Origin: an uncultured Spirochaetaceae bacterium
GTDB taxonomy: Bacteria > Spirochaetota > Spirochaetia > Treponematales > Treponemataceae
Reading direction: 5' to 3'
NCBI GenBank assembly: GCA_902797055.1
Contig: CADBRT010000117.1
Span: 4,249-68,248 of the forward strand
Length of the DNA stretch: 64,000 bases
In this document: positions 1 through 64,000 of the stretch, one piece after another
Numbering within the stretch: the first letter of the stretch is position 1
Layout: each line of letters starts with the position of its first letter
The notes under the pieces: generated by a model
What the model was told of the DNA's origin: nothing
The model's database searches: none
What the model saw: only the letters and a program-made list of their open reading frames with translations
Position numbers and translations under genes: made by a program

Positions 1-78
1 TTACAGGTTAATTTTTCAAAAACAACACTATATTTGGGCGACCTGCCGGTAGTCAGTCTGACTCTTGACTTAAAGCAG

Positions 79-109
79 AAAAAAAACGCGGTGCGGAAAC
101 CGCACCACG
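79..109 (-). terminator. Rho-independent terminator downstream of the PEPCK gene
   Basis: On the minus strand, the stem-loop GGTGCGG-TTT-CCGCACC (plus 90-106) is followed by GCG plus T8 (plus-strand A-run 79-86). It lies about 40 nt past the stop at 151-153. Confidence 0.7.
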
Positions 110-150
110 TTATTATGTAAGAAAACTTAAACGCTACGCATTAGCACATG

Positions 151-2016
151 TTATGCATTCAAGCGCTTCTCGAGGTCGTCGAGACAGTCCATAAGCTCTT
201 TTGGCAAGTGTTTGCCGAACTTCGGATAGTGGTTCTCGCGTACGTCCTTGATTTCCTTCTTCCATCCCTCGACATCAACTTTGAGGAGCTCTGGGAGTGT
301 TGCCTTGTAGTAGTCTGCAAGACCATCAGTGTTAAGAGCACCATCTTTCGGCATGAATCCGATCGGTGTATCGATGTAGTTGTCCTTTCCGTCGCAGCGG
401 TCGAAAATCCATGCGAGGACGCGGCTGTTGTCACCGTATCCAGGCCACATGAATCCGCCAGGAAGCTTGTCGTTGTTCTCGTCCTTTCTGAACCAGTTGA
501 CGTAGAAAATCTTCGGCAGCTTGTCCTGATCAGCCTTTGCGCCGACGTCGATCCAGTGCTGGAAGTAGTCGCCCATGTTGTATCCGCAGAACGGAATGAT
601 TGCGAACGGGTCGCGGCGGATCTTTCCGACTTCAGCAGCATTGATTGTAGAAGCTGCTGTGATTTCTGATCCGACGATGGATCCGAGGAAGACACCGTGG
701 TTCCAGTTGCGTGCCTGATGCACGAGCGGGATTGTTGACGGGCGGCGTCCGCCGAAGAGGATTGCAGAAATCGGAACACCCTTTGGATCTTCCCAGTTGT
801 CTGCAATGCACGGGCACTGACCTGCAGGAGCAGTGAAGCGTGCGTTCGGGTGAGCGACACACTGGCTCTTGTCTTTCGGGTTCTTGTCGTTTGCAGGGCA
901 AGCAACCTTGTTTCCGTGCCAGTCGACAATCTCTTTGCCCTCAGGCTTGTATCCGATGCCTTCCCACCAGACGTCTCCGTCCTCTGTGAGACCGCAGTTT
1001 GTAAAGATAGTGTTCTTGCCTGCTGCAATGAGAGCGTTCTTGTTGGACTGCTCTGAAGTTCCCGGTGCAACACCGAAGAATCCAGCTTCAGGGTTGATAG
1101 CGTACAGACGTCCGTCCTCGCCGAACTTCATCCAAGCGATATCATCACCGACAGTCTCGACCTTCCAGCCAGGGATTGTAGGAATGAGCATGGCGAGGTT
1201 TGTCTTTCCACAAGCAGACGGGAATGCGCCTGTTACGTACTTGACTTCACCGTCGCTCTCGCGTGTGAGTTTGAGGATGAGCATGTGCTCTGCGAGCCAG
1301 CCTTCATCGCGTGCAAGGACTGTAGCAATGCGGAGAGCGAAGCACTTCTTTCCGAGAAGAGCGTTTCCGCCGTATCCAGAACCGTAAGACCAAATGAGGT
1401 GCTCCTCCGGGAACTGGGAGATGTATTTGTTCTCTACATCGGCGCACGGCCATACACCGTTGTCTTTTTCGCCGTTGTTGAGAGGCTTTCCGACTGAGTG
1501 CAGACATGGAACGAAATCAGCGTTCGGATCTGCGTTGAAGATGTCAAGAACCTTCTTTCCTGCGCGTGTCATGATGTCCATGTTCAGGACAACATACTCT
1601 GAGTCTGTAAGCTCAACGCCGTTCTTTGAAATCGGGGAGCCGAGCGGTCCCATGCAGAACGGAATGACGTACATAGTGCGTCCGTGCATACAACCCTTGT
1701 AAAGACCTTTCATTGTAGCCTTCAGTTCTTTCGGGTCAATCCAGTGGTTTGTCGGACCTGCATCCTCTTCTTTGACAGAAGAAATGAACGTGCGGGACTC
1801 AACGCGGGCAACATCAGAAGGAAGGGAGCGGAACAGGTAGCTGTGGGGCTTCTTGGCAAGAGGGGTGGCCAGACCTGCGTCCACACATTTTTTCATCAGG
1901 CGGTCATATTCTTCGGCAGAACCGTCACAGACAACAACTGAGTCCGGCTCACACATTTTGACGCATTCGTCAATCCAAGCTTTGATTTTTGGGTGCTTGA
2001 TGTCTTCAAGAGTCAT
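151..2016 (-). CDS. pckG: Phosphoenolpyruvate carboxykinase (GTP)
   Basis: 621-aa ORF. It carries the GTP-PEPCK kinase-1a loop [13 protein letters not shown], plus [12 protein letters not shown] and [26 protein letters not shown]. The length is typical of GTP-dependent PEPCK. Confidence 0.95.
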
Positions 2017-2180
2017 TCAACTACTCCTATTACAGTCAGGAGCCGCATGGCGAAACAGGAGTTTTTACAACGTAACCGACCTGTTTTCACGGCTTCTCAT
2101 GCCACCTATTTTACTTTAATTCAAAAGTATGTTCAACACTAAAGATTGCAGATAGATAACCATTTCAGTAAAATAATTGC

Positions 2181-3563
2181 ATGGCAAAGAAAAAAGGCTC
2201 CATCGTCTACAAGTGTTCTTCCTGCGGCTACACGCAGCCGGGCTGGCTCGGCAGATGTCCGCAGTGCGGGGAATGGAACACGCTCGAAGAGTGCATAACC
2301 GACCCCAACGCCGCCACCCCCACACTGTCAGGAGGCACCGCCGTAAAAGTCCGCCCGGTGCCGCTGGCAAAAATAGCAGTCCAAGGGGAAGGCAGAATCA
2401 CAACGGGAATAGAAGAATTCGACCGGGTGCTCGGCGGCGGAGCGACGCTGCGCAGCGCTGTACTCATCGGAGGGGAACCGGGCATTGGCAAATCCACCCT
2501 GTTGCTCCAGAGTGCGGCATCGGTTTTAAAAGCCCACAAAGGCCGCATTCTGTATGTCTCCGGAGAAGAGTCAGCTTCACAGATAAAAGGGCGCGCCACA
2601 CGGCTTGCACTAGACGTAGGACAGGTGGAAATTCTGTGCACACTCCGTCTCGAAGACATCCTCGACGCATTGGACAGCCTGACCCCGTCACTCGTCATCA
2701 TAGATTCGATACAGACCGTCTACTCCGTACAGGCTGGAATCGTGCCGGGAACGGTCAGCCAGCTCAAATACTGTGCAAACGAACTCATCGGCTGGGTTAA
2801 AGAGCGCGACAGCGTGCTTTTCATGACAGCCCATGTCACCAAAGACGGCACCATTGCAGGCCCAAAAAGCCTGGAGCACATGGTGGACACCGTCATCTCA
2901 TTCGAACGCAACAACAACGACGACCTGCGCTTCCTGCATGCGCTCAAAAACCGCTTCGGCTCTGTAGATGAGCTCGGCGTTTTCAAAATGGAACAGGACG
3001 GCTTAAAGATGGTTGACGACCCCAGCACATTGTTCATAACAAAACGGGAAAAGGGACTGCCGGCAGGCGTCTCCTGCGTGCCGGTCTTTGAAGGAAGCCG
3101 CGTTTTTGTGGTGGAAATACAGGCACTGACGGTGGGTGCAAAAGGCGCAATCAACCGCGTCTACTCGGACAGAATTGACAGCGCGCGGGTGAGCCGCGTT
3201 GCAGCCGTCATTGAAAAATGTGCAGGCATCAAATTCAGCGATGTCGACATCTACATAAACGTCGCAGGAGGGGCGCGCCTTTCTGAAAGTGCCATCGACG
3301 CAGCGCTGGCAGCCGCACTGTATTCAGCGCGTACCGACATAGCGCTGCCGGAACGGACCGCAATCGTCGGAGAACTCAGCCTCGCCGGCGAAATCCGTCC
3401 CGTCGCCAAACTGAAGGAGCGCGTAAAGGCGGCGAAGGAAATGGGCTTCACCACCGTGCTGACGCCGGAAAAATCCGCAGGCGCTACAGCCGTCTCCGAC
3501 ATCAGCGCGCTGGTGCGGGCGCTGTTTTCCAATACGCTTGACGGCAAAACAACCGTTCGTTAA
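2181..3563 (+). CDS. radA: DNA repair protein RadA (Sms)
   Basis: N-terminal zinc finger CSSCGYTQPGWLGRCPQCGEW, Walker A GGEPGIGKST, RadA-specific KNRFG motif (ALKNRFGSVDE), and a Lon-protease-like C-terminal domain. Confidence 0.95.
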   Translation: MAKKKGSIVYKCSSCGYTQPGWLGRCPQCGEWNTLEECITDPNAATPTLSGGTAVKVRPVPLAKIAVQGEGRITTGIEEFDRVLGGGATLRSAVLIGGEPGIGKSTLLLQSAASVLKAHKGRILYVSGEESASQIKGRATRLALDVGQVEILCTLRLEDILDALDSLTPSLVIIDSIQTVYSVQAGIVPGTVSQLKYCANELIGWVKERDSVLFMTAHVTKDGTIAGPKSLEHMVDTVISFERNNNDDLRFLHALKNRFGSVDELGVFKMEQDGLKMVDDPSTLFITKREKGLPAGVSCVPVFEGSRVFVVEIQALTVGAKGAINRVYSDRIDSARVSRVAAVIEKCAGIKFSDVDIYINVAGGARLSESAIDAALAAALYSARTDIALPERTAIVGELSLAGEIRPVAKLKERVKAAKEMGFTTVLTPEKSAGATAVSDISALVRALFSNTLDGKTTVR

Positions 3564-3566
3564 AGT
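3538..3566 (+). promoter_or_regulatory. Candidate sigma70-type promoter for the small ORF at 3633 (TTGACG-N17-TAAAGT)
   Basis: TTGACG at 3538-3543, a 17-nt spacer, and TAAAGT at 3561-3566 overlapping the radA stop codon. This would give a 5' UTR of about 60 nt. Based on the sequence pattern only. Confidence 0.3.
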
Positions 3567-3596
3567 ATTATTAGGAATCCCGCCGCAAGGGTAGAC

Positions 3597-3623
3597 GTCT
3601 CCTAATCTTAACGAAAAGGAGAC
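3597..3623 (+). promoter_or_regulatory. Candidate SD-sequestering hairpin in the 5' UTR of the small ORF
   Basis: GTCTCCT (3597-3603) is the exact reverse complement of the Shine-Dalgarno-containing AGGAGAC (3617-3623). The loop is 13 nt, and the ATG follows at 3633. Confidence 0.35.
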
Positions 3624-3632
3624 CCGCGTAAT

Positions 3633-3710
3633 ATGACAAATTACGAGAAAGTAATGCTCGTCATTGCTATTATTGGTTTGATTATAAACGTGGTAGCTCT
3701 CATCAAATAG
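3633..3710 (+). CDS. Unannotated 25-aa hydrophobic peptide MTNYEKVMLVIAIIGLIINVVALIK; candidate type I toxin (BsrG / holin-like-toxin style)
   Basis: ATG lies 9 nt after an AAGGAGA SD. The peptide has a single predicted transmembrane helix. As I recall the sequence, about half of the positions match B. subtilis BsrG (MTVYESLMIMINFGGLILNTVLLIF...) when aligned from residue 1. It is too short for the supplied ORF track. Confidence 0.4.
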   Translation: MTNYEKVMLVIAIIGLIINVVALIK

Positions 3711-3724
3711 TATTTGCTGAAAGC

Positions 3725-3815
3725 GTAAAAATAAAGCCTGCCCCATAGCGTGACAACTTCTGGACAGGCTTTTATAAGCTACAAAGGAGACATCGCACTG
3801 TGGCGGGGTTCCTTT
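3725..3815 (-). ncRNA. Predicted ~90-nt antisense/convergent small RNA (candidate antitoxin)
   Basis: The RNA is bounded by the minus-strand promoter at 3822-3850 and the terminator at 3733-3773. It contains GTCTCCTTT (complement of plus 3783-3791), which is perfectly complementary to the AAAGGAGAC SD region (3615-3623) of the small ORF. It would overlap the 3' end of the small-ORF mRNA at the shared hairpin. Confidence 0.3.
3733..3773. terminator. Bidirectional hairpin terminator between the small ORF (+) and the helicase gene (-)
   Basis: AAAGCCTG (3733-3740) pairs with CAGGCTTT (3765-3772), plus 2 further GC pairs. On the minus strand it is followed by TTTATTTTT, and on the plus strand by TTTTATAA. 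Confidence 0.6.
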
Positions 3816-3821
3816 TGTATT

Positions 3822-3850
3822 ATCATACAGAACTTTTTTTACCACGTCAA
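3822..3850 (-). promoter_or_regulatory. Near-consensus sigma70-type promoter on the minus strand (TTGACG-N17-TATGAT)
   Basis: Read on the minus strand: TTGACG (plus 3845-3850), a 17-nt spacer, and TATGAT (plus 3822-3827). It lies between the helicase stop codon (3867) and the terminator hairpin. Confidence 0.4.
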
Positions 3851-3866
3851 GGGACGATGTACCTGT

Positions 3867-6074
3867 TCACTGCTCCTCGAGCATGAGAGCGCGGGACTGG
3901 TATTTGGGCAGAAATTTCTTTATCGGGGAGCCGGAATCCGTCGCAGTTTCAAACCTGACGCTCACGATGAGCTCCCCGTCAGCGGTATATTCGCTCTTCA
4001 CTATCTGACCGTGCCCGTAGTCATCGTGATAGACACCTGCCCCTACGTGGTATTTTTTCGACAGCGAATCCGCACCGGCACCGGCGGCGAACGAAAGCGG
4101 TTTTTCACCGAGGATGCGAAGCCGCTCCGCACCTATTTCACTCAGAAACGGGCTGGGGCTCATATACTTCGTCTGCCCGTACAACCGGCGGAACGAACAG
4201 CACGTAAAATACAGCTCATTCTTTGCGCGGGTAATCCCCACGTAAAACAGTCGGCGTTCCTCTTCGATTTCCGTCTCGCTTTTGTCTTCCCGCGGGAAGA
4301 TGCCGCTCTCCATCCCAGTGATGATAACACGCGGGAACTCCAACCCCTTTGTGTTGTGCAGCGTTATCAGCGTCACCGAATCTTTTTCCCCATCGTCGTC
4401 TTCACTGTTTTCAAGCGTCCTGTCCAACTGCACGTGGTCGAGGAAGTCCAGCAGCCCCTGCTTCGTGCACGGGTACAAGACAGCACTGTTCACAAGCTCC
4501 TGCAAGTTTGCCAGCTTCTGAGTCCCGGAAACGTCATCCTTTGCCTTATGGTAATCCTCAAGCCCCGACTTTTCGACGACAGCATCGATGAATACCGACA
4601 GTTTGTCACCGGACTTAGACTCCCCTTCCGGCAGCAAATCGGAGAACTCTTTTGCGAGGACTGCGAAACGCTTTGCGCCGTCGGCAGCTTTTTTCGAAAG
4701 CTTGACTTCCGTACATGACTGCGTAATCGGCACGCCGCGGGAAAGCGAGTCCTGTAGGATTTTATCTTGGGAAGTATTTCCCACACCCTGGGCGGGTTTA
4801 TTCACAACGCGGCGGAACGCAACCTCATCACGCGGATTCGCGACGAATGCAATCCAAGCGAGCGCATCTTTTACCTCTTCCCGTTCGTAGAATTTTAAAG
4901 AACCTACTATAGTATAGGGGATTTTTGCATGCAGGAATTCCGTTTCAAAACCAAGCGACTGAGCATTCGTCCTGTACAGGATAGCCCAGTCTTTATACGG
5001 CACACCCTTCTTGTGTGCCTGAACAATGATTTCCCGGCAGAACTGCGTTTCATCCTCCTGATTCGGAAGAAAAACGAGCGTTGGAGTTTTTCCGTCGCCG
5101 CGCGCCGCCACAAGCGTTTTCCCCAAGCGGCTTTCGTTGTGTCTTACGACATTGTCCGCACAGGCAAGTATCTTGCTCGTCGAGCGGTAATTGGTCTGCA
5201 GCCTGATGAGCGCAGTACCGGGGAACTGCGACTGGAAATTCAGGATGTTCTGAACTTCCGCACCGCGGAACCGGTAAATGCTCTGGTCATCGTCGCCGAC
5301 GACACAGACATAGATACCGGAATCTTCCTCCACTCCTGAAAGTTCACGCAAAAGCTTGAACTGCGCCACATTGGAATCCTGATACTCATCGACCATTATA
5401 ACCCGATACTGGGTATGTATACGTTCACGGATATTTTCATTATCCCTAAGCACAAGGTATGGCAGCATAATCAAGTCTCCGAAGTCGACATTGCCAGTCT
5501 GCTTGAGACGCTCCTGATACTGCTTATATATAGAAGGAAATGAGGGATCTTCAGTCACCGTGTACAGTTCTTCACTTTCAGGCTCAAGGCAATAGTCCTT
5601 TGCAAGCGCTATGTGGTGGGCGGCTTGGGACGCCTGCTGTCGCGAAAGAGTAGGAACAGCGCGGGTCAGCAGCGTCACCATATCGTCATCATCGTAGACG
5701 GTAAAACTGCTGCTGATGCCGGCTTCAAGCGCATACCGACGCAAAAAATACGCCCCCCAGGAATGGAACGTGCGTATCTGGGCATACTGAGAACGAGGCT
5801 CCAAAGCGATAGCACGTTCTTTCATCTCTGCCGCCGCTTTTTTCGTAAACGTAACAGCAAGGATTGCGTACGGATCCACGTGCTTTTCTTTTATCAGCCA
5901 CGCTATCTTCGTTGTGATGACACGGGTCTTCCCGGAACCTGCTCCTGCAAGAATCAGAAGGGAAGAACCTTCATGCAGAACAGCTTCCTTCTGCTCCGGG
6001 TTCAAGACATCGAGATAGCTTTCAGTCCCCACAGAACTCTCCGTCAACATCGACTTCGGAAGCCGCAAGCGCAT
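3867..6074 (-). CDS. ATP-dependent DNA helicase, UvrD/PcrA family
   Basis: SF1 helicase motifs AGAGSGKTRVIT (I), VDEYQDSN (II), TNYRST, TLHNTKGLEFP (V) and YVGITRAK (VI). The start may instead be the Met at 6050. Either start overlaps the 3' end of the upstream gene. Confidence 0.9.
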   Translation of the reverse strand: MRLRLPKSMLTESSVGTESYLDVLNPEQKEAVLHEGSSLLILAGAGSGKTRVITTKIAWLIKEKHVDPYAILAVTFTKKAAAEMKERAIALEPRSQYAQIRTFHSWGAYFLRRYALEAGISSSFTVYDDDDMVTLLTRAVPTLSRQQASQAAHHIALAKDYCLEPESEELYTVTEDPSFPSIYKQYQERLKQTGNVDFGDLIMLPYLVLRDNENIRERIHTQYRVIMVDEYQDSNVAQFKLLRELSGVEEDSGIYVCVVGDDDQSIYRFRGAEVQNILNFQSQFPGTALIRLQTNYRSTSKILACADNVVRHNESRLGKTLVAARGDGKTPTLVFLPNQEDETQFCREIIVQAHKKGVPYKDWAILYRTNAQSLGFETEFLHAKIPYTIVGSLKFYEREEVKDALAWIAFVANPRDEVAFRRVVNKPAQGVGNTSQDKILQDSLSRGVPITQSCTEVKLSKKAADGAKRFAVLAKEFSDLLPEGESKSGDKLSVFIDAVVEKSGLEDYHKAKDDVSGTQKLANLQELVNSAVLYPCTKQGLLDFLDHVQLDRTLENSEDDDGEKDSVTLITLHNTKGLEFPRVIITGMESGIFPREDKSETEIEEERRLFYVGITRAKNELYFTCCSFRRLYGQTKYMSPSPFLSEIGAERLRILGEKPLSFAAGAGADSLSKKYHVGAGVYHDDYGHGQIVKSEYTADGELIVSVRFETATDSGSPIKKFLPKYQSRALMLEEQ

Positions 6075-7452
6075 GGACTTTTACAATTTCCCCGGGCACA
6101 ATCGCCTTTACCGCTTTTTCATCGTCAAGGTCGTAGCGTATGACCACATTGCCATCAACCTCCGGTGCCTCAAACCATGCGCGTCCAATGGCAAGTCCTT
6201 CATCTGTGCCGGCTTTGTTTTCAACGATTTCCTCAACCAGAACGTCGTACGTTTTTCCCACCCTGTGCTGCAGCCGTTGCGCTGTGATTTCCGCCTGTAT
6301 GCGGGAAAGCTTGTCTGCGCGGCGTTTTGCAGCTACTGCGCTCACAGTCTGTTTCATAGCACCGGCAGGGGTATCCTCTTCCTGACTGTAGGTAAAGCAG
6401 CCCGACCAGTCGCTCTGTATTTCCTTCAAAAAGCGCTCCGTCGTTGCGGCGGCTTCCTTTGTTTCTCCGGGAAAGCCCGTCAAAAATGTAGTGCGTATGC
6501 AGCTGTCAGGGAACGCATTCCGTATCTCTTGCACCAGTTTACTGTAACGCGCAAACGACCCCCGCCGGTTCATTGCATGAATGATTGCATCATCACCGGA
6601 CTGGAACGGGATATCAAAATAGGGAAGAAAACGGGTATCCTTCTGCATGACTGAAAGGATATCGGTGTTAAAGTGGTCAGGATGAATATACAAAAGGCGG
6701 ATCCAGAAATTTCCCTCGAGCGATGAAATCTGTTCCATCAACTCCTTAAGCGGAGATTTTTTTCCCTCGGGTGCAGGTTCACCGCCATAAAGAGCTCCAT
6801 GCCAGTTTTCGTTGCGGTTAAACACATCATCGTCAGTACCGCAGCCGTACGCTGCCAAATCCTGACCGATTAAGTTGATTTCCTTCACACCCCGTGCCAC
6901 AAGGTCTTGTATCTCCTGCACGATATCCGCTGCGGGGCGGGAACGCAGGCGTCCGCGGATAATTGGAATGGCGCAGAACGTACAGCGGTTGTCACAGCCT
7001 TCGGTGATTTTCACGTATGCACTGCCCTTGAATGAAAGCAGCATATTCCGGTCGCCGCAGCACACTCCTTTCTGAGGCGGACGGACGACAGGACGCCCGC
7101 CAGCAAGCAGGTCTTTTACCGTTCCGTCTATCAGCGACAGGTCTCCGTTGCCAAAGACGCCGTCAGCTTCAGGCAATTCGGTACGGAAATTCTCTGCATA
7201 CCGTTCGGCAAGACAACCGGCGAGCAAAATCTTTGCCTCGGGGTACGCCTGTCGCGCCCCCAATACAGCGTCAAGACTTTCCTGCTTTGCGCTTTCAATA
7301 AAGCCGCAGCTGTTTATGATTATGAGTTCAGCGTCATCCGCATTGTCTACACGGGACAACCCCATCTTTTCCAGGCGGGAAATCAACAGTTCCCCGTCCA
7401 CCTGATTTTTTGCACAACCGTGCTGGTCAAGGAAAAACGTATTTCGAGTCAT
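6022..7452 (-). CDS. rimO: Radical-SAM methylthiotransferase of the MiaB/RimO family, most like RimO (ribosomal protein S12 methylthiotransferase)
   Basis: N-terminal UPF0004 cysteines (GCAKNQVD, NSCGF, AGCLAERY), radical-SAM motif CDNRCTFCAIP, and a C-terminal TRAM-like domain. The choice between RimO and MiaB/MtaB rests on resemblance only. Confidence 0.7.
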   Translation of the reverse strand: MTRNTFFLDQHGCAKNQVDGELLISRLEKMGLSRVDNADDAELIIINSCGFIESAKQESLDAVLGARQAYPEAKILLAGCLAERYAENFRTELPEADGVFGNGDLSLIDGTVKDLLAGGRPVVRPPQKGVCCGDRNMLLSFKGSAYVKITEGCDNRCTFCAIPIIRGRLRSRPAADIVQEIQDLVARGVKEINLIGQDLAAYGCGTDDDVFNRNENWHGALYGGEPAPEGKKSPLKELMEQISSLEGNFWIRLLYIHPDHFNTDILSVMQKDTRFLPYFDIPFQSGDDAIIHAMNRRGSFARYSKLVQEIRNAFPDSCIRTTFLTGFPGETKEAAATTERFLKEIQSDWSGCFTYSQEEDTPAGAMKQTVSAVAAKRRADKLSRIQAEITAQRLQHRVGKTYDVLVEEIVENKAGTDEGLAIGRAWFEAPEVDGNVVIRYDLDDEKAVKAIVPGEIVKVHALAASEVDVDGEFCGD

Positions 7453-8571
7453 TTAATCCACGTTGTCTACGATAATGCGGTACATACCATCGTTGTCACG
7501 CACCCACTTGATGTCTTCCACAACAACTTCCCCCGCCTTTCCGATTTCAAGGTCGTAGGTATTCAGACCGGCAAGCACCTGGATTTTCATAGCATTGATA
7601 TTGCTCGCCCACAGTCTAAAGCCGTTATTGTTGGACACGCTTATGGTGTCGCCGCTCTTGTAGTACCCGTCAACGACATCCTTGCTATCGGAGCGGTAGC
7701 GGAACACGCAGGGACCTCTGAACACGATATTGACAGTGAACGGATATGCGCGGTTATCAGTATGAATAACAGGGCGGGAACCTGCGCTGGCGACAGCAAT
7801 TTCATCTCCCCGCGCCTCAGACTCCGAACCGGTGCCCACAGAAATAGTAGCAGTGATTGAAGCGGCGTCCTTGTCCTTCAGCAACATGCGCGTTTCAGCA
7901 CCACGGGAACCGTCGTGCATATCAACATCGCTCACATAGAAGATAATCTCCGGCTGTCCGTCACCGGTGACATCCACCGCGCGTTCCTCGCTCAGTTCAA
8001 CAACCTGCGTTCCTGCCGGTGTCAAGACGGAAAGAGCTCCCTTCGTACTGGAAACTGTCAAAACAATGGCCCCCTCCCCGTTTTCCGCAGGGAGCAGTAT
8101 CTGGTCACCGACATACAGCCTCACATCTTGCGTATTGCCGTCAAATTCATACTGGTGGGGTTTGCTCTTCTCTTCTACAATCTTTGCCTGTGCAGCAAGG
8201 CGTTCCGGTACCTTGAGGACAACGAAATAAAGCCATAGTCCCAACCCTATCAATAATGCTACGCACAGGACAAACAGCAACGGAACAAGGAATACAGGTT
8301 TCTTCTTTTCCAGCAGTTCCCGCGGCGCCGGAGCTTCCTGAATTTTCACCGCACGGTACAAATTTATGAGAGCATCGGTATTCGTTCCCAAAAAATCAGA
8401 GTAATTGCGCAGGAAACCTATCAAATACGGTTCGCCGGGGAAAATGCCGTCTTCTTCGGCTTCCAGAGCCTCTATATACTGGCGATTTATGGAAGTAAGG
8501 GAAGACGCTTTTTCAACGCTCAGATTTTTTTCTTCCCTGGCCTCCCGCAATATCTGGCCATAACTTTCCAT
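7453..8571 (-). CDS. RodZ-like cytoskeleton/HTH membrane protein
   Basis: N-terminal HTH (ILREAREEKNLSVEKASSLTSINRQYIEALE), the RodZ-typical segment YLIGFLRNYSDFLG, one TM helix, and a C-terminal beta-rich DUF4115-like domain. Confidence 0.6.
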   Translation of the reverse strand: MESYGQILREAREEKNLSVEKASSLTSINRQYIEALEAEEDGIFPGEPYLIGFLRNYSDFLGTNTDALINLYRAVKIQEAPAPRELLEKKKPVFLVPLLFVLCVALLIGLGLWLYFVVLKVPERLAAQAKIVEEKSKPHQYEFDGNTQDVRLYVGDQILLPAENGEGAIVLTVSSTKGALSVLTPAGTQVVELSEERAVDVTGDGQPEIIFYVSDVDMHDGSRGAETRMLLKDKDAASITATISVGTGSESEARGDEIAVASAGSRPVIHTDNRAYPFTVNIVFRGPCVFRYRSDSKDVVDGYYKSGDTISVSNNNGFRLWASNINAMKIQVLAGLNTYDLEIGKAGEVVVEDIKWVRDNDGMYRIIVDNVD

Positions 8572-8574
8572 ATA

Positions 8575-9240
8575 TTACTCCGAAAACAAGAAGTTGTTGT
8601 AATTGTTGGCTGATGAAGGCGGGTCATAGATAAAACGTTGATCGCTCAAGCCTGTGTTTATGCGGTAGCCTGAATAATAAAAGGTATAGACTACATTGGA
8701 AGGAGTTTTAGCGATGACTCGCCGTATCAGTTTCGAAGACGGGTCGATTGACAGCTTAATCGTAGAAAACGCTTCGGATGCCGTCCTGCGGTGCAGGATA
8801 AGGTTGACCACCATCTCGGGGCTTCCCTCATCAAGCGGGACAGCATCCTGCCCCGTCTCATATGCAACACTGTAATAGCGGCGCAAAAGCGACAGCCCGT
8901 CGGGAGTCATGGAACCTTTTGACGCAGTCGTAACGGTCTGCTGCAAAATGGCGGACGACCCCGGCAAATAGATGGTGAGTGTTTCACCGTTAAAGAGAAT
9001 GGTCTGTTCAGCAGGGCGTGAAAAATCGATGCGGAGCATTTCCGGACGCTTGAAACTGACTTTTCCCGTCATGGGGTCGGCATTTCCAACCGAAATAGAC
9101 ACATCGGCCTCGTAATCAGAAATAGTCCCGTAGTATTCACTGACAGATTTAAAAAATTCACTTGCTGTAAGAATTGTCTGGGAAAAAGCACTTGCAAGCG
9201 CAAGCACACATACAACCGATAGCGCAATCAGTTTCTTCAT
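8575..9240 (-). CDS. LolA-like outer-membrane lipoprotein carrier/sorting protein
   Basis: Signal peptide MKKLIALSVVCVLALASAFSQ, about 220 aa, and a LolA-like pattern (GKVSFKRPEMLRIDF...TLTIYLPG). The family call is from memory. Confidence 0.5.
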   Translation of the reverse strand: MKKLIALSVVCVLALASAFSQTILTASEFFKSVSEYYGTISDYEADVSISVGNADPMTGKVSFKRPEMLRIDFSRPAEQTILFNGETLTIYLPGSSAILQQTVTTASKGSMTPDGLSLLRRYYSVAYETGQDAVPLDEGSPEMVVNLILHRRTASEAFSTIKLSIDPSSKLIRRVIAKTPSNVVYTFYYSGYRINTGLSDQRFIYDPPSSANNYNNFLFSE

Positions 9241-9271
9241 GCATACATAATAGAAAAATACGGCTAAACGG

Positions 9272-10285
9272 TCAATACAAGGCTTTTTTTATGCCCTCAA
9301 GTACGGCAAGATCCCTAATTCCGACTTCGAGCGGGGAATACAGAGGTGCTGTACCGTCCAAAAAATCCACCGCGTTCTGCACCATGTTTGCAAAGTAGCG
9401 TGTTTTTTCAGGTTTCACAACAGAAGAATCCGAAAGCAGGGAGTAAAAACCTGTATACAGCGGGGATTCCTGCCGCTTGTAGCATTTCAGATACCCGTTT
9501 CCTATGCAGATTCTGCCTTCTGTCCCGTTTATCTGTATTTCAAAGCCGAAGTACCGGGAGCGCCCGCTGATTGTCAGCGTTATGTCCGGACAGGCAGGAA
9601 GTGCATAATGGGCGCTGAGCTGCCGGATATTCTGTTTTTCGTCTTTGTATACACCGGTCAGAACAGGAGCCGGCAAGTCTGTGTCGTCCAGAAAATACAG
9701 CACTGCATCTACCAGATGGGTTCCGTCGTGTATAAGGGAATACGCACCGGTCGCCTCTTCGTCGGGGTTGTACACAACGAGAGACGACGAGAGCGAAGCA
9801 TAGATGCTCTGCAGGCTCCCTATCTGCTCCATGTATTTCTTTGCACAGCGGTAGTCATCGGCAAAGCGGCGCTCATGGTTTATCATGACGGGAACGCCGT
9901 ACTGCGTTGAAAGGGAACGAATCCGTTCCGCCTCCCCGCTGTTGACAGCCACCGGCTTTTCCAGAATCACAAGGCGGGCGCCGCTCTTGATTGCGGCTTC
10001 AGCTTCCGTCTCATGAGCGCTTTCCGGAACCGCGACGGTGACGATATCCGTACGGTGCTTTTTGTACAATTCGGAAGACGACTCATATACGGTGGCATGG
10101 GGGATTGCCGCTGTCCAGACAGCACGGTTGTCGGGATCCGTATCGCACCCTGCAACAAGCTGTATGCGGGGATTGCCCCGCAGTGCCATTGTGTGGCTGG
10201 CAGGCTGTTCCCGTTTGGCATCAAGCCCCAGGGAATAGCCGATTCTTCCGCAGCCGACAAGCGCCACCGTATACCGAGTTTCCAT
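9272..10285 (-). CDS. Gfo/Idh/MocA-family NAD(P)-dependent oxidoreductase
   Basis: N-terminal Rossmann motif VALVGCGRIG, a conserved EKP motif (VILEKPVA), and 337 aa. Confidence 0.8.
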   Translation of the reverse strand: METRYTVALVGCGRIGYSLGLDAKREQPASHTMALRGNPRIQLVAGCDTDPDNRAVWTAAIPHATVYESSSELYKKHRTDIVTVAVPESAHETEAEAAIKSGARLVILEKPVAVNSGEAERIRSLSTQYGVPVMINHERRFADDYRCAKKYMEQIGSLQSIYASLSSSLVVYNPDEEATGAYSLIHDGTHLVDAVLYFLDDTDLPAPVLTGVYKDEKQNIRQLSAHYALPACPDITLTISGRSRYFGFEIQINGTEGRICIGNGYLKCYKRQESPLYTGFYSLLSDSSVVKPEKTRYFANMVQNAVDFLDGTAPLYSPLEVGIRDLAVLEGIKKALY

Positions 10286-10297
10286 CGCAGCACCCGC

Positions 10298-11740
10298 TTA
10301 GTTGAGTTTGCCTTTGAGTTCCGCCATTGCGGCGCTGTATTTCTGAGCGAGACGCTTTGACTTTGTTGCGGCAAGGCCACGGTAATTGGATGGGTGCTCA
10401 AAGAAGCTGTCAGGATTTTCAATGCCGAGTTTTTCAAGCTGCCCGCGGATTTTCGCCCATGCCTCGGTATGAGTCTTGAGGACTTCAAAGAACGTCTTTC
10501 CGCTCTGTTCCGCTTCAAGCGTGATTTTTCTGATGACTTCGTGCCCGTCATTGACACCGGCTTCACCCAAGAGGATGTAAGCAGGCTCTGCAAGCACGCC
10601 GCCCTTTACCTTTCCGCCGGCGTTCATCAGGTTGCGTGCCATGGATTCACGATCAGCCTGAAGTCCGCTCACGACAGTCTTCATGCGTTCGACAGCCATG
10701 GTGAACCCCGCCACATAGTCAGCGATGAAACGCTGGCTTGCGCTGTTGGTCAAATCGCGCTGGTGCTCAGAAATCTGATCCATGTAGAACGTGATGACAC
10801 GCGGGGACATAGCCTTCCACAGAGATTTTACGTGTTCGCTGTTCCAAGGATTGCGCTTCTGTGGCATGGTAGAAGAACCGACCTGCGTAGAAGCAAAGTA
10901 CTCAAACACTTCTCCAATTTCACTTCTCTGCAAATTGCGCAAGTCATCTGCAAGATTTGCTATAATGCCGAAAGCAACATTGAACTCAAGCAGCAAGCGC
11001 AGAAGATACTCTGGCTCCACCAGCTGGTTTGAATACTCGCTGGGGTCAAGTCCGAGGAACTGCACATAGGTGCGCTCCAACTCCTCAGGATCTTTTACAA
11101 TCATGCTCGGTCCGTTGTAAGAACCGACCGGTCCTGCGAGTTTGCCTTTGAGCTGGCGGGAAAGTTCTTCTATTCTTTGAATTGATTTACCGAGACGTGA
11201 AACAAATTCCGCGACAGACCAGCCGAAGGTAATCGGAACGGCGTGCTGTCCGTGGGTGCGTCCGACCTGCGGAGTCTCGCACTCCCTGTCGGCAATAGCA
11301 CAGAGCGCTTCTTCCAAAGCAACCAGCTGCGGCAACACCACATAGCGGGTGACATCCCTCATGCGGCAGGAAAGCGCTGTGTCGAGGATGTCAACACTGG
11401 TGGCGCCCAAGTGCACAAGCGGCCCCAAATCAGCAGGCACCTTTGTCTTCAGGACATTGACAAGCGCTCGGATATTGTGCTTTGTCTTTTCCTCTTCCCG
11501 GTATACTTCCTCCGGGTCAATTGCAGCGGCAACGTTGTCAAGCAGCGCCGCTTTTTCATCAGTAAGCTCACCCCTCATCTTGAGGTGGGCTTTCACCAGT
11601 GCTGCCTCACACTTTGCACAGCTCCGTATGCTGGCTTCCTCTGATATATATGACGAGAGCCCTTTGAAAGACTCAGACTCTGAAAGTGAATAACGGTGGT
11701 CGACCGGGGAAATATTTTCAAAAATACTGCGTGTGTCCAT
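10298..11740 (-). CDS. purB: Adenylosuccinate lyase
   Basis: N-terminal SPVDHRYS motif and the fumarate-lyase signature GSSTMPQKRNPWNSE. 480 aa. Confidence 0.9.
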   Translation of the reverse strand: MDTRSIFENISPVDHRYSLSESESFKGLSSYISEEASIRSCAKCEAALVKAHLKMRGELTDEKAALLDNVAAAIDPEEVYREEEKTKHNIRALVNVLKTKVPADLGPLVHLGATSVDILDTALSCRMRDVTRYVVLPQLVALEEALCAIADRECETPQVGRTHGQHAVPITFGWSVAEFVSRLGKSIQRIEELSRQLKGKLAGPVGSYNGPSMIVKDPEELERTYVQFLGLDPSEYSNQLVEPEYLLRLLLEFNVAFGIIANLADDLRNLQRSEIGEVFEYFASTQVGSSTMPQKRNPWNSEHVKSLWKAMSPRVITFYMDQISEHQRDLTNSASQRFIADYVAGFTMAVERMKTVVSGLQADRESMARNLMNAGGKVKGGVLAEPAYILLGEAGVNDGHEVIRKITLEAEQSGKTFFEVLKTHTEAWAKIRGQLEKLGIENPDSFFEHPSNYRGLAATKSKRLAQKYSAAMAELKGKLN

Positions 11741-11801
11741 ACACGAGAGTATGGACTAAACGCACGAAAATTTCAACGGCAAAGCGCACAATGCGTGCGT
11801 T

Positions 11802-12686
11802 TTACCAGCTGCCGCTGGCACCGCCGCCACCGAAATGACCGCCACCGCCGCTGAACGAACGGCCGGAAGAAAAACTGCTTCTCGACGAAGACCGGCGGGT
11901 GCGACCTTTTTTACTGCCTCTAAAGGGCGTCAATATCGCAATGATTAAACAAAGACATCCAGTAATAATAGTCTGTAAATCCTTATCGCCGTCAGCATTG
12001 CTGTCCCCGGCTCTCGACAGCACATCTTTAGAAATCAGGGAATCGTCTTCGGTGAGTATGCCCGCCATGTTTTTGACGGCTTCTGCAATGCCGGTACTGT
12101 AGTCGTTCTGCTTGAACTTCGGGACAATCACATCGCGTATGATTCCTGAACACTTCTCATCAGTGAGCAGGGTTTCAGACCCATAACCGGTTTCAATGCG
12201 TATGCCGCGGTCTTGCATGGAAACGAGCAGCAGAACACCGTTGTCCTTGTCCGCCTGTCCGAGCTTCCACTTCTGGGCGTAGCGCATGCTGTATTCGGTA
12301 AGTTCAACCCCGTCGAGCGTATCCACCGTCAGCACAACTATCTGTATGCCGGTGGAAGAATCGAGATCCCTCAGATAGGAATCCAGCTCTCTCCGCGTTG
12401 TAGAGTCCATGACGCCGGCAGTATCCATAACGGGACCGGTCAAAATATACATACCCTCGGAATCTTTCGTATACCGCACATCACTGGAAGCGTTATACGT
12501 CGAAACATCAGTTTCCGCCACACTGACACCGCGCACAGGAGTATGCATCTTCCCAATGGAAACGACTTTACAGACTACCGAATATACGATAAAGATAAAA
12601 ACAAAAATCCAAAACAGTACGTCAGCTGAAACCAACTTTTTCCAGTTTATGCTTTCTTCCTTTTTATTAGAAGGCTCACTGCTCAT
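11802..12686 (-). CDS. TPM-domain (YgcG-like) membrane protein
   Basis: N-terminal TM helix, a TPM/phosphatase-like core, a second TM helix, and a Gly-rich tail SFSGGGGHFGGGGASGSW typical of YgcG-type proteins. Confidence 0.7.
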   Translation of the reverse strand: MSSEPSNKKEESINWKKLVSADVLFWIFVFIFIVYSVVCKVVSIGKMHTPVRGVSVAETDVSTYNASSDVRYTKDSEGMYILTGPVMDTAGVMDSTTRRELDSYLRDLDSSTGIQIVVLTVDTLDGVELTEYSMRYAQKWKLGQADKDNGVLLLVSMQDRGIRIETGYGSETLLTDEKCSGIIRDVIVPKFKQNDYSTGIAEAVKNMAGILTEDDSLISKDVLSRAGDSNADGDKDLQTIITGCLCLIIAILTPFRGSKKGRTRRSSSRSSFSSGRSFSGGGGHFGGGGASGSW

Positions 12687-13405
12687 AACACCGCTCCGTT
12701 TTCAAGAACGACGAGACCATCAGGTATCTCATCTGGATTGACCGCCCCTGCCGGAAAATTCTGGGCAAGCAAATCACCGCACTGCCGAACAGCGTGCAGG
12801 AAAGCCTGTTTCACATCTTTGCGGGCAAGGGATGCCGCCATTTCATCCGCAATCAGGTTCCACAAATCTTGGGTTATCTTTTTGCTTATTCCTATATCTG
12901 CAAGGATTTTTACTTCATGCTCAAAATACGACACGAAGATTAATATGCCTGAATGGTTTTCAGTGCAGTACACCCCGCTTTCTGCAAAATGCCGCATTGC
13001 CCGGTTCTCCACCGCACAGTGACGCACTCCAGCCGGAATAACAAGTTTATCCACCACAGGGATATTATATAGAAGATAAAAAACAGCCATGGTTGCGAAT
13101 GCAACCAGAATGTAAAACCCCACCAGATGCCACTGCATATGATTCCAAAAGAGCGTACCGAGCCAGGCATCAATGGAAGGCGCAAGCGGAAGCAGACACA
13201 GCAAAAGAATGAATGTCGTAACGCTTGCAGCAAAAAGCTCCCAGAACGCATAGCTGGAACTTTCCGCTGTGATGGCGAGCGCTATTTCGCCGTTTGTATT
13301 TTTTTCAGCATCGACAACCGCGTTGCGGATTTCGTCAAAGTCTGCGTCAGACAGAGCTATACGTTTCAGAAGAGTCCGTTGCGTCATACCTGTACGGTAC
13401 GACAT
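12683..13405 (-). CDS. TPM-domain-related integral membrane protein (COG3762-like)
   Basis: It overlaps the downstream TPM gene by 4 nt. A TPM-like core is split by a block of hydrophobic helices. The family call is from memory of the usual COG1512/COG3762 pairing. Confidence 0.5.
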   Translation of the reverse strand: MSYRTGMTQRTLLKRIALSDADFDEIRNAVVDAEKNTNGEIALAITAESSSYAFWELFAASVTTFILLLCLLPLAPSIDAWLGTLFWNHMQWHLVGFYILVAFATMAVFYLLYNIPVVDKLVIPAGVRHCAVENRAMRHFAESGVYCTENHSGILIFVSYFEHEVKILADIGISKKITQDLWNLIADEMAASLARKDVKQAFLHAVRQCGDLLAQNFPAGAVNPDEIPDGLVVLENGAVL

Positions 13406-13550
13406 TTTCAGTTAAAAATCAATAATTCTCCCTTTGATTATTGCAATTTTTGCCGTTAGCATATATTCTTTATAAGATGGTGTTTTGCGGTCGGCAGACG
13501 GAATTTTCTGCCTCCCGCATTATGCAAACTGTTTGTTGTTAGGGGTTTTT

Positions 13551-14972
13551 ATGAGCACGATGGAATACGATTTCACAGTCGAAAACTTGGGGGAATGCAA
13601 GATCCACTCTCCAATAGAGCTTTCCCTTGAGCACGGGACGTACAGGGCTGCGTATGTCAAAGACACGACATATGTCCGCAACAAGGTAAATGTTTTCGCG
13701 GACGAAAAAAAAGACGCAAACGATAAGACGAACCTGATGGAAAAAGCTGGTCCCCGGGAATACATCTACTTCAACCCACAGCATGTAACTGCGGGAATCT
13801 GCACCTGCGGAGGTTTGTGCCCGGGACTCAACGACGTTATACGCGCTGTCGTCCGCTGCCTTTGGAACCGCTACGGAGTACGCAAGATAAAAGGCATCCA
13901 GTTCGGATACAAGGGCTTCTTCCACGATGAGGGCTACGCTGCCATCGACCTGAACCCGGATATCGTAGACACAATCCATAAAATAGGCGGTTCGTACCTC
14001 GGTACTTCACGCGGAGGCGGAGACAGAGTAAGCGAAATCGTCGATGCCATTGAGCAGCTCGGAATCAACCAGATGTACATCATCGGCGGAGACGGAACCC
14101 AGCGCGGTGCACTCGACATTGCAAATGAAATTGAATCCCGCGGGCTCAAAGTTGCAGTCGTCGGCATTCCGAAGACTGTTGACAACGACCTTGAATTCAT
14201 CGACCGCTCATTCGGATTTGAAACAGCTGTTCAGAAAGCGACACAGGCTGTCAATTCAATCCACATGGAAGCACATTCACAGATCAACGGTATCGGTCTG
14301 GTAAAGCTGATGGGACGTGAGTCCGGCTTCATTGCAACGGCAACCGCACTCGCAAGCCATGAGACAAACTTCTGTCTCATCCCGGAAGTTCCATTCGACA
14401 TGGACGGTCCCAACGGCTTCCTCTCCCACTTGGAGAACAGACTTGCCAACCGCCACCATGCAGTCATTGTCGTTGCGGAAGGCGCAGGCCAGGAACTGCT
14501 CACCTCCACAAATCAGACTGACGCTTCCGGCAACAAAAAACTCGCAGACATCGGTGTCTATCTCCGCGACAAGATTACTGAATACTTCGCCGCAAAGAAG
14601 ATTCACATCAACCTCAAATACATCGACCCGGGCTATGAAGTGCGCGCATCTGTTACCACAGCAAACGACTCCATCTACTGCGAACGCCTTGGAAACAACG
14701 CCGTCCATGCAGCAATGGCAGGAAAGACAAAGATTGTCATCGGTCTCGTCCACGACAAATACGTGCACATCCCGATTTCCATGGCAACCCTCAAACGCAA
14801 CATCGTCGACCCGGAAAGCTCTCTGTGGAGAGACTGTCTCGACGCTACCTTGCAGCCGGTCTACATGGTCAACAACATCAATACAGTGACAGAAAAGCTC
14901 GGAAAGGCAGAAGAAGAAGCCAACAAAAAGGCCCTCGCCCGCCTCGAAAAAGTTACTGCAATGAAGAAATAA
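13551..14972 (+). CDS. 6-phosphofructokinase, long PfkA-family form (phosphoryl donor ATP or PPi unresolved)
   Basis: Motifs [40 protein letters not shown] and [10 protein letters not shown] placed the start at MSTMEYDF (ATG 13551) rather than at the ORF-track start 13485. Confidence 0.9.
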
Positions 14973-14990
14973 GCAGCCGCTAAAAAGGAA

Positions 14991-15017
14991 AGCCGGGATA
15001 CACTCCCGGCTTTTTTT
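14991..15017 (+). terminator. Rho-independent terminator of the pfk gene
   Basis: AGCCGGGA-TACAC-TCCCGGCT followed by T7. Confidence 0.8.
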
Positions 15018-15035
15018 GTACTCATACAGATAATG

Positions 15036-15073
15036 AAAAAGCCCTGGCATCTCTGCCAGAGCTTTTGTTTTTT
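15036..15073. terminator. Second hairpin, probably the cstA terminator (bidirectional appearance)
   Basis: AGCCCTGGCA-TCTC-TGCCAGAGCT, flanked by A5 on one side and TTTTGTTTTTT on the other. It lies just past the cstA stop at 15079. Confidence 0.6.
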
Positions 15074-15078
15074 ATAAC

Positions 15079-16848
15079 TTACTTAGACTGCTTTGCTGTC
15101 TGCTTGGAGAACGTCTTTACACCCTCAATAACAAGGATAACTGCAAGGACCGCCATGGAAGCAGCGAAGAAGAACTGGAACCAGTGGCCCCACATCGGAC
15201 CAGAAGCCTTGGCAATTCCAGCAAATATCTTTACCTTAGCAATGATTGTAAGCACGAGCTGTGTCAGTGTTGCACAGAGCATGAACACCGTCGGGATAAA
15301 GAACATCTTGTTGTTCTTGCCCACCTGTCCGAGCCATGCGGCAACAGCCATAAGTGCGATACCCGCAAGAAGCTGGTTTGCAGAACCAAACAGCCCCCAA
15401 ATCTGTGAAAGAGACAGTCCGCCGAGTACACAGCCGATTATAACCATGAATGCTGTTCCGACGATCGGATTTGCAATCGCCTTGCGTACTGGATTTTTGG
15501 CATCCTTCCATGTGGCCTCGTCATCTGTCAGGAACAGCTCAGAGAACATAAAACGGCTCAAACGGGTTGCAGAGTCGAGGGATGTCAACGCGAATACAGA
15601 AACAGCAAGCGTCAGCAAAGCCTTGATTGTGAGGAATGCATGGGTTGACTTGTCGCCAAAGAGGAATGCGATTCCTTCACCGAAGGCAGCGGCAGGAGAC
15701 CCCTTGAACGCCATGAGACCGGCATCATTCTTTGTAATGAACGTCTGGTCTTTCATGGAACCGACGATGATTCCGATGGAAATGAGGGAAATAACGCCGA
15801 GCGCAGATTCAATGAGCATTGAACCGTAACCGATAGCCTTGGCATTCTTTTCGTTGTCGAGCTGCTTTGAAGAAGTACCGGAGGCAATCAATGAGTGGAA
15901 ACCGGAACAAGCACCGCAGGCAACGGTGATGAACAACGCCGGGAACATATTTCCAATCGCTGTCTTCCAGCCGGTGAATGCAGGAAGGCCGAACTGCACA
16001 CCGCGGGAACCGCCTGCAAAGGCTGCAAATACAATACCCACGAGAGCAATCAGCATCATTGCGTACAACAGGAATGATGAAAGATAGTCACGCGGCTGGA
16101 GCATAATCCAGACAGGGATAAGAGATGCTACAGCGATATACAGACCAATCAGTATAATCCAGGTTGTGCGGTTCATTGCAAGACCGACGTTCAGGCCGAG
16201 GATGACAATCCCGATGATTGCAACAATGCCGAAGATTGTGGCAGGCAGTGTCTTTACACCGCAGCGGTTTGTCAGCACACCGTAAATAACAGCAAGAATG
16301 ATGAACAGGAAGGAAATCATTGCTGTCGTCTGGTTTCCGGTCGGATGCAGCACAAAACCGAACTGGTTTGCATCAGCAGGAGTAAAGAAGGTTGCAGCAA
16401 CAACGTTTACGAACGAGGCAATGACCAGAATCAAAACAAGAAGCGCAAAAATGATAAAAAGCTTCTTTGCAGTTTTGCCCATTGAATCCTTGATAATCTC
16501 GCCAACAGACTTGCCGCCGTGGCGGATAGAGGCAAAGAGTGAGCCGAAGTCCTGAAGACCGCCGAAGAAGATTCCTCCAATGACACACCACAGGAAGACT
16601 GGAACCCAACCGAATACAGCAGCCTGAATCGGACCGTTGATAGGACCGGCACCGGCGATTGATGAGAAATGATGTCCCATAAGAACAGCCGGTTTAGCAG
16701 GAACATAGTCAACACCGTCGGTCATTGTCTTAGCAGGTGTTTCCTTCTTAGGGTCAATACCCCACTGCTTTGCAAGCCATGAGCCGTAGAATACATAGCC
16801 GATGAAGAGCAAAGCAATCGCAGCAATAATGATTAATAATGCTGTCAT
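15079..16848 (-). CDS. cstA: Carbon starvation protein A (CstA-family peptide/pyruvate transporter)
   Basis: 589-aa polytopic protein. The segment DGVDYVPAKPAVLMGHHFSSIAGAGPINGPIQAA...LQDFGSLFASIRHGGKSVGEI matches the conserved N-terminal region of E. coli CstA as I remember it. Confidence 0.9.
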   Translation of the reverse strand: MTALLIIIAAIALLFIGYVFYGSWLAKQWGIDPKKETPAKTMTDGVDYVPAKPAVLMGHHFSSIAGAGPINGPIQAAVFGWVPVFLWCVIGGIFFGGLQDFGSLFASIRHGGKSVGEIIKDSMGKTAKKLFIIFALLVLILVIASFVNVVAATFFTPADANQFGFVLHPTGNQTTAMISFLFIILAVIYGVLTNRCGVKTLPATIFGIVAIIGIVILGLNVGLAMNRTTWIILIGLYIAVASLIPVWIMLQPRDYLSSFLLYAMMLIALVGIVFAAFAGGSRGVQFGLPAFTGWKTAIGNMFPALFITVACGACSGFHSLIASGTSSKQLDNEKNAKAIGYGSMLIESALGVISLISIGIIVGSMKDQTFITKNDAGLMAFKGSPAAAFGEGIAFLFGDKSTHAFLTIKALLTLAVSVFALTSLDSATRLSRFMFSELFLTDDEATWKDAKNPVRKAIANPIVGTAFMVIIGCVLGGLSLSQIWGLFGSANQLLAGIALMAVAAWLGQVGKNNKMFFIPTVFMLCATLTQLVLTIIAKVKIFAGIAKASGPMWGHWFQFFFAASMAVLAVILVIEGVKTFSKQTAKQSK

Positions 16849-16861
16849 TTTTCTTCTCCTC

Positions 16862-17356
16862 CTAGAGAATATTTTGACATACGAGTTTTTTCAAATCCTT
16901 GCCAAGCCTGTTCGACACAGACTTTCCGGTTGAAACCTCATACGCTAGTATCCGGTAATTACTCCACCCCCAGAAACTGAGGTAATAGGATTTATAATGC
17001 TTGAGCTTCTTTATCTGCTGAAAAACACTCTCTTCTATTTTGTCAGCCAGTATTATCAGAGTTACGTCTGAATTGCGGTGTCCGGAATACGGCTTTACTC
17101 TTGCCAACCCTGCATTCCATGCGCTCTGGTCAAGTTCAAGCGCCTTTTCCGAAGTCAGCAGGGGAACATCCGCAAAGTAGACGAACTCGTTTGAATCGAT
17201 ATCAGACAGTTTTGCCGCCCGCACAAGGAAATACTGCTCGGTATGAATACGGAATTCCGCTTCCGCAGCAAACGGTTCGGTAACGCCCTCGGTTTTTACC
17301 GTATAATACTTTTCATACGACTGAAGAACATGTTGTAATGCAGGCTTGATTTTCAT
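16862..17356 (-). CDS. Hypothetical protein directly upstream of cstA
   Basis: 164 aa from MKIKPALQ (ATG at 17356). Only 13 nt separate it from the cstA start. No motif recognised. Confidence 0.5.
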   Translation of the reverse strand: MKIKPALQHVLQSYEKYYTVKTEGVTEPFAAEAEFRIHTEQYFLVRAAKLSDIDSNEFVYFADVPLLTSEKALELDQSAWNAGLARVKPYSGHRNSDVTLIILADKIEESVFQQIKKLKHYKSYYLSFWGWSNYRILAYEVSTGKSVSNRLGKDLKKLVCQNIL

Positions 17357-17587
17357 AATTACTAAACTTTCTTTAGTATAGTGCAAAATACCGGTTTGTG
17401 TAAAGAATATAAATGCATATTTATGCAAAAAAAGGTATATACCGTCGAACTCATTTTGCATATTTTTCAGTTTTTAGAACTATCTCATCTGTTCTGCAAA
17501 AAAAATTCATCAAGTTATTTGTATTTCACAACTATTGGTGCTATCATCTTAATTGAGCACATATATATAAGAGTATCAGGAGCTGCT

Positions 17588-19138
17588 ATGTTTAATCGGA
17601 AAAAAGGACTGCTTGCTTTTTTAGGGGCGATTTCTTTGATGGCCGCAACATCTTGTACAAAAGCAAGGTCTGTGGAAGATGATGTAAAAAATCACCATGT
17701 CATCATCACCTATCTTACCGTCGGTAATAAACCGACAAACAGCGGAACTTCAGAAATGCTTGAAAAGCTGAATGAAATTCTTACTGAAAAAGTAAATGCA
17801 GAACTGGAAATATACTACATACCATGGTCTGACTATATTACGAATTACAATCTTAAGCTGGCAGAAAAAGACGGGTCAATCGATTTGATTGGCACCGCTA
17901 CAGACTGGCTTGATGCATGGAGAAATGCATCCCTTGGCAACTTCTACCCGCTTTCCGAAGAAATGCTTTCTACCTATGCTCCAAAGACCTGGAATTCTGT
18001 TACTCCCGAACACTGGAATGTCTGCAAGCTGAACGATACGATTTATATGTGCCCGGAAGACAATTACACACAGTGGACCAACCACGGTTTTATGTACCGG
18101 ACCGATTGGGCACGACAAGCGGGACTGAATGGAGTCCACAGTTGGGAAGATTTGACGAAATATCTTTCATACATACGAAAAAACAAACCGCAAATCACAC
18201 CGTGGGACAGCGATGCTTCTTCAAGTTCATTCCATCCCGAAGGATACATGCAGTCAAAAACAGATTTTATTGTGCTTGACGGCATTTCCAGTACAAGCAT
18301 GTTTGGAACCCACAAGAACAATCTCAAGAAATTCTATTGTCCTCTGTATGAGAGCGATGAAATCTTCGCGTATGCAAAACTCATGAGGCAGTGGAATGAC
18401 ATGGGCGTCTGGCCAAAGAATGTTTTGATTGAACGCGGCGGAAACAGAAGCAATCGTGATGAATTCTGTGCAGGACTGACAGCCCTTGAACAGCACCACT
18501 CCCAGACATGGTATACACAGGTTGTCTCTAAAGTCCAGGCACTCGGCGGCGGCGCAGATTCCGGTTTTTTCTGGTTCGGAGAAGAATCCAGCAACATCAC
18601 GTATCAGACTGTCACACATGGAGCCATGGCTGTTTCATCAGCATCCAAGCATCCGGAACGCGCTTTAATGGTGTACGACCTGCTGCGCAATGACAAAGAC
18701 TGTTACGAATTGATTAACTACGGTATCAAGGGCAAAAACTATACAATCAATTCACAAGGCTACCGTGAAGCTGTCCCGAACGCAAAAGGAATTACGACAA
18801 ACTACTGGTGGGGCAGAAACGATGCGCTTGAAGTACGTGACACTGCCACCTCATGGGACAAGTTTGACGAGTTGAACAAAATTTACGGGAAATCAAAGAT
18901 TGATTATCCATACGGACAGCTTGTATTTGATTTTTCAAAAATCAGAAGTGAACTTGATGCTGTCGGCGTAGTGTACGGAAACTACATGGGAAACATCTGT
19001 TATGGACAGGTACGTGATACGGATGCGTATGTAAAACGGTTCAAACAGGATCTAAAACAGGCAGGGATTGAAAAAATCATTACAGAATTGCAGTCCCAGA
19101 TGGATAAATTCAATTCAAGCAGGAATTCAGGTAAATAG
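17588..19138 (+). CDS. Large extracellular solute-binding lipoprotein (ABC family-1, LplA/LipO-like), with no adjacent permease genes
   Basis: Lipoprotein signal [23 protein letters not shown]. About 516 aa with the aromatic-rich SBP composition seen in oligosaccharide binders. The start is placed at ATG 17588. Confidence 0.75.
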
Positions 19139-19151
19139 AGGAGCCGGACAT

Positions 19152-21242
19152 ATGAAAACGAAAAGAAAAAGCTTGATCTTTGTCTTGATTTCGACAATTG
19201 CGTTGATTTTTATAGTTCTTTCGGGTTTACAGATTGCATTGATCAGTACGGTTTCAAAAAAATCCACGTCTGAAAGTTATGGCGATAACTGCGAACAGCT
19301 CGTCCAGGCGTATTCGCTTATGCTCACAAACAGAATAAGCATGTACCTTCGGGAAATCCGCGTCTATGTTGATTCTGATGTTGTGCAGCGGCAGAATGAA
19401 CAGGAGATAATTGCATGGATGTGCAACCGGGCAGGAAAGAAGAGTGCAAATATCGATGCCATGTACTTCTGCACCCCAGACGGCACCGGTTACCGCGACG
19501 ACGGTGAAGTTATCAATGTCCGGAACGAGCCGTTCTTTAAGGAAATCATGGATACAGGAAACTACGAGTATGTCAGTGACCCTGTGATGGACGCTGTAAT
19601 CAAAAAGCCTGTCATTTACGTTGCACAAGTTGTTATTGTAAACGGTAAAAAACTGGGAATGTTTGCAGGCGTGTATCCGCTCAGTTCCATCCAGAAAATT
19701 GTCAGTGATATTCAGCTCGGAAGGACGGGAAATGCATGGCTTCTTGCAGGAAACGGAACGGTCATTTCATACCCGATCAACGGGTATTCTATGAAGAAGA
19801 ACTTTTTGACAGGTCTCGATGCTTCGCATTCTGCTTTACGGGATATAGCCAGAAATATGACGGAAGGACATACCGGTTCCGGATGGATAAAGAGCCTTGC
19901 CAATGCTTCGCGGGAATATGTAACGTATACCCCTGTCCACAACACACCATGGAGTCTTGGATTCAATATCAGTGCAACCCAGATGTATGAAACAGGAAAC
20001 TCTATTGTGCAAATCCTGATTATTGCATCAATTGTTATGGTTGCTGCATTGGTTATTGCATCTGCATGGCTGCTGTTTGTACTTTTACATCCGCTTCAGA
20101 CAGTGGAAACTGCAATTGCAGAGATTTCATCTGGAAATGCCGATTTGACAAAGCGCATTTCTGTTTCTGCAAATAATGAAATCGGCTCCATTGTAGAAGG
20201 ATTCAACAATTTTTCAGAGAAACTCCAGTCTATCATTTCCGAATTGAAGAAATCAGAACAGATTTTATCAGATGCAGGTTCAGACCTTTCTGATACAACC
20301 GTCCATTCATCTGTAGCAATTGATGAAATTAAGAATTCTATAAGAACGACCAATGAAAAAATCCAAACCCAGTCGTCCAGTGTCGACGAGACCTCAAGCG
20401 CGGTGAATGAAATTTCTTCCAACATATCCTCTCTGGAACGAATGATTCAGAATCAGGCTGACGGTGTAACACAAGCTTCCAGTGCAGTAGAACAAATGAT
20501 CGGCAATATTGATTCTGTAAACAATTCTGTAGAAAAAATGGCCATTTCGTTCGTTACGCTTTCACAGGATGCAAAAGACGGCTGTGAAAAGCAGTTGAAA
20601 GTAAATGAAAAAATTGTCGCTATTGAAAAAGAATCCGAAATGCTCAGCGAGGCCAACAAGACCATTTCAAACATTGCTGGACAGACAAACCTCCTTGCCA
20701 TGAACGCTGCAATTGAAGCGGCCCATGCAGGAGACGCAGGAAGGGGATTCAGTGTCGTCGCAGATGAAATCCGCAAACTGTCAGAAACTTCCAGCCAGCA
20801 GTCAAGAGTTATCGGAGAAAGTCTGAAGACAATTAAGAAATCCATTGAAAACGTGGTCATTGCTTCCCAAGACTCCAGCAATGCATTCACTTCTGTTAAT
20901 CAGGGAATCAATTCAACAGACGGTTTGGTTCAGCGGATTAAACAGGCTATGAATGAACAGAAGACTGGTTCCAAACAGATTATAGAAGCCCTAAAAGCGC
21001 TTAATGACAGTACTACCGAAGTTCATTCCGCTTCCCACGAAATGTCGGAAGGAAACAGCCTGATTCTTGAGCAGGTTCAAAAATTGAAATCATGCACAAC
21101 AGAAATTGAAAACTGCATGAACGAAATGTTTGAAAGTGCAAGAAAAATTGATACATCAGGGGCTCAGCTGGTAAATGTTTCGGGAAAGGTTGGCAAAACT
21201 ATCGAAGCAATGTCTAATCAGATTGACCAGTTCGAAGTGTAA
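19152..21242 (+). CDS. Methyl-accepting chemotaxis protein with a periplasmic dCache-like sensor
   Basis: TM helix, Cache-like region, second TM helix, HAMP ([11 protein letters not shown]), and the signalling hairpin [37 protein letters not shown]. The start is placed at ATG 19152, behind an AGAGGAG SD. Confidence 0.9.
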
Positions 21243-21256
21243 CCGCTTTGAAAAAA

Positions 21257-21394
21257 GGGCTGTCTATGAAGTAATGGTGACATTTCATGTCATGCTGAAT
21301 TTATTTCAGCATCTACGCTACAACCGCAGCAGGTGCGTTCGGTTGTGGCGTAGCGTTCGGAATGACGCTAGAGTGCAAACTTCTTAGACAGCCC
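21257..21394 (+). other. 138-nt multi-hairpin element closed by a 15-bp outer stem (structured RNA or palindromic element, class unknown)
   Basis: The outer stem pairs GGGCTGTCTATGAAG (21257-21271) with CTTCTTAGACAGCCC (21380-21394), with 1 mismatch. Four internal hairpins: TGACAT/ATGTCA (21278-21292), TGCTGAA/TTCAGCA (21293-21311), TACGCTACAACCG/CGGTTGTGGCGTA (21314-21352) and GCGT/ACGC (21353-21368). Confidence 0.3.
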
Positions 21395-21472
21395 TCCGCA
21401 CTGAAAATCCACCGAAAAGGGAGAAACATTCATTTACAAACAGGAAACATATGATATTATAGGAAAAAGGAA

Positions 21473-21970
21473 ATGAACAAGATACTCTGTGCATTATCAT
21501 TAGTTTTCGTTTTCTCTCTCTCCGCCGCGATGATGTCCTGCGAATCAACAAAAGTTGATTCCTACGAGATTCCAGAAGAAGAAGTCATTCTGGACGAAGG
21601 CATCGAGCCGGATACCGTTGTCTACAATTTCAATCTGTACGACAACTGCCCCGACGACCCGGTAGCAAGGCTGGCGCGGAACTCAATTAAATCATCCGAC
21701 AAAAACTACAAAGGCGTCGTCATGTATACCCTTGAAGGCACACCGACAGCGGAGGGCATGGAAGTCCCGCTCAAATACTACAGCTACTGCAACACCATAC
21801 GCAAAACGATTGAAGAGGGCAAACACCGGCTCTGCCAGCTTTCCTTCAATACAAGCCCCGTCGGCAACGGCATAGTGCTGGACTTTTCAACAGAGCGGGC
21901 GGCAGCTAATTCCATTCAGAAAATGCTGGACCACAACAAATCCTCCGTCTTTGCCATTTACAACTATTAG
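21473..21970 (+). CDS. Hypothetical lipoprotein
   Basis: Signal plus lipobox MNKILCALSLVFVFSLSAAMMSC. 165 aa. No motif recognised. Confidence 0.55.
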   Translation: MNKILCALSLVFVFSLSAAMMSCESTKVDSYEIPEEEVILDEGIEPDTVVYNFNLYDNCPDDPVARLARNSIKSSDKNYKGVVMYTLEGTPTAEGMEVPLKYYSYCNTIRKTIEEGKHRLCQLSFNTSPVGNGIVLDFSTERAAANSIQKMLDHNKSSVFAIYNY

Positions 21971-22950
21971 AACAACACACTCACCCCTATGGGCAGATGG
22001 TCGCTGTAGCCAGCGCCGGTCCATAGTTTGTAGCCTTTCGGTTTTCCGCTGTCCTCATAACACCATTCGCCATCAGTCTCAGGTCGAAAGTCCACAGCTT
22101 CAGCAGCACCGGCGGTAAAAAAATTGTCTATGCGGGACCAGCACCCCTGATACATATAACTGCCGTCCCCGACCATTTCACCGTCTTCTGCAAACCACGG
22201 AGAACGCACTTCCGTACAGGAACCGTCCCCCTGCAGGACAACTGCGCCTTCAGCATCGTGCTGGAAGTCTTCGACATCCATGTTGAAATCCCCGCAGCAC
22301 AACACAGGCTGTTTGGCTTCACCGAGTGTCCCGGAAACCAGGCGTTCAAGCAGAGCCTGCTGTCGCTCCCGCCACACTGCGGTCTCAGCCTCCCCTCCTT
22401 TCATGCTTTTCCAATGGTTGACGAACAGCGTCAGACGGCGGTCATTCTTAACAACTTCAAGCTGCAGCACCGGACGCAGCGACGGCTGTTCACCCTCTGC
22501 CGACCTACAGTCCAGCGAGTGGACAGACAGATTTTCAAGCGGCAAGCGGGAAATAACCGCGCACCCTATGGCGCTTCCCGGCTCTTTTGCAAAACACCCC
22601 CACCGGTACCAGCGGCGTGAGTTCCACTCCCCCGCAAGGAAATTCGCCACATCCTGCACCACAGCTTCGTTTTCAATCTCTTCCATCACAACGACATCCG
22701 CGTTGAGCTTTTTGATCGAAGACGCAAGTCTCGTAAGACGAGCCGTATACGCCGCCTCATTCCAGTTCTTGCTTTTTGCAAACTCGCCGTACTCATCCCC
22801 GTCAACAACAGCGTCGAAGAACGTCTCAACATTCCAGTTCACAACGCGCAACTTCACCCTGCCGTCATGCGTCGCCCCCGAACACCCCGTACATAGGCAG
22901 AGTATACAAACAAACAAAACCGCCGCACACACCCGATTACGCAAAACCAT
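21967..22950 (-). CDS. Endonuclease/exonuclease/phosphatase (EEP) family lipoprotein
   Basis: Start placed at MVLRNRVCAAVLFVCILCLCTGCSG (lipobox). EEP-like segments VVNWNVETFFD, VVVMEEIEN, LFVNHWKS, CCGDFN and SDHLP. Confidence 0.75.
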   Translation of the reverse strand: MVLRNRVCAAVLFVCILCLCTGCSGATHDGRVKLRVVNWNVETFFDAVVDGDEYGEFAKSKNWNEAAYTARLTRLASSIKKLNADVVVMEEIENEAVVQDVANFLAGEWNSRRWYRWGCFAKEPGSAIGCAVISRLPLENLSVHSLDCRSAEGEQPSLRPVLQLEVVKNDRRLTLFVNHWKSMKGGEAETAVWRERQQALLERLVSGTLGEAKQPVLCCGDFNMDVEDFQHDAEGAVVLQGDGSCTEVRSPWFAEDGEMVGDGSYMYQGCWSRIDNFFTAGAAEAVDFRPETDGEWCYEDSGKPKGYKLWTGAGYSDHLPIGVSVLF

Positions 22951-23154
22951 ACAGCACCCCCTGTATCTAATACATACGCACTGGAAACATAATTTTGTCA
23001 AAGTATCTGCACGGCAAAAAGAAAAGTCGTCAAGAAAAATGTATCCTGTCACTATGGAGCGATTTGCCTACAGACAGTAAATCGTACGGATAGTATTTCA
23101 CCTGCTTCAAAATTGAGTCTGGAAGTTTTGAAACTTTGATTATAGCACCAACTT

Positions 23155-23403
23155 CTAAACACCAAAATCGATTGAATCCTTGAAAATGCAAATTCCCCAA
23201 TAGTGTTTTCCGATGTTGCCAGCGAAGGTATCCTTTTCTTTTTTCACTTGCCTTATTGTGCCGTCTGATTGACGCTCCAAATAGATGATGTAGGCTACCC
23301 TGCCGCGCAGCTCCAGACAATCACGCCGGAAAACTACCACGAGTTCCTGAGCCAATAAAAAAGGCAGGAACCAGATTGACAACCCGATTCCTGCCAAAAT
23401 CAT
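23155..23403 (-). CDS. Possible small membrane-anchored hypothetical protein
   Basis: 82 aa from ATG 23403 (the ORF track uses a TTG at 23424). It has one N-terminal hydrophobic helix and lies just downstream of the sugar permease gene. No motif recognised; weak call. Confidence 0.25.
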   Translation of the reverse strand: MILAGIGLSIWFLPFLLAQELVVVFRRDCLELRGRVAYIIYLERQSDGTIRQVKKEKDTFAGNIGKHYWGICIFKDSIDFGV

Positions 23404-23453
23404 GCCAGTTACTGTGACCAACAATAGGAGGCATTATACCCGTATGAAAAAAA

Positions 23454-24371
23454 TCAGCCCTTTACCGCACCTACCGTCATGCCGCCGATAAAGTACCGCT
23501 GGAATGCGAAGAACACAACCAGAATCGGCAGGACTGAAAAACAAGAACCTGCAATAAGCAAGTCATAGTTGTTGCCGTACGGTGTCAGCAGCGTGTTCAA
23601 ACCGATTGGCAGCGTGAACTTGCTGGCATCGCGGTACACGAGCATCGGCCAGAGCATGTCGTTCCACACACCCATGGCGGAAAGAATAGCCATTGCTCCG
23701 AACGCCGGCTTGGTGAGCGGCATCATAATTGTAAAGCAGATGCGATACTCGTTGGCTCCGTCAATGCGTCCGGCATCGAGAAGCTCTTTCGGCAATCCAA
23801 TCATAAATTGCCGGAAGAAGAAGATAGTCGACGCACCGCATATACCTGGTAGAATAACACCAGCTGTCGTGTTTATCAAGTGCAGATTTATCATTTCCTG
23901 ATACAACGGCAGCATCAGAATAACACCAGGAACCATCATTGTAGCGATGATTATGAAGAAAAGCACATTGCGCAGCTTGAAGTCGTACATGGAAAGTCCA
24001 TAGGCAACAACATAGCAGAAGAACAACTGGAGACAGACGCTCACAGCAGTCAGGAAAAGACTGTTCTTGTACCACATGAAGTACCGGTGGGGAACCTTGA
24101 CCCACTCCCCCTTCTGAAACGCTTTCTGAGTGAACAGGTAGATGTAGTTGTTGAGTGTCAGCCCGCGCGGATCAGGGTTGAAGTTCAAACCGTAGCGAAT
24201 AAGTTCCTGTCCCGGACGGAATGAAGCGAGCAGCGCCGCAACAAGCGGATACAGAATCAACACACTCAAAACCGTGAACAGCAGAATTGAAAACGTTGTG
24301 AACAGGGTGTTCTGAGTCTTTATACTGTGAAATTTTTCTTCCCTAGTTACAACAGCAGTTTTAGTTGCCAT
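23454..24371 (-). CDS. Carbohydrate ABC transporter permease (MalG/BPD type)
   Basis: Six hydrophobic segments and the EAA loop DAGRIDGANEYRICFTIMMPLTKP. Confidence 0.9.
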   Translation of the reverse strand: MATKTAVVTREEKFHSIKTQNTLFTTFSILLFTVLSVLILYPLVAALLASFRPGQELIRYGLNFNPDPRGLTLNNYIYLFTQKAFQKGEWVKVPHRYFMWYKNSLFLTAVSVCLQLFFCYVVAYGLSMYDFKLRNVLFFIIIATMMVPGVILMLPLYQEMINLHLINTTAGVILPGICGASTIFFFRQFMIGLPKELLDAGRIDGANEYRICFTIMMPLTKPAFGAMAILSAMGVWNDMLWPMLVYRDASKFTLPIGLNTLLTPYGNNYDLLIAGSCFSVLPILVVFFAFQRYFIGGMTVGAVKG

Positions 24372-24372
24372 A

Positions 24373-25278
24373 TTACTTTCCCTCCTTCTTGAATGTACCG
24401 CTCAAGGTGAGCTGGACAACATTGATAATAAGGGCGATAACCAGAAGCACGATACCGACGGCACTTGCATACCCCATCTGGTTTTTCTCAATACCGCGGC
24501 GGTACAAGTAACCGACAATCGTCAGACCGATATTCTTCGGTGAACCGTTGCCGCCCCACATCATGTAGCTTTCAAGGAACATGGCGAGACCAGCGTAAAT
24601 GCTTATGGTCAGAACATAAATGGAAGTCGGCTTCAAAAGCGGGAATGTAATCATCGTGAATTTCTGCCACTTGGAAGCGCCGTCAATGTCGGCAGCCTCA
24701 TACAGGGAATTGTCAATGCCCTGCAGTCCGGAGAGGAAGTACAGCATGTTGACTCCCGTCCATCTCCAGCAACACAGCGTTACCATGGCGAACCAGCCAG
24801 TCCCCCAGTTCTTGAGCCACTTGATTGAAGGAAGGCCTAGGGAATGGAGCAGCTGGTTCATTGCAGAGCCGTCAAGCTCGCTGAACATAAGGCTGAAAAT
24901 AGTACCTGCAACGACGACAGATGTCAGCGCAGGAATATAGAGAACAGCTTTGAACACCGTCTTAGCCCTCATGAATGCGCTGTTCATGATTGTTGCGTAC
25001 AGCATAGGGAACGGAATCAGAAGCGCACAGGTGAGAACCATGTACAAGAAGCTGTTTTTGATTGCAATGTGGAATGTTTTATCTTTCAGGAGTTTTGTAT
25101 AATTGCCCAATCCAACCCACTCAATCTGACCGGGCAGGATATTCTCAAAACTCATCAATATTGCGTTGAAAAAAGGATATACCCAGAAAATCAAAAAGCT
25201 CAGGATGAATGGAAGTACAAACACATACGGGGCAACCCTCCATGAATACAAGAAGCTTTTTATCCTGTTTCGTTTCAT
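24373..25278 (-). CDS. Carbohydrate ABC transporter permease (MalF/BPD type)
   Basis: EAA loop EAADIDGASKWQKFTMITFPLLKP. There is a 1-nt gap to the next permease gene. Confidence 0.9.
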   Translation of the reverse strand: MKRNRIKSFLYSWRVAPYVFVLPFILSFLIFWVYPFFNAILMSFENILPGQIEWVGLGNYTKLLKDKTFHIAIKNSFLYMVLTCALLIPFPMLYATIMNSAFMRAKTVFKAVLYIPALTSVVVAGTIFSLMFSELDGSAMNQLLHSLGLPSIKWLKNWGTGWFAMVTLCCWRWTGVNMLYFLSGLQGIDNSLYEAADIDGASKWQKFTMITFPLLKPTSIYVLTISIYAGLAMFLESYMMWGGNGSPKNIGLTIVGYLYRRGIEKNQMGYASAVGIVLLVIALIINVVQLTLSGTFKKEGK

Positions 25279-25402
25279 TTTATAAACCTCACTTGCGTCC
25301 CCGCAGGGGTGTTATGAAAAAAAAGATTGTAAAAAAGGCCTGGTCAAGACAAGCTTTTCCAGGCCATCCTGCAGCACCGCTCAGGCAAGCGGCACACTCT
25401 GT

Positions 25403-26806
25403 TTACTGCTCGATGTCAATCTCATCCTGTGCAGTCTGCAACTCTGAATCAACATCTGCACCCTGCTCAAGACAATTGTTAAGAACGTTAAGGTTGATCT
25501 GCTCATTGATTGTAGAGCTGATAGATACAGCCTTGATACCACCGATTTCATTCTTGATTTCGTTAAGAACGTCGAACGGATTGGTGCGGAAGTATGCGAC
25601 ATACTTGTTGTTCTTGTCGTGTGTTATGCTTTTGTCCTGCCACATATCTGTGTTGACAGGGTCAAATCCAAGGACTTCCCAAATGCGCTTTTCACCGTCG
25701 AGAGAAAGTTTTGCATACACGATGAAACGTGCTGCAAGGTCCTGATGCTTAGACTGAAGTGAAACGATAGTTCCTGTTCCACCGATACCGACAGAGCGTG
25801 GCTGACCCGCTTTGTACACAGGGCACGGAGCGATTGCCCACCTTTCTTTCTGATCCGGGATGTAGTTGAGGAAGCGGCTCATGTACCACAAAGCCTTCGG
25901 GAAAGCAGCAACCTTTTCGTCTCCGACTGTTGCGTAACCAGCTTCTGTATCGATCTGTCCGCCCGGAGTCGGGTATGCAATGCCCATGTCTATCCACTTC
26001 TTCTGCATCTTGATCATGTCAGAAACACCGTTGATGCGGATATCTGCATGGCCGTTTGCATCTGTCCAATCCTGCTTGTTCTCTGCCATAGAGAGCCAGA
26101 GCCAGTCTGTTCCACCGGTATCAACACCAGTCATGTGGACTTCGCCGTTTGTCGCTTCCTTGAGCTTCAGACCTGCTTTTTCGAAATCATCCCACGTCTT
26201 GATTGTCTTGTAGTCGATTCCATACTTTGAAAGGAGTGCATCGTCATAGTACATGACAGTTGCACCGACATGGAACGGAATACCGTAGTGCTTGCCCTTT
26301 GTTCCGTAGATGTCAAGGCGGGACTGAACGACATTGTTCTTATATGGCTCAATATACTTGTCCATCTCGACAAACTGTACGTTTCCGAGCATGAAGTTCG
26401 GGAACTGTCCGATTTCAACATCACAGATATCAGGAGCACCGGTTCCCGTCTGGTTTGCCATGATGAGCTTGTTGTGCATGTCGCCATACGGATATGTTGT
26501 GAAGGTTATCTGGATCTGCTCATCAGGGTGCTCCTTGTTCCACTGTTCAAGCATTGCAGCATAGTGCTGGCTATGCAATTCAACAAATGTCCACAAATCG
26601 AGGTGGGTTCCAGAAGCCGGTCCCACTGTAGAAATTGCATCGGGCTTTATCTCTGCTTCTGCCGGTTCTTTCTGTGATTGTGTGTCAGCAGACGGAGCTG
26701 CAGCAGACGCATTGCTTCCTTTCTTTCCGCCACATCCTGTGAGTGTCGCGAGCAACATTGCGCTCATTCCGAGAGCCGCAGCTGCACCCTTGAACAATCT
26801 TTTCAT
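25403..26806 (-). CDS. Carbohydrate ABC transporter substrate-binding lipoprotein
   Basis: Lipoprotein signal MKRLFKGAAAALGMSAMLLATLTGC. Family-1 SBP size (467 aa). It is the first gene of the SBP-permease-permease unit, and no ATPase gene is present in the unit. Confidence 0.85.
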   Translation of the reverse strand: MKRLFKGAAAALGMSAMLLATLTGCGGKKGSNASAAAPSADTQSQKEPAEAEIKPDAISTVGPASGTHLDLWTFVELHSQHYAAMLEQWNKEHPDEQIQITFTTYPYGDMHNKLIMANQTGTGAPDICDVEIGQFPNFMLGNVQFVEMDKYIEPYKNNVVQSRLDIYGTKGKHYGIPFHVGATVMYYDDALLSKYGIDYKTIKTWDDFEKAGLKLKEATNGEVHMTGVDTGGTDWLWLSMAENKQDWTDANGHADIRINGVSDMIKMQKKWIDMGIAYPTPGGQIDTEAGYATVGDEKVAAFPKALWYMSRFLNYIPDQKERWAIAPCPVYKAGQPRSVGIGGTGTIVSLQSKHQDLAARFIVYAKLSLDGEKRIWEVLGFDPVNTDMWQDKSITHDKNNKYVAYFRTNPFDVLNEIKNEIGGIKAVSISSTINEQINLNVLNNCLEQGADVDSELQTAQDEIDIEQ

Positions 26807-26964
26807 ACATATCCTCCATACAAAAGAATGTCTTAGTTTTTAACCTGTTGTCGAATAAGGGTTCGTTATTCGTATATTTTTATCATAAAGCCATATTGCT
26901 GACTTGTCAAATGCTTTTTTTGATATAAAACAAAAAAAATTGATAAATAAGCACTTTTTGGCAC

Positions 26965-26993
26965 AAAAAAAGGGCAAAGCCTTCGCTTTGCCC
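26965..26993 (-). terminator. Rho-independent terminator of the 27012-28748 gene
   Basis: GGGCAAAGC-GAAG-GCTTTGCCC followed by T7 when read on the minus strand. Confidence 0.8.
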
Positions 26994-27011
26994 CTAGTTT
27001 ATCAATAAAAA

Positions 27012-28748
27012 TCAATAACCATCGCTCATACTTCGATTTACATCGCGCTGGTACAGCTCCTGATAGGTCAAACTCATCATCTTGAGTTTTTCCTTCATCT
27101 CCTGAGGGAACGGCATGAAGCGCCAGAAGATAGCGCGGACCTCCTTAGGAAGTTTCTGAGCCCCAGTCGATTCTTTTGTAATCCACAGGATATAATCTTC
27201 TATAAAGAACTGCTTCAAATCGCCCTTGAGCTTCTGGGCATCAATCCACTGGTAGTACTGGCCGGTAAGACCTTCCGACATCCAGTCGAAGGAAGCTTTT
27301 TCCTTTGCAACTTGCCAGCGCAAATCAGCGACAGCGGTAATGCATGCAATCTTAAGGTCGCGCGCATACATCGGAACAGCAATGCGCCCGCGGCTGGTAA
27401 TGCGGTTGTAGCGGTCAAACGGCTCCCAGCAGAAGCCTCTGTCGCCGTAGGACGGCACCAGCAGAGTATACGGAACAATGCGGTTCGGCATGTTCTTGTG
27501 AATGCGGACAAAGCAGTTCGGGTCGATTGACTCTATCCAAGCAAGTTCACGGATGACGTTTTCACGGAAACCGGTGCTGTTCTGTGTGCTGTGGCAGAAT
27601 TCCCTGGTCAAAACGGGGAACTGGTTTCCCTGTCGTCCGCAGGTCATCTTTGCCATTTGCCGTAAGGTTCCCATCTCACCCACAATTTCTTCTTTGCTGA
27701 CGGACTGAGTGTCTTCACCAGATTGTGCAGCAAGCATCGCCTGCTCATCCCGTATCTTATCTACCTCCCCCTTTGCCTCCAGCAGTTCAGCAATGTTGCG
27801 TTCAAGCTCCTTGTCGAGCCGCTGCAAATCGCGGAATATAACGGTCATCTCGCCAATAAGCCGTTTCTGGGCTTCGTTATAGGTGTGGAAGTGATTTTCC
27901 AAATTGTATATCGGCTCATGGACACACAAGTCCTTCACCTTGCTCTTGAGTGATTCCTCAAGGTTTGCACGCTGGCTCTCCTTCATGGAGACGATGCTTT
28001 CCGTGCTCTGAATCTTTCCATTCTGTTTGCCGATCTTCTCGTTGAGCTTAGACTGCTGGGCGGCAGGTCCCTGTCCTTTTGTAGCAACCTCGTCGGTTGT
28101 ACTCGGTTTCATCTTGCCGACGGCAATCTCACGGATCCACTCATCCATGTAGAGGATTGGCTCTCCCGTATAGTTGTCAAGGATCGCCTTTGAAAAGAAG
28201 TCCTTCTGCTCAGGGCTGAACAGGGACGGCAGTACGACACCGTACCTCATGGCAAGGCGCTTGCACAGCGGAAGCCGTGTATTCGCCATCTTCGGAGCAA
28301 GCGTATTGAGGAAATTCCAATACGCGGACACCATCTGCTGTCTGTAGACAGTCTTGTCCTTTTTATCAGCACAGTTGAGATACTTCAAAAGAAGCTGGTG
28401 CAGACGCTGGGCTGTCTGACCCTCATTGCCGAGGCAAGTTTTGTAGTATGCAGGGTCGTCGAAAACAGGATTCGCTTTGTCTTCAAAATACTTTGTAATC
28501 GGAGCAAATGAACGGACAGTCAGATCGACTTCAGCAACATTGCCATCACCGACGGAAGCTTTCTTTACTCCGGAAGGACCAGCCTTTGCAACAGTCGTAT
28601 CCTGCTGTCCCTGATCTTCTTCCTCTTCCCCCATCTTGAGAAGAGCGTCCATATCCAATTCGTTTTCAGTATCTTCGGGCGTATCATCGTCAACACTTGA
28701 CAGCAAGGATTCAACAGTAATTTCGTCACTGCCGTATTCATCACTCAT
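27012..28748 (-). CDS. Large hypothetical protein with an acidic N-terminus and a central coiled-coil-like region
   Basis: Uninterrupted 578-aa ORF with its own terminator. The N-terminal ~60 aa are rich in D/E, and the central region is K/E/Q-rich. No catalytic motif recognised. Confidence 0.7.
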   Translation of the reverse strand: MSDEYGSDEITVESLLSSVDDDTPEDTENELDMDALLKMGEEEEDQGQQDTTVAKAGPSGVKKASVGDGNVAEVDLTVRSFAPITKYFEDKANPVFDDPAYYKTCLGNEGQTAQRLHQLLLKYLNCADKKDKTVYRQQMVSAYWNFLNTLAPKMANTRLPLCKRLAMRYGVVLPSLFSPEQKDFFSKAILDNYTGEPILYMDEWIREIAVGKMKPSTTDEVATKGQGPAAQQSKLNEKIGKQNGKIQSTESIVSMKESQRANLEESLKSKVKDLCVHEPIYNLENHFHTYNEAQKRLIGEMTVIFRDLQRLDKELERNIAELLEAKGEVDKIRDEQAMLAAQSGEDTQSVSKEEIVGEMGTLRQMAKMTCGRQGNQFPVLTREFCHSTQNSTGFRENVIRELAWIESIDPNCFVRIHKNMPNRIVPYTLLVPSYGDRGFCWEPFDRYNRITSRGRIAVPMYARDLKIACITAVADLRWQVAKEKASFDWMSEGLTGQYYQWIDAQKLKGDLKQFFIEDYILWITKESTGAQKLPKEVRAIFWRFMPFPQEMKEKLKMMSLTYQELYQRDVNRSMSDGY

Positions 28749-28872
28749 AATAGACTACTCCTGAATAGCATTTTTTCTATTATAACATGCTAACAGGTAA
28801 GTATCAAGATTAAATTTTCTTGCCATTTTCCGCCGCAGCCAAGAGATAAGCTATGCAAGAGCGTTTCAACCG

Positions 28873-30780
28873 TCAACGGACATTGGACCCCGCCAGGTTC
28901 GGGACAATCGACTTATCCTTCAAAATCATCTCTTTGAGGTCGATGAACCGGCCTTTCTCATCGGTATGCGCAGTATTGTGACGAGCCACCTGCGCAATCC
29001 CCCTCATCTCGGCGAGGTTTTTGTAGCCGTGGATCTTCATGAATGCGCGCAGGCCGTTCTGAATATCGATTGCCACATGGGGGTTCGTGAACTTTGCCTG
29101 ACCGATTTCCACCGCGGCAGCCCCCGCCATGATGAATTCAACCGCATCCTGCCAGCAGCTTATGCCGCCGATGCCAACAACGGGAATGCGCTGTTCTTCC
29201 GGCAGCCGGTTGATCTCCTGCACAACGTCGTATACGATTCTCAGCGCAAGCGGTTTGAGCCCTGGTCCGCTGTAGCCTGCGTGGACATTGTTGAAGAACG
29301 GCTTTCCCCTCTCGATATCGATTGCCACACCGTGCACCATGTTTATGAGGCTGATGGCATCCGCCCCAGCCTTGATGCAGGCAAGGGCTATCGGACGGTT
29401 GTCAGGAGCGTTCGGGGAAAGTTTTACCATTAGCGGCTTTTTGGTAACGACGCGTACCGCAGACACACAGTAATAGGCAGTCTCCGCGCTCAGTCCCCAA
29501 GCAAGCCCCGCAGCCTTTACATTCGGACAGCTGATGTTCAACTCTATCATGTCGCAGTCGGTCTTATCCAGCAGTTTCGCGCCTTCCACATAGGACTCAA
29601 TGTCGCTTCCCGCAAGATTTGCAATGACGACGGGTCCCAGGCCGAGCATTCCGGGCAGCAAATCGCGGATGAACGCAGGCACGCCGGGATTCTGCAAGCC
29701 GATGGAGTTCATATTGCCGCCGGCGACTTCCAGACTGCGCTCGCCGTGATTCCCCTCACGCGGTTCATACGTACAGCCTTTTGAGCAGATGCCGCCCCAT
29801 GCGGAGACATCGGACAAGCCGCGGAAGTTCTGCCCGAACGCGAATGTACCTGCGCTGGCAATGGTGGGATTCTTAAAATGCACGCCCGCAATATCCACGC
29901 TCAAATCCGCTTCTATGCCGGCATCCAGCGGCTTCCGGCGCGGTGCAGATTTCGGGAATGACAGCAGTCGGGAATCGAAGACCGGGCCATCCTTGCAGAC
30001 ACGTTTCAGACCTTCTTCCGTCTCTATAGTACAGCCCAGACAAGCACCGAGTCCGCACAGCATACGGTGTTCCATGCTGATGTAACACAACACCCCGCAC
30101 TCCTCCGCAACAGACTTCGCGTAGGCAAGCGCGGGTGCAGGCCCGCAGATATATATCACATCGTATCCAGCAGCTTTGACCGACTCTTTGGTAAAGACGG
30201 TGGGCAGCATACCTTTGGTACCGACAGAGCCATCATCAGTTGTAATCTGAAGGTTCGCTGCGTGGACATGCTCCAAGCCGTATGAACCGCTTTTGAAACA
30301 GGCATAGAAATCATACGAACCGTCCGGCAGTGTTGAAGCGAGGTTTGCCACAGGAGCCACTCCGATGCCAGCCCCTATGATGCAGACGTTTGATTTTCCT
30401 TCCGGAGCAGGCCAAGGCATCCCCAAAGGACCGGTTACCGTCATTTCATCGCCCGCTTTCAGATTGCACAGCTCCGTCGTCCCGGCTCCTTTCTGCAGAA
30501 TCATAAACTGCACCGTAACCGTCATTTTGCCGTCGGCATTCCGTTTCGACTCTGAATGATACACGCTGATAGGACGTCCGTAGTGCACCCCTGACTTCTT
30601 ACTCCGTATCAGGTAAAATTGCCCTGCCTGCGGCGAGACTTGACTGTCCCGTTCCAGCACCGTGCTGGTCTGAAGCAGGTACACATTCGGCTGCCCTTCT
30701 ACTAATCCACATTTTTCTACTCTAGTGGTTCCAAAGAAAAGCTTGCCTTTTCCGTTCTCATCTATCTCAGCTCTGTCCAT
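28873..30780 (-). CDS. Fused dihydroorotate dehydrogenase B: PyrK-like electron-transfer domain plus PyrD class-1B catalytic domain
   Basis: The N-terminal ~275 aa carry PyrK motifs: RPISV, GPLG, GAGIGVAP and the 2Fe-2S motif CGLGACLGC...CKDGPVF. The C-terminal ~330 aa carry PyrD motifs: FKNPTIASAGTF, LQNPGVPAF, ELNISCPNV, VKLSPN, GYSGPGLKP and VVGIGGI. Confidence 0.85.
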   Translation of the reverse strand: MDRAEIDENGKGKLFFGTTRVEKCGLVEGQPNVYLLQTSTVLERDSQVSPQAGQFYLIRSKKSGVHYGRPISVYHSESKRNADGKMTVTVQFMILQKGAGTTELCNLKAGDEMTVTGPLGMPWPAPEGKSNVCIIGAGIGVAPVANLASTLPDGSYDFYACFKSGSYGLEHVHAANLQITTDDGSVGTKGMLPTVFTKESVKAAGYDVIYICGPAPALAYAKSVAEECGVLCYISMEHRMLCGLGACLGCTIETEEGLKRVCKDGPVFDSRLLSFPKSAPRRKPLDAGIEADLSVDIAGVHFKNPTIASAGTFAFGQNFRGLSDVSAWGGICSKGCTYEPREGNHGERSLEVAGGNMNSIGLQNPGVPAFIRDLLPGMLGLGPVVIANLAGSDIESYVEGAKLLDKTDCDMIELNISCPNVKAAGLAWGLSAETAYYCVSAVRVVTKKPLMVKLSPNAPDNRPIALACIKAGADAISLINMVHGVAIDIERGKPFFNNVHAGYSGPGLKPLALRIVYDVVQEINRLPEEQRIPVVGIGGISCWQDAVEFIMAGAAAVEIGQAKFTNPHVAIDIQNGLRAFMKIHGYKNLAEMRGIAQVARHNTAHTDEKGRFIDLKEMILKDKSIVPNLAGSNVR

Positions 30781-30913
30781 CGTATTGTTACTCCTAGCTA
30801 ACTATATCATGTTTAAGCTAACATGAAAAGAGGTTCCGTATGGAGACAAAACGGCGGAAATACTATAGACTTGTGTCATAAAAGCTTGCAGCAGTACGAG
30901 GTCGTCTGCACCT

Positions 30914-32098
30914 ATGAAAAAATTGTTTAAAGTTATCGCCGATATCATAGCAGGAAAATACAACTTGCCGGTTTCCAAACAGAGCCAGGTAGGCGCTGTC
31001 GGAGTCGGGAGCAGTCTGTCTGTCGTCTGCCTCGTGATGAGCGCTATAAACATCCTTCAGAAAGAATACCTCATGGCAGGGACAACGTTCTTTCTGGCAG
31101 CAAGTTTTCTGCTAGTCGTAATCCTCTACAAGCGAAACAAGGAACAAATCGGCAATATGATGGCGCTGGCAGGGGTTGTGGTTCTGTTCACGTTCTATGC
31201 CCTTGGCGGCAGGAACGGCGGTTTTGCAATCCTGTGGATTCTTATCCTGCCGTTCTTTATGATGTGGTCGTTCAGCCTCAGGCTCGGTTTGTTCATAGAA
31301 CTGTATTTCCTCCTGTTGATACTCACAATGTTTTACACGCCGCTGCGAACCCATATGGCTATGTACTACACCGAAAACTTCATGAACCGCTTTCCCATCC
31401 TCTACATCGCCTGCATGATAATTTCACTGTTCGTCATGAAGGGATACTACACAAGCCAGCTTGCACAGCAGAACCACCAGAAGAAACTGGAACAGGCTGT
31501 CCTTGCAGAGCGCCAGAAGGTGACGGAAATCACCATGCAGACAATCTTTTCAATCAGCAATGCAGTAGATGCAAAGGATTCCTACACGAAACGGCATTCC
31601 AGCAGAGTCTCCATCTTTGCCGCTGATTTAGCGCGCGCCATAGGCTGGTCAGAGCAAGAGATTGCCAGAATCCGCTACATCGGACTGCTGCACGACATCG
31701 GAAAAATCGGAGTGCCGGACGCAGTACTGAACAAACCCGGCAGGCTCACCGATGAAGAATACGAGCTGATGAAACAGCACACCGTTTTCGGCGGAGAAAT
31801 CCTCAAAGACCTGTCGCTCGTGCCGGGAGTGGACATCGGTGCAAAGTACCACCATGAACGGTACGACGGGAAAGGCTATCCTACGGGGCTTTCCGGCACG
31901 AATATTCCGGTGGAAGCGCGCATCATCGGCATTGCCGACGCCTTTGACGCCATGAACTCAAACCGCGTTTACCGGAAAGCATGTAAAAAGGAATATATCA
32001 TTTCGGAGTTGGAACGTGGCCGGGGAACGCAGTTTGACCCCGACCTGACTGATGCATTCATCACAGTCGCAAAGGAACGGTATCTAACAGACGAATGA
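30914..32098 (+). CDS. Membrane-anchored HD-GYP domain protein (putative c-di-GMP phosphodiesterase)
   Basis: About 190 aa of hydrophobic helices, followed by HDIGKIGVPD and HHERYDGKGYP. Confidence 0.85.
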   Translation: MKKLFKVIADIIAGKYNLPVSKQSQVGAVGVGSSLSVVCLVMSAINILQKEYLMAGTTFFLAASFLLVVILYKRNKEQIGNMMALAGVVVLFTFYALGGRNGGFAILWILILPFFMMWSFSLRLGLFIELYFLLLILTMFYTPLRTHMAMYYTENFMNRFPILYIACMIISLFVMKGYYTSQLAQQNHQKKLEQAVLAERQKVTEITMQTIFSISNAVDAKDSYTKRHSSRVSIFAADLARAIGWSEQEIARIRYIGLLHDIGKIGVPDAVLNKPGRLTDEEYELMKQHTVFGGEILKDLSLVPGVDIGAKYHHERYDGKGYPTGLSGTNIPVEARIIGIADAFDAMNSNRVYRKACKKEYIISELERGRGTQFDPDLTDAFITVAKERYLTDE

Positions 32099-32132
32099 CG
32101 CTGTAATTATTGTATCTTTATACCAAAACCAC

Positions 32133-32161
32133 TTTACATTTATGCATAAAAAACGTATAGT
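32133..32161 (+). promoter_or_regulatory. Candidate promoter of opp operon 1 (TTTACA-N17-TATAGT)
   Basis: TTTACA at 32133-32138, a 17-nt spacer, and TATAGT at 32156-32161. Based on the sequence pattern only. Confidence 0.3.
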
Positions 32162-32173
32162 TATGCGCAAACG

Positions 32174-32214
32174 AAGGAGTTGGCTGCTCGAAGCGGCTCA
32201 GCTCCTTTTTTTTT
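32174..32214 (+). terminator. Strong intrinsic terminator/attenuator immediately upstream of the oppA-1 SD
   Basis: The stem is about 14 bp: AAGGAGTTG (32174-32182) pairs with CAGCTCCTT (32199-32207, with T32198 bulged), and GCTGC (32183-32187) pairs with GCGGC (32193-32197). The loop is TCGAA and a T9 run follows. GGAGG follows at 32215 and the ATG at 32228. Confidence 0.7.
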
Positions 32215-32227
32215 GGAGGTTATTTTT

Positions 32228-33910
32228 ATGAAAAGTCTGGCAAAAGGGGTTGCATGTGCACTGACAGCAGCCTCTCTAATAGCGTTTGCATCCTGCGGCG
32301 GAAAAAAAGATACAGCCGCAAGCGGTGCGGGCGCAAAGCCTGAAGCAACAGCTTCAAAGTCAGGAAGCAATGTCTTAAACGTCATGGTGGAAGTCGAAGT
32401 AGAAAGCCTTGATCCTCAGCAGGCTACCGATGGAACTTCTTTTGAAGTAATCGCCGACTTCACTGACGGTCTCAAGCAGATGAACGCCGACGGCTCAACA
32501 GCAAACGCCCTGTGCGAAAGCGAGACAATTTCCCCAGACGGACTTACATACACATTCAAACTCCGCGACGCAAAATGGTCAAACGGAGACCCCGTCACCG
32601 CAGATGACTTCGTATTCGGTTGGCAGCGCGCTGTCGATCCGAAGATTGCATCTGAATATTCCTACATGCTCAGCGATGTCGGACAGGTCAAGAACGCTGC
32701 AAAGATTATTGCCGGCGAACTCCCTGTCGAACAGCTCGGAATCAAGGCTGTCGACGCAAAGACACTTGAAGTAACCCTTGAGTCTCCTGTCTCATTCTTT
32801 GAAAAGATTCTGTACTTCCCGACATTCTATCCGGTGAACCGCGCATTCTGCGAGAAATGCGGTGACTCCTACGCAACCAGCGCAGACACCGTTTTGTCAA
32901 ACGGCGCGTTCATTCTCACCGACTACCAGCCGGCTGCATTGAGCTTCACCCTTAAAAAGAACCCCGATTACTGGGACGCTTCCCGCATCAAGCTTGACGG
33001 CTTGAACTATCAGGTCCTCAAGGACAGCCAGCAGGCTTTGATGAGCTACCAGAACGGAGACCTCGACCTGATTCTCGTCGCAGGTGACCAGGTAGACCAG
33101 GTAAAGGACGACCCGGAATTCCGCACCGTCGGTGCAGGATATCTGTGGTACATCAGCCCAATGATGAAGAACGTTCCTGCGCTTGCAAACCTCAACTTGC
33201 GCTATGCACTCACCTACGCGCTCAACCGCAAGTCAATCGTTGAAGACGTTGTCAAAGACGGCTCACTTGCAACATACACTGCAGTTCCTTCCCAGTACGC
33301 TTTCTCTGATGAAGGAAAAGACTTCACTCCGAAACAGGACGAATTTCCTGAGTACTGCGCAGACGACGCGGCAAAGGCCAAGTCATACTACGAAAAGGCA
33401 AAAGCAGAACTCGGAAAGAATTCTTTCAAGTTTGAGATGATTGTTGATGACACTGTCGTTCAGCAGAATGTTGCAGCAGTTATCAAGGAACAGCTTGAGT
33501 CAACACTGCCGGGACTCACCATCGACCTCCGCGTTGAACCGAAGAAGCAGCGCGTTCAGGATATGCAGGACGGAACCTTCGAGCTTGGACTCACACGCTG
33601 GGGTCCTGACTATGCCGACCCGATGACCTACCTGGGTATGTGGGTAACAAACAATCCGAACAACTACGGATTCTGGAGCAACAAAAAATTCGACAGCACC
33701 ATTGAAAAATGCGTCACAGGAGAATTTGCACAGAAACCTGCAGAGCGCTGGGCTGCCCTCAAGGATGCCGAAAAGTACGTCATGCAGGACGCTGTCATCT
33801 TCCCGATATACCAGCAGAGCAACGCGCTCATGGTAAAGTCTGCTATCAAAGGCGTTGAATATCACGCTGTAGCTTTGAACCGCGTATTTAAGAACGCAAC
33901 AAAGAACTAA
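32228..33910 (+). CDS. Peptide ABC transporter substrate-binding lipoprotein (Opp/Dpp family 5), operon 1
   Basis: Lipoprotein signal MKSLAKGVACALTAASLIAFASCGG. 560 aa. It is the first gene of a five-gene Opp/Dpp-type operon. The start is placed at ATG 32228. Confidence 0.9.
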   Translation: MKSLAKGVACALTAASLIAFASCGGKKDTAASGAGAKPEATASKSGSNVLNVMVEVEVESLDPQQATDGTSFEVIADFTDGLKQMNADGSTANALCESETISPDGLTYTFKLRDAKWSNGDPVTADDFVFGWQRAVDPKIASEYSYMLSDVGQVKNAAKIIAGELPVEQLGIKAVDAKTLEVTLESPVSFFEKILYFPTFYPVNRAFCEKCGDSYATSADTVLSNGAFILTDYQPAALSFTLKKNPDYWDASRIKLDGLNYQVLKDSQQALMSYQNGDLDLILVAGDQVDQVKDDPEFRTVGAGYLWYISPMMKNVPALANLNLRYALTYALNRKSIVEDVVKDGSLATYTAVPSQYAFSDEGKDFTPKQDEFPEYCADDAAKAKSYYEKAKAELGKNSFKFEMIVDDTVVQQNVAAVIKEQLESTLPGLTIDLRVEPKKQRVQDMQDGTFELGLTRWGPDYADPMTYLGMWVTNNPNNYGFWSNKKFDSTIEKCVTGEFAQKPAERWAALKDAEKYVMQDAVIFPIYQQSNALMVKSAIKGVEYHAVALNRVFKNATKN

Positions 33911-33939
33911 AACAGTTTTCCAAAAGGAAAAGTCGGTTG

Positions 33940-33964
33940 CTTCCCCGCTGACAAAGCGGGGAGG
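33940..33964 (+). promoter_or_regulatory. Post-SBP hairpin (partial terminator or mRNA stabiliser)
   Basis: CTTCCCCGC-TGACAAA-GCGGGGAGG, without a good T-run. It lies between the SBP gene and the first permease gene. Confidence 0.45.
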
Positions 33965-33993
33965 CTTCATTTATATACAACCGGATTTGCATT

Positions 33994-34932
33994 TTGAAAA
34001 AATACATACTGAAACGCATCCTGATTTCTCTTTTTACGCTGCTTGTAATAACCCTTGTTCTTTTTATCCTCCTGCAACTCATGCCGGGTTCGCCGTTCAA
34101 CGATGAAAAGCTGACAGACGAACAGAGAGCCGCTCTCTACGCAAAATACGGACTGGACAAACCTCTTATTGTACAGTTCTTCAAATATGTCACCAGAATC
34201 TTTCAGGGAGATTTCGGAGTAAGCTACAAGATTTCCAAAAACACACCCATTTCGACACTGATTGCACAGCGCCTCCCCGTCAGCATCCGCATCGGAGGAC
34301 AGGCAGTTTTCATCGGTGCTGTCATAGGGCTTGTTCTGGGAGTTGTTGCAGCCGTCTGGTCACACACAATCTGGGACACACTCTCGACGGTCATATCCGT
34401 ACTCGGGGTGTCAATTCCAAGCTACGTGTTCGCGCTCGGACTCAGCTACCAGCTGGGCTTCAAGATGAGACTGTTCCCCATGCTGTATTCGAACACAAAA
34501 GTGCTCGCTTCCAGTGTGCTGCCGAGCATAGCGCTCTGCATGTTCACGCTCGCTTCTATTGCACGCTTTACCAGAACCGAAATGATAGAAGCGCTCGGTT
34601 CGGAGTATATTCAGCTAGCGGAAAGCAAAGGCATCTACGGTTTCCGCCTCATCTGGAAACACGCGCTCCGCAACACACTCATCCCGATTATCACTGTTCT
34701 GGCACCACTTATCGTCGACCTGATGACAGGATCCCTCGTCGTCGAAAAGATTTTCGCCATACCGGGAGTCGGTTCGCTCCTCGTTACAGCAATCCAGTCA
34801 AACGACTACAACGTCGTCATATCACTGAGTTTCATATACAGCGCCATGTACATTGCAATCATGCTTGTCGTTGACCTTTTGTACGGCGTCATTGACCCAA
34901 GAATCAGAGTTTCGGAGGCCGTCCATGACTAA
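33994..34932 (+). CDS. Peptide ABC transporter permease (OppB/DppB type), operon 1
   Basis: 312 aa. The N-terminus MKKYILKRILISLFTLLVITLVLFILLQLMPGSPF is typical of OppB/DppB. Six TM segments. Confidence 0.9.
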   Translation: MKKYILKRILISLFTLLVITLVLFILLQLMPGSPFNDEKLTDEQRAALYAKYGLDKPLIVQFFKYVTRIFQGDFGVSYKISKNTPISTLIAQRLPVSIRIGGQAVFIGAVIGLVLGVVAAVWSHTIWDTLSTVISVLGVSIPSYVFALGLSYQLGFKMRLFPMLYSNTKVLASSVLPSIALCMFTLASIARFTRTEMIEALGSEYIQLAESKGIYGFRLIWKHALRNTLIPIITVLAPLIVDLMTGSLVVEKIFAIPGVGSLLVTAIQSNDYNVVISLSFIYSAMYIAIMLVVDLLYGVIDPRIRVSEAVHD

Positions 34933-35953
34933 TACCTTTCAAGAGAATGATTTTGAACTCCGCCCGGCCACAGATGACATTTCTGTTGACTCAAACTTCT
35001 CGTCCCTCGGCTACTGGAGCGAAGTCCGCAAACGGTTCTTTGCAAACAAAGGCGCTGTCGTTGCGAGCATCTGCATTATAGCAATCGTCTTGCTCGCCTT
35101 TCTTGGCCCCAAGATGAACCACTACACCTATTCGGAGCAGAACCTCGCACAGAAGAACTACGCCCCCCGCATTCCGGGTCTTGAAAAGCTTGGCATCTTC
35201 AAGGGCGACGAAACCATGAAGACCACGACTGGCAGCCGCACCGTCAACCTGTACCAGCAGAAAGGCGACACCGACGTGTATTACTGGTTCGGCTCCGACA
35301 CCTTGGGCAGAGACATCTGGACACGCACCTGGATGGGAACTCGGGTTTCATTGTACATTTCCATCATTGCGGTTTTGATCGACATGATAATCGGCTTGAG
35401 CTACGGTCTGATTTCCGGCTACTTCGGCGGCATGACGGACTCACTCATGCAGCGCTGTGCCGAAATCGTAAACGGTATACCCCGTCTGGTCATCGTAACG
35501 CTCTTAATGCTCGTCTTAAAGCCGGGCATCGTCACCATCATCTTTGCACTGATGATAACCGAGTGGATAGGCATGAGCCGCATTGCACGAGCTGAAATGC
35601 TGAACCTCAAGGAACGCGAATTCGTCCTCGCCAGCCGCACGCTGGGGGCAAGCAATTTTGCAATCATCTTCCACGAAATATTGCCGAACATCATCGGACA
35701 GGTTATCACACAGACAATGTTCTCCATTCCGACTGCCATCTTCACTGAAGCATTCCTTTCATTCGTCGGTCTGGGCATACCGGTTCCGCAGTGTTCGCTC
35801 GGTTCGCTCATCAGCGACGCGTTCAACAGCTTTACCACACACCCCTACCAGATTGTTCCTTCAATCGTGGTGCTTGCAATCCTCATGCTCAGTTTCAACA
35901 TTCTTGCAGACGGACTGCGTGAAGCCTTAGACCCAAAGCTGAAGGAGGCGTAA
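34925..35953 (+). CDS. Peptide ABC transporter permease (OppC/DppC type), operon 1
   Basis: The start is placed at ATG 34925 (MTNTFQ), overlapping the upstream stop by 8 nt. OppC-like segments GSDTLGRDIWTR and EFVLASRTLGAS. Confidence 0.9.
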   Translation: MTNTFQENDFELRPATDDISVDSNFSSLGYWSEVRKRFFANKGAVVASICIIAIVLLAFLGPKMNHYTYSEQNLAQKNYAPRIPGLEKLGIFKGDETMKTTTGSRTVNLYQQKGDTDVYYWFGSDTLGRDIWTRTWMGTRVSLYISIIAVLIDMIIGLSYGLISGYFGGMTDSLMQRCAEIVNGIPRLVIVTLLMLVLKPGIVTIIFALMITEWIGMSRIARAEMLNLKEREFVLASRTLGASNFAIIFHEILPNIIGQVITQTMFSIPTAIFTEAFLSFVGLGIPVPQCSLGSLISDAFNSFTTHPYQIVPSIVVLAILMLSFNILADGLREALDPKLKEA

Positions 35954-35955
35954 CC

Positions 35956-37038
35956 ATGGAAGAACAGGACATCATTCTTTCTGTCAAGGATTTGTCAATC
36001 TCATTTAAAACAACCGCGGGAATCGTAAACGCAATCCGCGGAGTGAATATGGACTTGCAGCGCGGACAGACAATCGCCATTGTTGGGGAATCCGGCTCAG
36101 GAAAATCAGTCACAACCAAAGCCGTCATGGGCATTCTCGCAAAGAACTCCATTGTCAACAGCGGCAGCATTACCTACACGTCACGCCTTGAGGGAGAGCG
36201 GGAAAAGCAGTACAGCATTCTGGATATGAAGGAAAAGGAAATCCGCAATGAAATAAACGGCAAGCGGATAGCCATGGTGTTCCAGGACCCCATGACAAGC
36301 CTAGACCCGACCATGACAATCGGCGCGCAGATAATGGAAGGCATTATCTACCACAACCACACACCCAAAAAACTGGCATTTCTGAAAGCGATGCGCCTTT
36401 TGAATGAAGTCGGCATCACCGATGCCAAAAACAGAATGAAGAACTATCCGCACCAGCTTTCCGGAGGCATGAGACAGCGAATCGTCATTGCCATTGCGCT
36501 TGCCTGCAACCCGGAACTGCTTATCTGCGACGAGCCGACCACCGCCCTTGACGTTACCATACAGGCAAGGATTCTGGACTTGATACGCAAGATACAGAAG
36601 GAGCGCAACCTGTCTGTCATCTTCATCACACACAACTTCGGTGTCGTCGCAAAGGTTGCCGACTACATACAGGTTATGTATGCAGGAAAGATTGTGGAGC
36701 GCGGAACTGCAGATGAAATATTCTTTGACCCACGCCACCCGTACACGTGGGGTCTTCTTTCCGCCATGCCGGATTTGGATACAACGAACGAAAGGCTCTA
36801 TACCATTCCAGGGTCTCCGCCAAACCTGCTGCACCCAGTCGCGGGAGACGCGTTCTACCCGCGCAACAGGTACGCACTCAACATCGACAGCCGTCTGGAG
36901 CCGCCTATGTTCCAAGTGACGGACACTCACTATGCAGCCACATGGCTTTTGGATGAACGCGCGCCGAAAGTCGAAATGCCGCAGGAACTGAAAGAGAGAA
37001 TTGAACAGATGAAACGGGAGGCCGCACATTATGAGTGA
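35956..37038 (+). CDS. Peptide ABC transporter ATP-binding protein (OppD/DppD type), operon 1
   Basis: Walker A GESGSGKS, signature LSGGMRQR, Walker B LLICDEPTTALD, and the C-terminal oligopeptide-transporter extension (HPYTWGLL). Confidence 0.9.
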   Translation: MEEQDIILSVKDLSISFKTTAGIVNAIRGVNMDLQRGQTIAIVGESGSGKSVTTKAVMGILAKNSIVNSGSITYTSRLEGEREKQYSILDMKEKEIRNEINGKRIAMVFQDPMTSLDPTMTIGAQIMEGIIYHNHTPKKLAFLKAMRLLNEVGITDAKNRMKNYPHQLSGGMRQRIVIAIALACNPELLICDEPTTALDVTIQARILDLIRKIQKERNLSVIFITHNFGVVAKVADYIQVMYAGKIVERGTADEIFFDPRHPYTWGLLSAMPDLDTTNERLYTIPGSPPNLLHPVAGDAFYPRNRYALNIDSRLEPPMFQVTDTHYAATWLLDERAPKVEMPQELKERIEQMKREAAHYE

Positions 37039-37972
37039 CATGAATGAAAAAAATACAAATCCGCTTCTGACAGTGGAAGGCCTCAGCCAGCATTTCAGAG
37101 TCTCCAGCCAGTACACCGTCAAAGCGGTGGAAAACGTCTCCTTCAACATATACCCCGGTGAGACATACGGACTTGTTGGTGAATCCGGCTCTGGCAAAAG
37201 CACCATAGGGCGGTCGGTCATCAGACTGTACAACCCGACGAACGGAAAAATTGTCTTTGACGGAGACGACATCTCCGGCAAGATGAGCGCCGCGACAAAA
37301 GAAAAGCTCCGCACCAATATGCAGATGATATTCCAGGATCCGATGGCTTCATTGAACCCACGCAAAAAAGTCGGGGAAATTATCGGCGAAGGTGTGGACA
37401 TTCACCACCTCGCCGCGACAAAAGCACAGCGGGAAGAAATGATACAGAAGATTCTTGCAAAAGTTGGTCTTGCACCGGAACACATCGACCGCTACCCGCA
37501 CCAGTTTTCGGGAGGACAGCGCCAGCGCGTCGGCATTGCCCGCGCGCTCATTCTGAACCCGAAGCTGATTATTGCAGACGAGTGTATCAGCGCGCTTGAC
37601 GTATCCATTCAAGCACAGGTCGTCAATCTGCTCAAAGACATACAAAAGGAGACTGGTGCTTCCTATCTCTTTATTGCGCATGATTTGAGCATGGTCAAAT
37701 ACATCAGCGACAGAATCGGCGTCTTGCACTTGGGGCACCTGCTTGAAACGGGAACCACCGATGAGATTTTCGCCCGACCCATCCACCCGTACACCAAGAG
37801 CCTCATGTCTGCTATTCCGCGTCCGAACCCTGTCGTCGAAAAGAACCGGGAAATACTGACCTATGACTACCGAAAAAGCGGCATTCACTACGAGCTCGGC
37901 ACACCGCACCACGTCTCCGGCGCCCATTACGTCACCTGTACCGACGACGAATTCGAAGCGTGGACAAGATAA
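37031..37972 (+). CDS. Peptide ABC transporter ATP-binding protein (OppF/DppF type), operon 1
   Basis: Walker [10 protein letters not shown], signature FSGGQRQR, Walker B IIADECISALD, and HPYTKSL. Confidence 0.9.
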   Translation: MSDMNEKNTNPLLTVEGLSQHFRVSSQYTVKAVENVSFNIYPGETYGLVGESGSGKSTIGRSVIRLYNPTNGKIVFDGDDISGKMSAATKEKLRTNMQMIFQDPMASLNPRKKVGEIIGEGVDIHHLAATKAQREEMIQKILAKVGLAPEHIDRYPHQFSGGQRQRVGIARALILNPKLIIADECISALDVSIQAQVVNLLKDIQKETGASYLFIAHDLSMVKYISDRIGVLHLGHLLETGTTDEIFARPIHPYTKSLMSAIPRPNPVVEKNREILTYDYRKSGIHYELGTPHHVSGAHYVTCTDDEFEAWTR

Positions 37973-38534
37973 AGAACTTCCCCTGTCGCGTCGTGCTTTC
38001 CGCGAAGCGGTCGGGGAAAAACTTCTTGCACAGAGGCATAAAAGCGGAGGGGGCAAAAATTATTGCCGAGTCATATAAAAAGTCATCTTCTTAACAAGTT
38101 GGTCAGTGACGCCAAGACTTGCCGATGAAGCATACAAAGCAACTGTTCCACTAGTAGTACTGAAATTCATACTTGCATTGCTGTAAACGGTACCGCCGCT
38201 ATACGCAGCGTTAAATCGCAAATCAAAAGTCAGACCGTCTCCATTTTGCATATCCTGCTCTGGCCGGCTATTTAAACGCGTTTGAAACGTCCATTGACGG
38301 AATGGCTATACCCTGTATTACAATAAAGATGCAAAGGAAAACAAATATCTCAAGGGAAAGACCATAAATCTCTCCGGCGGAGGAAAAGCGGTAGGAATTG
38401 CGATGGAAACACATAGGGAACACGCCCCCGACCACGCGCGGCAGGAGCAGGCTCACACCTCTGCCGCCACCAGCACAACGGCGGGCTGTGCAAAGCAGGG
38501 GAACCACGCCCCTGCGCCGCCCCCGGCAGGGCGG

Positions 38535-39869
38535 CTACTTGTCCCAGGAGCGGATGCCGAAGATGCCGAATGTGTTGCCGTCAGTAAAATAGAGCTGGTT
38601 TCCGTCGTTCGTGCCAAAACTAAGAGTCCCGATATTGCCGCTGCTGTTTATTGTACTGCTGCAATACCAAAGACCGTTGGTTCTTTGTATATATACACCC
38701 CCGTCTAGCTTTCTCAAAGAACTGTTCACGGTGGCTACCACTTTTAGCAGTTCCGCCATCTCTGCAAGTGAGGGCATATAGTAGGGGCCTGTTGAGCCTC
38801 CGTTCACGTTTGTAAACAGCCAGTTGTACGCCGGGAAGTGCGCCACTGTGGCATTTGCCCCCAAAGCCGCCTCTATGGCATTCCAGTTGTCTTTCCCGTT
38901 GAAATCCCCCTGTATGCGCTTAATCGGGGCGCTGTCGCCGTATTGCGAAGGAGTGCAGCAGGGGAACGTAAAACGTGTTCCGGAAGCTGTAGCAGCTACC
39001 TCATTACAGGTTATGGAAGTTATGCTCGATAATGTAACACCGCTCTTCCAATACAAATTTCCGCCCTGCTGAGGTCCCTTTATGGTCTTGTGTATGGCAA
39101 GCACCCTGTTGCCCAAACAGGCTGTATTGTCTGGATACTCCGTCCATGAACTCGTTCCCGTGTAGAAAACGACAGCGACTCCGGGATCCCCCGTCACGTA
39201 GCGGTAGTTGGCAGGAGAGACGCACTTACCGCTTGCAAGCACAATGTCGCCCACTTCGGCTTCCGTTATGTCGTGCGTAAACGTCTCTTCGGTAATATTA
39301 TAGAGGGCTAAAACAGGTTCCCATGTTGTGTACAAAGTACTACTGACGGCATAGCGGTTGGTTCCGTCCGTCACAGCAATGTCGCCTTCTGCCAGCCCGG
39401 TGCTGGGGATTTCCTTCCATAACTCGTTCATGCTGAATGTGACGGTCGTTGACTCCCCCGCTGTCACGGAGGCAGGTTTCATGTCACCGAACATGCCTAC
39501 CCTGCCGTCGCACTCCGCAACCATGCCGAACACCCACGCACCGGCTTCAACCGGCACCGACACACCGTCAGTGTCCGCCGCAGTTGCCCACGGTCCGGCA
39601 AGCGTCTGCAACTCCCCGCCACTTCGCTTGCCCACTAGTTTCAAATTTCTAAGAGAGTCTACCGCAAGCCCGTAGTCTGCCATGGCACGCGCACCGCCTG
39701 TGGCAAACCGCAGGTAGCCCGTCTCCGGCTCTGCGCCGCTGTCCCCTCCGGCACTACCCGCGCACCCCGCAAGGGCAAGCGCAAACACCGTGCACAAAAG
39801 GGCGGTAAGTCTTAAAAACGGCTGTACCCCTCCCCGATTAAATTTGTCTGCAAAAATTTTTCTAACCAT
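38535..39869 (-). CDS. Hypothetical lipoprotein, possibly with a DUF1566/Lcl-like C-terminal domain
   Basis: Lipobox LALAGC. The C-terminal pattern MPSLAEMAELL...WYCSSTINSS...GIRSW resembles the DUF1566 consensus as I recall it. The flanks are GC-rich and non-coding. Confidence 0.6.
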   Translation of the reverse strand: MVRKIFADKFNRGGVQPFLRLTALLCTVFALALAGCAGSAGGDSGAEPETGYLRFATGGARAMADYGLAVDSLRNLKLVGKRSGGELQTLAGPWATAADTDGVSVPVEAGAWVFGMVAECDGRVGMFGDMKPASVTAGESTTVTFSMNELWKEIPSTGLAEGDIAVTDGTNRYAVSSTLYTTWEPVLALYNITEETFTHDITEAEVGDIVLASGKCVSPANYRYVTGDPGVAVVFYTGTSSWTEYPDNTACLGNRVLAIHKTIKGPQQGGNLYWKSGVTLSSITSITCNEVAATASGTRFTFPCCTPSQYGDSAPIKRIQGDFNGKDNWNAIEAALGANATVAHFPAYNWLFTNVNGGSTGPYYMPSLAEMAELLKVVATVNSSLRKLDGGVYIQRTNGLWYCSSTINSSGNIGTLSFGTNDGNQLYFTDGNTFGIFGIRSWDK

Positions 39870-40070
39870 AGCAAACCTCCCTTTTTTTCATTTCCACCAC
39901 AAGTATACAACCGGATTTCTCCTTTTGTCAATAATCTCTAAGCGGTCCCCCGACGAAGCAACGGACGTGCCAAAACCAGAAGCAATGCCTACAAAGCACC
40001 TCCGTTGAACACCTGCATGTGTCGGCAGCTGTCACCGCCTCCTGAAATCCGTAGCCGCCCCAAGGGAGGT

Positions 40071-40257
40071 GCCCATCGCCCGCCACGTGACGTGCCATCC
40101 GCCCCTCACGTGACATGACATCCGCCCCTCACGTGACGTGCCATCCGCCCCTCACGTGACATGCCATCCGCCCCTCACGTGACATGCCATCCGCCCCTCA
40201 CGTGAGTCGCCATCGGGCGCTACGTGACCTGCCATCGACCGCCACGGGCCCCGCCAT
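40071..40257. repeat. Tandem array of a 23-bp unit (about 8 copies, 5 of them near-identical), each carrying a TCACGTGA palindrome
   Basis: The units at 40094, 40117, 40140, 40163 and 40186 read GCCATCCGCCCCTCACGTGACAT with 0-3 substitutions. Degenerate copies lie at 40071, 40209 and 40231. There are no spacers, so this is not a CRISPR array. Confidence 0.9.
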
Positions 40258-40289
40258 TTCTACTGACAGGAAGAGTACAGAAACAAGGG

Positions 40290-40318
40290 TTTCCGACTGC
40301 CACTGTTTGTGTTATAAT
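40290..40318 (+). promoter_or_regulatory. Candidate pepF promoter with an extended -10 (TTTCCG-N17-TATAAT, TG at -15/-14)
   Basis: TATAAT at 40313-40318 is preceded by TGT. Only 7 nt separate the -10 from the pepF ATG (40326), and no SD is present. Confidence 0.35.
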
Positions 40319-40325
40319 ATATATT

Positions 40326-42185
40326 ATGGAAAACAATAACGACATACCGCTGTGGAACCTCGATTCCATCTACCCGGACATCGACAGCCCCGCATATAAA
40401 ACAGACATGGAAGCGTTTACAGGCAGCATGGACAACATCGACGCGCTGCTTGACATCGCCGACTCCTATACAAAGAAAGACAACGAAAACTTTGACTTCG
40501 CTGCATGGTTGGTGTCCTATCTGGAAGAAAACGACAAATACCTTGCGCTTGCAGGAACGCTCTCCGCGTACGCCTACATCCGCTATTCAACGGACACGAC
40601 AAAACCTGAGTATATGAACAACCTGAGCAGGCTTGAAAAAATGGAAGTCCGCGCTCACACGCAGGAACTTAGGTTCAGCAAGATTCTGCTTGCCCACCAG
40701 AAATACCTTGACGAGTTCTACAGGCGTTACCCCGCATACAAGGAGCACGCTTACCTCTTGAACGAAACCATCGAGGACACCAAGCACCAGATGTCCAGCG
40801 CGGAAGAAAAAATTGCTGCCGACATGCAGATAACCGGTGGTGACGCGTGGGGTCGGCTGCAGGAACAGCTCATCAGCAACCTGCAGGACAGCGAAGGACA
40901 CATGTTCAACGAACTGCGCAACGATGCGTATTCCCCGGACAAATCGGTGCGTCAGAAGGCATATAAAACGGAACTCGCCCTGCTCGAGCAGAACCGCATA
41001 GCCTTTGCGGCTTCCCTCAACAACCTCAAGGGGGAGACGATCACGCTCAACAGCCGCCGCCACTGGGACACCGCCATTGAACGCGCGCTGTCTTCTTCCC
41101 GCATGAGCCGCAAAACGCTGGACGCCCTGATTGGAACGCTGGAAGATTCCCTGCCGCTGTGGCGGGACTACTTCAAGGCAAAGGCGACGCTCCTCAGAAA
41201 GAAAGGAGGAACGGCAAGCACGACGGCAGGAAACGCTGGTCACGAGGGACTGGCATTCTACGATTTGTTCGCACCGCTTTCCGGTCTGGACGGCAACAGC
41301 GGAAACAACTCCCTGCTCAGCAGAACATGGACCTTCGCAGAAGCAAAAGAACACATTCTCAAAGAATACGCTTCCTTCTCGCAGGATATGGCTGACTTTG
41401 CAAAGCACGCCTTTGAAAGCGGCTGGATTGACGCGAAAATCCGCCCCGGCAAAGTCGGAGGAGCTTACGACGAAGACTTCCCGAAAGGACACCAGAGCAG
41501 AATCCTTTCAAACTTCACCGGTGCATTCAGCGATATCATCACGCTTGCTCATGAACTGGGGCACGCCTACCACTTCTCCTGCATGAAGGGCAAGTCACCA
41601 GCGTTCTTCGGATACCCCATGACGCTGGCGGAAACAGCGAGCACCTTTGCAGAGACAATCGTCAAGCAGGACATGATAAAAGAATCCTCCGAAGCCGACA
41701 GAATCCGCGCCATAGAATTGGATTTACAGGATGCAAGTCAAGTGCTGGTGGACATTCTGTGCCGCTTTTACTTTGAGCGCAGCGTGTTTGAAGAACGTGA
41801 AAAAGGCGAACTCAATGCCGACGACTTCTGCCGCCTTATGCGCGAAGCACAGGAAAAGAGCTACGGCTGCGGCTTGAACGAAGAGCGCCACGAATACATG
41901 TGGGCGGTAAAATCCCACTACTACAGCACTGGGCTTGATTTTTACAACTTCCCGTATGCATTCGGTCAGCTGTTCGCTGCAGGACTGTACATGAGAAGCA
42001 AAAAAGAAGGACCGGAATTTGCAAAGACATACCGGGAACTGCTTTCCGACACCGGCAGCATGAGCTGTGAGGACTTGTGCAAAAAGGCAGGCTTCGACAT
42101 CACCACAAAAGACTTCTGGAAAACAGGAGTGGACATGTACGCAAAGGAAGTAGCAGAGTTCAAAGCATTCGCTGACAAGGCATAG
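40326..42185 (+). CDS. pepF: Oligoendopeptidase F (M3B metallopeptidase)
   Basis: Zinc motif LAHELGHAYH and the N-terminal IPLWNLDSIY typical of PepF. The start is placed at ATG 40326; the ORF-track start 40224 lies inside the repeat array. Confidence 0.9.
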   Translation: MENNNDIPLWNLDSIYPDIDSPAYKTDMEAFTGSMDNIDALLDIADSYTKKDNENFDFAAWLVSYLEENDKYLALAGTLSAYAYIRYSTDTTKPEYMNNLSRLEKMEVRAHTQELRFSKILLAHQKYLDEFYRRYPAYKEHAYLLNETIEDTKHQMSSAEEKIAADMQITGGDAWGRLQEQLISNLQDSEGHMFNELRNDAYSPDKSVRQKAYKTELALLEQNRIAFAASLNNLKGETITLNSRRHWDTAIERALSSSRMSRKTLDALIGTLEDSLPLWRDYFKAKATLLRKKGGTASTTAGNAGHEGLAFYDLFAPLSGLDGNSGNNSLLSRTWTFAEAKEHILKEYASFSQDMADFAKHAFESGWIDAKIRPGKVGGAYDEDFPKGHQSRILSNFTGAFSDIITLAHELGHAYHFSCMKGKSPAFFGYPMTLAETASTFAETIVKQDMIKESSEADRIRAIELDLQDASQVLVDILCRFYFERSVFEEREKGELNADDFCRLMREAQEKSYGCGLNEERHEYMWAVKSHYYSTGLDFYNFPYAFGQLFAAGLYMRSKKEGPEFAKTYRELLSDTGSMSCEDLCKKAGFDITTKDFWKTGVDMYAKEVAEFKAFADKA

Positions 42186-42278
42186 TTTTCTTCCCCACTG
42201 AGCAAAACCATTTGTAAAAACAGGGTTTTTAGTGTAGAATAATAATAGAGAAATCTCACCTAAAAGGAGCCCTCGCAG

Positions 42279-44372
42279 ATGGCGGAAAAACAGAAGAAGG
42301 ATATTCAGATTGTCACCAAGTTGGTGGGTCTGATTGGCGGAGTGATCGTCTTAAGTTGTGTTATTGTGATGAGTATCTGTCTGACAGTATTCGACAGAAA
42401 GCAGATAACGGAAGAAGAGACGAATCTAAGGAATACGGCGGCGGGTGCTGAGCGTATTCTTGTAGACTGGATGGTCACGCTGGATTCTGCTGCCGCAATT
42501 GCCTCCAACAATTCCGACGTAAGGAACGCGGTCAGTACGAAGGATACAGCAGCCCTACAGGATATCGTGAACTGGTACGATGAACGGCTGGACTATGAGT
42601 ACATGGCATTTGTCGATGCGGCAGGTACGGTTCTTGTAGGGGGAGCAAATGGCATTCCGAAAGGCAAGGATTTGTCTTCAATATATGCTGTCAAAAAAGC
42701 ACTCCGTGGCGAAATCGCCAATTCCTATGAACCGATTTACGAATCTCCGTATGCAGCCATTGCCGCGTACCCGATTAGAAAAGACAGTGCCGTCATCGGA
42801 GCTGCGGTCTTTGTGTACGACCTGACGACTGACGACTTCATCGGTGTCATCAAAAACGGATACGGTTGCGAATGCACAATTTTTTGCGATACGTTGCGCG
42901 TGAAATCCTCCCTCACAGACGAACGGGGCAGGAGCGCAGAGGGAACTAAACTGACCGATTCCGAGATTATAAGCAAGGTTCTCAGAAGGGGCGAACCGTA
43001 TATCGGGCGTTCGACGGTATCAGGAACGAAATACTACGCAGTCTACAGCCCGTTGCGCAGCGATGACGGTTCGGTGACGGGCATGTTATTCATTGCCAAG
43101 ACGCTGAAAGAGATGGAAGCAATCAAATTTGATACGGCAAAGATTATGCTTCCTTTCGTCATCGCCATTGTGATTATACTGATGGGACTGAGTTACCTGT
43201 TTATCAAATGGTTGATGTGGCGCATTTCAAACGTCACCCGTTCCCTGGAGGACATGGCGACCGGAGAAGCGGATCTGACAAAGCGCGTAAAGCTGCTCGT
43301 CCGTGATGAAATCGGTCAACTGGTCATCAACTTCAACCAGTTCTGTGACAAACTGCACACGATTATTGCAGAGACAAAGCACTCAAAGGACGAGTTGATT
43401 TCGTCCGGCAATTCAATGGCGGCATGTACGAAAGACTCCTCAAACGCCATTGCACAGATTATTACAGACATAGACGGCATTTCCGGAAACATCAAAAAGC
43501 AGTCTTCAAGCGTTCAGCAGACTGCCGGCGCGGTAAACCAGATTTCATCCAACATAGAATCGCTGAACAGGATGATTGAAAACCAGTCAACCGGTGTGAA
43601 CCAGGCGTCTGCCGCGGTCGAAGAGATGATCGGCAACATCGGCTCCGTCAACAGTTCCGTTGCAAAGATGTCCAACTCTTTCAAGGAACTGGAACGCAAT
43701 GCAACGCAGGGATTCAACCTTCAGAGCGATGTGAATGAGAAAATCCTCCAGATTGAGTCCCAGAGCGAGATGCTACAGGATGCAAACATGGCAATTTCCA
43801 GCATTGCCGAGCAGACGAACCTGCTTGCCATGAATGCGGCCATCGAGGCGGCACACGCCGGGGAAGCAGGAAAGGGCTTTGCCGTCGTCGCCGACGAAAT
43901 CCGCAAGCTGTCAGAAACTTCATCTTCCCAGTCAAAGACAATCGGAGAGCAGCTGACAAAGATAAAGGAATCCATCGGCGATGTCGTCTCCGCGTCCACC
44001 GAGTCCAGCCGTTCGTTCTCAGTCGTCTCTGAAAAGATTCAGGAGACCGACCAGCTGGTAATGCAGATCAAGGCGGCAATGGAAGAACAGAACAAAGGCT
44101 CAAAGCAAATTACCGAAGCGCTGAGAGGCATGAACGATGCGACACAGGAAGTCAAGACCGCTTCTGAAGAGATGGCTCGTGGCAACAGGCTCATTTTGGA
44201 GGAGGTCGAGGAACTTCAGGAATCTTCCGATGCAATGAAGAAAGGCATGAACGAAATGGCGGACAGTGCGAAAAGGATTAACGAAACAGGCACGGCGCTG
44301 TCAAACATTTCAAACCAGGTGCATAAAGCAATCGGCAAGATTGGCGCACAGATAGATTTGTTCAAAGTGTAA
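42279..44372 (+). CDS. Methyl-accepting chemotaxis protein (Cache-like sensor, HAMP, MA domain)
   Basis: [14 protein letters not shown] segment and [39 protein letters not shown]. It is a paralogue of the MCPs at 19152 and 58337. Confidence 0.9.
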
Positions 44373-44390
44373 GATCTGGCAGGGCTAAAG

Positions 44391-44445
44391 AAGGCGGAAT
44401 GGTGGTTGAACCTGTGTTCTCCCACCATTCCGCCTTTGTTTTTTT
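44391..44445. terminator. Terminator between the convergent MCP and flavocytochrome genes
   Basis: 15-bp perfect stem AAGGCGGAATGGTGG / CCACCATTCCGCCTT, followed by TGTTTTTTT. Confidence 0.85.
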
Positions 44446-44457
44446 CGCGGGGTTGCT

Positions 44458-46221
44458 TTACTTTATGTACGCAAGCGCGCTGTCAGCTGCAATCTTTCCA
44501 TAGATTGTAATGTCAGCAATAGCGTTTCCTCCGAGACGGTTGTCTCCGTGGACTCCGCCGGTTACTTCGCCAGCCGCATACAGTCCAGGAACTGCTGTTC
44601 CGTCGCTCTTTACGACTTCTGCTTTTGTATTGATTACAATACCACCCATTGTGTGGTGGATTGCAGGTTCAATCTCTACTGCATAGTACGGACCATTTGC
44701 GAGGGAACGAGCCATGTCGGCGCGTCCGAACTCTGCATCGGTTCCGGAAGCCTGTGCTGCATTGTAGGTATCAAGCGTTGCTTTGAGAACAGCGGCATCC
44801 ATGTTGAGTTTGCCCGCGATATCCTCCACGCTGTCACCAATCGTCAAAAGACCAGCCTTTACATAGCCTTCTATCGCTTTGAGTGACTTTCTGACATCCT
44901 CATTGAAGAAGATGTACGCACGGCGCTCTGGCAGAGCGAGCACCGCTTTTGATGTTACGTCGCGGGTGTCGAGCTCGTTGATAAAGCGCTTGCCTGCATG
45001 GCTCACCATGATTGCACCGTTTCCGCGCACAGCCTCTGTGATGAGGAGACCGCGTCCCGGTACAACAGTCGGGTGTGTCTGAATTTCGTTCATCAAATTG
45101 AGCTGTCCACCGAATTTTTCAATCCAAACAAACGCGTCTCCTGTTGCACCCTTCGTATTTGTCGTCGGGAAGTCCTTGAGCTCGGGGCGGTACTTGCCAA
45201 TCAGCGTCGGATTTGCACCGAAGCCGCCAGTTGCAATGATGACAGCCTTTGCTTTGATGATATAGTCGCCGCCTTCAGCAGAAACTTTTACGCCGGCAGC
45301 CTTTCCGCCTTCTTCAATGATGTCGGTAACGGCATTGTTCAGACGGACATCAGCTCCAGCGCGCTGGGCAGCTTCATAGAGTTTGGGAACCAGGTGTGTG
45401 CCGACCGCCTGACCGCCGGTCGGTCTATGGGTGCGTTTGTTTGTGGAACCGCCCATGATACCGACATCGCTCAAGTCAGCGCCGACAATAGGAGACTGAA
45501 GCCAGTCAACAATTGCTGCGGAATTCTCGACCATTGTACGGACGAGCGCTTCATCGTTTTTATTGTGGCCGCCCTTCATGGTATCAGCAAAGAACTGATC
45601 GTTCGTGTCCGCAATGCCGAGTTTTTTCTGCACTGCAGTTTCGCTGGCGTTCAAACCGCCTGTCGCAGAGTTTGTGTTTCCTCCGACAATGCCCATCTTT
45701 TCAAGGACGATGACTTTCTTGCCCTGAGAGGCGGCTTCTGTTGCGGCTGTAAGGCCTGCACCGCCGGCGCCGATGACGACGATGTCAGCAGTGGTATCCT
45801 CCGATCCTGTTGCTGCAACAGCCTCACCCCGGGCAGCAGCCATGGCTGCATCGAGAGCAGCAACCATTCCGTTCCATGTGAGGGTTGCACCGCTCACCGC
45901 GTCGATGCTGGCGGTATTGCCGCCGCTCTTTACGAATGATTCTATGGCAGACTCTTCGACAGGGCCTCCAATGGCAGGGGTCTCCTGCTCTTCAACAATC
46001 TCTGCGGATTTGACTTTACCGCCTGCGACGGTAACAGATACTGTAATTGGTCCGTTGCGTCCTTCACCTTTGCCAAGGAAGGTTCCGTCATTCAACGCTA
46101 CCGCAGACGCTGCAGGCGCTTTTTTGCGGGAACCGCCCACCATGACACAGCAGATAATGGCAATCGCTGCTATCAGCAGAAAAACCGCTGACTGTACTAT
46201 CAGCTTCTTTGTTGCCTTCAT
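44458..46221 (-). CDS. Exported FMN-bind/FAD flavocytochrome-type reductase (fumarate- or urocanate-reductase-like flavoprotein)
   Basis: N-terminal TM/signal segment, FMN_bind-like region GKGEGRNGPITVSVTVAGGKVKSAEIV, FAD motif VVIGAGGAGLTAA, and C-terminal LYAAGEVTGGVHGDNRLGGNA. Confidence 0.85.
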   Translation of the reverse strand: MKATKKLIVQSAVFLLIAAIAIICCVMVGGSRKKAPAASAVALNDGTFLGKGEGRNGPITVSVTVAGGKVKSAEIVEEQETPAIGGPVEESAIESFVKSGGNTASIDAVSGATLTWNGMVAALDAAMAAARGEAVAATGSEDTTADIVVIGAGGAGLTAATEAASQGKKVIVLEKMGIVGGNTNSATGGLNASETAVQKKLGIADTNDQFFADTMKGGHNKNDEALVRTMVENSAAIVDWLQSPIVGADLSDVGIMGGSTNKRTHRPTGGQAVGTHLVPKLYEAAQRAGADVRLNNAVTDIIEEGGKAAGVKVSAEGGDYIIKAKAVIIATGGFGANPTLIGKYRPELKDFPTTNTKGATGDAFVWIEKFGGQLNLMNEIQTHPTVVPGRGLLITEAVRGNGAIMVSHAGKRFINELDTRDVTSKAVLALPERRAYIFFNEDVRKSLKAIEGYVKAGLLTIGDSVEDIAGKLNMDAAVLKATLDTYNAAQASGTDAEFGRADMARSLANGPYYAVEIEPAIHHTMGGIVINTKAEVVKSDGTAVPGLYAAGEVTGGVHGDNRLGGNAIADITIYGKIAADSALAYIK

Positions 46222-46298
46222 ACGTTCTCCTTCTATTCGAAATTTTTCTTTATTTTAGACTTACTTTACAATAATTGCAAGTTGTTAGCCTTATTTAA

Positions 46299-47654
46299 CT
46301 AAAGCGTTAGGAATGCCTTATACGCGTTGAACGCCTGCCAGATATCTTCCTTTGCGGTGACTTCCCACGGTGCGTGCATGCTGAGGACAGGAACGCCGGC
46401 ATCGAGAACCTTCATGCCATACTTTGCCGCAAGGTACGCGATTGTTCCGCCGCCGCCCTGGTCCACCTTACCGAGTTCCGCCATCTGATACACGACGCTA
46501 TTCGCATCGAGGACGTTGCGGAGCTGTGCAATGAACTCAGGCAGGGCATCGCTCGCACCGCTCTTACCGCGGGAACCAGTGTATTTATTGAACACAATTC
46601 CGCCGCCGAGGAACGAAGCATTGTCCCTGTCGTACAAGTTTGCGTTGAGCGGGTCATAGGCTGCGTTTACGTCGCTTGAAAGCATGCTGCTGTTGTACAT
46701 GCAGCGTCTGACAGAAAGCTCTGAGTACTCGCCGAGGCGGGCGACAAGCTCTGCAACTGCGTTTTCAAAGAAATGGCTCGCCATGCCAGTTGCACCGACG
46801 GAACCGATTTCCTCCTTGTCGACACAGAGGCAGCAGTTCGTCTTTTTGCCTGCTGGACTTTCAAGCAGCGCCAGCATTGATGTGTAGGCGCAGGAACGGT
46901 CGTCCTGTCCGTAGCCAAGAATGAGGGAGCGGTCGAACCCCAAATCTCTCGGTGCCCCGGCGGGGACAATCTCAAGCTCTGCAGAACCAAAGTCATCTTC
47001 CGTTATGTCGTATTTTTCCTCAAGAATTTTTAAAATCGCTTTTTTCGCCTTGTTTTGTACATTCGGTGTTTTAGACTCTTCCTCTGTCTTATCGCGGTTG
47101 CGCGGTTCCGGGATTTCACTTCCGACAACGAGGTCAAGGTTTTCACCAGGGATAAAATCAGAAGCAGCTTCCTTCATCTGTTTCTGTGCCAGATGCGGCA
47201 GGATATCAGAAATGACGAACACAGGGTCGTCAACAGCTTCCCCAACGCAGACTTTGACAACGCTACCGTCTTTTTTGCAGACGACACCATGGATGGCCAA
47301 AGGCTGAGTGACCCACTGGTACTTTTTTATGCCACCGTAGTAGTGGGTATTCAAGTAGACGAGAAATTCCTTTTCGTAGAGAGGATTCTGCTTTACATCG
47401 AGGCGAGGAGAATCGATGTGCGCGCCAAGAATGTTCATGCCGTTTTCAATGCTTTCGCTTCCAATACTAAAAAGAGCGACTGCCTTGCCGAATTTGGTGA
47501 TGTACACTTTATCGCCGGCAGAGAGTTTCGAAACCTCGTTCAAGTTCTTGTAGCCATGCTGCTGTGCAAGCGCAACGATTGCCTCACAGCATTCACGTTC
47601 GGTCTTTCCGTTGGCAAGGAAGTTCTTGTACCCGTCAATGATTTTTTCATCCAT
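46299..47654 (-). CDS. M18-family aminopeptidase
   Basis: GAHIDSPRLDVK (the M18 H-x-D-S-P motif), GYGQDDRSC, DKEEIGS and LSMHAP. 451 aa. Confidence 0.85.
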   Translation of the reverse strand: MDEKIIDGYKNFLANGKTERECCEAIVALAQQHGYKNLNEVSKLSAGDKVYITKFGKAVALFSIGSESIENGMNILGAHIDSPRLDVKQNPLYEKEFLVYLNTHYYGGIKKYQWVTQPLAIHGVVCKKDGSVVKVCVGEAVDDPVFVISDILPHLAQKQMKEAASDFIPGENLDLVVGSEIPEPRNRDKTEEESKTPNVQNKAKKAILKILEEKYDITEDDFGSAELEIVPAGAPRDLGFDRSLILGYGQDDRSCAYTSMLALLESPAGKKTNCCLCVDKEEIGSVGATGMASHFFENAVAELVARLGEYSELSVRRCMYNSSMLSSDVNAAYDPLNANLYDRDNASFLGGGIVFNKYTGSRGKSGASDALPEFIAQLRNVLDANSVVYQMAELGKVDQGGGGTIAYLAAKYGMKVLDAGVPVLSMHAPWEVTAKEDIWQAFNAYKAFLTL

Positions 47655-47680
47655 AAAAATGAGACTCCTTCAATTTGTAA

Positions 47681-48172
47681 CTAATTCTTTATTTTGATAG
47701 ACTTGATTATGTCCTTGAATACTATTTCCCAATCATCGTACGTGTCGGGCAATGCGGTTGCAGTGATGCAGTAAGCGCGTTTCTTTTTGATGATAAACTT
47801 TATATACTGTTTGACGCGGAATCCGCCGAGGTCGCCTTCGATAATAATATTGTTGAACCCCTCGCTCAAGATTTCGTAGTCATCGTAAAAATCAAGGAAA
47901 TTGGATTTCAGGTCATGGATAACAAGATTGTCCTTCAATTCCTCGTCCCGTTCTCCGCTCGTGATTGTAATACGTTCGCGGAATTCATCGTTCATTTCTT
48001 CAGGCGAGTAAAAGACAAAGACAACAGTAGCATCGCTCAGGCTTTGAGCCAGCCATCCGGCAGGGAGGTCCACAGATACCTTGCCGTAAGAAACGTGCAT
48101 TATTTCATCCGCAAACAGTACACACACAGGCATAATAAATAGCAGCAACAATGTGAACAAGCGGCGAGTCAT
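47681..48172 (-). CDS. Hypothetical secreted protein
   Basis: Signal peptide MTRRLFTLLLLFIMPVCVLFA. 163 aa. It lies 26 nt upstream of the aminopeptidase gene. Confidence 0.55.
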   Translation of the reverse strand: MTRRLFTLLLLFIMPVCVLFADEIMHVSYGKVSVDLPAGWLAQSLSDATVVFVFYSPEEMNDEFRERITITSGERDEELKDNLVIHDLKSNFLDFYDDYEILSEGFNNIIIEGDLGGFRVKQYIKFIIKKKRAYCITATALPDTYDDWEIVFKDIIKSIKIKN

Positions 48173-48209
48173 AACATAATTATATTAAATAGAAAGAAAT
48201 ATTGCAAGG

Positions 48210-48242
48210 AAAAAGCAGGCGGCAGGGGAAATCCTGCCGCCT
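48210..48242 (-). terminator. Rho-independent terminator of opp operon 2
   Basis: AGGCGGCAGG-ATTTCC-CCTGCCGCCT followed by GCTTTTT when read on the minus strand. Confidence 0.75.
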
Positions 48243-48264
48243 TGGAAAAGAGATTTTTGAAAAC

Positions 48265-49296
48265 CTACTTCTTTTTCTGATACAGGAAGCAGGCCACCGT
48301 ATGCCCGTCTGCGACGCCTTCAGGGCGGACAAAAGACGGCTGGCTGTTCTTGCAGCACTCCATGCGGTTAGGGCACCGGTCATAGAAGTAGCATCCTGGG
48401 CGCTGCTTTGTCGGAGATGGAACATCCCCACTCAGTATGATTCTCTGTCGTTGCCGTTCAACCTTCGGGTCGGGAATCGGGGCTGCGGAAAGCAATGCCT
48501 TTGTATACGGGTGCAGGGGATTTTTATACAAATCCACGTAATCGCCTGTTTCAACAATTTTGCCCAAGTACATGACGCAGATTCTGTCTGAAATGTACTT
48601 GATAACTGCGAGGTCATGCGCAATAAAGAGGTAGGAAAGCCCCATCTCTTTCTGAATGTCCTTGAACAGATTCAGAACCTGTGCCTGAATAGAAACATCG
48701 AGCGCGGAAACCGGCTCGTCAGCGAGAATCAGTTTCGGCTTGAGGGCAAGCGCGCGCGCAATGCCGATTCTCTGACGCTGACCGCCAGAGAACTCATGCG
48801 GGAAGCGGTTCTTGAAAAACTTAGAAAGTCCTACAAGTTCCATCAGATGCTCTACGCGGGAATCGATTTCTTCTTCTGAAATAGAAAGGATACCGCGTTT
48901 TTTATAGATGCGCATCGGCTCCGCTATGATGGCGGCTGTCGTCATGCGCGGGTCAAGAGATGAATACGGATCTTGGAACACGCACTGCATGAGCTGGCGT
49001 GCGGCGTACATATCTTTGTGGGACAGTTTAGTAAGGTCCTTCCCATCCAGAAGCACTTCACCGGAAGTCGGTTTGTACAATTGTGCGACGGAGCGGACGA
49101 CCGTGGACTTGCCGCAGCCGGACTCACCGACGAGGCCGAGTGTTTCGCCTTTGCGGATTTTGAACGAAATACCGTCAACGGCATAGACATACTGTTTTTC
49201 ACCGCCGAAGATACCGTCATGCCCCATATAGAAGTGCTGCTTCAAATCCTTTACTTCAAGGATTGTTTCGTTCGTATCTTTCATGTTGTCACTCAT
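48265..49296 (-). CDS. Peptide ABC transporter ATP-binding protein (OppF/DppF type), operon 2
   Basis: Walker A GESGCGKST, signature FSGGQRQR, Walker B ILADEPVSALD, and HPYTKALL. Confidence 0.9.
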   Translation of the reverse strand: MSDNMKDTNETILEVKDLKQHFYMGHDGIFGGEKQYVYAVDGISFKIRKGETLGLVGESGCGKSTVVRSVAQLYKPTSGEVLLDGKDLTKLSHKDMYAARQLMQCVFQDPYSSLDPRMTTAAIIAEPMRIYKKRGILSISEEEIDSRVEHLMELVGLSKFFKNRFPHEFSGGQRQRIGIARALALKPKLILADEPVSALDVSIQAQVLNLFKDIQKEMGLSYLFIAHDLAVIKYISDRICVMYLGKIVETGDYVDLYKNPLHPYTKALLSAAPIPDPKVERQRQRIILSGDVPSPTKQRPGCYFYDRCPNRMECCKNSQPSFVRPEGVADGHTVACFLYQKKK

Positions 49297-50306
49297 TGGG
49301 CATCTCCTGTGTTAACTGACCCTCCGTCTTTCTGAGCATACAGCCAGCAGGAAGCGCAGTGTCCGTAGCCGAAATCAACCGTCGGCGGATAGTGGTGCTT
49401 GCAGACTTCCTGAACCTTATGGCACCGCGGATAGAACGGACAGCAGTCAGGCAAGTCGATGACGTTCGGCGGCTGTCCCTCAATGGAGAACAGTCGCTCG
49501 TTCGTATCCCTGTCCAGCCGAGGCACAGACTGAATCAGCCCCTGGGTATACGGATGTTTTGTGTTGTAGAACAGTTCATCGGTGGAACCGTGCTCAACAA
49601 CGCGTCCAGCATACATGACGTTTATAGTGTCGCAGATACCGGCGACGACACCAAGCGAGTGGGTAATCATAATGACAGCAGTTCCAAGCCGGCGAGTCAA
49701 ATCCTGCATCAGTTCCAAAATCTGCGCCTGAATTGTTACGTCGAGTGCGCTGGTAGGCTCATCAGCAATCAGGATGTCGGGATTGCAGGAAAGCCCCATT
49801 GCAATCATAACGCGCTGTCTCATACCACCTGAGAACTGGTGCGGATAGCAGTCAATGCGTGTCTCCGCCCCCGGTATGCCGGCGAGCTTGAGCATTTCAA
49901 TCGCTTTTTCACGAGCCTCTTTCTTACCCAGCCCCTGATGCAACTGCAGCGTCTCTATCATCTGTGTGGAAATTCTGAGGTACGGGTTCAAGGACGACAT
50001 CGGATCCTGAAAAATCATGGCGATTCTATTTCCGCGGATTTCACGAAGTTTTTTTTCGCTCATAGTCAGAATATCTTCACCGTGAAAGAGTATCTGTCCG
50101 CCTTCGATTTTTCCCGGAGGTGTCTGCACGAGATTGATGATAGAAAGATTTGTCACGCTTTTGCCGGAACCTGATTCACCGACAATGCCAAGCGTCTCGC
50201 CTTTGTGCAGGTCGAAAGAAAGTCCGTCTACGGCCTTTACGACTCCCGCATCAATGTGGAAATATGTCTTCAAGTCTTTGACTTGCAAAATTACTTCATC
50301 TGTCAT
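49293..50306 (-). CDS. Peptide ABC transporter ATP-binding protein (OppD/DppD type), operon 2
   Basis: Walker A GESGSGKS, signature FSGGMRQR, Walker [12 protein letters not shown], and HPYTQGL. Confidence 0.9.
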
Positions 50307-50308
50307 AG

Positions 50309-51367
50309 TTATACCCTGTTCTTGGACTGTGGATCAAAAGCGTCGCGCACACCGTCGCCGAGGAAGTTCATGGCAAAGAGGAATACCGTCATGGCTGCTG
50401 CGGGAACAAGCAGACACCACGGATACAACCCCATACCCTGCACTCCGTCAGATATGAGGGAGCCCCATGAAGCAAGCGGAGCTGAAACCCCAAGTCCGAG
50501 GAACGAAAGGAAACTCTCGCTCATGATAAAGCTTGGCAGAGAAAGCGCTGTGTAGGCAATGATGATTCCAAGCGTATTTGGAATAAGGTGATGAATGATT
50601 ATGTGCCATGTGCCTGCACCCATGGAACGGGCAGCAAGAATGTACTCGGTGTTTTTAAGGCTCATCACCTGACCACGCACAACACGCGCAATCGTAAGCC
50701 ATGACACAAGAGCGATGGCAACAAACAGAATGGCAGTGCTCTTGCCGAGGATCGCCATCATGATGATGACGATAAGCATATACGGCAGTCCGTACATGAT
50801 GTCTACAATGCGCATGAGAAGTGTATCAACCCAGCCGCCGGCATACCCCGATACGGCACCGACAATAATGCCGATTATAAGTGCGGTTATTGTACCAATC
50901 ACACCAATCATAATAGAAATACGTCCGCCATAAATCGTGCGGGAAAGCATATCGCGTCCGAGGGAATCGGTTCCGAGCCAGTAGTGATATTTCTGCTCAG
51001 GGTCGGAAGCGTTCCGCGCAGCGATGGCGTCGAGTTCTTCCTGCTCTTTTGCAGAATAGGAAGACCTGCCCTCCTTAGCGGCGACTTTGTCAAAATACGC
51101 CTTGCGGACATCCAGCTCCACCGCACCCGCACTGCGGAATGACGGAGGAAGATTCGCATGATTTACATTTTGCTTTTCATACGGATGCAAGGGAAGAAGA
51201 GGTGCAAACAGCGATATCAAAAGGTATGCCATTACAACCCAAAAACTGATATACGCCATTTTATTTTTCTGGAGGCGTTTCCATGCATCAGCAGTCAGGG
51301 AAACGGACTTCATCTCCTGATTGAATTCATTCTTCCCAGTGCTCTTTTTATTTTTACCCACAGCCAT
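50309..51367 (-). CDS. Peptide ABC transporter permease (OppC/DppC type), operon 2
   Basis: GTDSLGRDMLSR, EYILAARSMGAG, and six TM segments. Confidence 0.9.
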   Translation of the reverse strand: MAVGKNKKSTGKNEFNQEMKSVSLTADAWKRLQKNKMAYISFWVVMAYLLISLFAPLLPLHPYEKQNVNHANLPPSFRSAGAVELDVRKAYFDKVAAKEGRSSYSAKEQEELDAIAARNASDPEQKYHYWLGTDSLGRDMLSRTIYGGRISIMIGVIGTITALIIGIIVGAVSGYAGGWVDTLLMRIVDIMYGLPYMLIVIIMMAILGKSTAILFVAIALVSWLTIARVVRGQVMSLKNTEYILAARSMGAGTWHIIIHHLIPNTLGIIIAYTALSLPSFIMSESFLSFLGLGVSAPLASWGSLISDGVQGMGLYPWCLLVPAAAMTVFLFAMNFLGDGVRDAFDPQSKNRV

Positions 51368-51388
51368 CTTTAAACCTATCTAATCAAA

Positions 51389-52318
51389 TTATTTGTAAGA
51401 AATACGGGGGTCAATCAACCCGTATATGATATCTACAACCAGATTCATCACCACGAGGATGGCTGAATACACGATAACCGTACCGAGAATGAGGAGGTAG
51501 TCGCGGTTGAGGGATGATTTGACGAAGAAGTTTCCTATGCCGGGAACAAGGAATACCTGTTCAATGACAACGGATCCTGTTACGATACCTGCAAAGGCCG
51601 GTCCCAGATAGCTGACGACCGGCAGCAAAGCGCCCTTAAGCACATGCTTGAACAACACGACGCTTTCCTTGAGCCCCTTTGAGCGGGCGGTGCGCACATA
51701 GTCAGAGCGCAAAACTTCAAGGACACTCGCGCGGGTCAAGCGAGCTATGGAAGAAAAATAAGACAAAGCCAGTGTACATGCCGGCATGATAAGCGTCTTT
51801 GCCCCGTAGCGGCTGTCAAGCCATCCCGATGTCGGCAGCCATTTCAGTTTGAGCGCAAAAACCAAAACCGCCACCGGGCCGATGACAAACATAGGCACAG
51901 AAAGTCCTACGCTTGCACACGACATGGTTGTATAGTCAATCCACGTATTCTGCCTGACAGCAGAAAATAGTCCAAACACAACACCGAACGTAACAGCAAT
52001 AACGAGGGAAATAACTCCCAGAAGAAGGGAATTCGGCATACTTTTGCCGATCAGTTCGTTTACCGTAAAATCCTTGTTCTTGTAGGAAGGTCCCAAGTCA
52101 CCGTGAAGCAAGTCACCCAGATAGCGCAAGTACTGCATGGCGAGAGGTTCATCAAGGTGGTACTTGTGCTCAATGTTTGCCTGAATCTCCGGCGACAACT
52201 TGCGCTCGCTGGAAAACGGTCCTCCCGGTGCGAGGCGCATCATAAAAAAACTTATCGTAACAATGACAAACATTGTCGGAATAAGACCTAACACTCTCTT
52301 TATTATAAATTTACCCAT
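51389..52318 (-). CDS. Peptide ABC transporter permease (OppB/DppB type), operon 2
   Basis: N-terminus MGKFIIKRVLGLIPTMFVIVTISFFMMRLAPGGPF, and DYVRTARSKGL. Confidence 0.9.
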   Translation of the reverse strand: MGKFIIKRVLGLIPTMFVIVTISFFMMRLAPGGPFSSERKLSPEIQANIEHKYHLDEPLAMQYLRYLGDLLHGDLGPSYKNKDFTVNELIGKSMPNSLLLGVISLVIAVTFGVVFGLFSAVRQNTWIDYTTMSCASVGLSVPMFVIGPVAVLVFALKLKWLPTSGWLDSRYGAKTLIMPACTLALSYFSSIARLTRASVLEVLRSDYVRTARSKGLKESVVLFKHVLKGALLPVVSYLGPAFAGIVTGSVVIEQVFLVPGIGNFFVKSSLNRDYLLILGTVIVYSAILVVMNLVVDIIYGLIDPRISYK

Positions 52319-52337
52319 TTTTCATGCTCCAGACATG

Positions 52338-52375
52338 AAAAAACGGAACAGCAACCGCTCAAGGATTGCGTTCCG
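52338..52375 (-). terminator. Post-SBP hairpin with T-run (attenuator between the SBP and permease genes of operon 2)
   Basis: On the minus strand, CGGAACGCAA...TTGCTGTTCCG (1-nt bulge) is followed by T6. Confidence 0.55.
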
Positions 52376-52404
52376 CTTTTTGTGAACAGTCTCTCAGATG
52401 TATT

Positions 52405-53982
52405 TTATTTTCTCTTCAATCCGATGTACGTGTGGCGGTCCATTGTATTTGCATACCAGCCGTCCCACTTGGTCAAGTCGATCAAGTTCTGTGTGACGTA
52501 GATGTAAATCGGAGCGACAGCAGCTTCATCAAGCATGAGTGTCTCTGCCTTGCGCAATGTCTCCATGCGCTCTGCACCGGACTGTATTTTTGACATTTCC
52601 ATCAACTTGTCATACTCTGGGTTTGAATAGCGTCCGTCGTTGTTGCCGCTATTTGTAATAAAGAGTTCCAGGAAGTTAGAAGGATCCTGATAGTCTCCGT
52701 TCCATCCTGCGCGAGCAATCTGGAAATCGTTTGCCTGACGCTTTGCAAGGAATGTCGCCCACTCCATGTTCTGAAGATCGATGTCGATGCCGAGTTTGTT
52801 CTTCCACTGCTGCTGCGCCCACTCAGCAATCTTTTTGTGAGCTTCGTTTGTGTTGTAGATGTATGTCAGGCGGGGGAAGCCCTTTCCGTCAGGATATCCA
52901 GCTTCGGCGAGCAGTTTCTTTGCTGCTTCGACATTGAATTTAATACCGTCAGCAGGGGTGTATCCTGCCATTTCAGGGACGAAGGCACCTGTCGCCAGCT
53001 GACCGCCCTTGGTCACTTTGTCAACGAGCTCCTGCGTATCGAGCGCCATTGCAAGTGCCTTGCGGACGCGGACATCTTTCAGAACCGGGTCGTTGCAGTT
53101 GAACTCCGCGTAGTATGAACCGAGGTTCGGTGCGACCTGATAGTCATCGCGGAGTTTAATCTCGTCGAGCATATCGAGCGGGAAGCAGCCCTGCATGTTC
53201 CAGTCGATTTCGCCAGCCTTGTATTTGTTGTAGGCGGTTGTCATATCATCGTTCGGAAGGAAGGTAATGGTATTTATAAAGACATTGTCTTTGTCCCAGT
53301 ACTTGTCATTCTTTTTTACAATGAGCTTTTCCTGCGGAGTCCATGTGTCCAGCACGAACGGACCGTTGCTTACAAAGTTCTGCGGCTTGACCCAATCGTT
53401 GCCGAACTTTTTGATTGCGTGCAGCGGAAGTGGTCCGAATGAATAGTGAGTCATCATTTCAACGGCGTATGGTGCGGGTCCAGTGAGTGTCACTTCAAAC
53501 GTATACTCATCAACAGCGCGGATACCGACAGTGCTGGCATCTGCTTTGCCGAGGTTGTAGGCTTCAGCGCCCTTGATGACGCCGGCCGGCATGTAGGCAT
53601 AAACAGCGGCAGTTGAAGGTGCAAGGTAGTACAGCCATGAATCAACGAAGGTCTGTGCATTGATTGGAGTTCCATCACTCCAGACAACACCTTTGCGGAG
53701 GTGGAAGGTGACGACGAGACCGTCAGCGCTGCGCTCCCAGCTCTCTGCAATGGCAGGAATTGCATGGCAGTCATGGGCATCTGCTCTGACCAAGCCCTCA
53801 AACAAAGCCATATTGATATGATCTTCTGTGGTACCCTGAATCTTCGTTGGATCAACGGACTGCGGCTCCGCTCCATTTTCAATAATCATCTCCGTACCAG
53901 CGGACACCTTCTTCTTCCCACCGCATCCAGTCAGTGCGACTGCACATGCAAATGCGGCGACAGCAACCAACGCTTTTTTCAT
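52405..53982 (-). CDS. Peptide ABC transporter substrate-binding lipoprotein (Opp/Dpp family 5), operon 2
   Basis: The start is placed at MKKALVAVAAFACAVALTGCGG (lipobox), ATG at 53982. 525 aa. Confidence 0.9.
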   Translation of the reverse strand: MKKALVAVAAFACAVALTGCGGKKKVSAGTEMIIENGAEPQSVDPTKIQGTTEDHINMALFEGLVRADAHDCHAIPAIAESWERSADGLVVTFHLRKGVVWSDGTPINAQTFVDSWLYYLAPSTAAVYAYMPAGVIKGAEAYNLGKADASTVGIRAVDEYTFEVTLTGPAPYAVEMMTHYSFGPLPLHAIKKFGNDWVKPQNFVSNGPFVLDTWTPQEKLIVKKNDKYWDKDNVFINTITFLPNDDMTTAYNKYKAGEIDWNMQGCFPLDMLDEIKLRDDYQVAPNLGSYYAEFNCNDPVLKDVRVRKALAMALDTQELVDKVTKGGQLATGAFVPEMAGYTPADGIKFNVEAAKKLLAEAGYPDGKGFPRLTYIYNTNEAHKKIAEWAQQQWKNKLGIDIDLQNMEWATFLAKRQANDFQIARAGWNGDYQDPSNFLELFITNSGNNDGRYSNPEYDKLMEMSKIQSGAERMETLRKAETLMLDEAAVAPIYIYVTQNLIDLTKWDGWYANTMDRHTYIGLKRK

Positions 53983-54158
53983 AAAAAAGCCTCCAATCGA
54001 ATCTGAACACACGTCAGCTCCGCACCGCCCTTTTTGTTTCAGGGCGGCAAAAACAAACGGGAACTTAAACTATAGTGATTTTTCGTTTTATTTTATTGAA
54101 TAATGATATTTATGCAATAGCCAAAATTACAAATTTGCACAATTTAATTGCTTTTTTT

Positions 54159-55535
54159 TCACTTTAGGATTGTAATCTCTACCCGACGGTTTTGAGCCAT
54201 GCCCGCCCGCGTCAAATTCGAGGCGACCGGTTTCCTGCTGCCGCACCCCTTACAGATAAACTGGCTGGCGGGAATGCCACGTGCAGCCAATGCTTCCGCA
54301 ATTGCCTTTGCACGCTGTTCAGAGAGCTGTTGCTCACCGGAAGGATTCCCCGTATCTGCCGTATGACCTTCAACGAGATACTGGGCTTCAGGGGCGCTTT
54401 TGAGCACTTGAGCTATGCTGTCAAGGCGTTCATTTTCCCCGGAAAGCAACTCCGCGCTGTCGGGCTTAAACAATAGATTCCGCATGACGAGTTTGACGCC
54501 TTTTTCACTGTCTTCAACCGTTGTGTCAGCATCGATCGGTTCGGGGGTGCTTTTCCCCGGAGTCTGAGCAGATCCTGTATTGCCCTTTCCAGTCTTGCCC
54601 GTACCTGTATCCGATTTTTTCTTGCCGGATGTGCCGTTTCCAGCGCCCGTTGTGCCGCCCGCACCATTACCAGTTTCGGTTCGGGAGTTCGGTTTGTCGG
54701 CACTGGCGATTTTCTGGCGTTCCGCCGCGCTGCGCACTGCATTCGTGTTGTATGACGGCGGATATTTTGTGAACAAGGCGATGTTTCCTTTCAGTTCCAC
54801 CTGATGCCCGTCGGCATACACAAACGTTTCATCCACAGTGTCCTTTATGACAAGCGCATGTCCGCCTTCTTTGCTGATGATAATAAGAGCGTCGTGCTTT
54901 CCGCTTGCGCTTGAAAGGTTCGGGTCTCCCTCAGAATCAACAAAGGAGAGTCCGTAGCGGGTCGCCCACTTTGCGCTCAGCACATAGACATCACGCCCGT
55001 TGTACACATCGTCCCTAACATAGGTGTATTCAACCAAAATCGGCATCCTCGTTACAGTACCGTCATTCAGAGGATCAACAGCCCGCTCTCCCTGCGCCTG
55101 CCAGCTGTCTCCGATGTTGATTTTCTTTTCCGGATACGACGGGAAGCTTCTGAAACTCGGATAGCCGTTGTCCTCAATCATGACCAGTTCTCCTGAGCCG
55201 GTTATCTTAAAGGAAGAATCGATTGCTGTGCGCACGCCATCCATCACAACACGGCGGTTGTGTTTAGTCTCGATGACGACAAAAAAATTCCCGTCGTAGT
55301 AGCGGGTGTTGCCCTCGCGTTTTTCTTCTGCTATGAACGACTGTACTTCCCGACTCATAAGTCCTGTGTATTTGCCGTTGTCGTATCGACGCAGGTCAGT
55401 TTTTTCAACCAGCATGTAGTTCCCGGATTCCCCATAGGTCAGGGAAACAGCGCTGTCCGCATAAAGCGGCAGGATGCAAAAGAGGAGACAGAGCGCGGCA
55501 AACAGCCTTGAAGACATTTTATTCATAGCATACAT
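54159..55535 (-). CDS. OmpA-family protein (N-terminal unknown domain, Gly/Thr/Lys-rich linker, C-terminal OmpA-like peptidoglycan-binding domain)
   Basis: Signal peptide, low-complexity linker GNGAGGTTGAGNGTSGKKKSDTGTGKTGKGNTGS, and the OmpA_C motifs LLFKPDSAEL, VEGHTADTG and NRRVEI. Confidence 0.85.
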   Translation of the reverse strand: MYAMNKMSSRLFAALCLLFCILPLYADSAVSLTYGESGNYMLVEKTDLRRYDNGKYTGLMSREVQSFIAEEKREGNTRYYDGNFFVVIETKHNRRVVMDGVRTAIDSSFKITGSGELVMIEDNGYPSFRSFPSYPEKKINIGDSWQAQGERAVDPLNDGTVTRMPILVEYTYVRDDVYNGRDVYVLSAKWATRYGLSFVDSEGDPNLSSASGKHDALIIISKEGGHALVIKDTVDETFVYADGHQVELKGNIALFTKYPPSYNTNAVRSAAERQKIASADKPNSRTETGNGAGGTTGAGNGTSGKKKSDTGTGKTGKGNTGSAQTPGKSTPEPIDADTTVEDSEKGVKLVMRNLLFKPDSAELLSGENERLDSIAQVLKSAPEAQYLVEGHTADTGNPSGEQQLSEQRAKAIAEALAARGIPASQFICKGCGSRKPVASNLTRAGMAQNRRVEITILK

Positions 55536-55642
55536 CCTTTTTCTACTAAAGAATATCGATTATGGACACTCTTATTTAAACCCTTAGAACGAACAAAAGG
55601 TTTCTTTGAGCAAAAGAGGATTGTTTTTTATCGCTCTAACAC

Positions 55643-55671
55643 TTCCAAAAGGTGTGTATCTATAGTATAAT
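55643..55671 (+). promoter_or_regulatory. Candidate ackA promoter (TTCCAA-N17-TATAAT)
   Basis: TTCCAA at 55643-55648, a 17-nt spacer, and TATAAT at 55666-55671. Based on the sequence pattern only. Confidence 0.3.
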
Positions 55672-55708
55672 TTCTAGACACTTTCTATTTTTTAGAGGCA
55701 TTATTTCT

Positions 55709-57049
55709 ATGGCAATGGTAATCCTTACATTGAACTGCGGTTCTTCATCCGCAAAGTACCAGGTATACGACTGGGACAGCAAGGCTGTACTCGCAAACGG
55801 CGTAGTAGAGAGAATAGGGACGGAGGGGTCCGGCATCACCCACAAGGCGAACGGTGGCAAAACAGAGATAAAGAGCCCTTGTCCAACACACAAGGAAGCA
55901 ATCGAGCTTATCCTTAAGACAATAACAGACAGCAAAATCGGCGTTATCAGCGACATGAGCGTCATCAAATCTGTCGGACACCGCGTTCTGCACGGCGGAG
56001 ACAAATTCACAAAGAGCGTCATCATCACTCCTGAAGTGCTTGAGACATTCCGCTCCGTACAGGACCTCGGACCGCTCCACAACCCTGCAAACATCATGGG
56101 CATTGAGGCTGCACAGAAAGTCATGCCGAATGTCCCGCAGTGCGCAATCATGGACACCGCCTGGCACCAGACAATGCCGGAAGAGAACTTCATGTATGCA
56201 ATCCCGCGCGAGTGGTACACAAAATACGCGGCACGCCGCTACGGATTCCACGGAACTTCGTTCCTGTACACAGCAAAACGCGCTTCTGTACTGCTCCACA
56301 AAAAGCCGAGCGAAACAAACCTCATCATCTGCCACATCGGAAACGGTTCTTCCATGTGCGCTGTCAAAGACGGCAAGTGTTTTGACACATCAATGGGTAT
56401 CACTCCGCTTGAAGGTCTGGTTATGGGCACACGCAGCGGCGACCTCGACCCGGCGCTCCCGTTCTACATCATGCGCAAGACTGGCATGAGCGCAGATGAA
56501 ATGGACAAAGCGCTGAACAAGAAGTGCGGACTTCTCGGTATCACCGACGGAAAATACCAGGACAGACGCGATATTGAAGTCGCAACGGCAGAAGGCGACA
56601 AGCTGGCAGAACTTTCAATCAACATGGAAGCTGCAAGAATCCGCAAATACATCGGCGCATACGTTGCAGAACTCGGAAGGGTTGATGCAATCGTCTTCAC
56701 AGCCGGTGTTGGAGAGCGCTCTCCGATTATCCGCGGAGCTTCCCTCAAAGGGCTCGACTTCATGGGAATCAAGATTGACCTCCAGAAGAATGAGTACAGC
56801 TTCACAGGAAATGCAGAGACTTGCATCAGCACAGATGACAGCAAGACAAAGATTTTCGTCATCCCGACAGACGAGGAACTGGTCATGACAGAAGACGCAT
56901 ACGCTTTGATGAAAGGCACGTATGATGTCCACACAAATTTCACCTACAGCTTCCAGGATCCTGCTTACGTGAACAAAGCAAGAGAGGAAGGTCTGAAAAA
57001 GGACATTGCAAAACGTCCGCACATCGCAGATGTAGTCGTTCGTCCATAA
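55709..57049 (+). CDS. ackA: Acetate kinase
   Basis: [45 protein letters not shown] and FTAGVGE. The start is placed at ATG 55709. It carries a C-terminal extension of about 43 aa. Confidence 0.9.
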
Positions 57050-57121
57050 CCTAGTATCAGAAACGGGCAGTCCGCACGACAGTGGCTGTCCGTCCCACCA
57101 TTGAGCTGCAAAGGATGACGC

Positions 57122-58222
57122 ATGGATAAGAAGAAAGTATTCAACCTGCTGTTTTTCGGTACGAATGAGACAAAGTTTCTTGATGACATCTCACCGATGA
57201 TTGAAAAGAGCAATCACAATTCTCTTCTTGTATTTACAGCCATCTTTGCAATACTGCTTGCGGCGGTTTCTATCGCTTCCTTCTTCATTCCGCAACTCCG
57301 TTCCATGTTTCCCATATACATAATTGGGTTCACCATCAGTGTCCTGCTGCACATAACAGGGAGACTCACACAGCAAAAACCAAATCCTACATTGACGCTG
57401 GAGCTGCTGTACGCGTTCATGGCCGCAACCTATGCGATTACTATTATGATTTCATTACGGGGAAACAAGGGACAGCCGGCAGTCACGTACATAGGACTGC
57501 TGATTGTCCTGCCACTTTTGATATGTGATTTCCCCTGGCGTACGAATGTACTGCTCATTCTGGCGGAAACACTGTTTCTCATTCTGTCCCATCATACAAA
57601 ACAAACGAGCGTCTTCGCATACGACCTCATCAACTCCATGGTATTCCTTGTCATAGGGATCTGCACAAACACCAGTACTCAGATACGCCACTTTTCGGAA
57701 TTCAACAGCAGACGTGTCGTACAGATGCAGCGGGACACCGACAGTCTGACAGGAACACTTACCAAACGGACCTTTGAAATCAACATTCAGAAAGCACTGG
57801 CTTCGACAACATCGGGCGGAGTGCTGATGATTCTAGACATAGACAACTTTAAAAACATAAACGATACGTTCGGCCATTCAATCGGTGACTACTACATTTC
57901 GCACACCGGCCGCTGTCTGCTGACGTGCTGCCGGGAAAGTGACTTAATCGGCCGCTTCGGCGGGGATGAATTTGTCATTTATATGCCGGGCCTGACGACG
58001 ACAACCAGCATACGCAAAAAGACGAAGGATATGGAACACGTTCTCAAAACCTTCTTTGCAGAAAACACTAAATACGCATCTTTTACAGCGAGCATCGGCT
58101 GCACAATCTTCCATGACAACAGCCGGGAATACAAGGAACTCTTCGACCAAGCCGACCATGCCCTCTACATAGCAAAAAACAGCGGCAAAGACAAATGCTG
58201 CATCTATGGGGAAGTGGAATAA
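57122..58222 (+). CDS. Membrane-bound diguanylate cyclase (GGDEF) with an I-site
   Basis: About 190 aa of TM helices, then RFGGDEFVIYM. An RESD (RxxD) I-site lies five residues upstream of GGDEF. Confidence 0.9.
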   Translation: MDKKKVFNLLFFGTNETKFLDDISPMIEKSNHNSLLVFTAIFAILLAAVSIASFFIPQLRSMFPIYIIGFTISVLLHITGRLTQQKPNPTLTLELLYAFMAATYAITIMISLRGNKGQPAVTYIGLLIVLPLLICDFPWRTNVLLILAETLFLILSHHTKQTSVFAYDLINSMVFLVIGICTNTSTQIRHFSEFNSRRVVQMQRDTDSLTGTLTKRTFEINIQKALASTTSGGVLMILDIDNFKNINDTFGHSIGDYYISHTGRCLLTCCRESDLIGRFGGDEFVIYMPGLTTTTSIRKKTKDMEHVLKTFFAENTKYASFTASIGCTIFHDNSREYKELFDQADHALYIAKNSGKDKCCIYGEVE

Positions 58223-58241
58223 CAAAATATAAGCTGTGCAC

Positions 58242-58281
58242 AAAAAAATCCCGCCAGGAAGAGAAACCTGCGGGATTTTTT
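58242..58281. terminator. Bidirectional terminator between the convergent GGDEF and MCP genes
   Basis: A7, then ATCCCGCCAGG...CCTGCGGGAT, then T6. Confidence 0.8.
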
Positions 58282-58301
58282 CTTCATTTCCCAAGACCAC
58301 A

Positions 58302-58333
58302 GAATTTTCAAAATCGCAAGATTTTGAGAATTC
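58302..58333. other. Near-perfect 14-bp palindromic hairpin directly after the MCP stop codon
   Basis: GAATTTTCAAAATC-GCAA-GATTTTGAGAATTC with one G-U pair and no adjacent T-run. Confidence 0.5.
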
Positions 58334-58336
58334 CCC

Positions 58337-60412
58337 CTAGACCTTGAACTGGTCTATCTGGTTGCCGATTGTATTGATGGCTTCCTTCATTTTGAGGGAA
58401 ACATCATGCAAAGAGGTACCCGTCTCGTTGATCTTTGTAGCACCGACCCTCATCTCGTCCATGCTTTCCTTCATCGCGGTGGTAGCGTTCTGAAGATTGC
58501 GGACTTCTTCGAGGATAGCCTTGTTGCCCTCACTCATCTCAGTAGACGCAGAATGGACTTCCACCGTACTGTCGTTCATGGCGTGAAGGGCTTCACTAAT
58601 CTGCTTGGATCCCTGCGTCTGCTCAAGCATGGCGGACCGAATCTGACGCACAAGCTCGTCTGTCTCCTGAATCTTCTCGGAAACAGAAGAGAATGCATTG
58701 CTTGACTCCGATGAAGCCGTTACAACAGTCGTAATTGCCGTTTGGATGTTCTTGAGCTGATCCCCGATTGTCTTTGACTGCACAGAAGAGGTTTCCGACA
58801 GCTTTCTGATTTCGTCTGCAACAACGCTGAAGCCTTTGCCAGCCTCTCCCGCGTGTGCAGCCTCGATTGCCGCATTCATGGCAAGCAGGTTTGTCTGTTC
58901 CGCAATGTTGGCTATGGTCTTGTTCGCTTCCAAAAGCATGGCAGACTGGTTTTCAATCTGACCGATGCGATCGTTCATGTCTATCTGCTTGGCAAGGCCG
59001 TTCTTCGCTGTTGTCTCAAGACTTTCAAATGAAGCCGCCATCTTTTCCACAGAGACATTTACGGAGCTGATGTTTCCTATCATCTCCTCAACAGCGGCTG
59101 ATGCCTGTGATACACCGGAAGACTGGTTCTCTATCATGTGCTCCAGAGATTCAATATTTGAGGCAATTTCGTTGACTGCACCCGCGGTCTGACTTACACT
59201 GTCCGACTGGCTGCTTATCTGGTTGTGCATACTCTGGATGTTCGCGATAATCTGTGTGATTGAACTGGCGGTCTCGTCAAGAGCAAGGGAAAGTTCGTTC
59301 CCTGCATTGGAAAGCGTTCCTTTCGAAGTCTTGACGTCCTTGATGATTTCTTGCAGCTTTTCTGTAAACTTATTGAATCCGTCTACGAGGCTGCCTATTT
59401 CGTCATTGCTCGTGACAGAGATTCTCTTCGTCAAGTCGGCGTTTCCGCTTGCAATACCGTTGATGGTCTTGTCAACGACAAGGATAGGCTTTATGAGCGG
59501 TTTTGCTATGAACAAGGCGATGATTCCCGATGCAACAAGGCTCACAAGCGCGAGTGCTACAATGACGAAGACATTGTGGTTGACATGCTCGAAAAGCTCT
59601 GAGCGCGGACCAACGGTGACGAACAGCCAGCCGCTTTCCTGAGAAACCTGTCTGGCGGCAACATACTGGTTACCCCCGGCGTTCTGCAGGAACAGGACAT
59701 CGTTCAACCCTATTTTGCCCTCCAAGCCGGAAATGCCGTGCTCCTCAAAGAAGTTCACGTTCATCAGCTTTGAACTGTCGGAATTCGTTACATACCTGCC
59801 GTTCTTGTCGAGAAGGTAGGATACCCCTGATTTAGTGAGTCTGATAGGGGATACCTTTGCATCAAGATTTTTGAGCTGCATGTCAAGTCCAATCACACCC
59901 TGCATTGTTCCGTTTTTGGACACGCTGGTAGAGAGGGCGGAAACCATTGATTTGGTGACGCTGTCGAGGTACGGGTCTGAAATGGCGTGCGTTGTTGCAT
60001 GACTGCCCGCCTTGTACCATGCGCGGGTCGTCTGGTCGTAGTCGGAAGGAGGATTCCAGCGATCGTTCGCATAGAAGAAGCCTCCGTCCTTGAACGGCAG
60101 TGCGCTGGCGAAGTACAGCTCGGAAAAATCCTTCTCATCAGCGAGCATACTCTCAAAAAACTTTTCTATATTATCCTGATCAACAGGATGGGTTTTCAGA
60201 TAATGTTTTGCAGATGATACGATGGTTTCTGCTTTCTGAAGGAAGACGTTGATATCAGAGCACGCCTGGGAGACGCGGGACTCTCCTGAGTCCACAGCAT
60301 TTTGTAATGAATTTCTATACTGTATTGTTATAACTGGTATTGAAACCAACAAGACTGACAGGAATACCACCATGATATTACTTAACAGTAGTTTCACGTT
60401 TATGCTTTTCAT
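58337..60412 (-). CDS. Methyl-accepting chemotaxis protein with a dCache-like sensor
   Basis: TM helix, Cache-like region, second TM helix, HAMP ([11 protein letters not shown]), and [39 protein letters not shown]. Confidence 0.9.
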   Translation of the reverse strand: MKSINVKLLLSNIMVVFLSVLLVSIPVITIQYRNSLQNAVDSGESRVSQACSDINVFLQKAETIVSSAKHYLKTHPVDQDNIEKFFESMLADEKDFSELYFASALPFKDGGFFYANDRWNPPSDYDQTTRAWYKAGSHATTHAISDPYLDSVTKSMVSALSTSVSKNGTMQGVIGLDMQLKNLDAKVSPIRLTKSGVSYLLDKNGRYVTNSDSSKLMNVNFFEEHGISGLEGKIGLNDVLFLQNAGGNQYVAARQVSQESGWLFVTVGPRSELFEHVNHNVFVIVALALVSLVASGIIALFIAKPLIKPILVVDKTINGIASGNADLTKRISVTSNDEIGSLVDGFNKFTEKLQEIIKDVKTSKGTLSNAGNELSLALDETASSITQIIANIQSMHNQISSQSDSVSQTAGAVNEIASNIESLEHMIENQSSGVSQASAAVEEMIGNISSVNVSVEKMAASFESLETTAKNGLAKQIDMNDRIGQIENQSAMLLEANKTIANIAEQTNLLAMNAAIEAAHAGEAGKGFSVVADEIRKLSETSSVQSKTIGDQLKNIQTAITTVVTASSESSNAFSSVSEKIQETDELVRQIRSAMLEQTQGSKQISEALHAMNDSTVEVHSASTEMSEGNKAILEEVRNLQNATTAMKESMDEMRVGATKINETGTSLHDVSLKMKEAINTIGNQIDQFKV

Positions 60413-60563
60413 AACTTACCTCGCATGCACAACATCTTAACAGACTTCCGTTGCATTATTCCTAAAACAGAAATCCACAATTATTTTAGTATAACAGATA
60501 TATTTGTCCTGTCAACTGTGCGAAATCCTGATTTGCTTAAATTAACTGGAAAGAAAATCTTCC

Positions 60564-60593
60564 TTGCGTTCTTTCAAATACTAGTAGTATACT
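60564..60593 (+). promoter_or_regulatory. Candidate promoter of the hybrid kinase gene (TTGCGT-N18-TATACT)
   Basis: Sequence pattern only. It lies about 40 nt upstream of ATG 60631. Confidence 0.25.
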
Positions 60594-60630
60594 GAAAAAA
60601 CAGCCCATCATACGGAGGTTCCCCATCCCC

Positions 60631-63474
60631 ATGCAGGAAAAAGAGTACATCAACTACTATCTGTTGAGGAATAAAGCTTACCGCATAACCATTCCTCTTA
60701 CACTTGTATTAGGTTTCATCATACTGCTGATTCTTGAACTTTCTTTTCCGTATACGAAGAATTGGGGGACTTTAGGCATTGTTAAATACGGACTCGAAAT
60801 CGTCATCGTCATGATGGCGACCTCTCTGTCGGGATGGATGGTGGGAGCACTGATAGTATTTCTCATCTTTGAGACGCTGACGTTCACGCATGGACCTCAG
60901 TTCCACACCTTTGTGCTGCTGATTCTTTCACTGTGCTCAAATATTCCGATGAAGGAAGGCTGGTACCGAAGCCTCTGGAAGACCATACTGCTGTTCATCG
61001 GCTTTACAATCACCATGGCGGCGGGGACGGCATTCGTCGGCTGGATCGTCAACGATTTCGGCAATTTCTGGCACGACTTGTGGATATACGCACTCCCGCT
61101 GCTCATCGTCTGTATACTCAACTACGCCTACATGAACTTGGTGCCGGAGAAAATCCACGGGCTGTTCTTTGCAAGCTCTTTCAGTTCTCCGAAGATACGG
61201 AATATCCGCATCCGGTTAAAAAAGCAGAAGAACCGAAAGAGCATCGGTTCACAGATTTCGTGTCTCATCATATTCGAAGCGGCTTTCCTGATTATGTGCG
61301 CGTACGGATGGGGAGGCGGTATTTTCCTGCACGCGCCACACTTCTTTGAAAACCATCTGGAAAGCGCACGAGCAATGACGGAGTTCTTCGTCTGCATGCT
61401 GATGACTTCCATCCCCGTCATGCTTCTGGGCATAGCCTACTCGAACATCGCCATTTCAAATCCGCTGCTGCTCATGTCGCTTGCCATGCAGGACGCCTAC
61501 AAGACGATGATGGAGGAAGCGTGCTCCATAGATGACATAAGCATCTACGACCTCAAACTCGACCAAGAGAATGAAATAGGAGTGCTGTACCGCTGCCTCG
61601 TCGATTCCGTAGACAACGTAACAACCTATCTTGAACAGGTGAAACGGGAACAAAAACTGACGAATGACCTTGCTGCCGCCAATGCCGCCAGCAAGGCGAA
61701 ATCCTCGTTTCTGTCGAACATGAGCCACGAAATCCGTACTCCTATCAACGCAGTGCTCGGGTTGGACGAAATGATACTGAGGGAATGCAAGGATACGGAC
61801 ATTCTGTCCTACGCCCGCGACATCCAGAACGCCGGCAAAAGTCTGCTCAGTCTTGTAAACGACATACTTGACTTCAGCAAGATAGAAGCTGGAAAGATGG
61901 AAATAATCCCGACGGAATACGATCTCAGTTCCACCATAAACGACTTGGTGAACATGATTGCAAAGCGAGCCGAGGACAAGGGGCTTGAACTCGTTCTGAA
62001 CATAGACAAGACTATTCCTCACCTGTTGTTTGGAGACGAAGTGAGGCTGAAACAGTGCGCAGTGAACATTCTGACGAACGCCGTCAAATACACAGAAAAA
62101 GGCTCTGTCACGCTGTCCATTTCAAGCGAAAAGACTGCCGGGGATACGATTTCCCTGACAGTGAAGGTCGCAGACACTGGAATCGGAATAAAAGAAGCGG
62201 ATATTGAACGGCTGTTCACTGCATTCCAACGACTGGACGAAAAGCGCAACAGAACCATCGAAGGTACCGGACTGGGCATGAACATTGTACAGCAACTGCT
62301 CTCCCTTATGGGATCTGTGCTGCACGTTGAAAGCACATACGGCAAGGGCTCGACGTTCTCCTTCTCTGTGGAGCAAACCGTCATCAACTGGGAGCCGATC
62401 GGCGATTTTTCCCAGACCTACCAGAAATCACAGGAAACCACAACAGAAGAACACGAAGCGTTCCACGCACCTGAAGCACATGTGCTCGTCGTCGACGACA
62501 CGCCTTTGAATCTGACGGTGGCAAAAGGGCTGTTGCGGAGGATTCAGATGCAGGTGGATACCGCGGAAAGCGGAGCCGAAACGCTGGAACTCGTGCAGAA
62601 GAACCGGTACGATATCATATTCCTCGACCACCGCATGCCGCAGATGGACGGCTTGGAAACGTTCGCTGCAATGGCTTCGTTGGAAGGAAACCTGAACAGA
62701 GGAGTTCCCTGCATAGCCCTTACCGCGAATGCTATCTCGGGAGCAAGGGAGCAATACCTCAAGGCAGGATTCAACGACTACTTAACCAAGCCGATTGACA
62801 GCCGGAAACTGGAGAAAATGCTTTCTACCTATCTGCCGCCGGAAAAGATTGTCCCTGTCGAAGAAGATTCAAACGAACAGACGGAGTCCGCCGAAGCGGC
62901 AACGGAAGAAAGCCTCGCAATCGAAGGAATCTCCACAAAAGACGCACTGCAGAACTGTGGCGGAGAGGATATTCTCTGCGCAGCCTTAAAGGACTTTTAC
63001 AACGCTATCGATGAAAAGTCCGCACAGATAGAATCGTTCGTTCAAAGCGGAGATTTAAAGAACTATACGGTGCTCGTACACGCGCTCAAAAGCTCTGCCC
63101 GACTCATAGGCGCACAGCAACTTTCAAAGGATGCGGCACATCTGGAACTCTGCGGAGATGCCGGAGACAAGCACGAGATAGAGGAAAAGACACCGGCACT
63201 GCTTGTGCTGTACAGAAGCTACAAGGAAAAACTGCAGGCATTTGCCCCGCCAAAGGCAGACACAAGCGTAAAGGAACCGATGAGCATGGACTCGTACAAA
63301 GAAGCGCTTTCCGGTTTAAAAGACTGCATGGAAGTCGCAGACTTTGACAGCGCAGATGAAATTATAGCGATGATGGATGACTATGCCATTCCCGCAGAGG
63401 CTGTTGAACAATATGAGGCGCTAAAGAAACACATCGCTGCAGTTGACAGGGATTCCGCCCTTAAACTTCTGTAA
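60631..63474 (+). CDS. Hybrid sensor histidine kinase (multi-TM sensor, HisKA, HATPase, REC, HPt)
   Basis: About 280 aa of TM helices. H-box SHEIRTPIN, N-box NILTNAVKYT, G-boxes DTGIGI and GTGLGM. Receiver motifs LVVDDTPLN and FLDHRMPQMDG. C-terminal HPt motif HALKSSARLIGA. Confidence 0.9.
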   Translation: MQEKEYINYYLLRNKAYRITIPLTLVLGFIILLILELSFPYTKNWGTLGIVKYGLEIVIVMMATSLSGWMVGALIVFLIFETLTFTHGPQFHTFVLLILSLCSNIPMKEGWYRSLWKTILLFIGFTITMAAGTAFVGWIVNDFGNFWHDLWIYALPLLIVCILNYAYMNLVPEKIHGLFFASSFSSPKIRNIRIRLKKQKNRKSIGSQISCLIIFEAAFLIMCAYGWGGGIFLHAPHFFENHLESARAMTEFFVCMLMTSIPVMLLGIAYSNIAISNPLLLMSLAMQDAYKTMMEEACSIDDISIYDLKLDQENEIGVLYRCLVDSVDNVTTYLEQVKREQKLTNDLAAANAASKAKSSFLSNMSHEIRTPINAVLGLDEMILRECKDTDILSYARDIQNAGKSLLSLVNDILDFSKIEAGKMEIIPTEYDLSSTINDLVNMIAKRAEDKGLELVLNIDKTIPHLLFGDEVRLKQCAVNILTNAVKYTEKGSVTLSISSEKTAGDTISLTVKVADTGIGIKEADIERLFTAFQRLDEKRNRTIEGTGLGMNIVQQLLSLMGSVLHVESTYGKGSTFSFSVEQTVINWEPIGDFSQTYQKSQETTTEEHEAFHAPEAHVLVVDDTPLNLTVAKGLLRRIQMQVDTAESGAETLELVQKNRYDIIFLDHRMPQMDGLETFAAMASLEGNLNRGVPCIALTANAISGAREQYLKAGFNDYLTKPIDSRKLEKMLSTYLPPEKIVPVEEDSNEQTESAEAATEESLAIEGISTKDALQNCGGEDILCAALKDFYNAIDEKSAQIESFVQSGDLKNYTVLVHALKSSARLIGAQQLSKDAAHLELCGDAGDKHEIEEKTPALLVLYRSYKEKLQAFAPPKADTSVKEPMSMDSYKEALSGLKDCMEVADFDSADEIIAMMDDYAIPAEAVEQYEALKKHIAAVDRDSALKLL

Positions 63475-63501
63475 AAAGCCCGTACCAAAAGGAGATATGA
63501 T

Positions 63502-64000
63502 ATGGAAAAGAAGGTTTTGTTTGTAACACCGTCAAAGAGTATCCTCGTGACGGCTATGGTAAAGAAGATAGAAGAAGCCGGATACCCGGTTACAAGATGT
63601 GAACCGGATATGAAGGTACTCGGAGAAGTAAAAGAAATCCCGGCTTTCACAATCGTCTATCTGGAAGGCATAGGTCAAGAACACATGGAAGTACTGTCGT
63701 ACCTGAGCAAGGAAGCTGAAAAAAGCATAGGAACGAAACAACTGTTTTTAATCGGAAACCCAGTGGAAACACATGACGCCTTTCAATTTGTAAACAGGAA
63801 TGCGATAGCGGGAACTTTCAACCGCCCGGTGAACGTACAGAACCTCATACAGCAGTTTTCAACGAAAGACAAAAGCAGCTTGAAGAGGATCCTCGTCGTC
63901 GATGACGACACCATTCTGCTCAGAACCATGAAGAACTGGCTTTCCAAGCAGTACGAAGTGCTCATGGCAAATTCCGGCATGAACGCAATCTCCCTTCTCG
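63502..64000 (+). CDS. Response regulator, 5' partial (degenerate receiver followed by a canonical receiver; the output domain lies beyond the window)
   Basis: The frame is open from ATG 63502 (AAAGGAGA SD 8 nt upstream) to the window end, and it is not in the ORF track. Domain 1 lacks the acidic pocket (VLFVTPS, IVYLEG). Domain 2 begins KRILVVDDDTILLRTM. Confidence 0.75.
   Translation, partial: MEKKVLFVTPSKSILVTAMVKKIEEAGYPVTRCEPDMKVLGEVKEIPAFTIVYLEGIGQEHMEVLSYLSKEAEKSIGTKQLFLIGNPVETHDAFQFVNRNAIAGTFNRPVNVQNLIQQFSTKDKSSLKRILVVDDDTILLRTMKNWLSKQYEVLMANSGMNAISLL

Follow-up and report, generated by a model that had tools for sequence, protein, structure and literature searches.

[quoted passage not shown] The initial annotation had placed a hidden type I toxin-antitoxin module in the gap between radA and the neighboring helicase gene. 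[quoted passage not shown]

Under the proposed mechanism, for which we infer the transcript ends, the RNA-RNA interaction pathway and the toxicity of the peptide, a sigma-70-type promoter would direct a ~205-nt mRNA for a 25-residue, single-helix membrane peptide, and a 7-bp stem in which the Shine-Dalgarno (SD) sequence pairs with an anti-SD, GUCUCCU, farther upstream would repress translation in cis. A convergent, near-consensus and highly conserved promoter would produce a ~88-nt small RNA that ends at the same bidirectional terminator and is fully complementary to the mRNA over ~50 nt there. After docking at the terminator loops, the small RNA would trigger degradation of the duplex, cover the ribosome-binding site, or both. 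The peptide would stay unexpressed until the small RNA is depleted, and would then insert into the membrane and arrest growth.

The cassette and the features at its ends are as follows:

3524-3866, no strand: whole conserved cassette (nhmmer profile of 12 cassettes, E = 1.7e-68; 12-locus alignment)
3531-3563, plus strand: left end of the cassette, coding for the residues SNTLDGKTTVR that extend the RadA C-terminus (comparison with RadA of 12 relatives)
3573-3587 (left arm) and 3799-3813 (right arm), no strand: imperfect inverted repeat (similarity at the cassette ends)

The cassette is limited by the radA 3' end on one side and by the helicase stop codon (3867-3869, minus strand) on the other; the intergenic gap, with corrected coordinates, spans 3564-3866. 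The window contains a single copy, and the ~340-nt cassette is conserved as one block in no fewer than 12 further distinct loci, with different neighboring genes at each. Several copies lie between housekeeping genes; L085 has a tandem array that also retains an orphan half consisting of the small-RNA gene only, L090 has a duplicated copy, and the copies in L087, L097 and L101 are decayed or truncated, L101 having kept the ORF and SD and lacking the small-RNA gene. Such a patchy, multi-copy distribution is usual for type I modules. In a set of 80 radA loci, the radA-helicase junction is not conserved in other Treponema species, and the cassette is absent from the ~55 loci of other Treponema; contigs of the same species are nearly identical to the window and hence uninformative for comparison. 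In most of the 12 relatives, RadA stops 1-4 residues beyond the conserved LF motif (8 at most), compared to 11 residues in the window; judging by this comparison, the SNTLDGKTTVR tail is the footprint of cassette insertion at the radA 3' end.

The recurrence of all elements at unrelated loci indicates that those noticed in the window are not due to chance. A fortuitous short ORF with promoter-like hexamers in an AT-rich spacer, next to a hairpin that simply serves the two convergent genes, radA and the helicase gene, as a terminator, might be invoked given that such spacers often contain short ORFs and promoter matches of 9/12 and that the hairpin would terminate the helicase transcript, too. 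However, the whole unit is found in unrelated contexts with all elements in place, and the peptides form 46 clusters; together with the pN/pS of the ORF (see below), this already refutes the chance reading, the probability of which we consider negligible.

The inverted repeat is 87% identical over 15 nt in the window and, in L089, 93% over 14 nt and 71% over 28 nt including the -10 boxes; the repeats in L091, L093 and L095 are similar to these two. As a consequence of this repeat, the small RNA begins with ~15-45 nt that look like the start of the toxin mRNA (AGGAACCCCGCCACA vs AGGAAUCCCGCCGCA). Ends of this form would also befit a miniature mobile element with imperfect terminal inverted repeats, in which the ORF and the promoters are incidental passengers, and the differing genomic context at every locus and the disruption of the radA stop codon by the window copy fit such an element as well. 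Nevertheless, the part conserved best is the ORF, which is gap-free with a pN/pS of 0.38, the inverted repeats fall on the inward-facing promoters and on the transcribed 5' ends, no transposase gene is associated with the cassette, and inspection of the window junctions revealed no obvious target-site duplication. We therefore regard a mobile element with passenger genes as very improbable.

The toxin candidate itself is a single small ORF:

3633-3710, plus strand: 25-codon ORF encoding MTNYEKVMLVIAIIGLIINVVALIK (read from the sequence; homologs; pN/pS 0.38; hhalign comparison with BsrG)

As the initial annotation had it, the ORF lies behind an SD; read directly from the sequence, this SD is AAGGAGA(C) at 3616-3623, 9-10 nt upstream of the ATG. 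The peptide consists of a polar N-terminus (MTNYEK), one predicted transmembrane helix and a terminal Lys, with a hydrophobic core of 18 of the 25 residues, and thus displays the generic traits of type I toxins (<60 aa, hydrophobic, one predicted transmembrane helix). The ORF is the best-conserved part of the cassette (75 columns without gaps in the 12-locus alignment), with a pairwise nucleotide identity of 73%, compared to 44-60% in every flanking segment. Conservation in relatives, which had been proposed as a check on the toxin reading, is borne out by the gap-free alignment and the pN/pS of 0.38, and by these measures the ORF is under purifying selection.

Because a 25-aa peptide is too short for protein searches, peptides were duplicated or concatenated for use as queries. 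The duplicated window peptide alone retrieved no homologs, and the family was recovered with a concatenation of three family peptides; in a profile search, it comprises 46 clusters at 50% identity, with peptides of 25-37 aa. The C-termini vary, from the single K of the window peptide to QKRK, KQTKK or QNMKK in many relatives and FKFFL in others. For the window peptide, nothing relevant was detected in Pfam and NCBIfam scans, and there was no match in phage and plasmid records (tblastn) or in viral contigs.

By several comparisons, the peptide family is significantly similar to verified members of Hol_Tox (PF16935), and the window peptide is probably a distant relative of TxpA and BsrG. Aligned directly with BsrG residues 1-25, the window peptide has identities at 13 of its 25 positions, matching the earlier estimate of about one half. 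TxpA and a Lysinibacillus plasmid gene were compared along with BsrG, the sequence of which was confirmed in phage SPbeta and in a paper. With the family profile, hhalign yielded 87% for BsrG, 85% for the Lysinibacillus 'putative holin-like toxin' and 76% for TxpA, all in register from Met1, compared to 0.3% for both an Fst sequence and reversed BsrG; none of the 400 shuffles reached the score (maximum of 15.4 vs 23-25), and HMM shuffle tests gave p = 0.0004-0.006. When the family HMM was run over 6,580 small ORFs, the three known toxins came out at ranks 1, 3 and 4. The HMM similarity to Hol_Tox by which the toxin reading was to be checked is present, at scores below the Pfam cut-off: Hol_Tox is the sole recurrent Pfam family, matched by 16 of the 35 family members (best E = 0.0013), and neither the window peptide nor any relative reached the gathering cut-off of 23.3 bits. 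The single window peptide does not match the model and the duplicated one scores 16.2 bits, whereas BsrG and TxpA score 34.5 and 31.3 bits, respectively. Neither the window peptide nor the family members match Pfam Fst.

This similarity, specifically to the experimentally toxic BsrG and TxpA, speaks against the alternative, in our view unlikely, that the ORF encodes a conserved non-toxic small membrane protein, such as a modulator of a membrane complex, tuned by the cis stem-loop and the convergent small RNA. Any functional small-protein gene could show the observed selection on its ORF and conserved RNA elements around it, the window peptide lacks a polybasic tail, several copies are located between housekeeping genes, and a precedent exists in YhzE-2, a tandemly duplicated hydrophobic peptide with antisense RNAs that is not toxic (Fozo et al. 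2010). However, a housekeeping small protein would be expected to be syntenic, in contrast to the patchy spread and variable context of the cassette, and tandem duplication, frequent decay or truncation, and two layers of predicted translational repression are also at odds with this alternative.

The toxin transcript would comprise the following elements:

3538-3566, plus strand: predicted toxin promoter, -35 TTGACG (3538-3543), N17, -10 TAAAGT (3561-3566) (promoter scan)
3573-3777, plus strand: predicted toxin mRNA, ~205 nt (ends placed from promoter and terminator positions)
3597-3603, plus strand: cis anti-SD GUCUCCU, 5' arm of the predicted SD-sequestering stem-loop (sequence, fold, homologous stems)
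3615-3623, plus strand: SD region AAAGGAGAC, direct-repeat copy 1 and 3' arm of the stem-loop (sequence, repeat search)

A promoter scan of the region, which produced three sites compared to 0.3 in shuffles, recovered the plus-strand promoter that had been claimed. This site scores 9/12 in the window, with equivalents of 8-11/12 in the other loci, and extends over the end of radA (final codons and stop codon); we infer that it functions as the toxin promoter. The predicted mRNA has a fold z-score of -2.4, with the SD bases 3617-3623 paired with a probability of 0.96-1.0 and the AUG with a probability above 0.95. GTCTCCT at 3597-3603 is exactly complementary to AGGAGAC at 3617-3623, and the two are paired in the minimum free energy (MFE) fold; an SD-sequestering stem is predicted in 11 of the 12 loci, with UA<->CG and GC<->AU exchanges, which upholds, at the level of prediction, the claim that the 5' UTR occludes its own SD. 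Covariation in this stem is modest (2 compensatory pairs; 20 of 500 shuffles reach the score). RNAalifold detected no consensus structure in the MAFFT alignment of the 5' UTRs, due to register shifts between subfamilies, and the stem was assessed from per-sequence folds and a hand-registered helix, an approach that leans towards structure.

On the opposite strand, a second transcription unit is predicted that shares its terminator with the first:

3728-3815, minus strand: predicted antitoxin small RNA, ~88 nt, in which a single-stranded linker connects a 5' hairpin to the terminator (predicted ends)
3822-3850, minus strand: predicted small-RNA promoter, -35 TTGACG (3850-3845), N17, -10 TATGAT (3827-3822) (scan; conservation)
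3733-3773, no strand: shared bidirectional intrinsic terminator hairpin (folds; conservation)

The minus-strand promoter was likewise recovered by the scan, scoring 10/12 in the window and 10-11/12, with the right spacing, in 11 of the 12 loci; its GTCAA and TA positions are invariant in the 12-locus alignment, and its score equals or exceeds that of the toxin promoter in nine loci and is lower in three (L086, L095, L097). The convergent RNA of about 90 nt that had been proposed agrees with the predicted ~88-nt RNA, which folds at -29.2 kcal/mol (z -2.4) into a structure with covariation across loci: 94.3% of the cells in the consensus are paired, 8 pairs show compensatory changes, and none of 500 shuffles reaches the observed covariation score (5' hairpin and shared terminator). 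The 5' hairpin shows a strand asymmetry in paired cells (98 vs 86 of 108) and in G.U pairs (17 vs 5), in favor of the minus strand, which, together with the covariation, indicates selection on the minus-strand RNA. Rfam searches returned no relevant match at E <= 10 for the window region or at E <= 1 for six other loci.

The hairpin that had been taken for a bidirectional terminator is real (97.5% of cells paired, 2 pairs with compensatory changes), although it does not serve the two directions equally: the tail is T-rich on the minus strand, with a shorter U tract on the plus strand, and of the two directions it is the minus-strand RNA for which the terminator is stronger. The two predicted RNAs overlap at this hairpin, as claimed, and only there (3728-3777), with ~50 bp of perfect complementarity; their cofold contains 50 intermolecular pairs, with a ddG of -59.6 kcal/mol. 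The small RNA would end at ~3728, compared to 3710 for the ORF, and does not overlap the latter.

A second potential contact between the RNAs comes from a direct repeat:

3783-3791, minus strand: direct-repeat copy 2, read by the minus-strand RNA as GUCUCCUUU, complementary to the toxin SD region (repeat search)

Given that this 9-bp DNA direct repeat would be transcribed in both directions, the small RNA would also carry an anti-SD. The minus-strand GTCTCCTTT is the reverse complement of the second plus-strand AAAGGAGAC copy, and copy 2 forms the 3' arm of the 5' hairpin of the small RNA. On both strands of the window, AAAGGAGAC occurs only three times, with two copies here, 168 nt apart, and GTCTCCT/AGGAGAC occurs 16 times, three of these inside this 200-nt stretch. 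The 9-nt complement of the SD to which the initial annotation had pointed is thus present, with the SD-containing repeat exact over 9 nt in the window and imperfect in L093 and L097, and a CUCC-type motif with 6-9 contiguous SD pairs in 11 of the 12 loci. The pairing itself lacks cognate specificity (-16.95 kcal/mol for cognate vs -16.34 kcal/mol for non-cognate combinations; 6.5 vs 6.1 contiguous pairs), and hence there is no sign of co-evolution of the small RNA:SD contact; both the SD and the anti-SD of the small RNA are buried in their own hairpins. A role of the second AAAGGAGAC as the SD of a plus-strand ORF at 3800-3886 was rejected, this ORF being absent or truncated in most loci.

The lack of cognate specificity and the sequestration of the anti-SD would be compatible with regulation of the peptide by the cis anti-SD stem alone, with the minus-strand RNA not being its antitoxin; in that case, inverted duplication of the cassette end would have left the minus promoter and hairpin behind as a side effect, or the small RNA would have other targets. 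The inverted paralogy between the 5' part of the small RNA and the mRNA leader, and the persistence of the ORF and SD without the small-RNA gene in L101, point in the same direction. We nevertheless consider this scenario quite improbable: few non-coding features are conserved as well as the minus promoter, the spacing of which is maintained in 11 of the 12 loci; the G.U asymmetry and covariation point to selection on the minus-strand RNA; the L085 array keeps an orphan half with the small RNA only; and the small RNA is, by construction, perfectly complementary to the toxin mRNA over 50 nt at the terminator.

Taking the small RNA as the antitoxin, the cassette can be compared with known type I systems. 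With TxpA/RatA and BsrG/SR4 of Bacillus subtilis, it shares a peptide starting with M-[TS]-x-Y-E, followed by a helix with G-L-I at positions 15-17, and a convergent antitoxin on the 3' side; many relatives of the window peptide end in a basic tail. However, RatA and SR4 overlap the toxin ORF by ~75-120 nt, whereas the predicted cassette RNAs overlap at the terminator only; the Bacillus systems reside on prophage/skin elements in Firmicutes and the cassette copies between Treponema chromosomal genes; and the Bacillus toxins are 38-59 aa long, the peptides compared here being shorter, at 25-29 aa. Since no part of the ORF is covered by the predicted small RNA, the claim that the layout mirrors BsrG/SR4 does not really hold.

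In par of the Enterococcus faecalis plasmid pAD1 and its chromosomal homologs, convergent promoters share a bidirectional terminator and a 5' stem-loop covers the SD; the complementary terminator stem-loops make the first contact, and direct repeats provide a second region at the toxin initiation site (PMC7472228; PMC8594479). The cassette resembles par (Fst/RNA II) in its convergent promoters and shared bidirectional intrinsic terminator, in the predicted sequestration of the SD by an intramolecular 5' stem-loop (the GUCUCCU arm corresponding to the par RNA I 5'-SL), and in an antitoxin clear of the ORF; the DNA direct repeat, which would be transcribed in opposite directions, may be a further parallel. 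It differs in having one short repeat (6-9 nt) instead of the DRa and DRb pair, in a peptide that is not Fst-like and lacks the PXXXG motif, in belonging to another phylum, and in a small RNA with a 5' part that is an inverted paralog of the toxin leader. In SprA1/SprA1AS (PepA1) of Staphylococcus aureus, according to the account of Sayed et al. 2012 given in PMC8594479, functional pairing occurs at the ribosome-binding site, outside the overlap; going by that account, the two systems are alike in having a cis-encoded antisense RNA with a short 3' overlap outside the ORF, whereas PepA1 belongs to the Fst family, and for the cassette, trans action at the SD is a prediction only. The RNA layout, as predicted, matches par and SprA1/SprA1AS better than BsrG/SR4.

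A joint reading of these features, which we advance tentatively and with the odds somewhat against it, is that the antitoxin originated by inverted duplication of the toxin promoter and 5' leader within a mobile cassette combining a TxpA/BsrG-type toxin with par-type control. On this view, the small RNA would supply in trans a duplicate of the anti-SD arm that acts in cis, namely GUCUCCU without the SD that it masks, and the ~340-bp unit, bounded by inward-facing inverted repeats, would move into the 3' ends of genes. To our knowledge, TxpA/BsrG-type toxins and par-type RNA control have so far been found only in separate Firmicute families. A type I family of this kind in Treponema of gut and rumen would widen the Hol_Tox superfamily to more than one phylum, and it would mean that toxin type (TxpA/BsrG-like) and RNA control logic (par-like) are recombinable, implying modular evolution. 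The paralogy between the 5' region of the antitoxin and the toxin leader points to an uncomplicated way for an antisense antitoxin to originate. Genetic tools for Treponema are few, and the cassette, being compact (~340 bp) and self-contained, could serve as a plasmid-stabilization or counter-selection module in these bacteria.

All homologs of the family that were retrieved from protein collections are uncalled or mis-called, the predicted proteins either starting too early, so that they take in the 5' UTR, or running on past the stop codon.

In the 303-nt spacer between radA and a helicase gene, the initial annotation had proposed a short ORF preceded by an SD sequence and by an upstream complement of it, a promoter on each strand, a hairpin, and a 9-nt complement of the SD region within a small minus-strand RNA. 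Each of these elements was located in the window, as follows.

2181-3563, plus strand: radA (Pfam)
3538-3566, plus strand: promoter-like site, scoring 9/12 in the promoter scan
3597-3603, plus strand: GTCTCCT (anti-SD), the exact complement of the SD element
3616-3623, plus strand: SD element, AAGGAGAC, with the ATG 9 nt further on
3633-3710, plus strand: 25-codon ORF, read as MTNYEKVMLVIAIIGLIINVVALIK
3733-3773: GC-rich hairpin
3783-3791, plus strand: second AAAGGAGAC; the minus strand reads GUCUCCUUU
3850-3822, minus strand: promoter-like site, scoring 10/12 in the promoter scan
3867-6074, minus strand: UvrD/PcrA-type helicase (Pfam)

Three promoter-like sites were observed in this region, against 0.3 expected from shuffles. 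There are three copies of AAAGGAGAC in the 64-kb window, two of them at this locus, and 16 copies of GTCTCCT/AGGAGAC, three of which lie inside 200 nt here. Local GC content falls to 39%, which fits a spacer or an insert.

Homology searches were performed with the 25-aa peptide duplicated or concatenated with relatives. A metagenome scan identified a 2.9-kb contig (L085) with the cassette in a tandem array of 455-nt units (1916-2870), which contains two homologous ORFs, MSKYEKAMLIVAILTLIVTALNLFK and MTKYEKAMLVIAIIGLIIDALNLFKFFL, and begins with an orphan 3' half-unit consisting of the terminator and the small-RNA gene only. A query of three concatenated peptides retrieved 16 mis-called ORFs, two of which carry the annotation 'hypothetical protein' in Treponema sp. 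MAGs, and their contigs yielded 12 distinct cassettes, no two in the same genomic context; these contexts include ABC transporter/Big_2 protein, HTH-DUF1706, grpE-dnaK/asnA, GmrSD, PDDEXK_4, and TetR. The nhmmer profile of the 12 cassettes covers window positions 3524-3866 end to end (E = 1.7e-68); neither the rest of the window nor the 80 radA loci contains a further match to it. In one fetched contig (L090, 4040-5394), two almost identical copies spaced 1,024 nt apart flank a 192-aa ORF (4309-4887) that starts within the small-RNA promoter region of the first copy and has no Pfam match. When 1.84 billion representatives were searched with the profile and no filter, 46 clusters were obtained at E <= 0.001; in the 32 clusters that were fetched, the peptides are 25-37 aa long. 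Many family peptides have a basic C-terminal tail, as in MTTYEKAMLVVAILRLIIDAVALFTQKRK and MTSYEIAMLAIAILSLIVNAVALFKQTKK.

Conservation of the ORF with synonymous drift, which the initial annotation had proposed as a check, was seen in the alignment of the 12 cassettes (pS = 0.52, pN = 0.20, ratio 0.38, summed over pairs). The ORF spans 75 columns with zero gaps and a mean pairwise identity of 73%, whereas indels occur in all other segments, and identity is 44-60% in the promoters, UTRs, terminator, and small-RNA region. Residues M1, Y4, E5, M8, L9, A12, I13, and L16 of the peptide are invariant or nearly so, and position 19, within the helix, is usually polar (D, N, E, or T). A 28-codon GTG ORF on the plus strand of the window (3800-3886), 10 nt past the second AAAGGAGAC and antisense to the 3' end of the helicase gene, was considered as a gene following the second SD-like element; most other cassettes lack it or have it truncated, and it is therefore probably not a gene.

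The predicted 88-nt minus-strand transcript (window 3728-3815) folds as a 5' hairpin followed by the terminator, and the same structure is the consensus across loci, with 94.3% of cells paired, compared to 37-60% in slid controls. Compensatory changes occur in 8 of the 19 pairs, and none of 500 shuffles reached the covariation score. Read as minus-strand RNA, the 5' hairpin has 98 of 108 cells paired, with 17 G.U pairs, versus 86 of 108, with 5 G.U pairs, when read as the plus strand, an asymmetry that matches the prediction of selection on the minus transcript. No Rfam family matched. The minus promoter conforms to TTGAC(A/G/T)-N16-17-TATAxT, scoring 10-11/12 in 11 of the 12 loci, and frequently has a TG-extended -10. 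Across loci, the plus promoter reaches 8-11/12 and is outscored by the minus promoter in 6 of 12 only. Type I antitoxins usually have a well-conserved promoter close to consensus, and the minus promoter is consistent with this. A chance assemblage of elements in the window is excluded by these comparative data, and the cassette is very likely a functional, conserved unit comprising a peptide gene and a small-RNA gene.

The 5' UTR had also been proposed to occlude its own ribosome-binding site. The predicted plus transcript indeed folds with the SD in a 7-bp stem (pairing probability 0.96-1.0 at 3617-3623 and 0.98-0.99 at the AUG), and when the 5' UTRs were folded one by one, 11 of the 12 loci had the SD stem-paired to a CUCC-type element upstream of it, the sole exception being L087/88, where the 5' part is replaced. 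The stem arms differ by lineage: GUCUCCU/AGGAGAC, ACCUCC/GGAGGU, CCUCUCAUU/AAUGGGAGG, and GCCUCC/GGAGGC. Double changes (UA<->CG and GC<->AU) affect two pairs of the hand-registered helix, whose alignment had been fitted to the structure; the covariation score was reached by 20 of 500 shuffles, an only moderately convincing control. RNAalifold found no structure in the plain MAFFT alignment of the 5' UTRs because of register shifts.

The peptide had been described as about half identical to BsrG, and 13 of the 25 residues of the window peptide are indeed identical, in register, to BsrG, the sequence of which was confirmed in phage SPbeta, in the annotation of a B. subtilis plasmid, and in a paper. 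The expected similarity to Pfam Hol_Tox was recovered in part: BsrG scores 34.5 bits and TxpA 31.3 bits (cut-off 23.3), the single window peptide has no match, and the duplicated peptide reaches 16.2 bits, under the cut-off. Hol_Tox was matched by 16 of 35 family peptides, with a best E of 0.0013 but always under the cut-off, and it is the only family to recur among the Pfam matches of these 35. Comparison of the family profile using hhalign gave 87% for BsrG, 85% for a Lysinibacillus 'putative holin-like toxin' (MMTTYEAMSLMVSFSGLIVSVIVLSFTFSQKKK), and 76% for TxpA, with all three alignments beginning at Met1; the controls, Fst and reversed BsrG, each gave 0.3%, and the maximum score among 400 composition-preserving shuffles was 15.4, versus 23-25 observed. 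The TxpA sequence has its Pfam Hol_Tox match as its sole support, and the Fst sequence is a presumed one. Run over 6,580 small ORFs, the family HMM placed the three known toxins at ranks 1, 3, and 4 (shuffle p-values 0.0004-0.006). We conclude that the peptide family and the Hol_Tox (TxpA/BsrG) superfamily are divergently related, with the family falling short of the curated threshold for membership.

The two RNAs are, by construction, perfectly complementary over the shared terminator, and cofolding gave 50 intermolecular pairs (3728-3777; ddG -59.6 kcal/mol). The SD element is the only plus-strand direct repeat that recurs between both transcription units, extending over 9 nt in the window, over 14 nt in locus L093 (79%), and over 15 nt in L097 (73%), and 6-9 contiguous pairs between the small RNA and the SD are possible, in register, in 11 of the 12 loci. 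Two tests of cognate specificity of this contact were negative (-16.95 kcal/mol for cognate versus -16.34 for non-cognate combinations; 6.5 versus 6.1 pairs); it therefore counts as a conserved motif rather than as a pair shown to co-evolve. In the predicted folds, the SD and the small-RNA anti-SD are each closed within their own hairpin.

Unexpectedly, the cassette ends are imperfect inverted repeats that span the -10 boxes and the first 15-45 transcribed nt (3573-3587 versus 3799-3813 in the window, 87%; GGTGGCAGTCTCCT versus AGGAGATTGCCACC in L089, 93%; similar in L091, L093, and L095). The 5' part of the small RNA is therefore a paralogue of the toxin leader through the anti-SD. With the SD forced open, the next-best fold of the leader joins its 5' end to the anti-SD, like the small-RNA hairpin (-8.7 against -16.0 kcal/mol). 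This paralogy, together with the matching alternative fold, suggests that the antitoxin arose via inverted duplication of the leader and would act as a trans copy of the cis anti-SD.

The layout had been likened to that of BsrG/SR4. However, in BsrG/SR4 and TxpA/RatA, the antitoxin overlaps the toxin ORF (PMC8594479), whereas the small RNA of the cassette does not, so this part of the initial annotation does not stand. Fst/RNA II and SprA1/SprA1AS are picked out in the T1TAdb paper as the families whose antisense RNA lies 3' of the ORF, without overlapping it, and interacts outside the overlap (PMC8594479). The par(pAD1) locus has convergent promoters and a shared bidirectional terminator that is the first-contact site; its initiation region is masked by oppositely transcribed direct repeats, and a stem-loop at the 5' end encloses the SD (PMC7472228). 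The predicted elements of the cassette agree with this layout point by point and, combined with the Hol_Tox-like peptide, indicate that the cassette would work like par, joining par-like control to a TxpA/BsrG-like toxin. Transcription, the RNA ends, toxicity, and the antitoxin role are what we infer for the cassette. The main rival reading, a non-toxic small membrane protein under antisense control, would likewise accommodate a conserved ORF with a small-RNA gene; we favor a bona fide type I toxin-antitoxin module, with a probability of roughly 0.7.

Outside Firmicutes and Enteroproteobacteria, Fozo et al. (2010) did not find homologues of known type I toxins, and they placed TxpA relatives in Firmicutes only; the T1TAdb text does not mention spirochaetes (PMC8594479). 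In line with the earlier statement that such modules are essentially undescribed in spirochaete-like genomes, full-text literature searches on type I systems together with Treponema or spirochete, as well as on the peptide motif, returned nothing relevant.

Identical RadA is present on ENA and Logan metagenome contigs, the spacers of which carry no called gene, and between the window and contigs of the same species there are only 1-6 base differences. The closest species representatives are Treponema and Spirochaetaceae MAGs (RadA identity <=80%), in which the gene 3' of radA varies between loci; the peptide was not found at their radA loci. RadA of 12 relatives mostly stops 1-4 residues (maximum 8) past the conserved LF motif, and the window RadA continues for 11 residues past LF (SNTLDGKTTVR; window 3531-3563), a C-terminal extension of about 8-10 residues. 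The stretch encoding this extension is the left end of the cassette and holds the plus promoter, and the radA TAA stop lies inside the toxin -10 box. We read the long C-terminus as the probable footprint of a cassette inserted at the extreme end of radA.

Several of the fetched copies are variant or decayed. In L097 (4001-4195), the stop codon is lost, resulting in a 64-aa product that runs through the terminator; L094 (411-491) and L097 have a GTG start; L087/88 (L087 4071-4336) lacks the toxin promoter and the anti-SD along with the replaced 5' part; and L101 (2440-2640) keeps the SD and the ORF but lacks the anti-SD, terminator, and small-RNA gene. In the L085 array, each unit has, between its small-RNA promoter and the toxin promoter that follows, an extra minus-strand terminator (2123-2107 and 2580-2564), which could stop antisense read-through. 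Upstream of this array (297-1899) are two small ORFs, of 217 and 165 aa, each followed by the same long hairpin repeat (three copies); a weak CdiA_C match below threshold (E = 0.003) was obtained for the 217-aa product, and these ORFs are reminiscent of orphan polymorphic-toxin modules.

All database entries for the family (P0001-P0053 in the protein collections) are mis-called, with either the 5' UTR translated or the stop read through. The read-through entries show Q or W at the stop position of related loci (checked in L093 only), a pattern suggesting that genes on short contigs were called under an alternative genetic code. Several independent contigs end in the terminator hairpin (L004, at window 3744, L092, and L085), where assembly may break at sequence common to cassette copies; if so, this would hint at more copies per genome.
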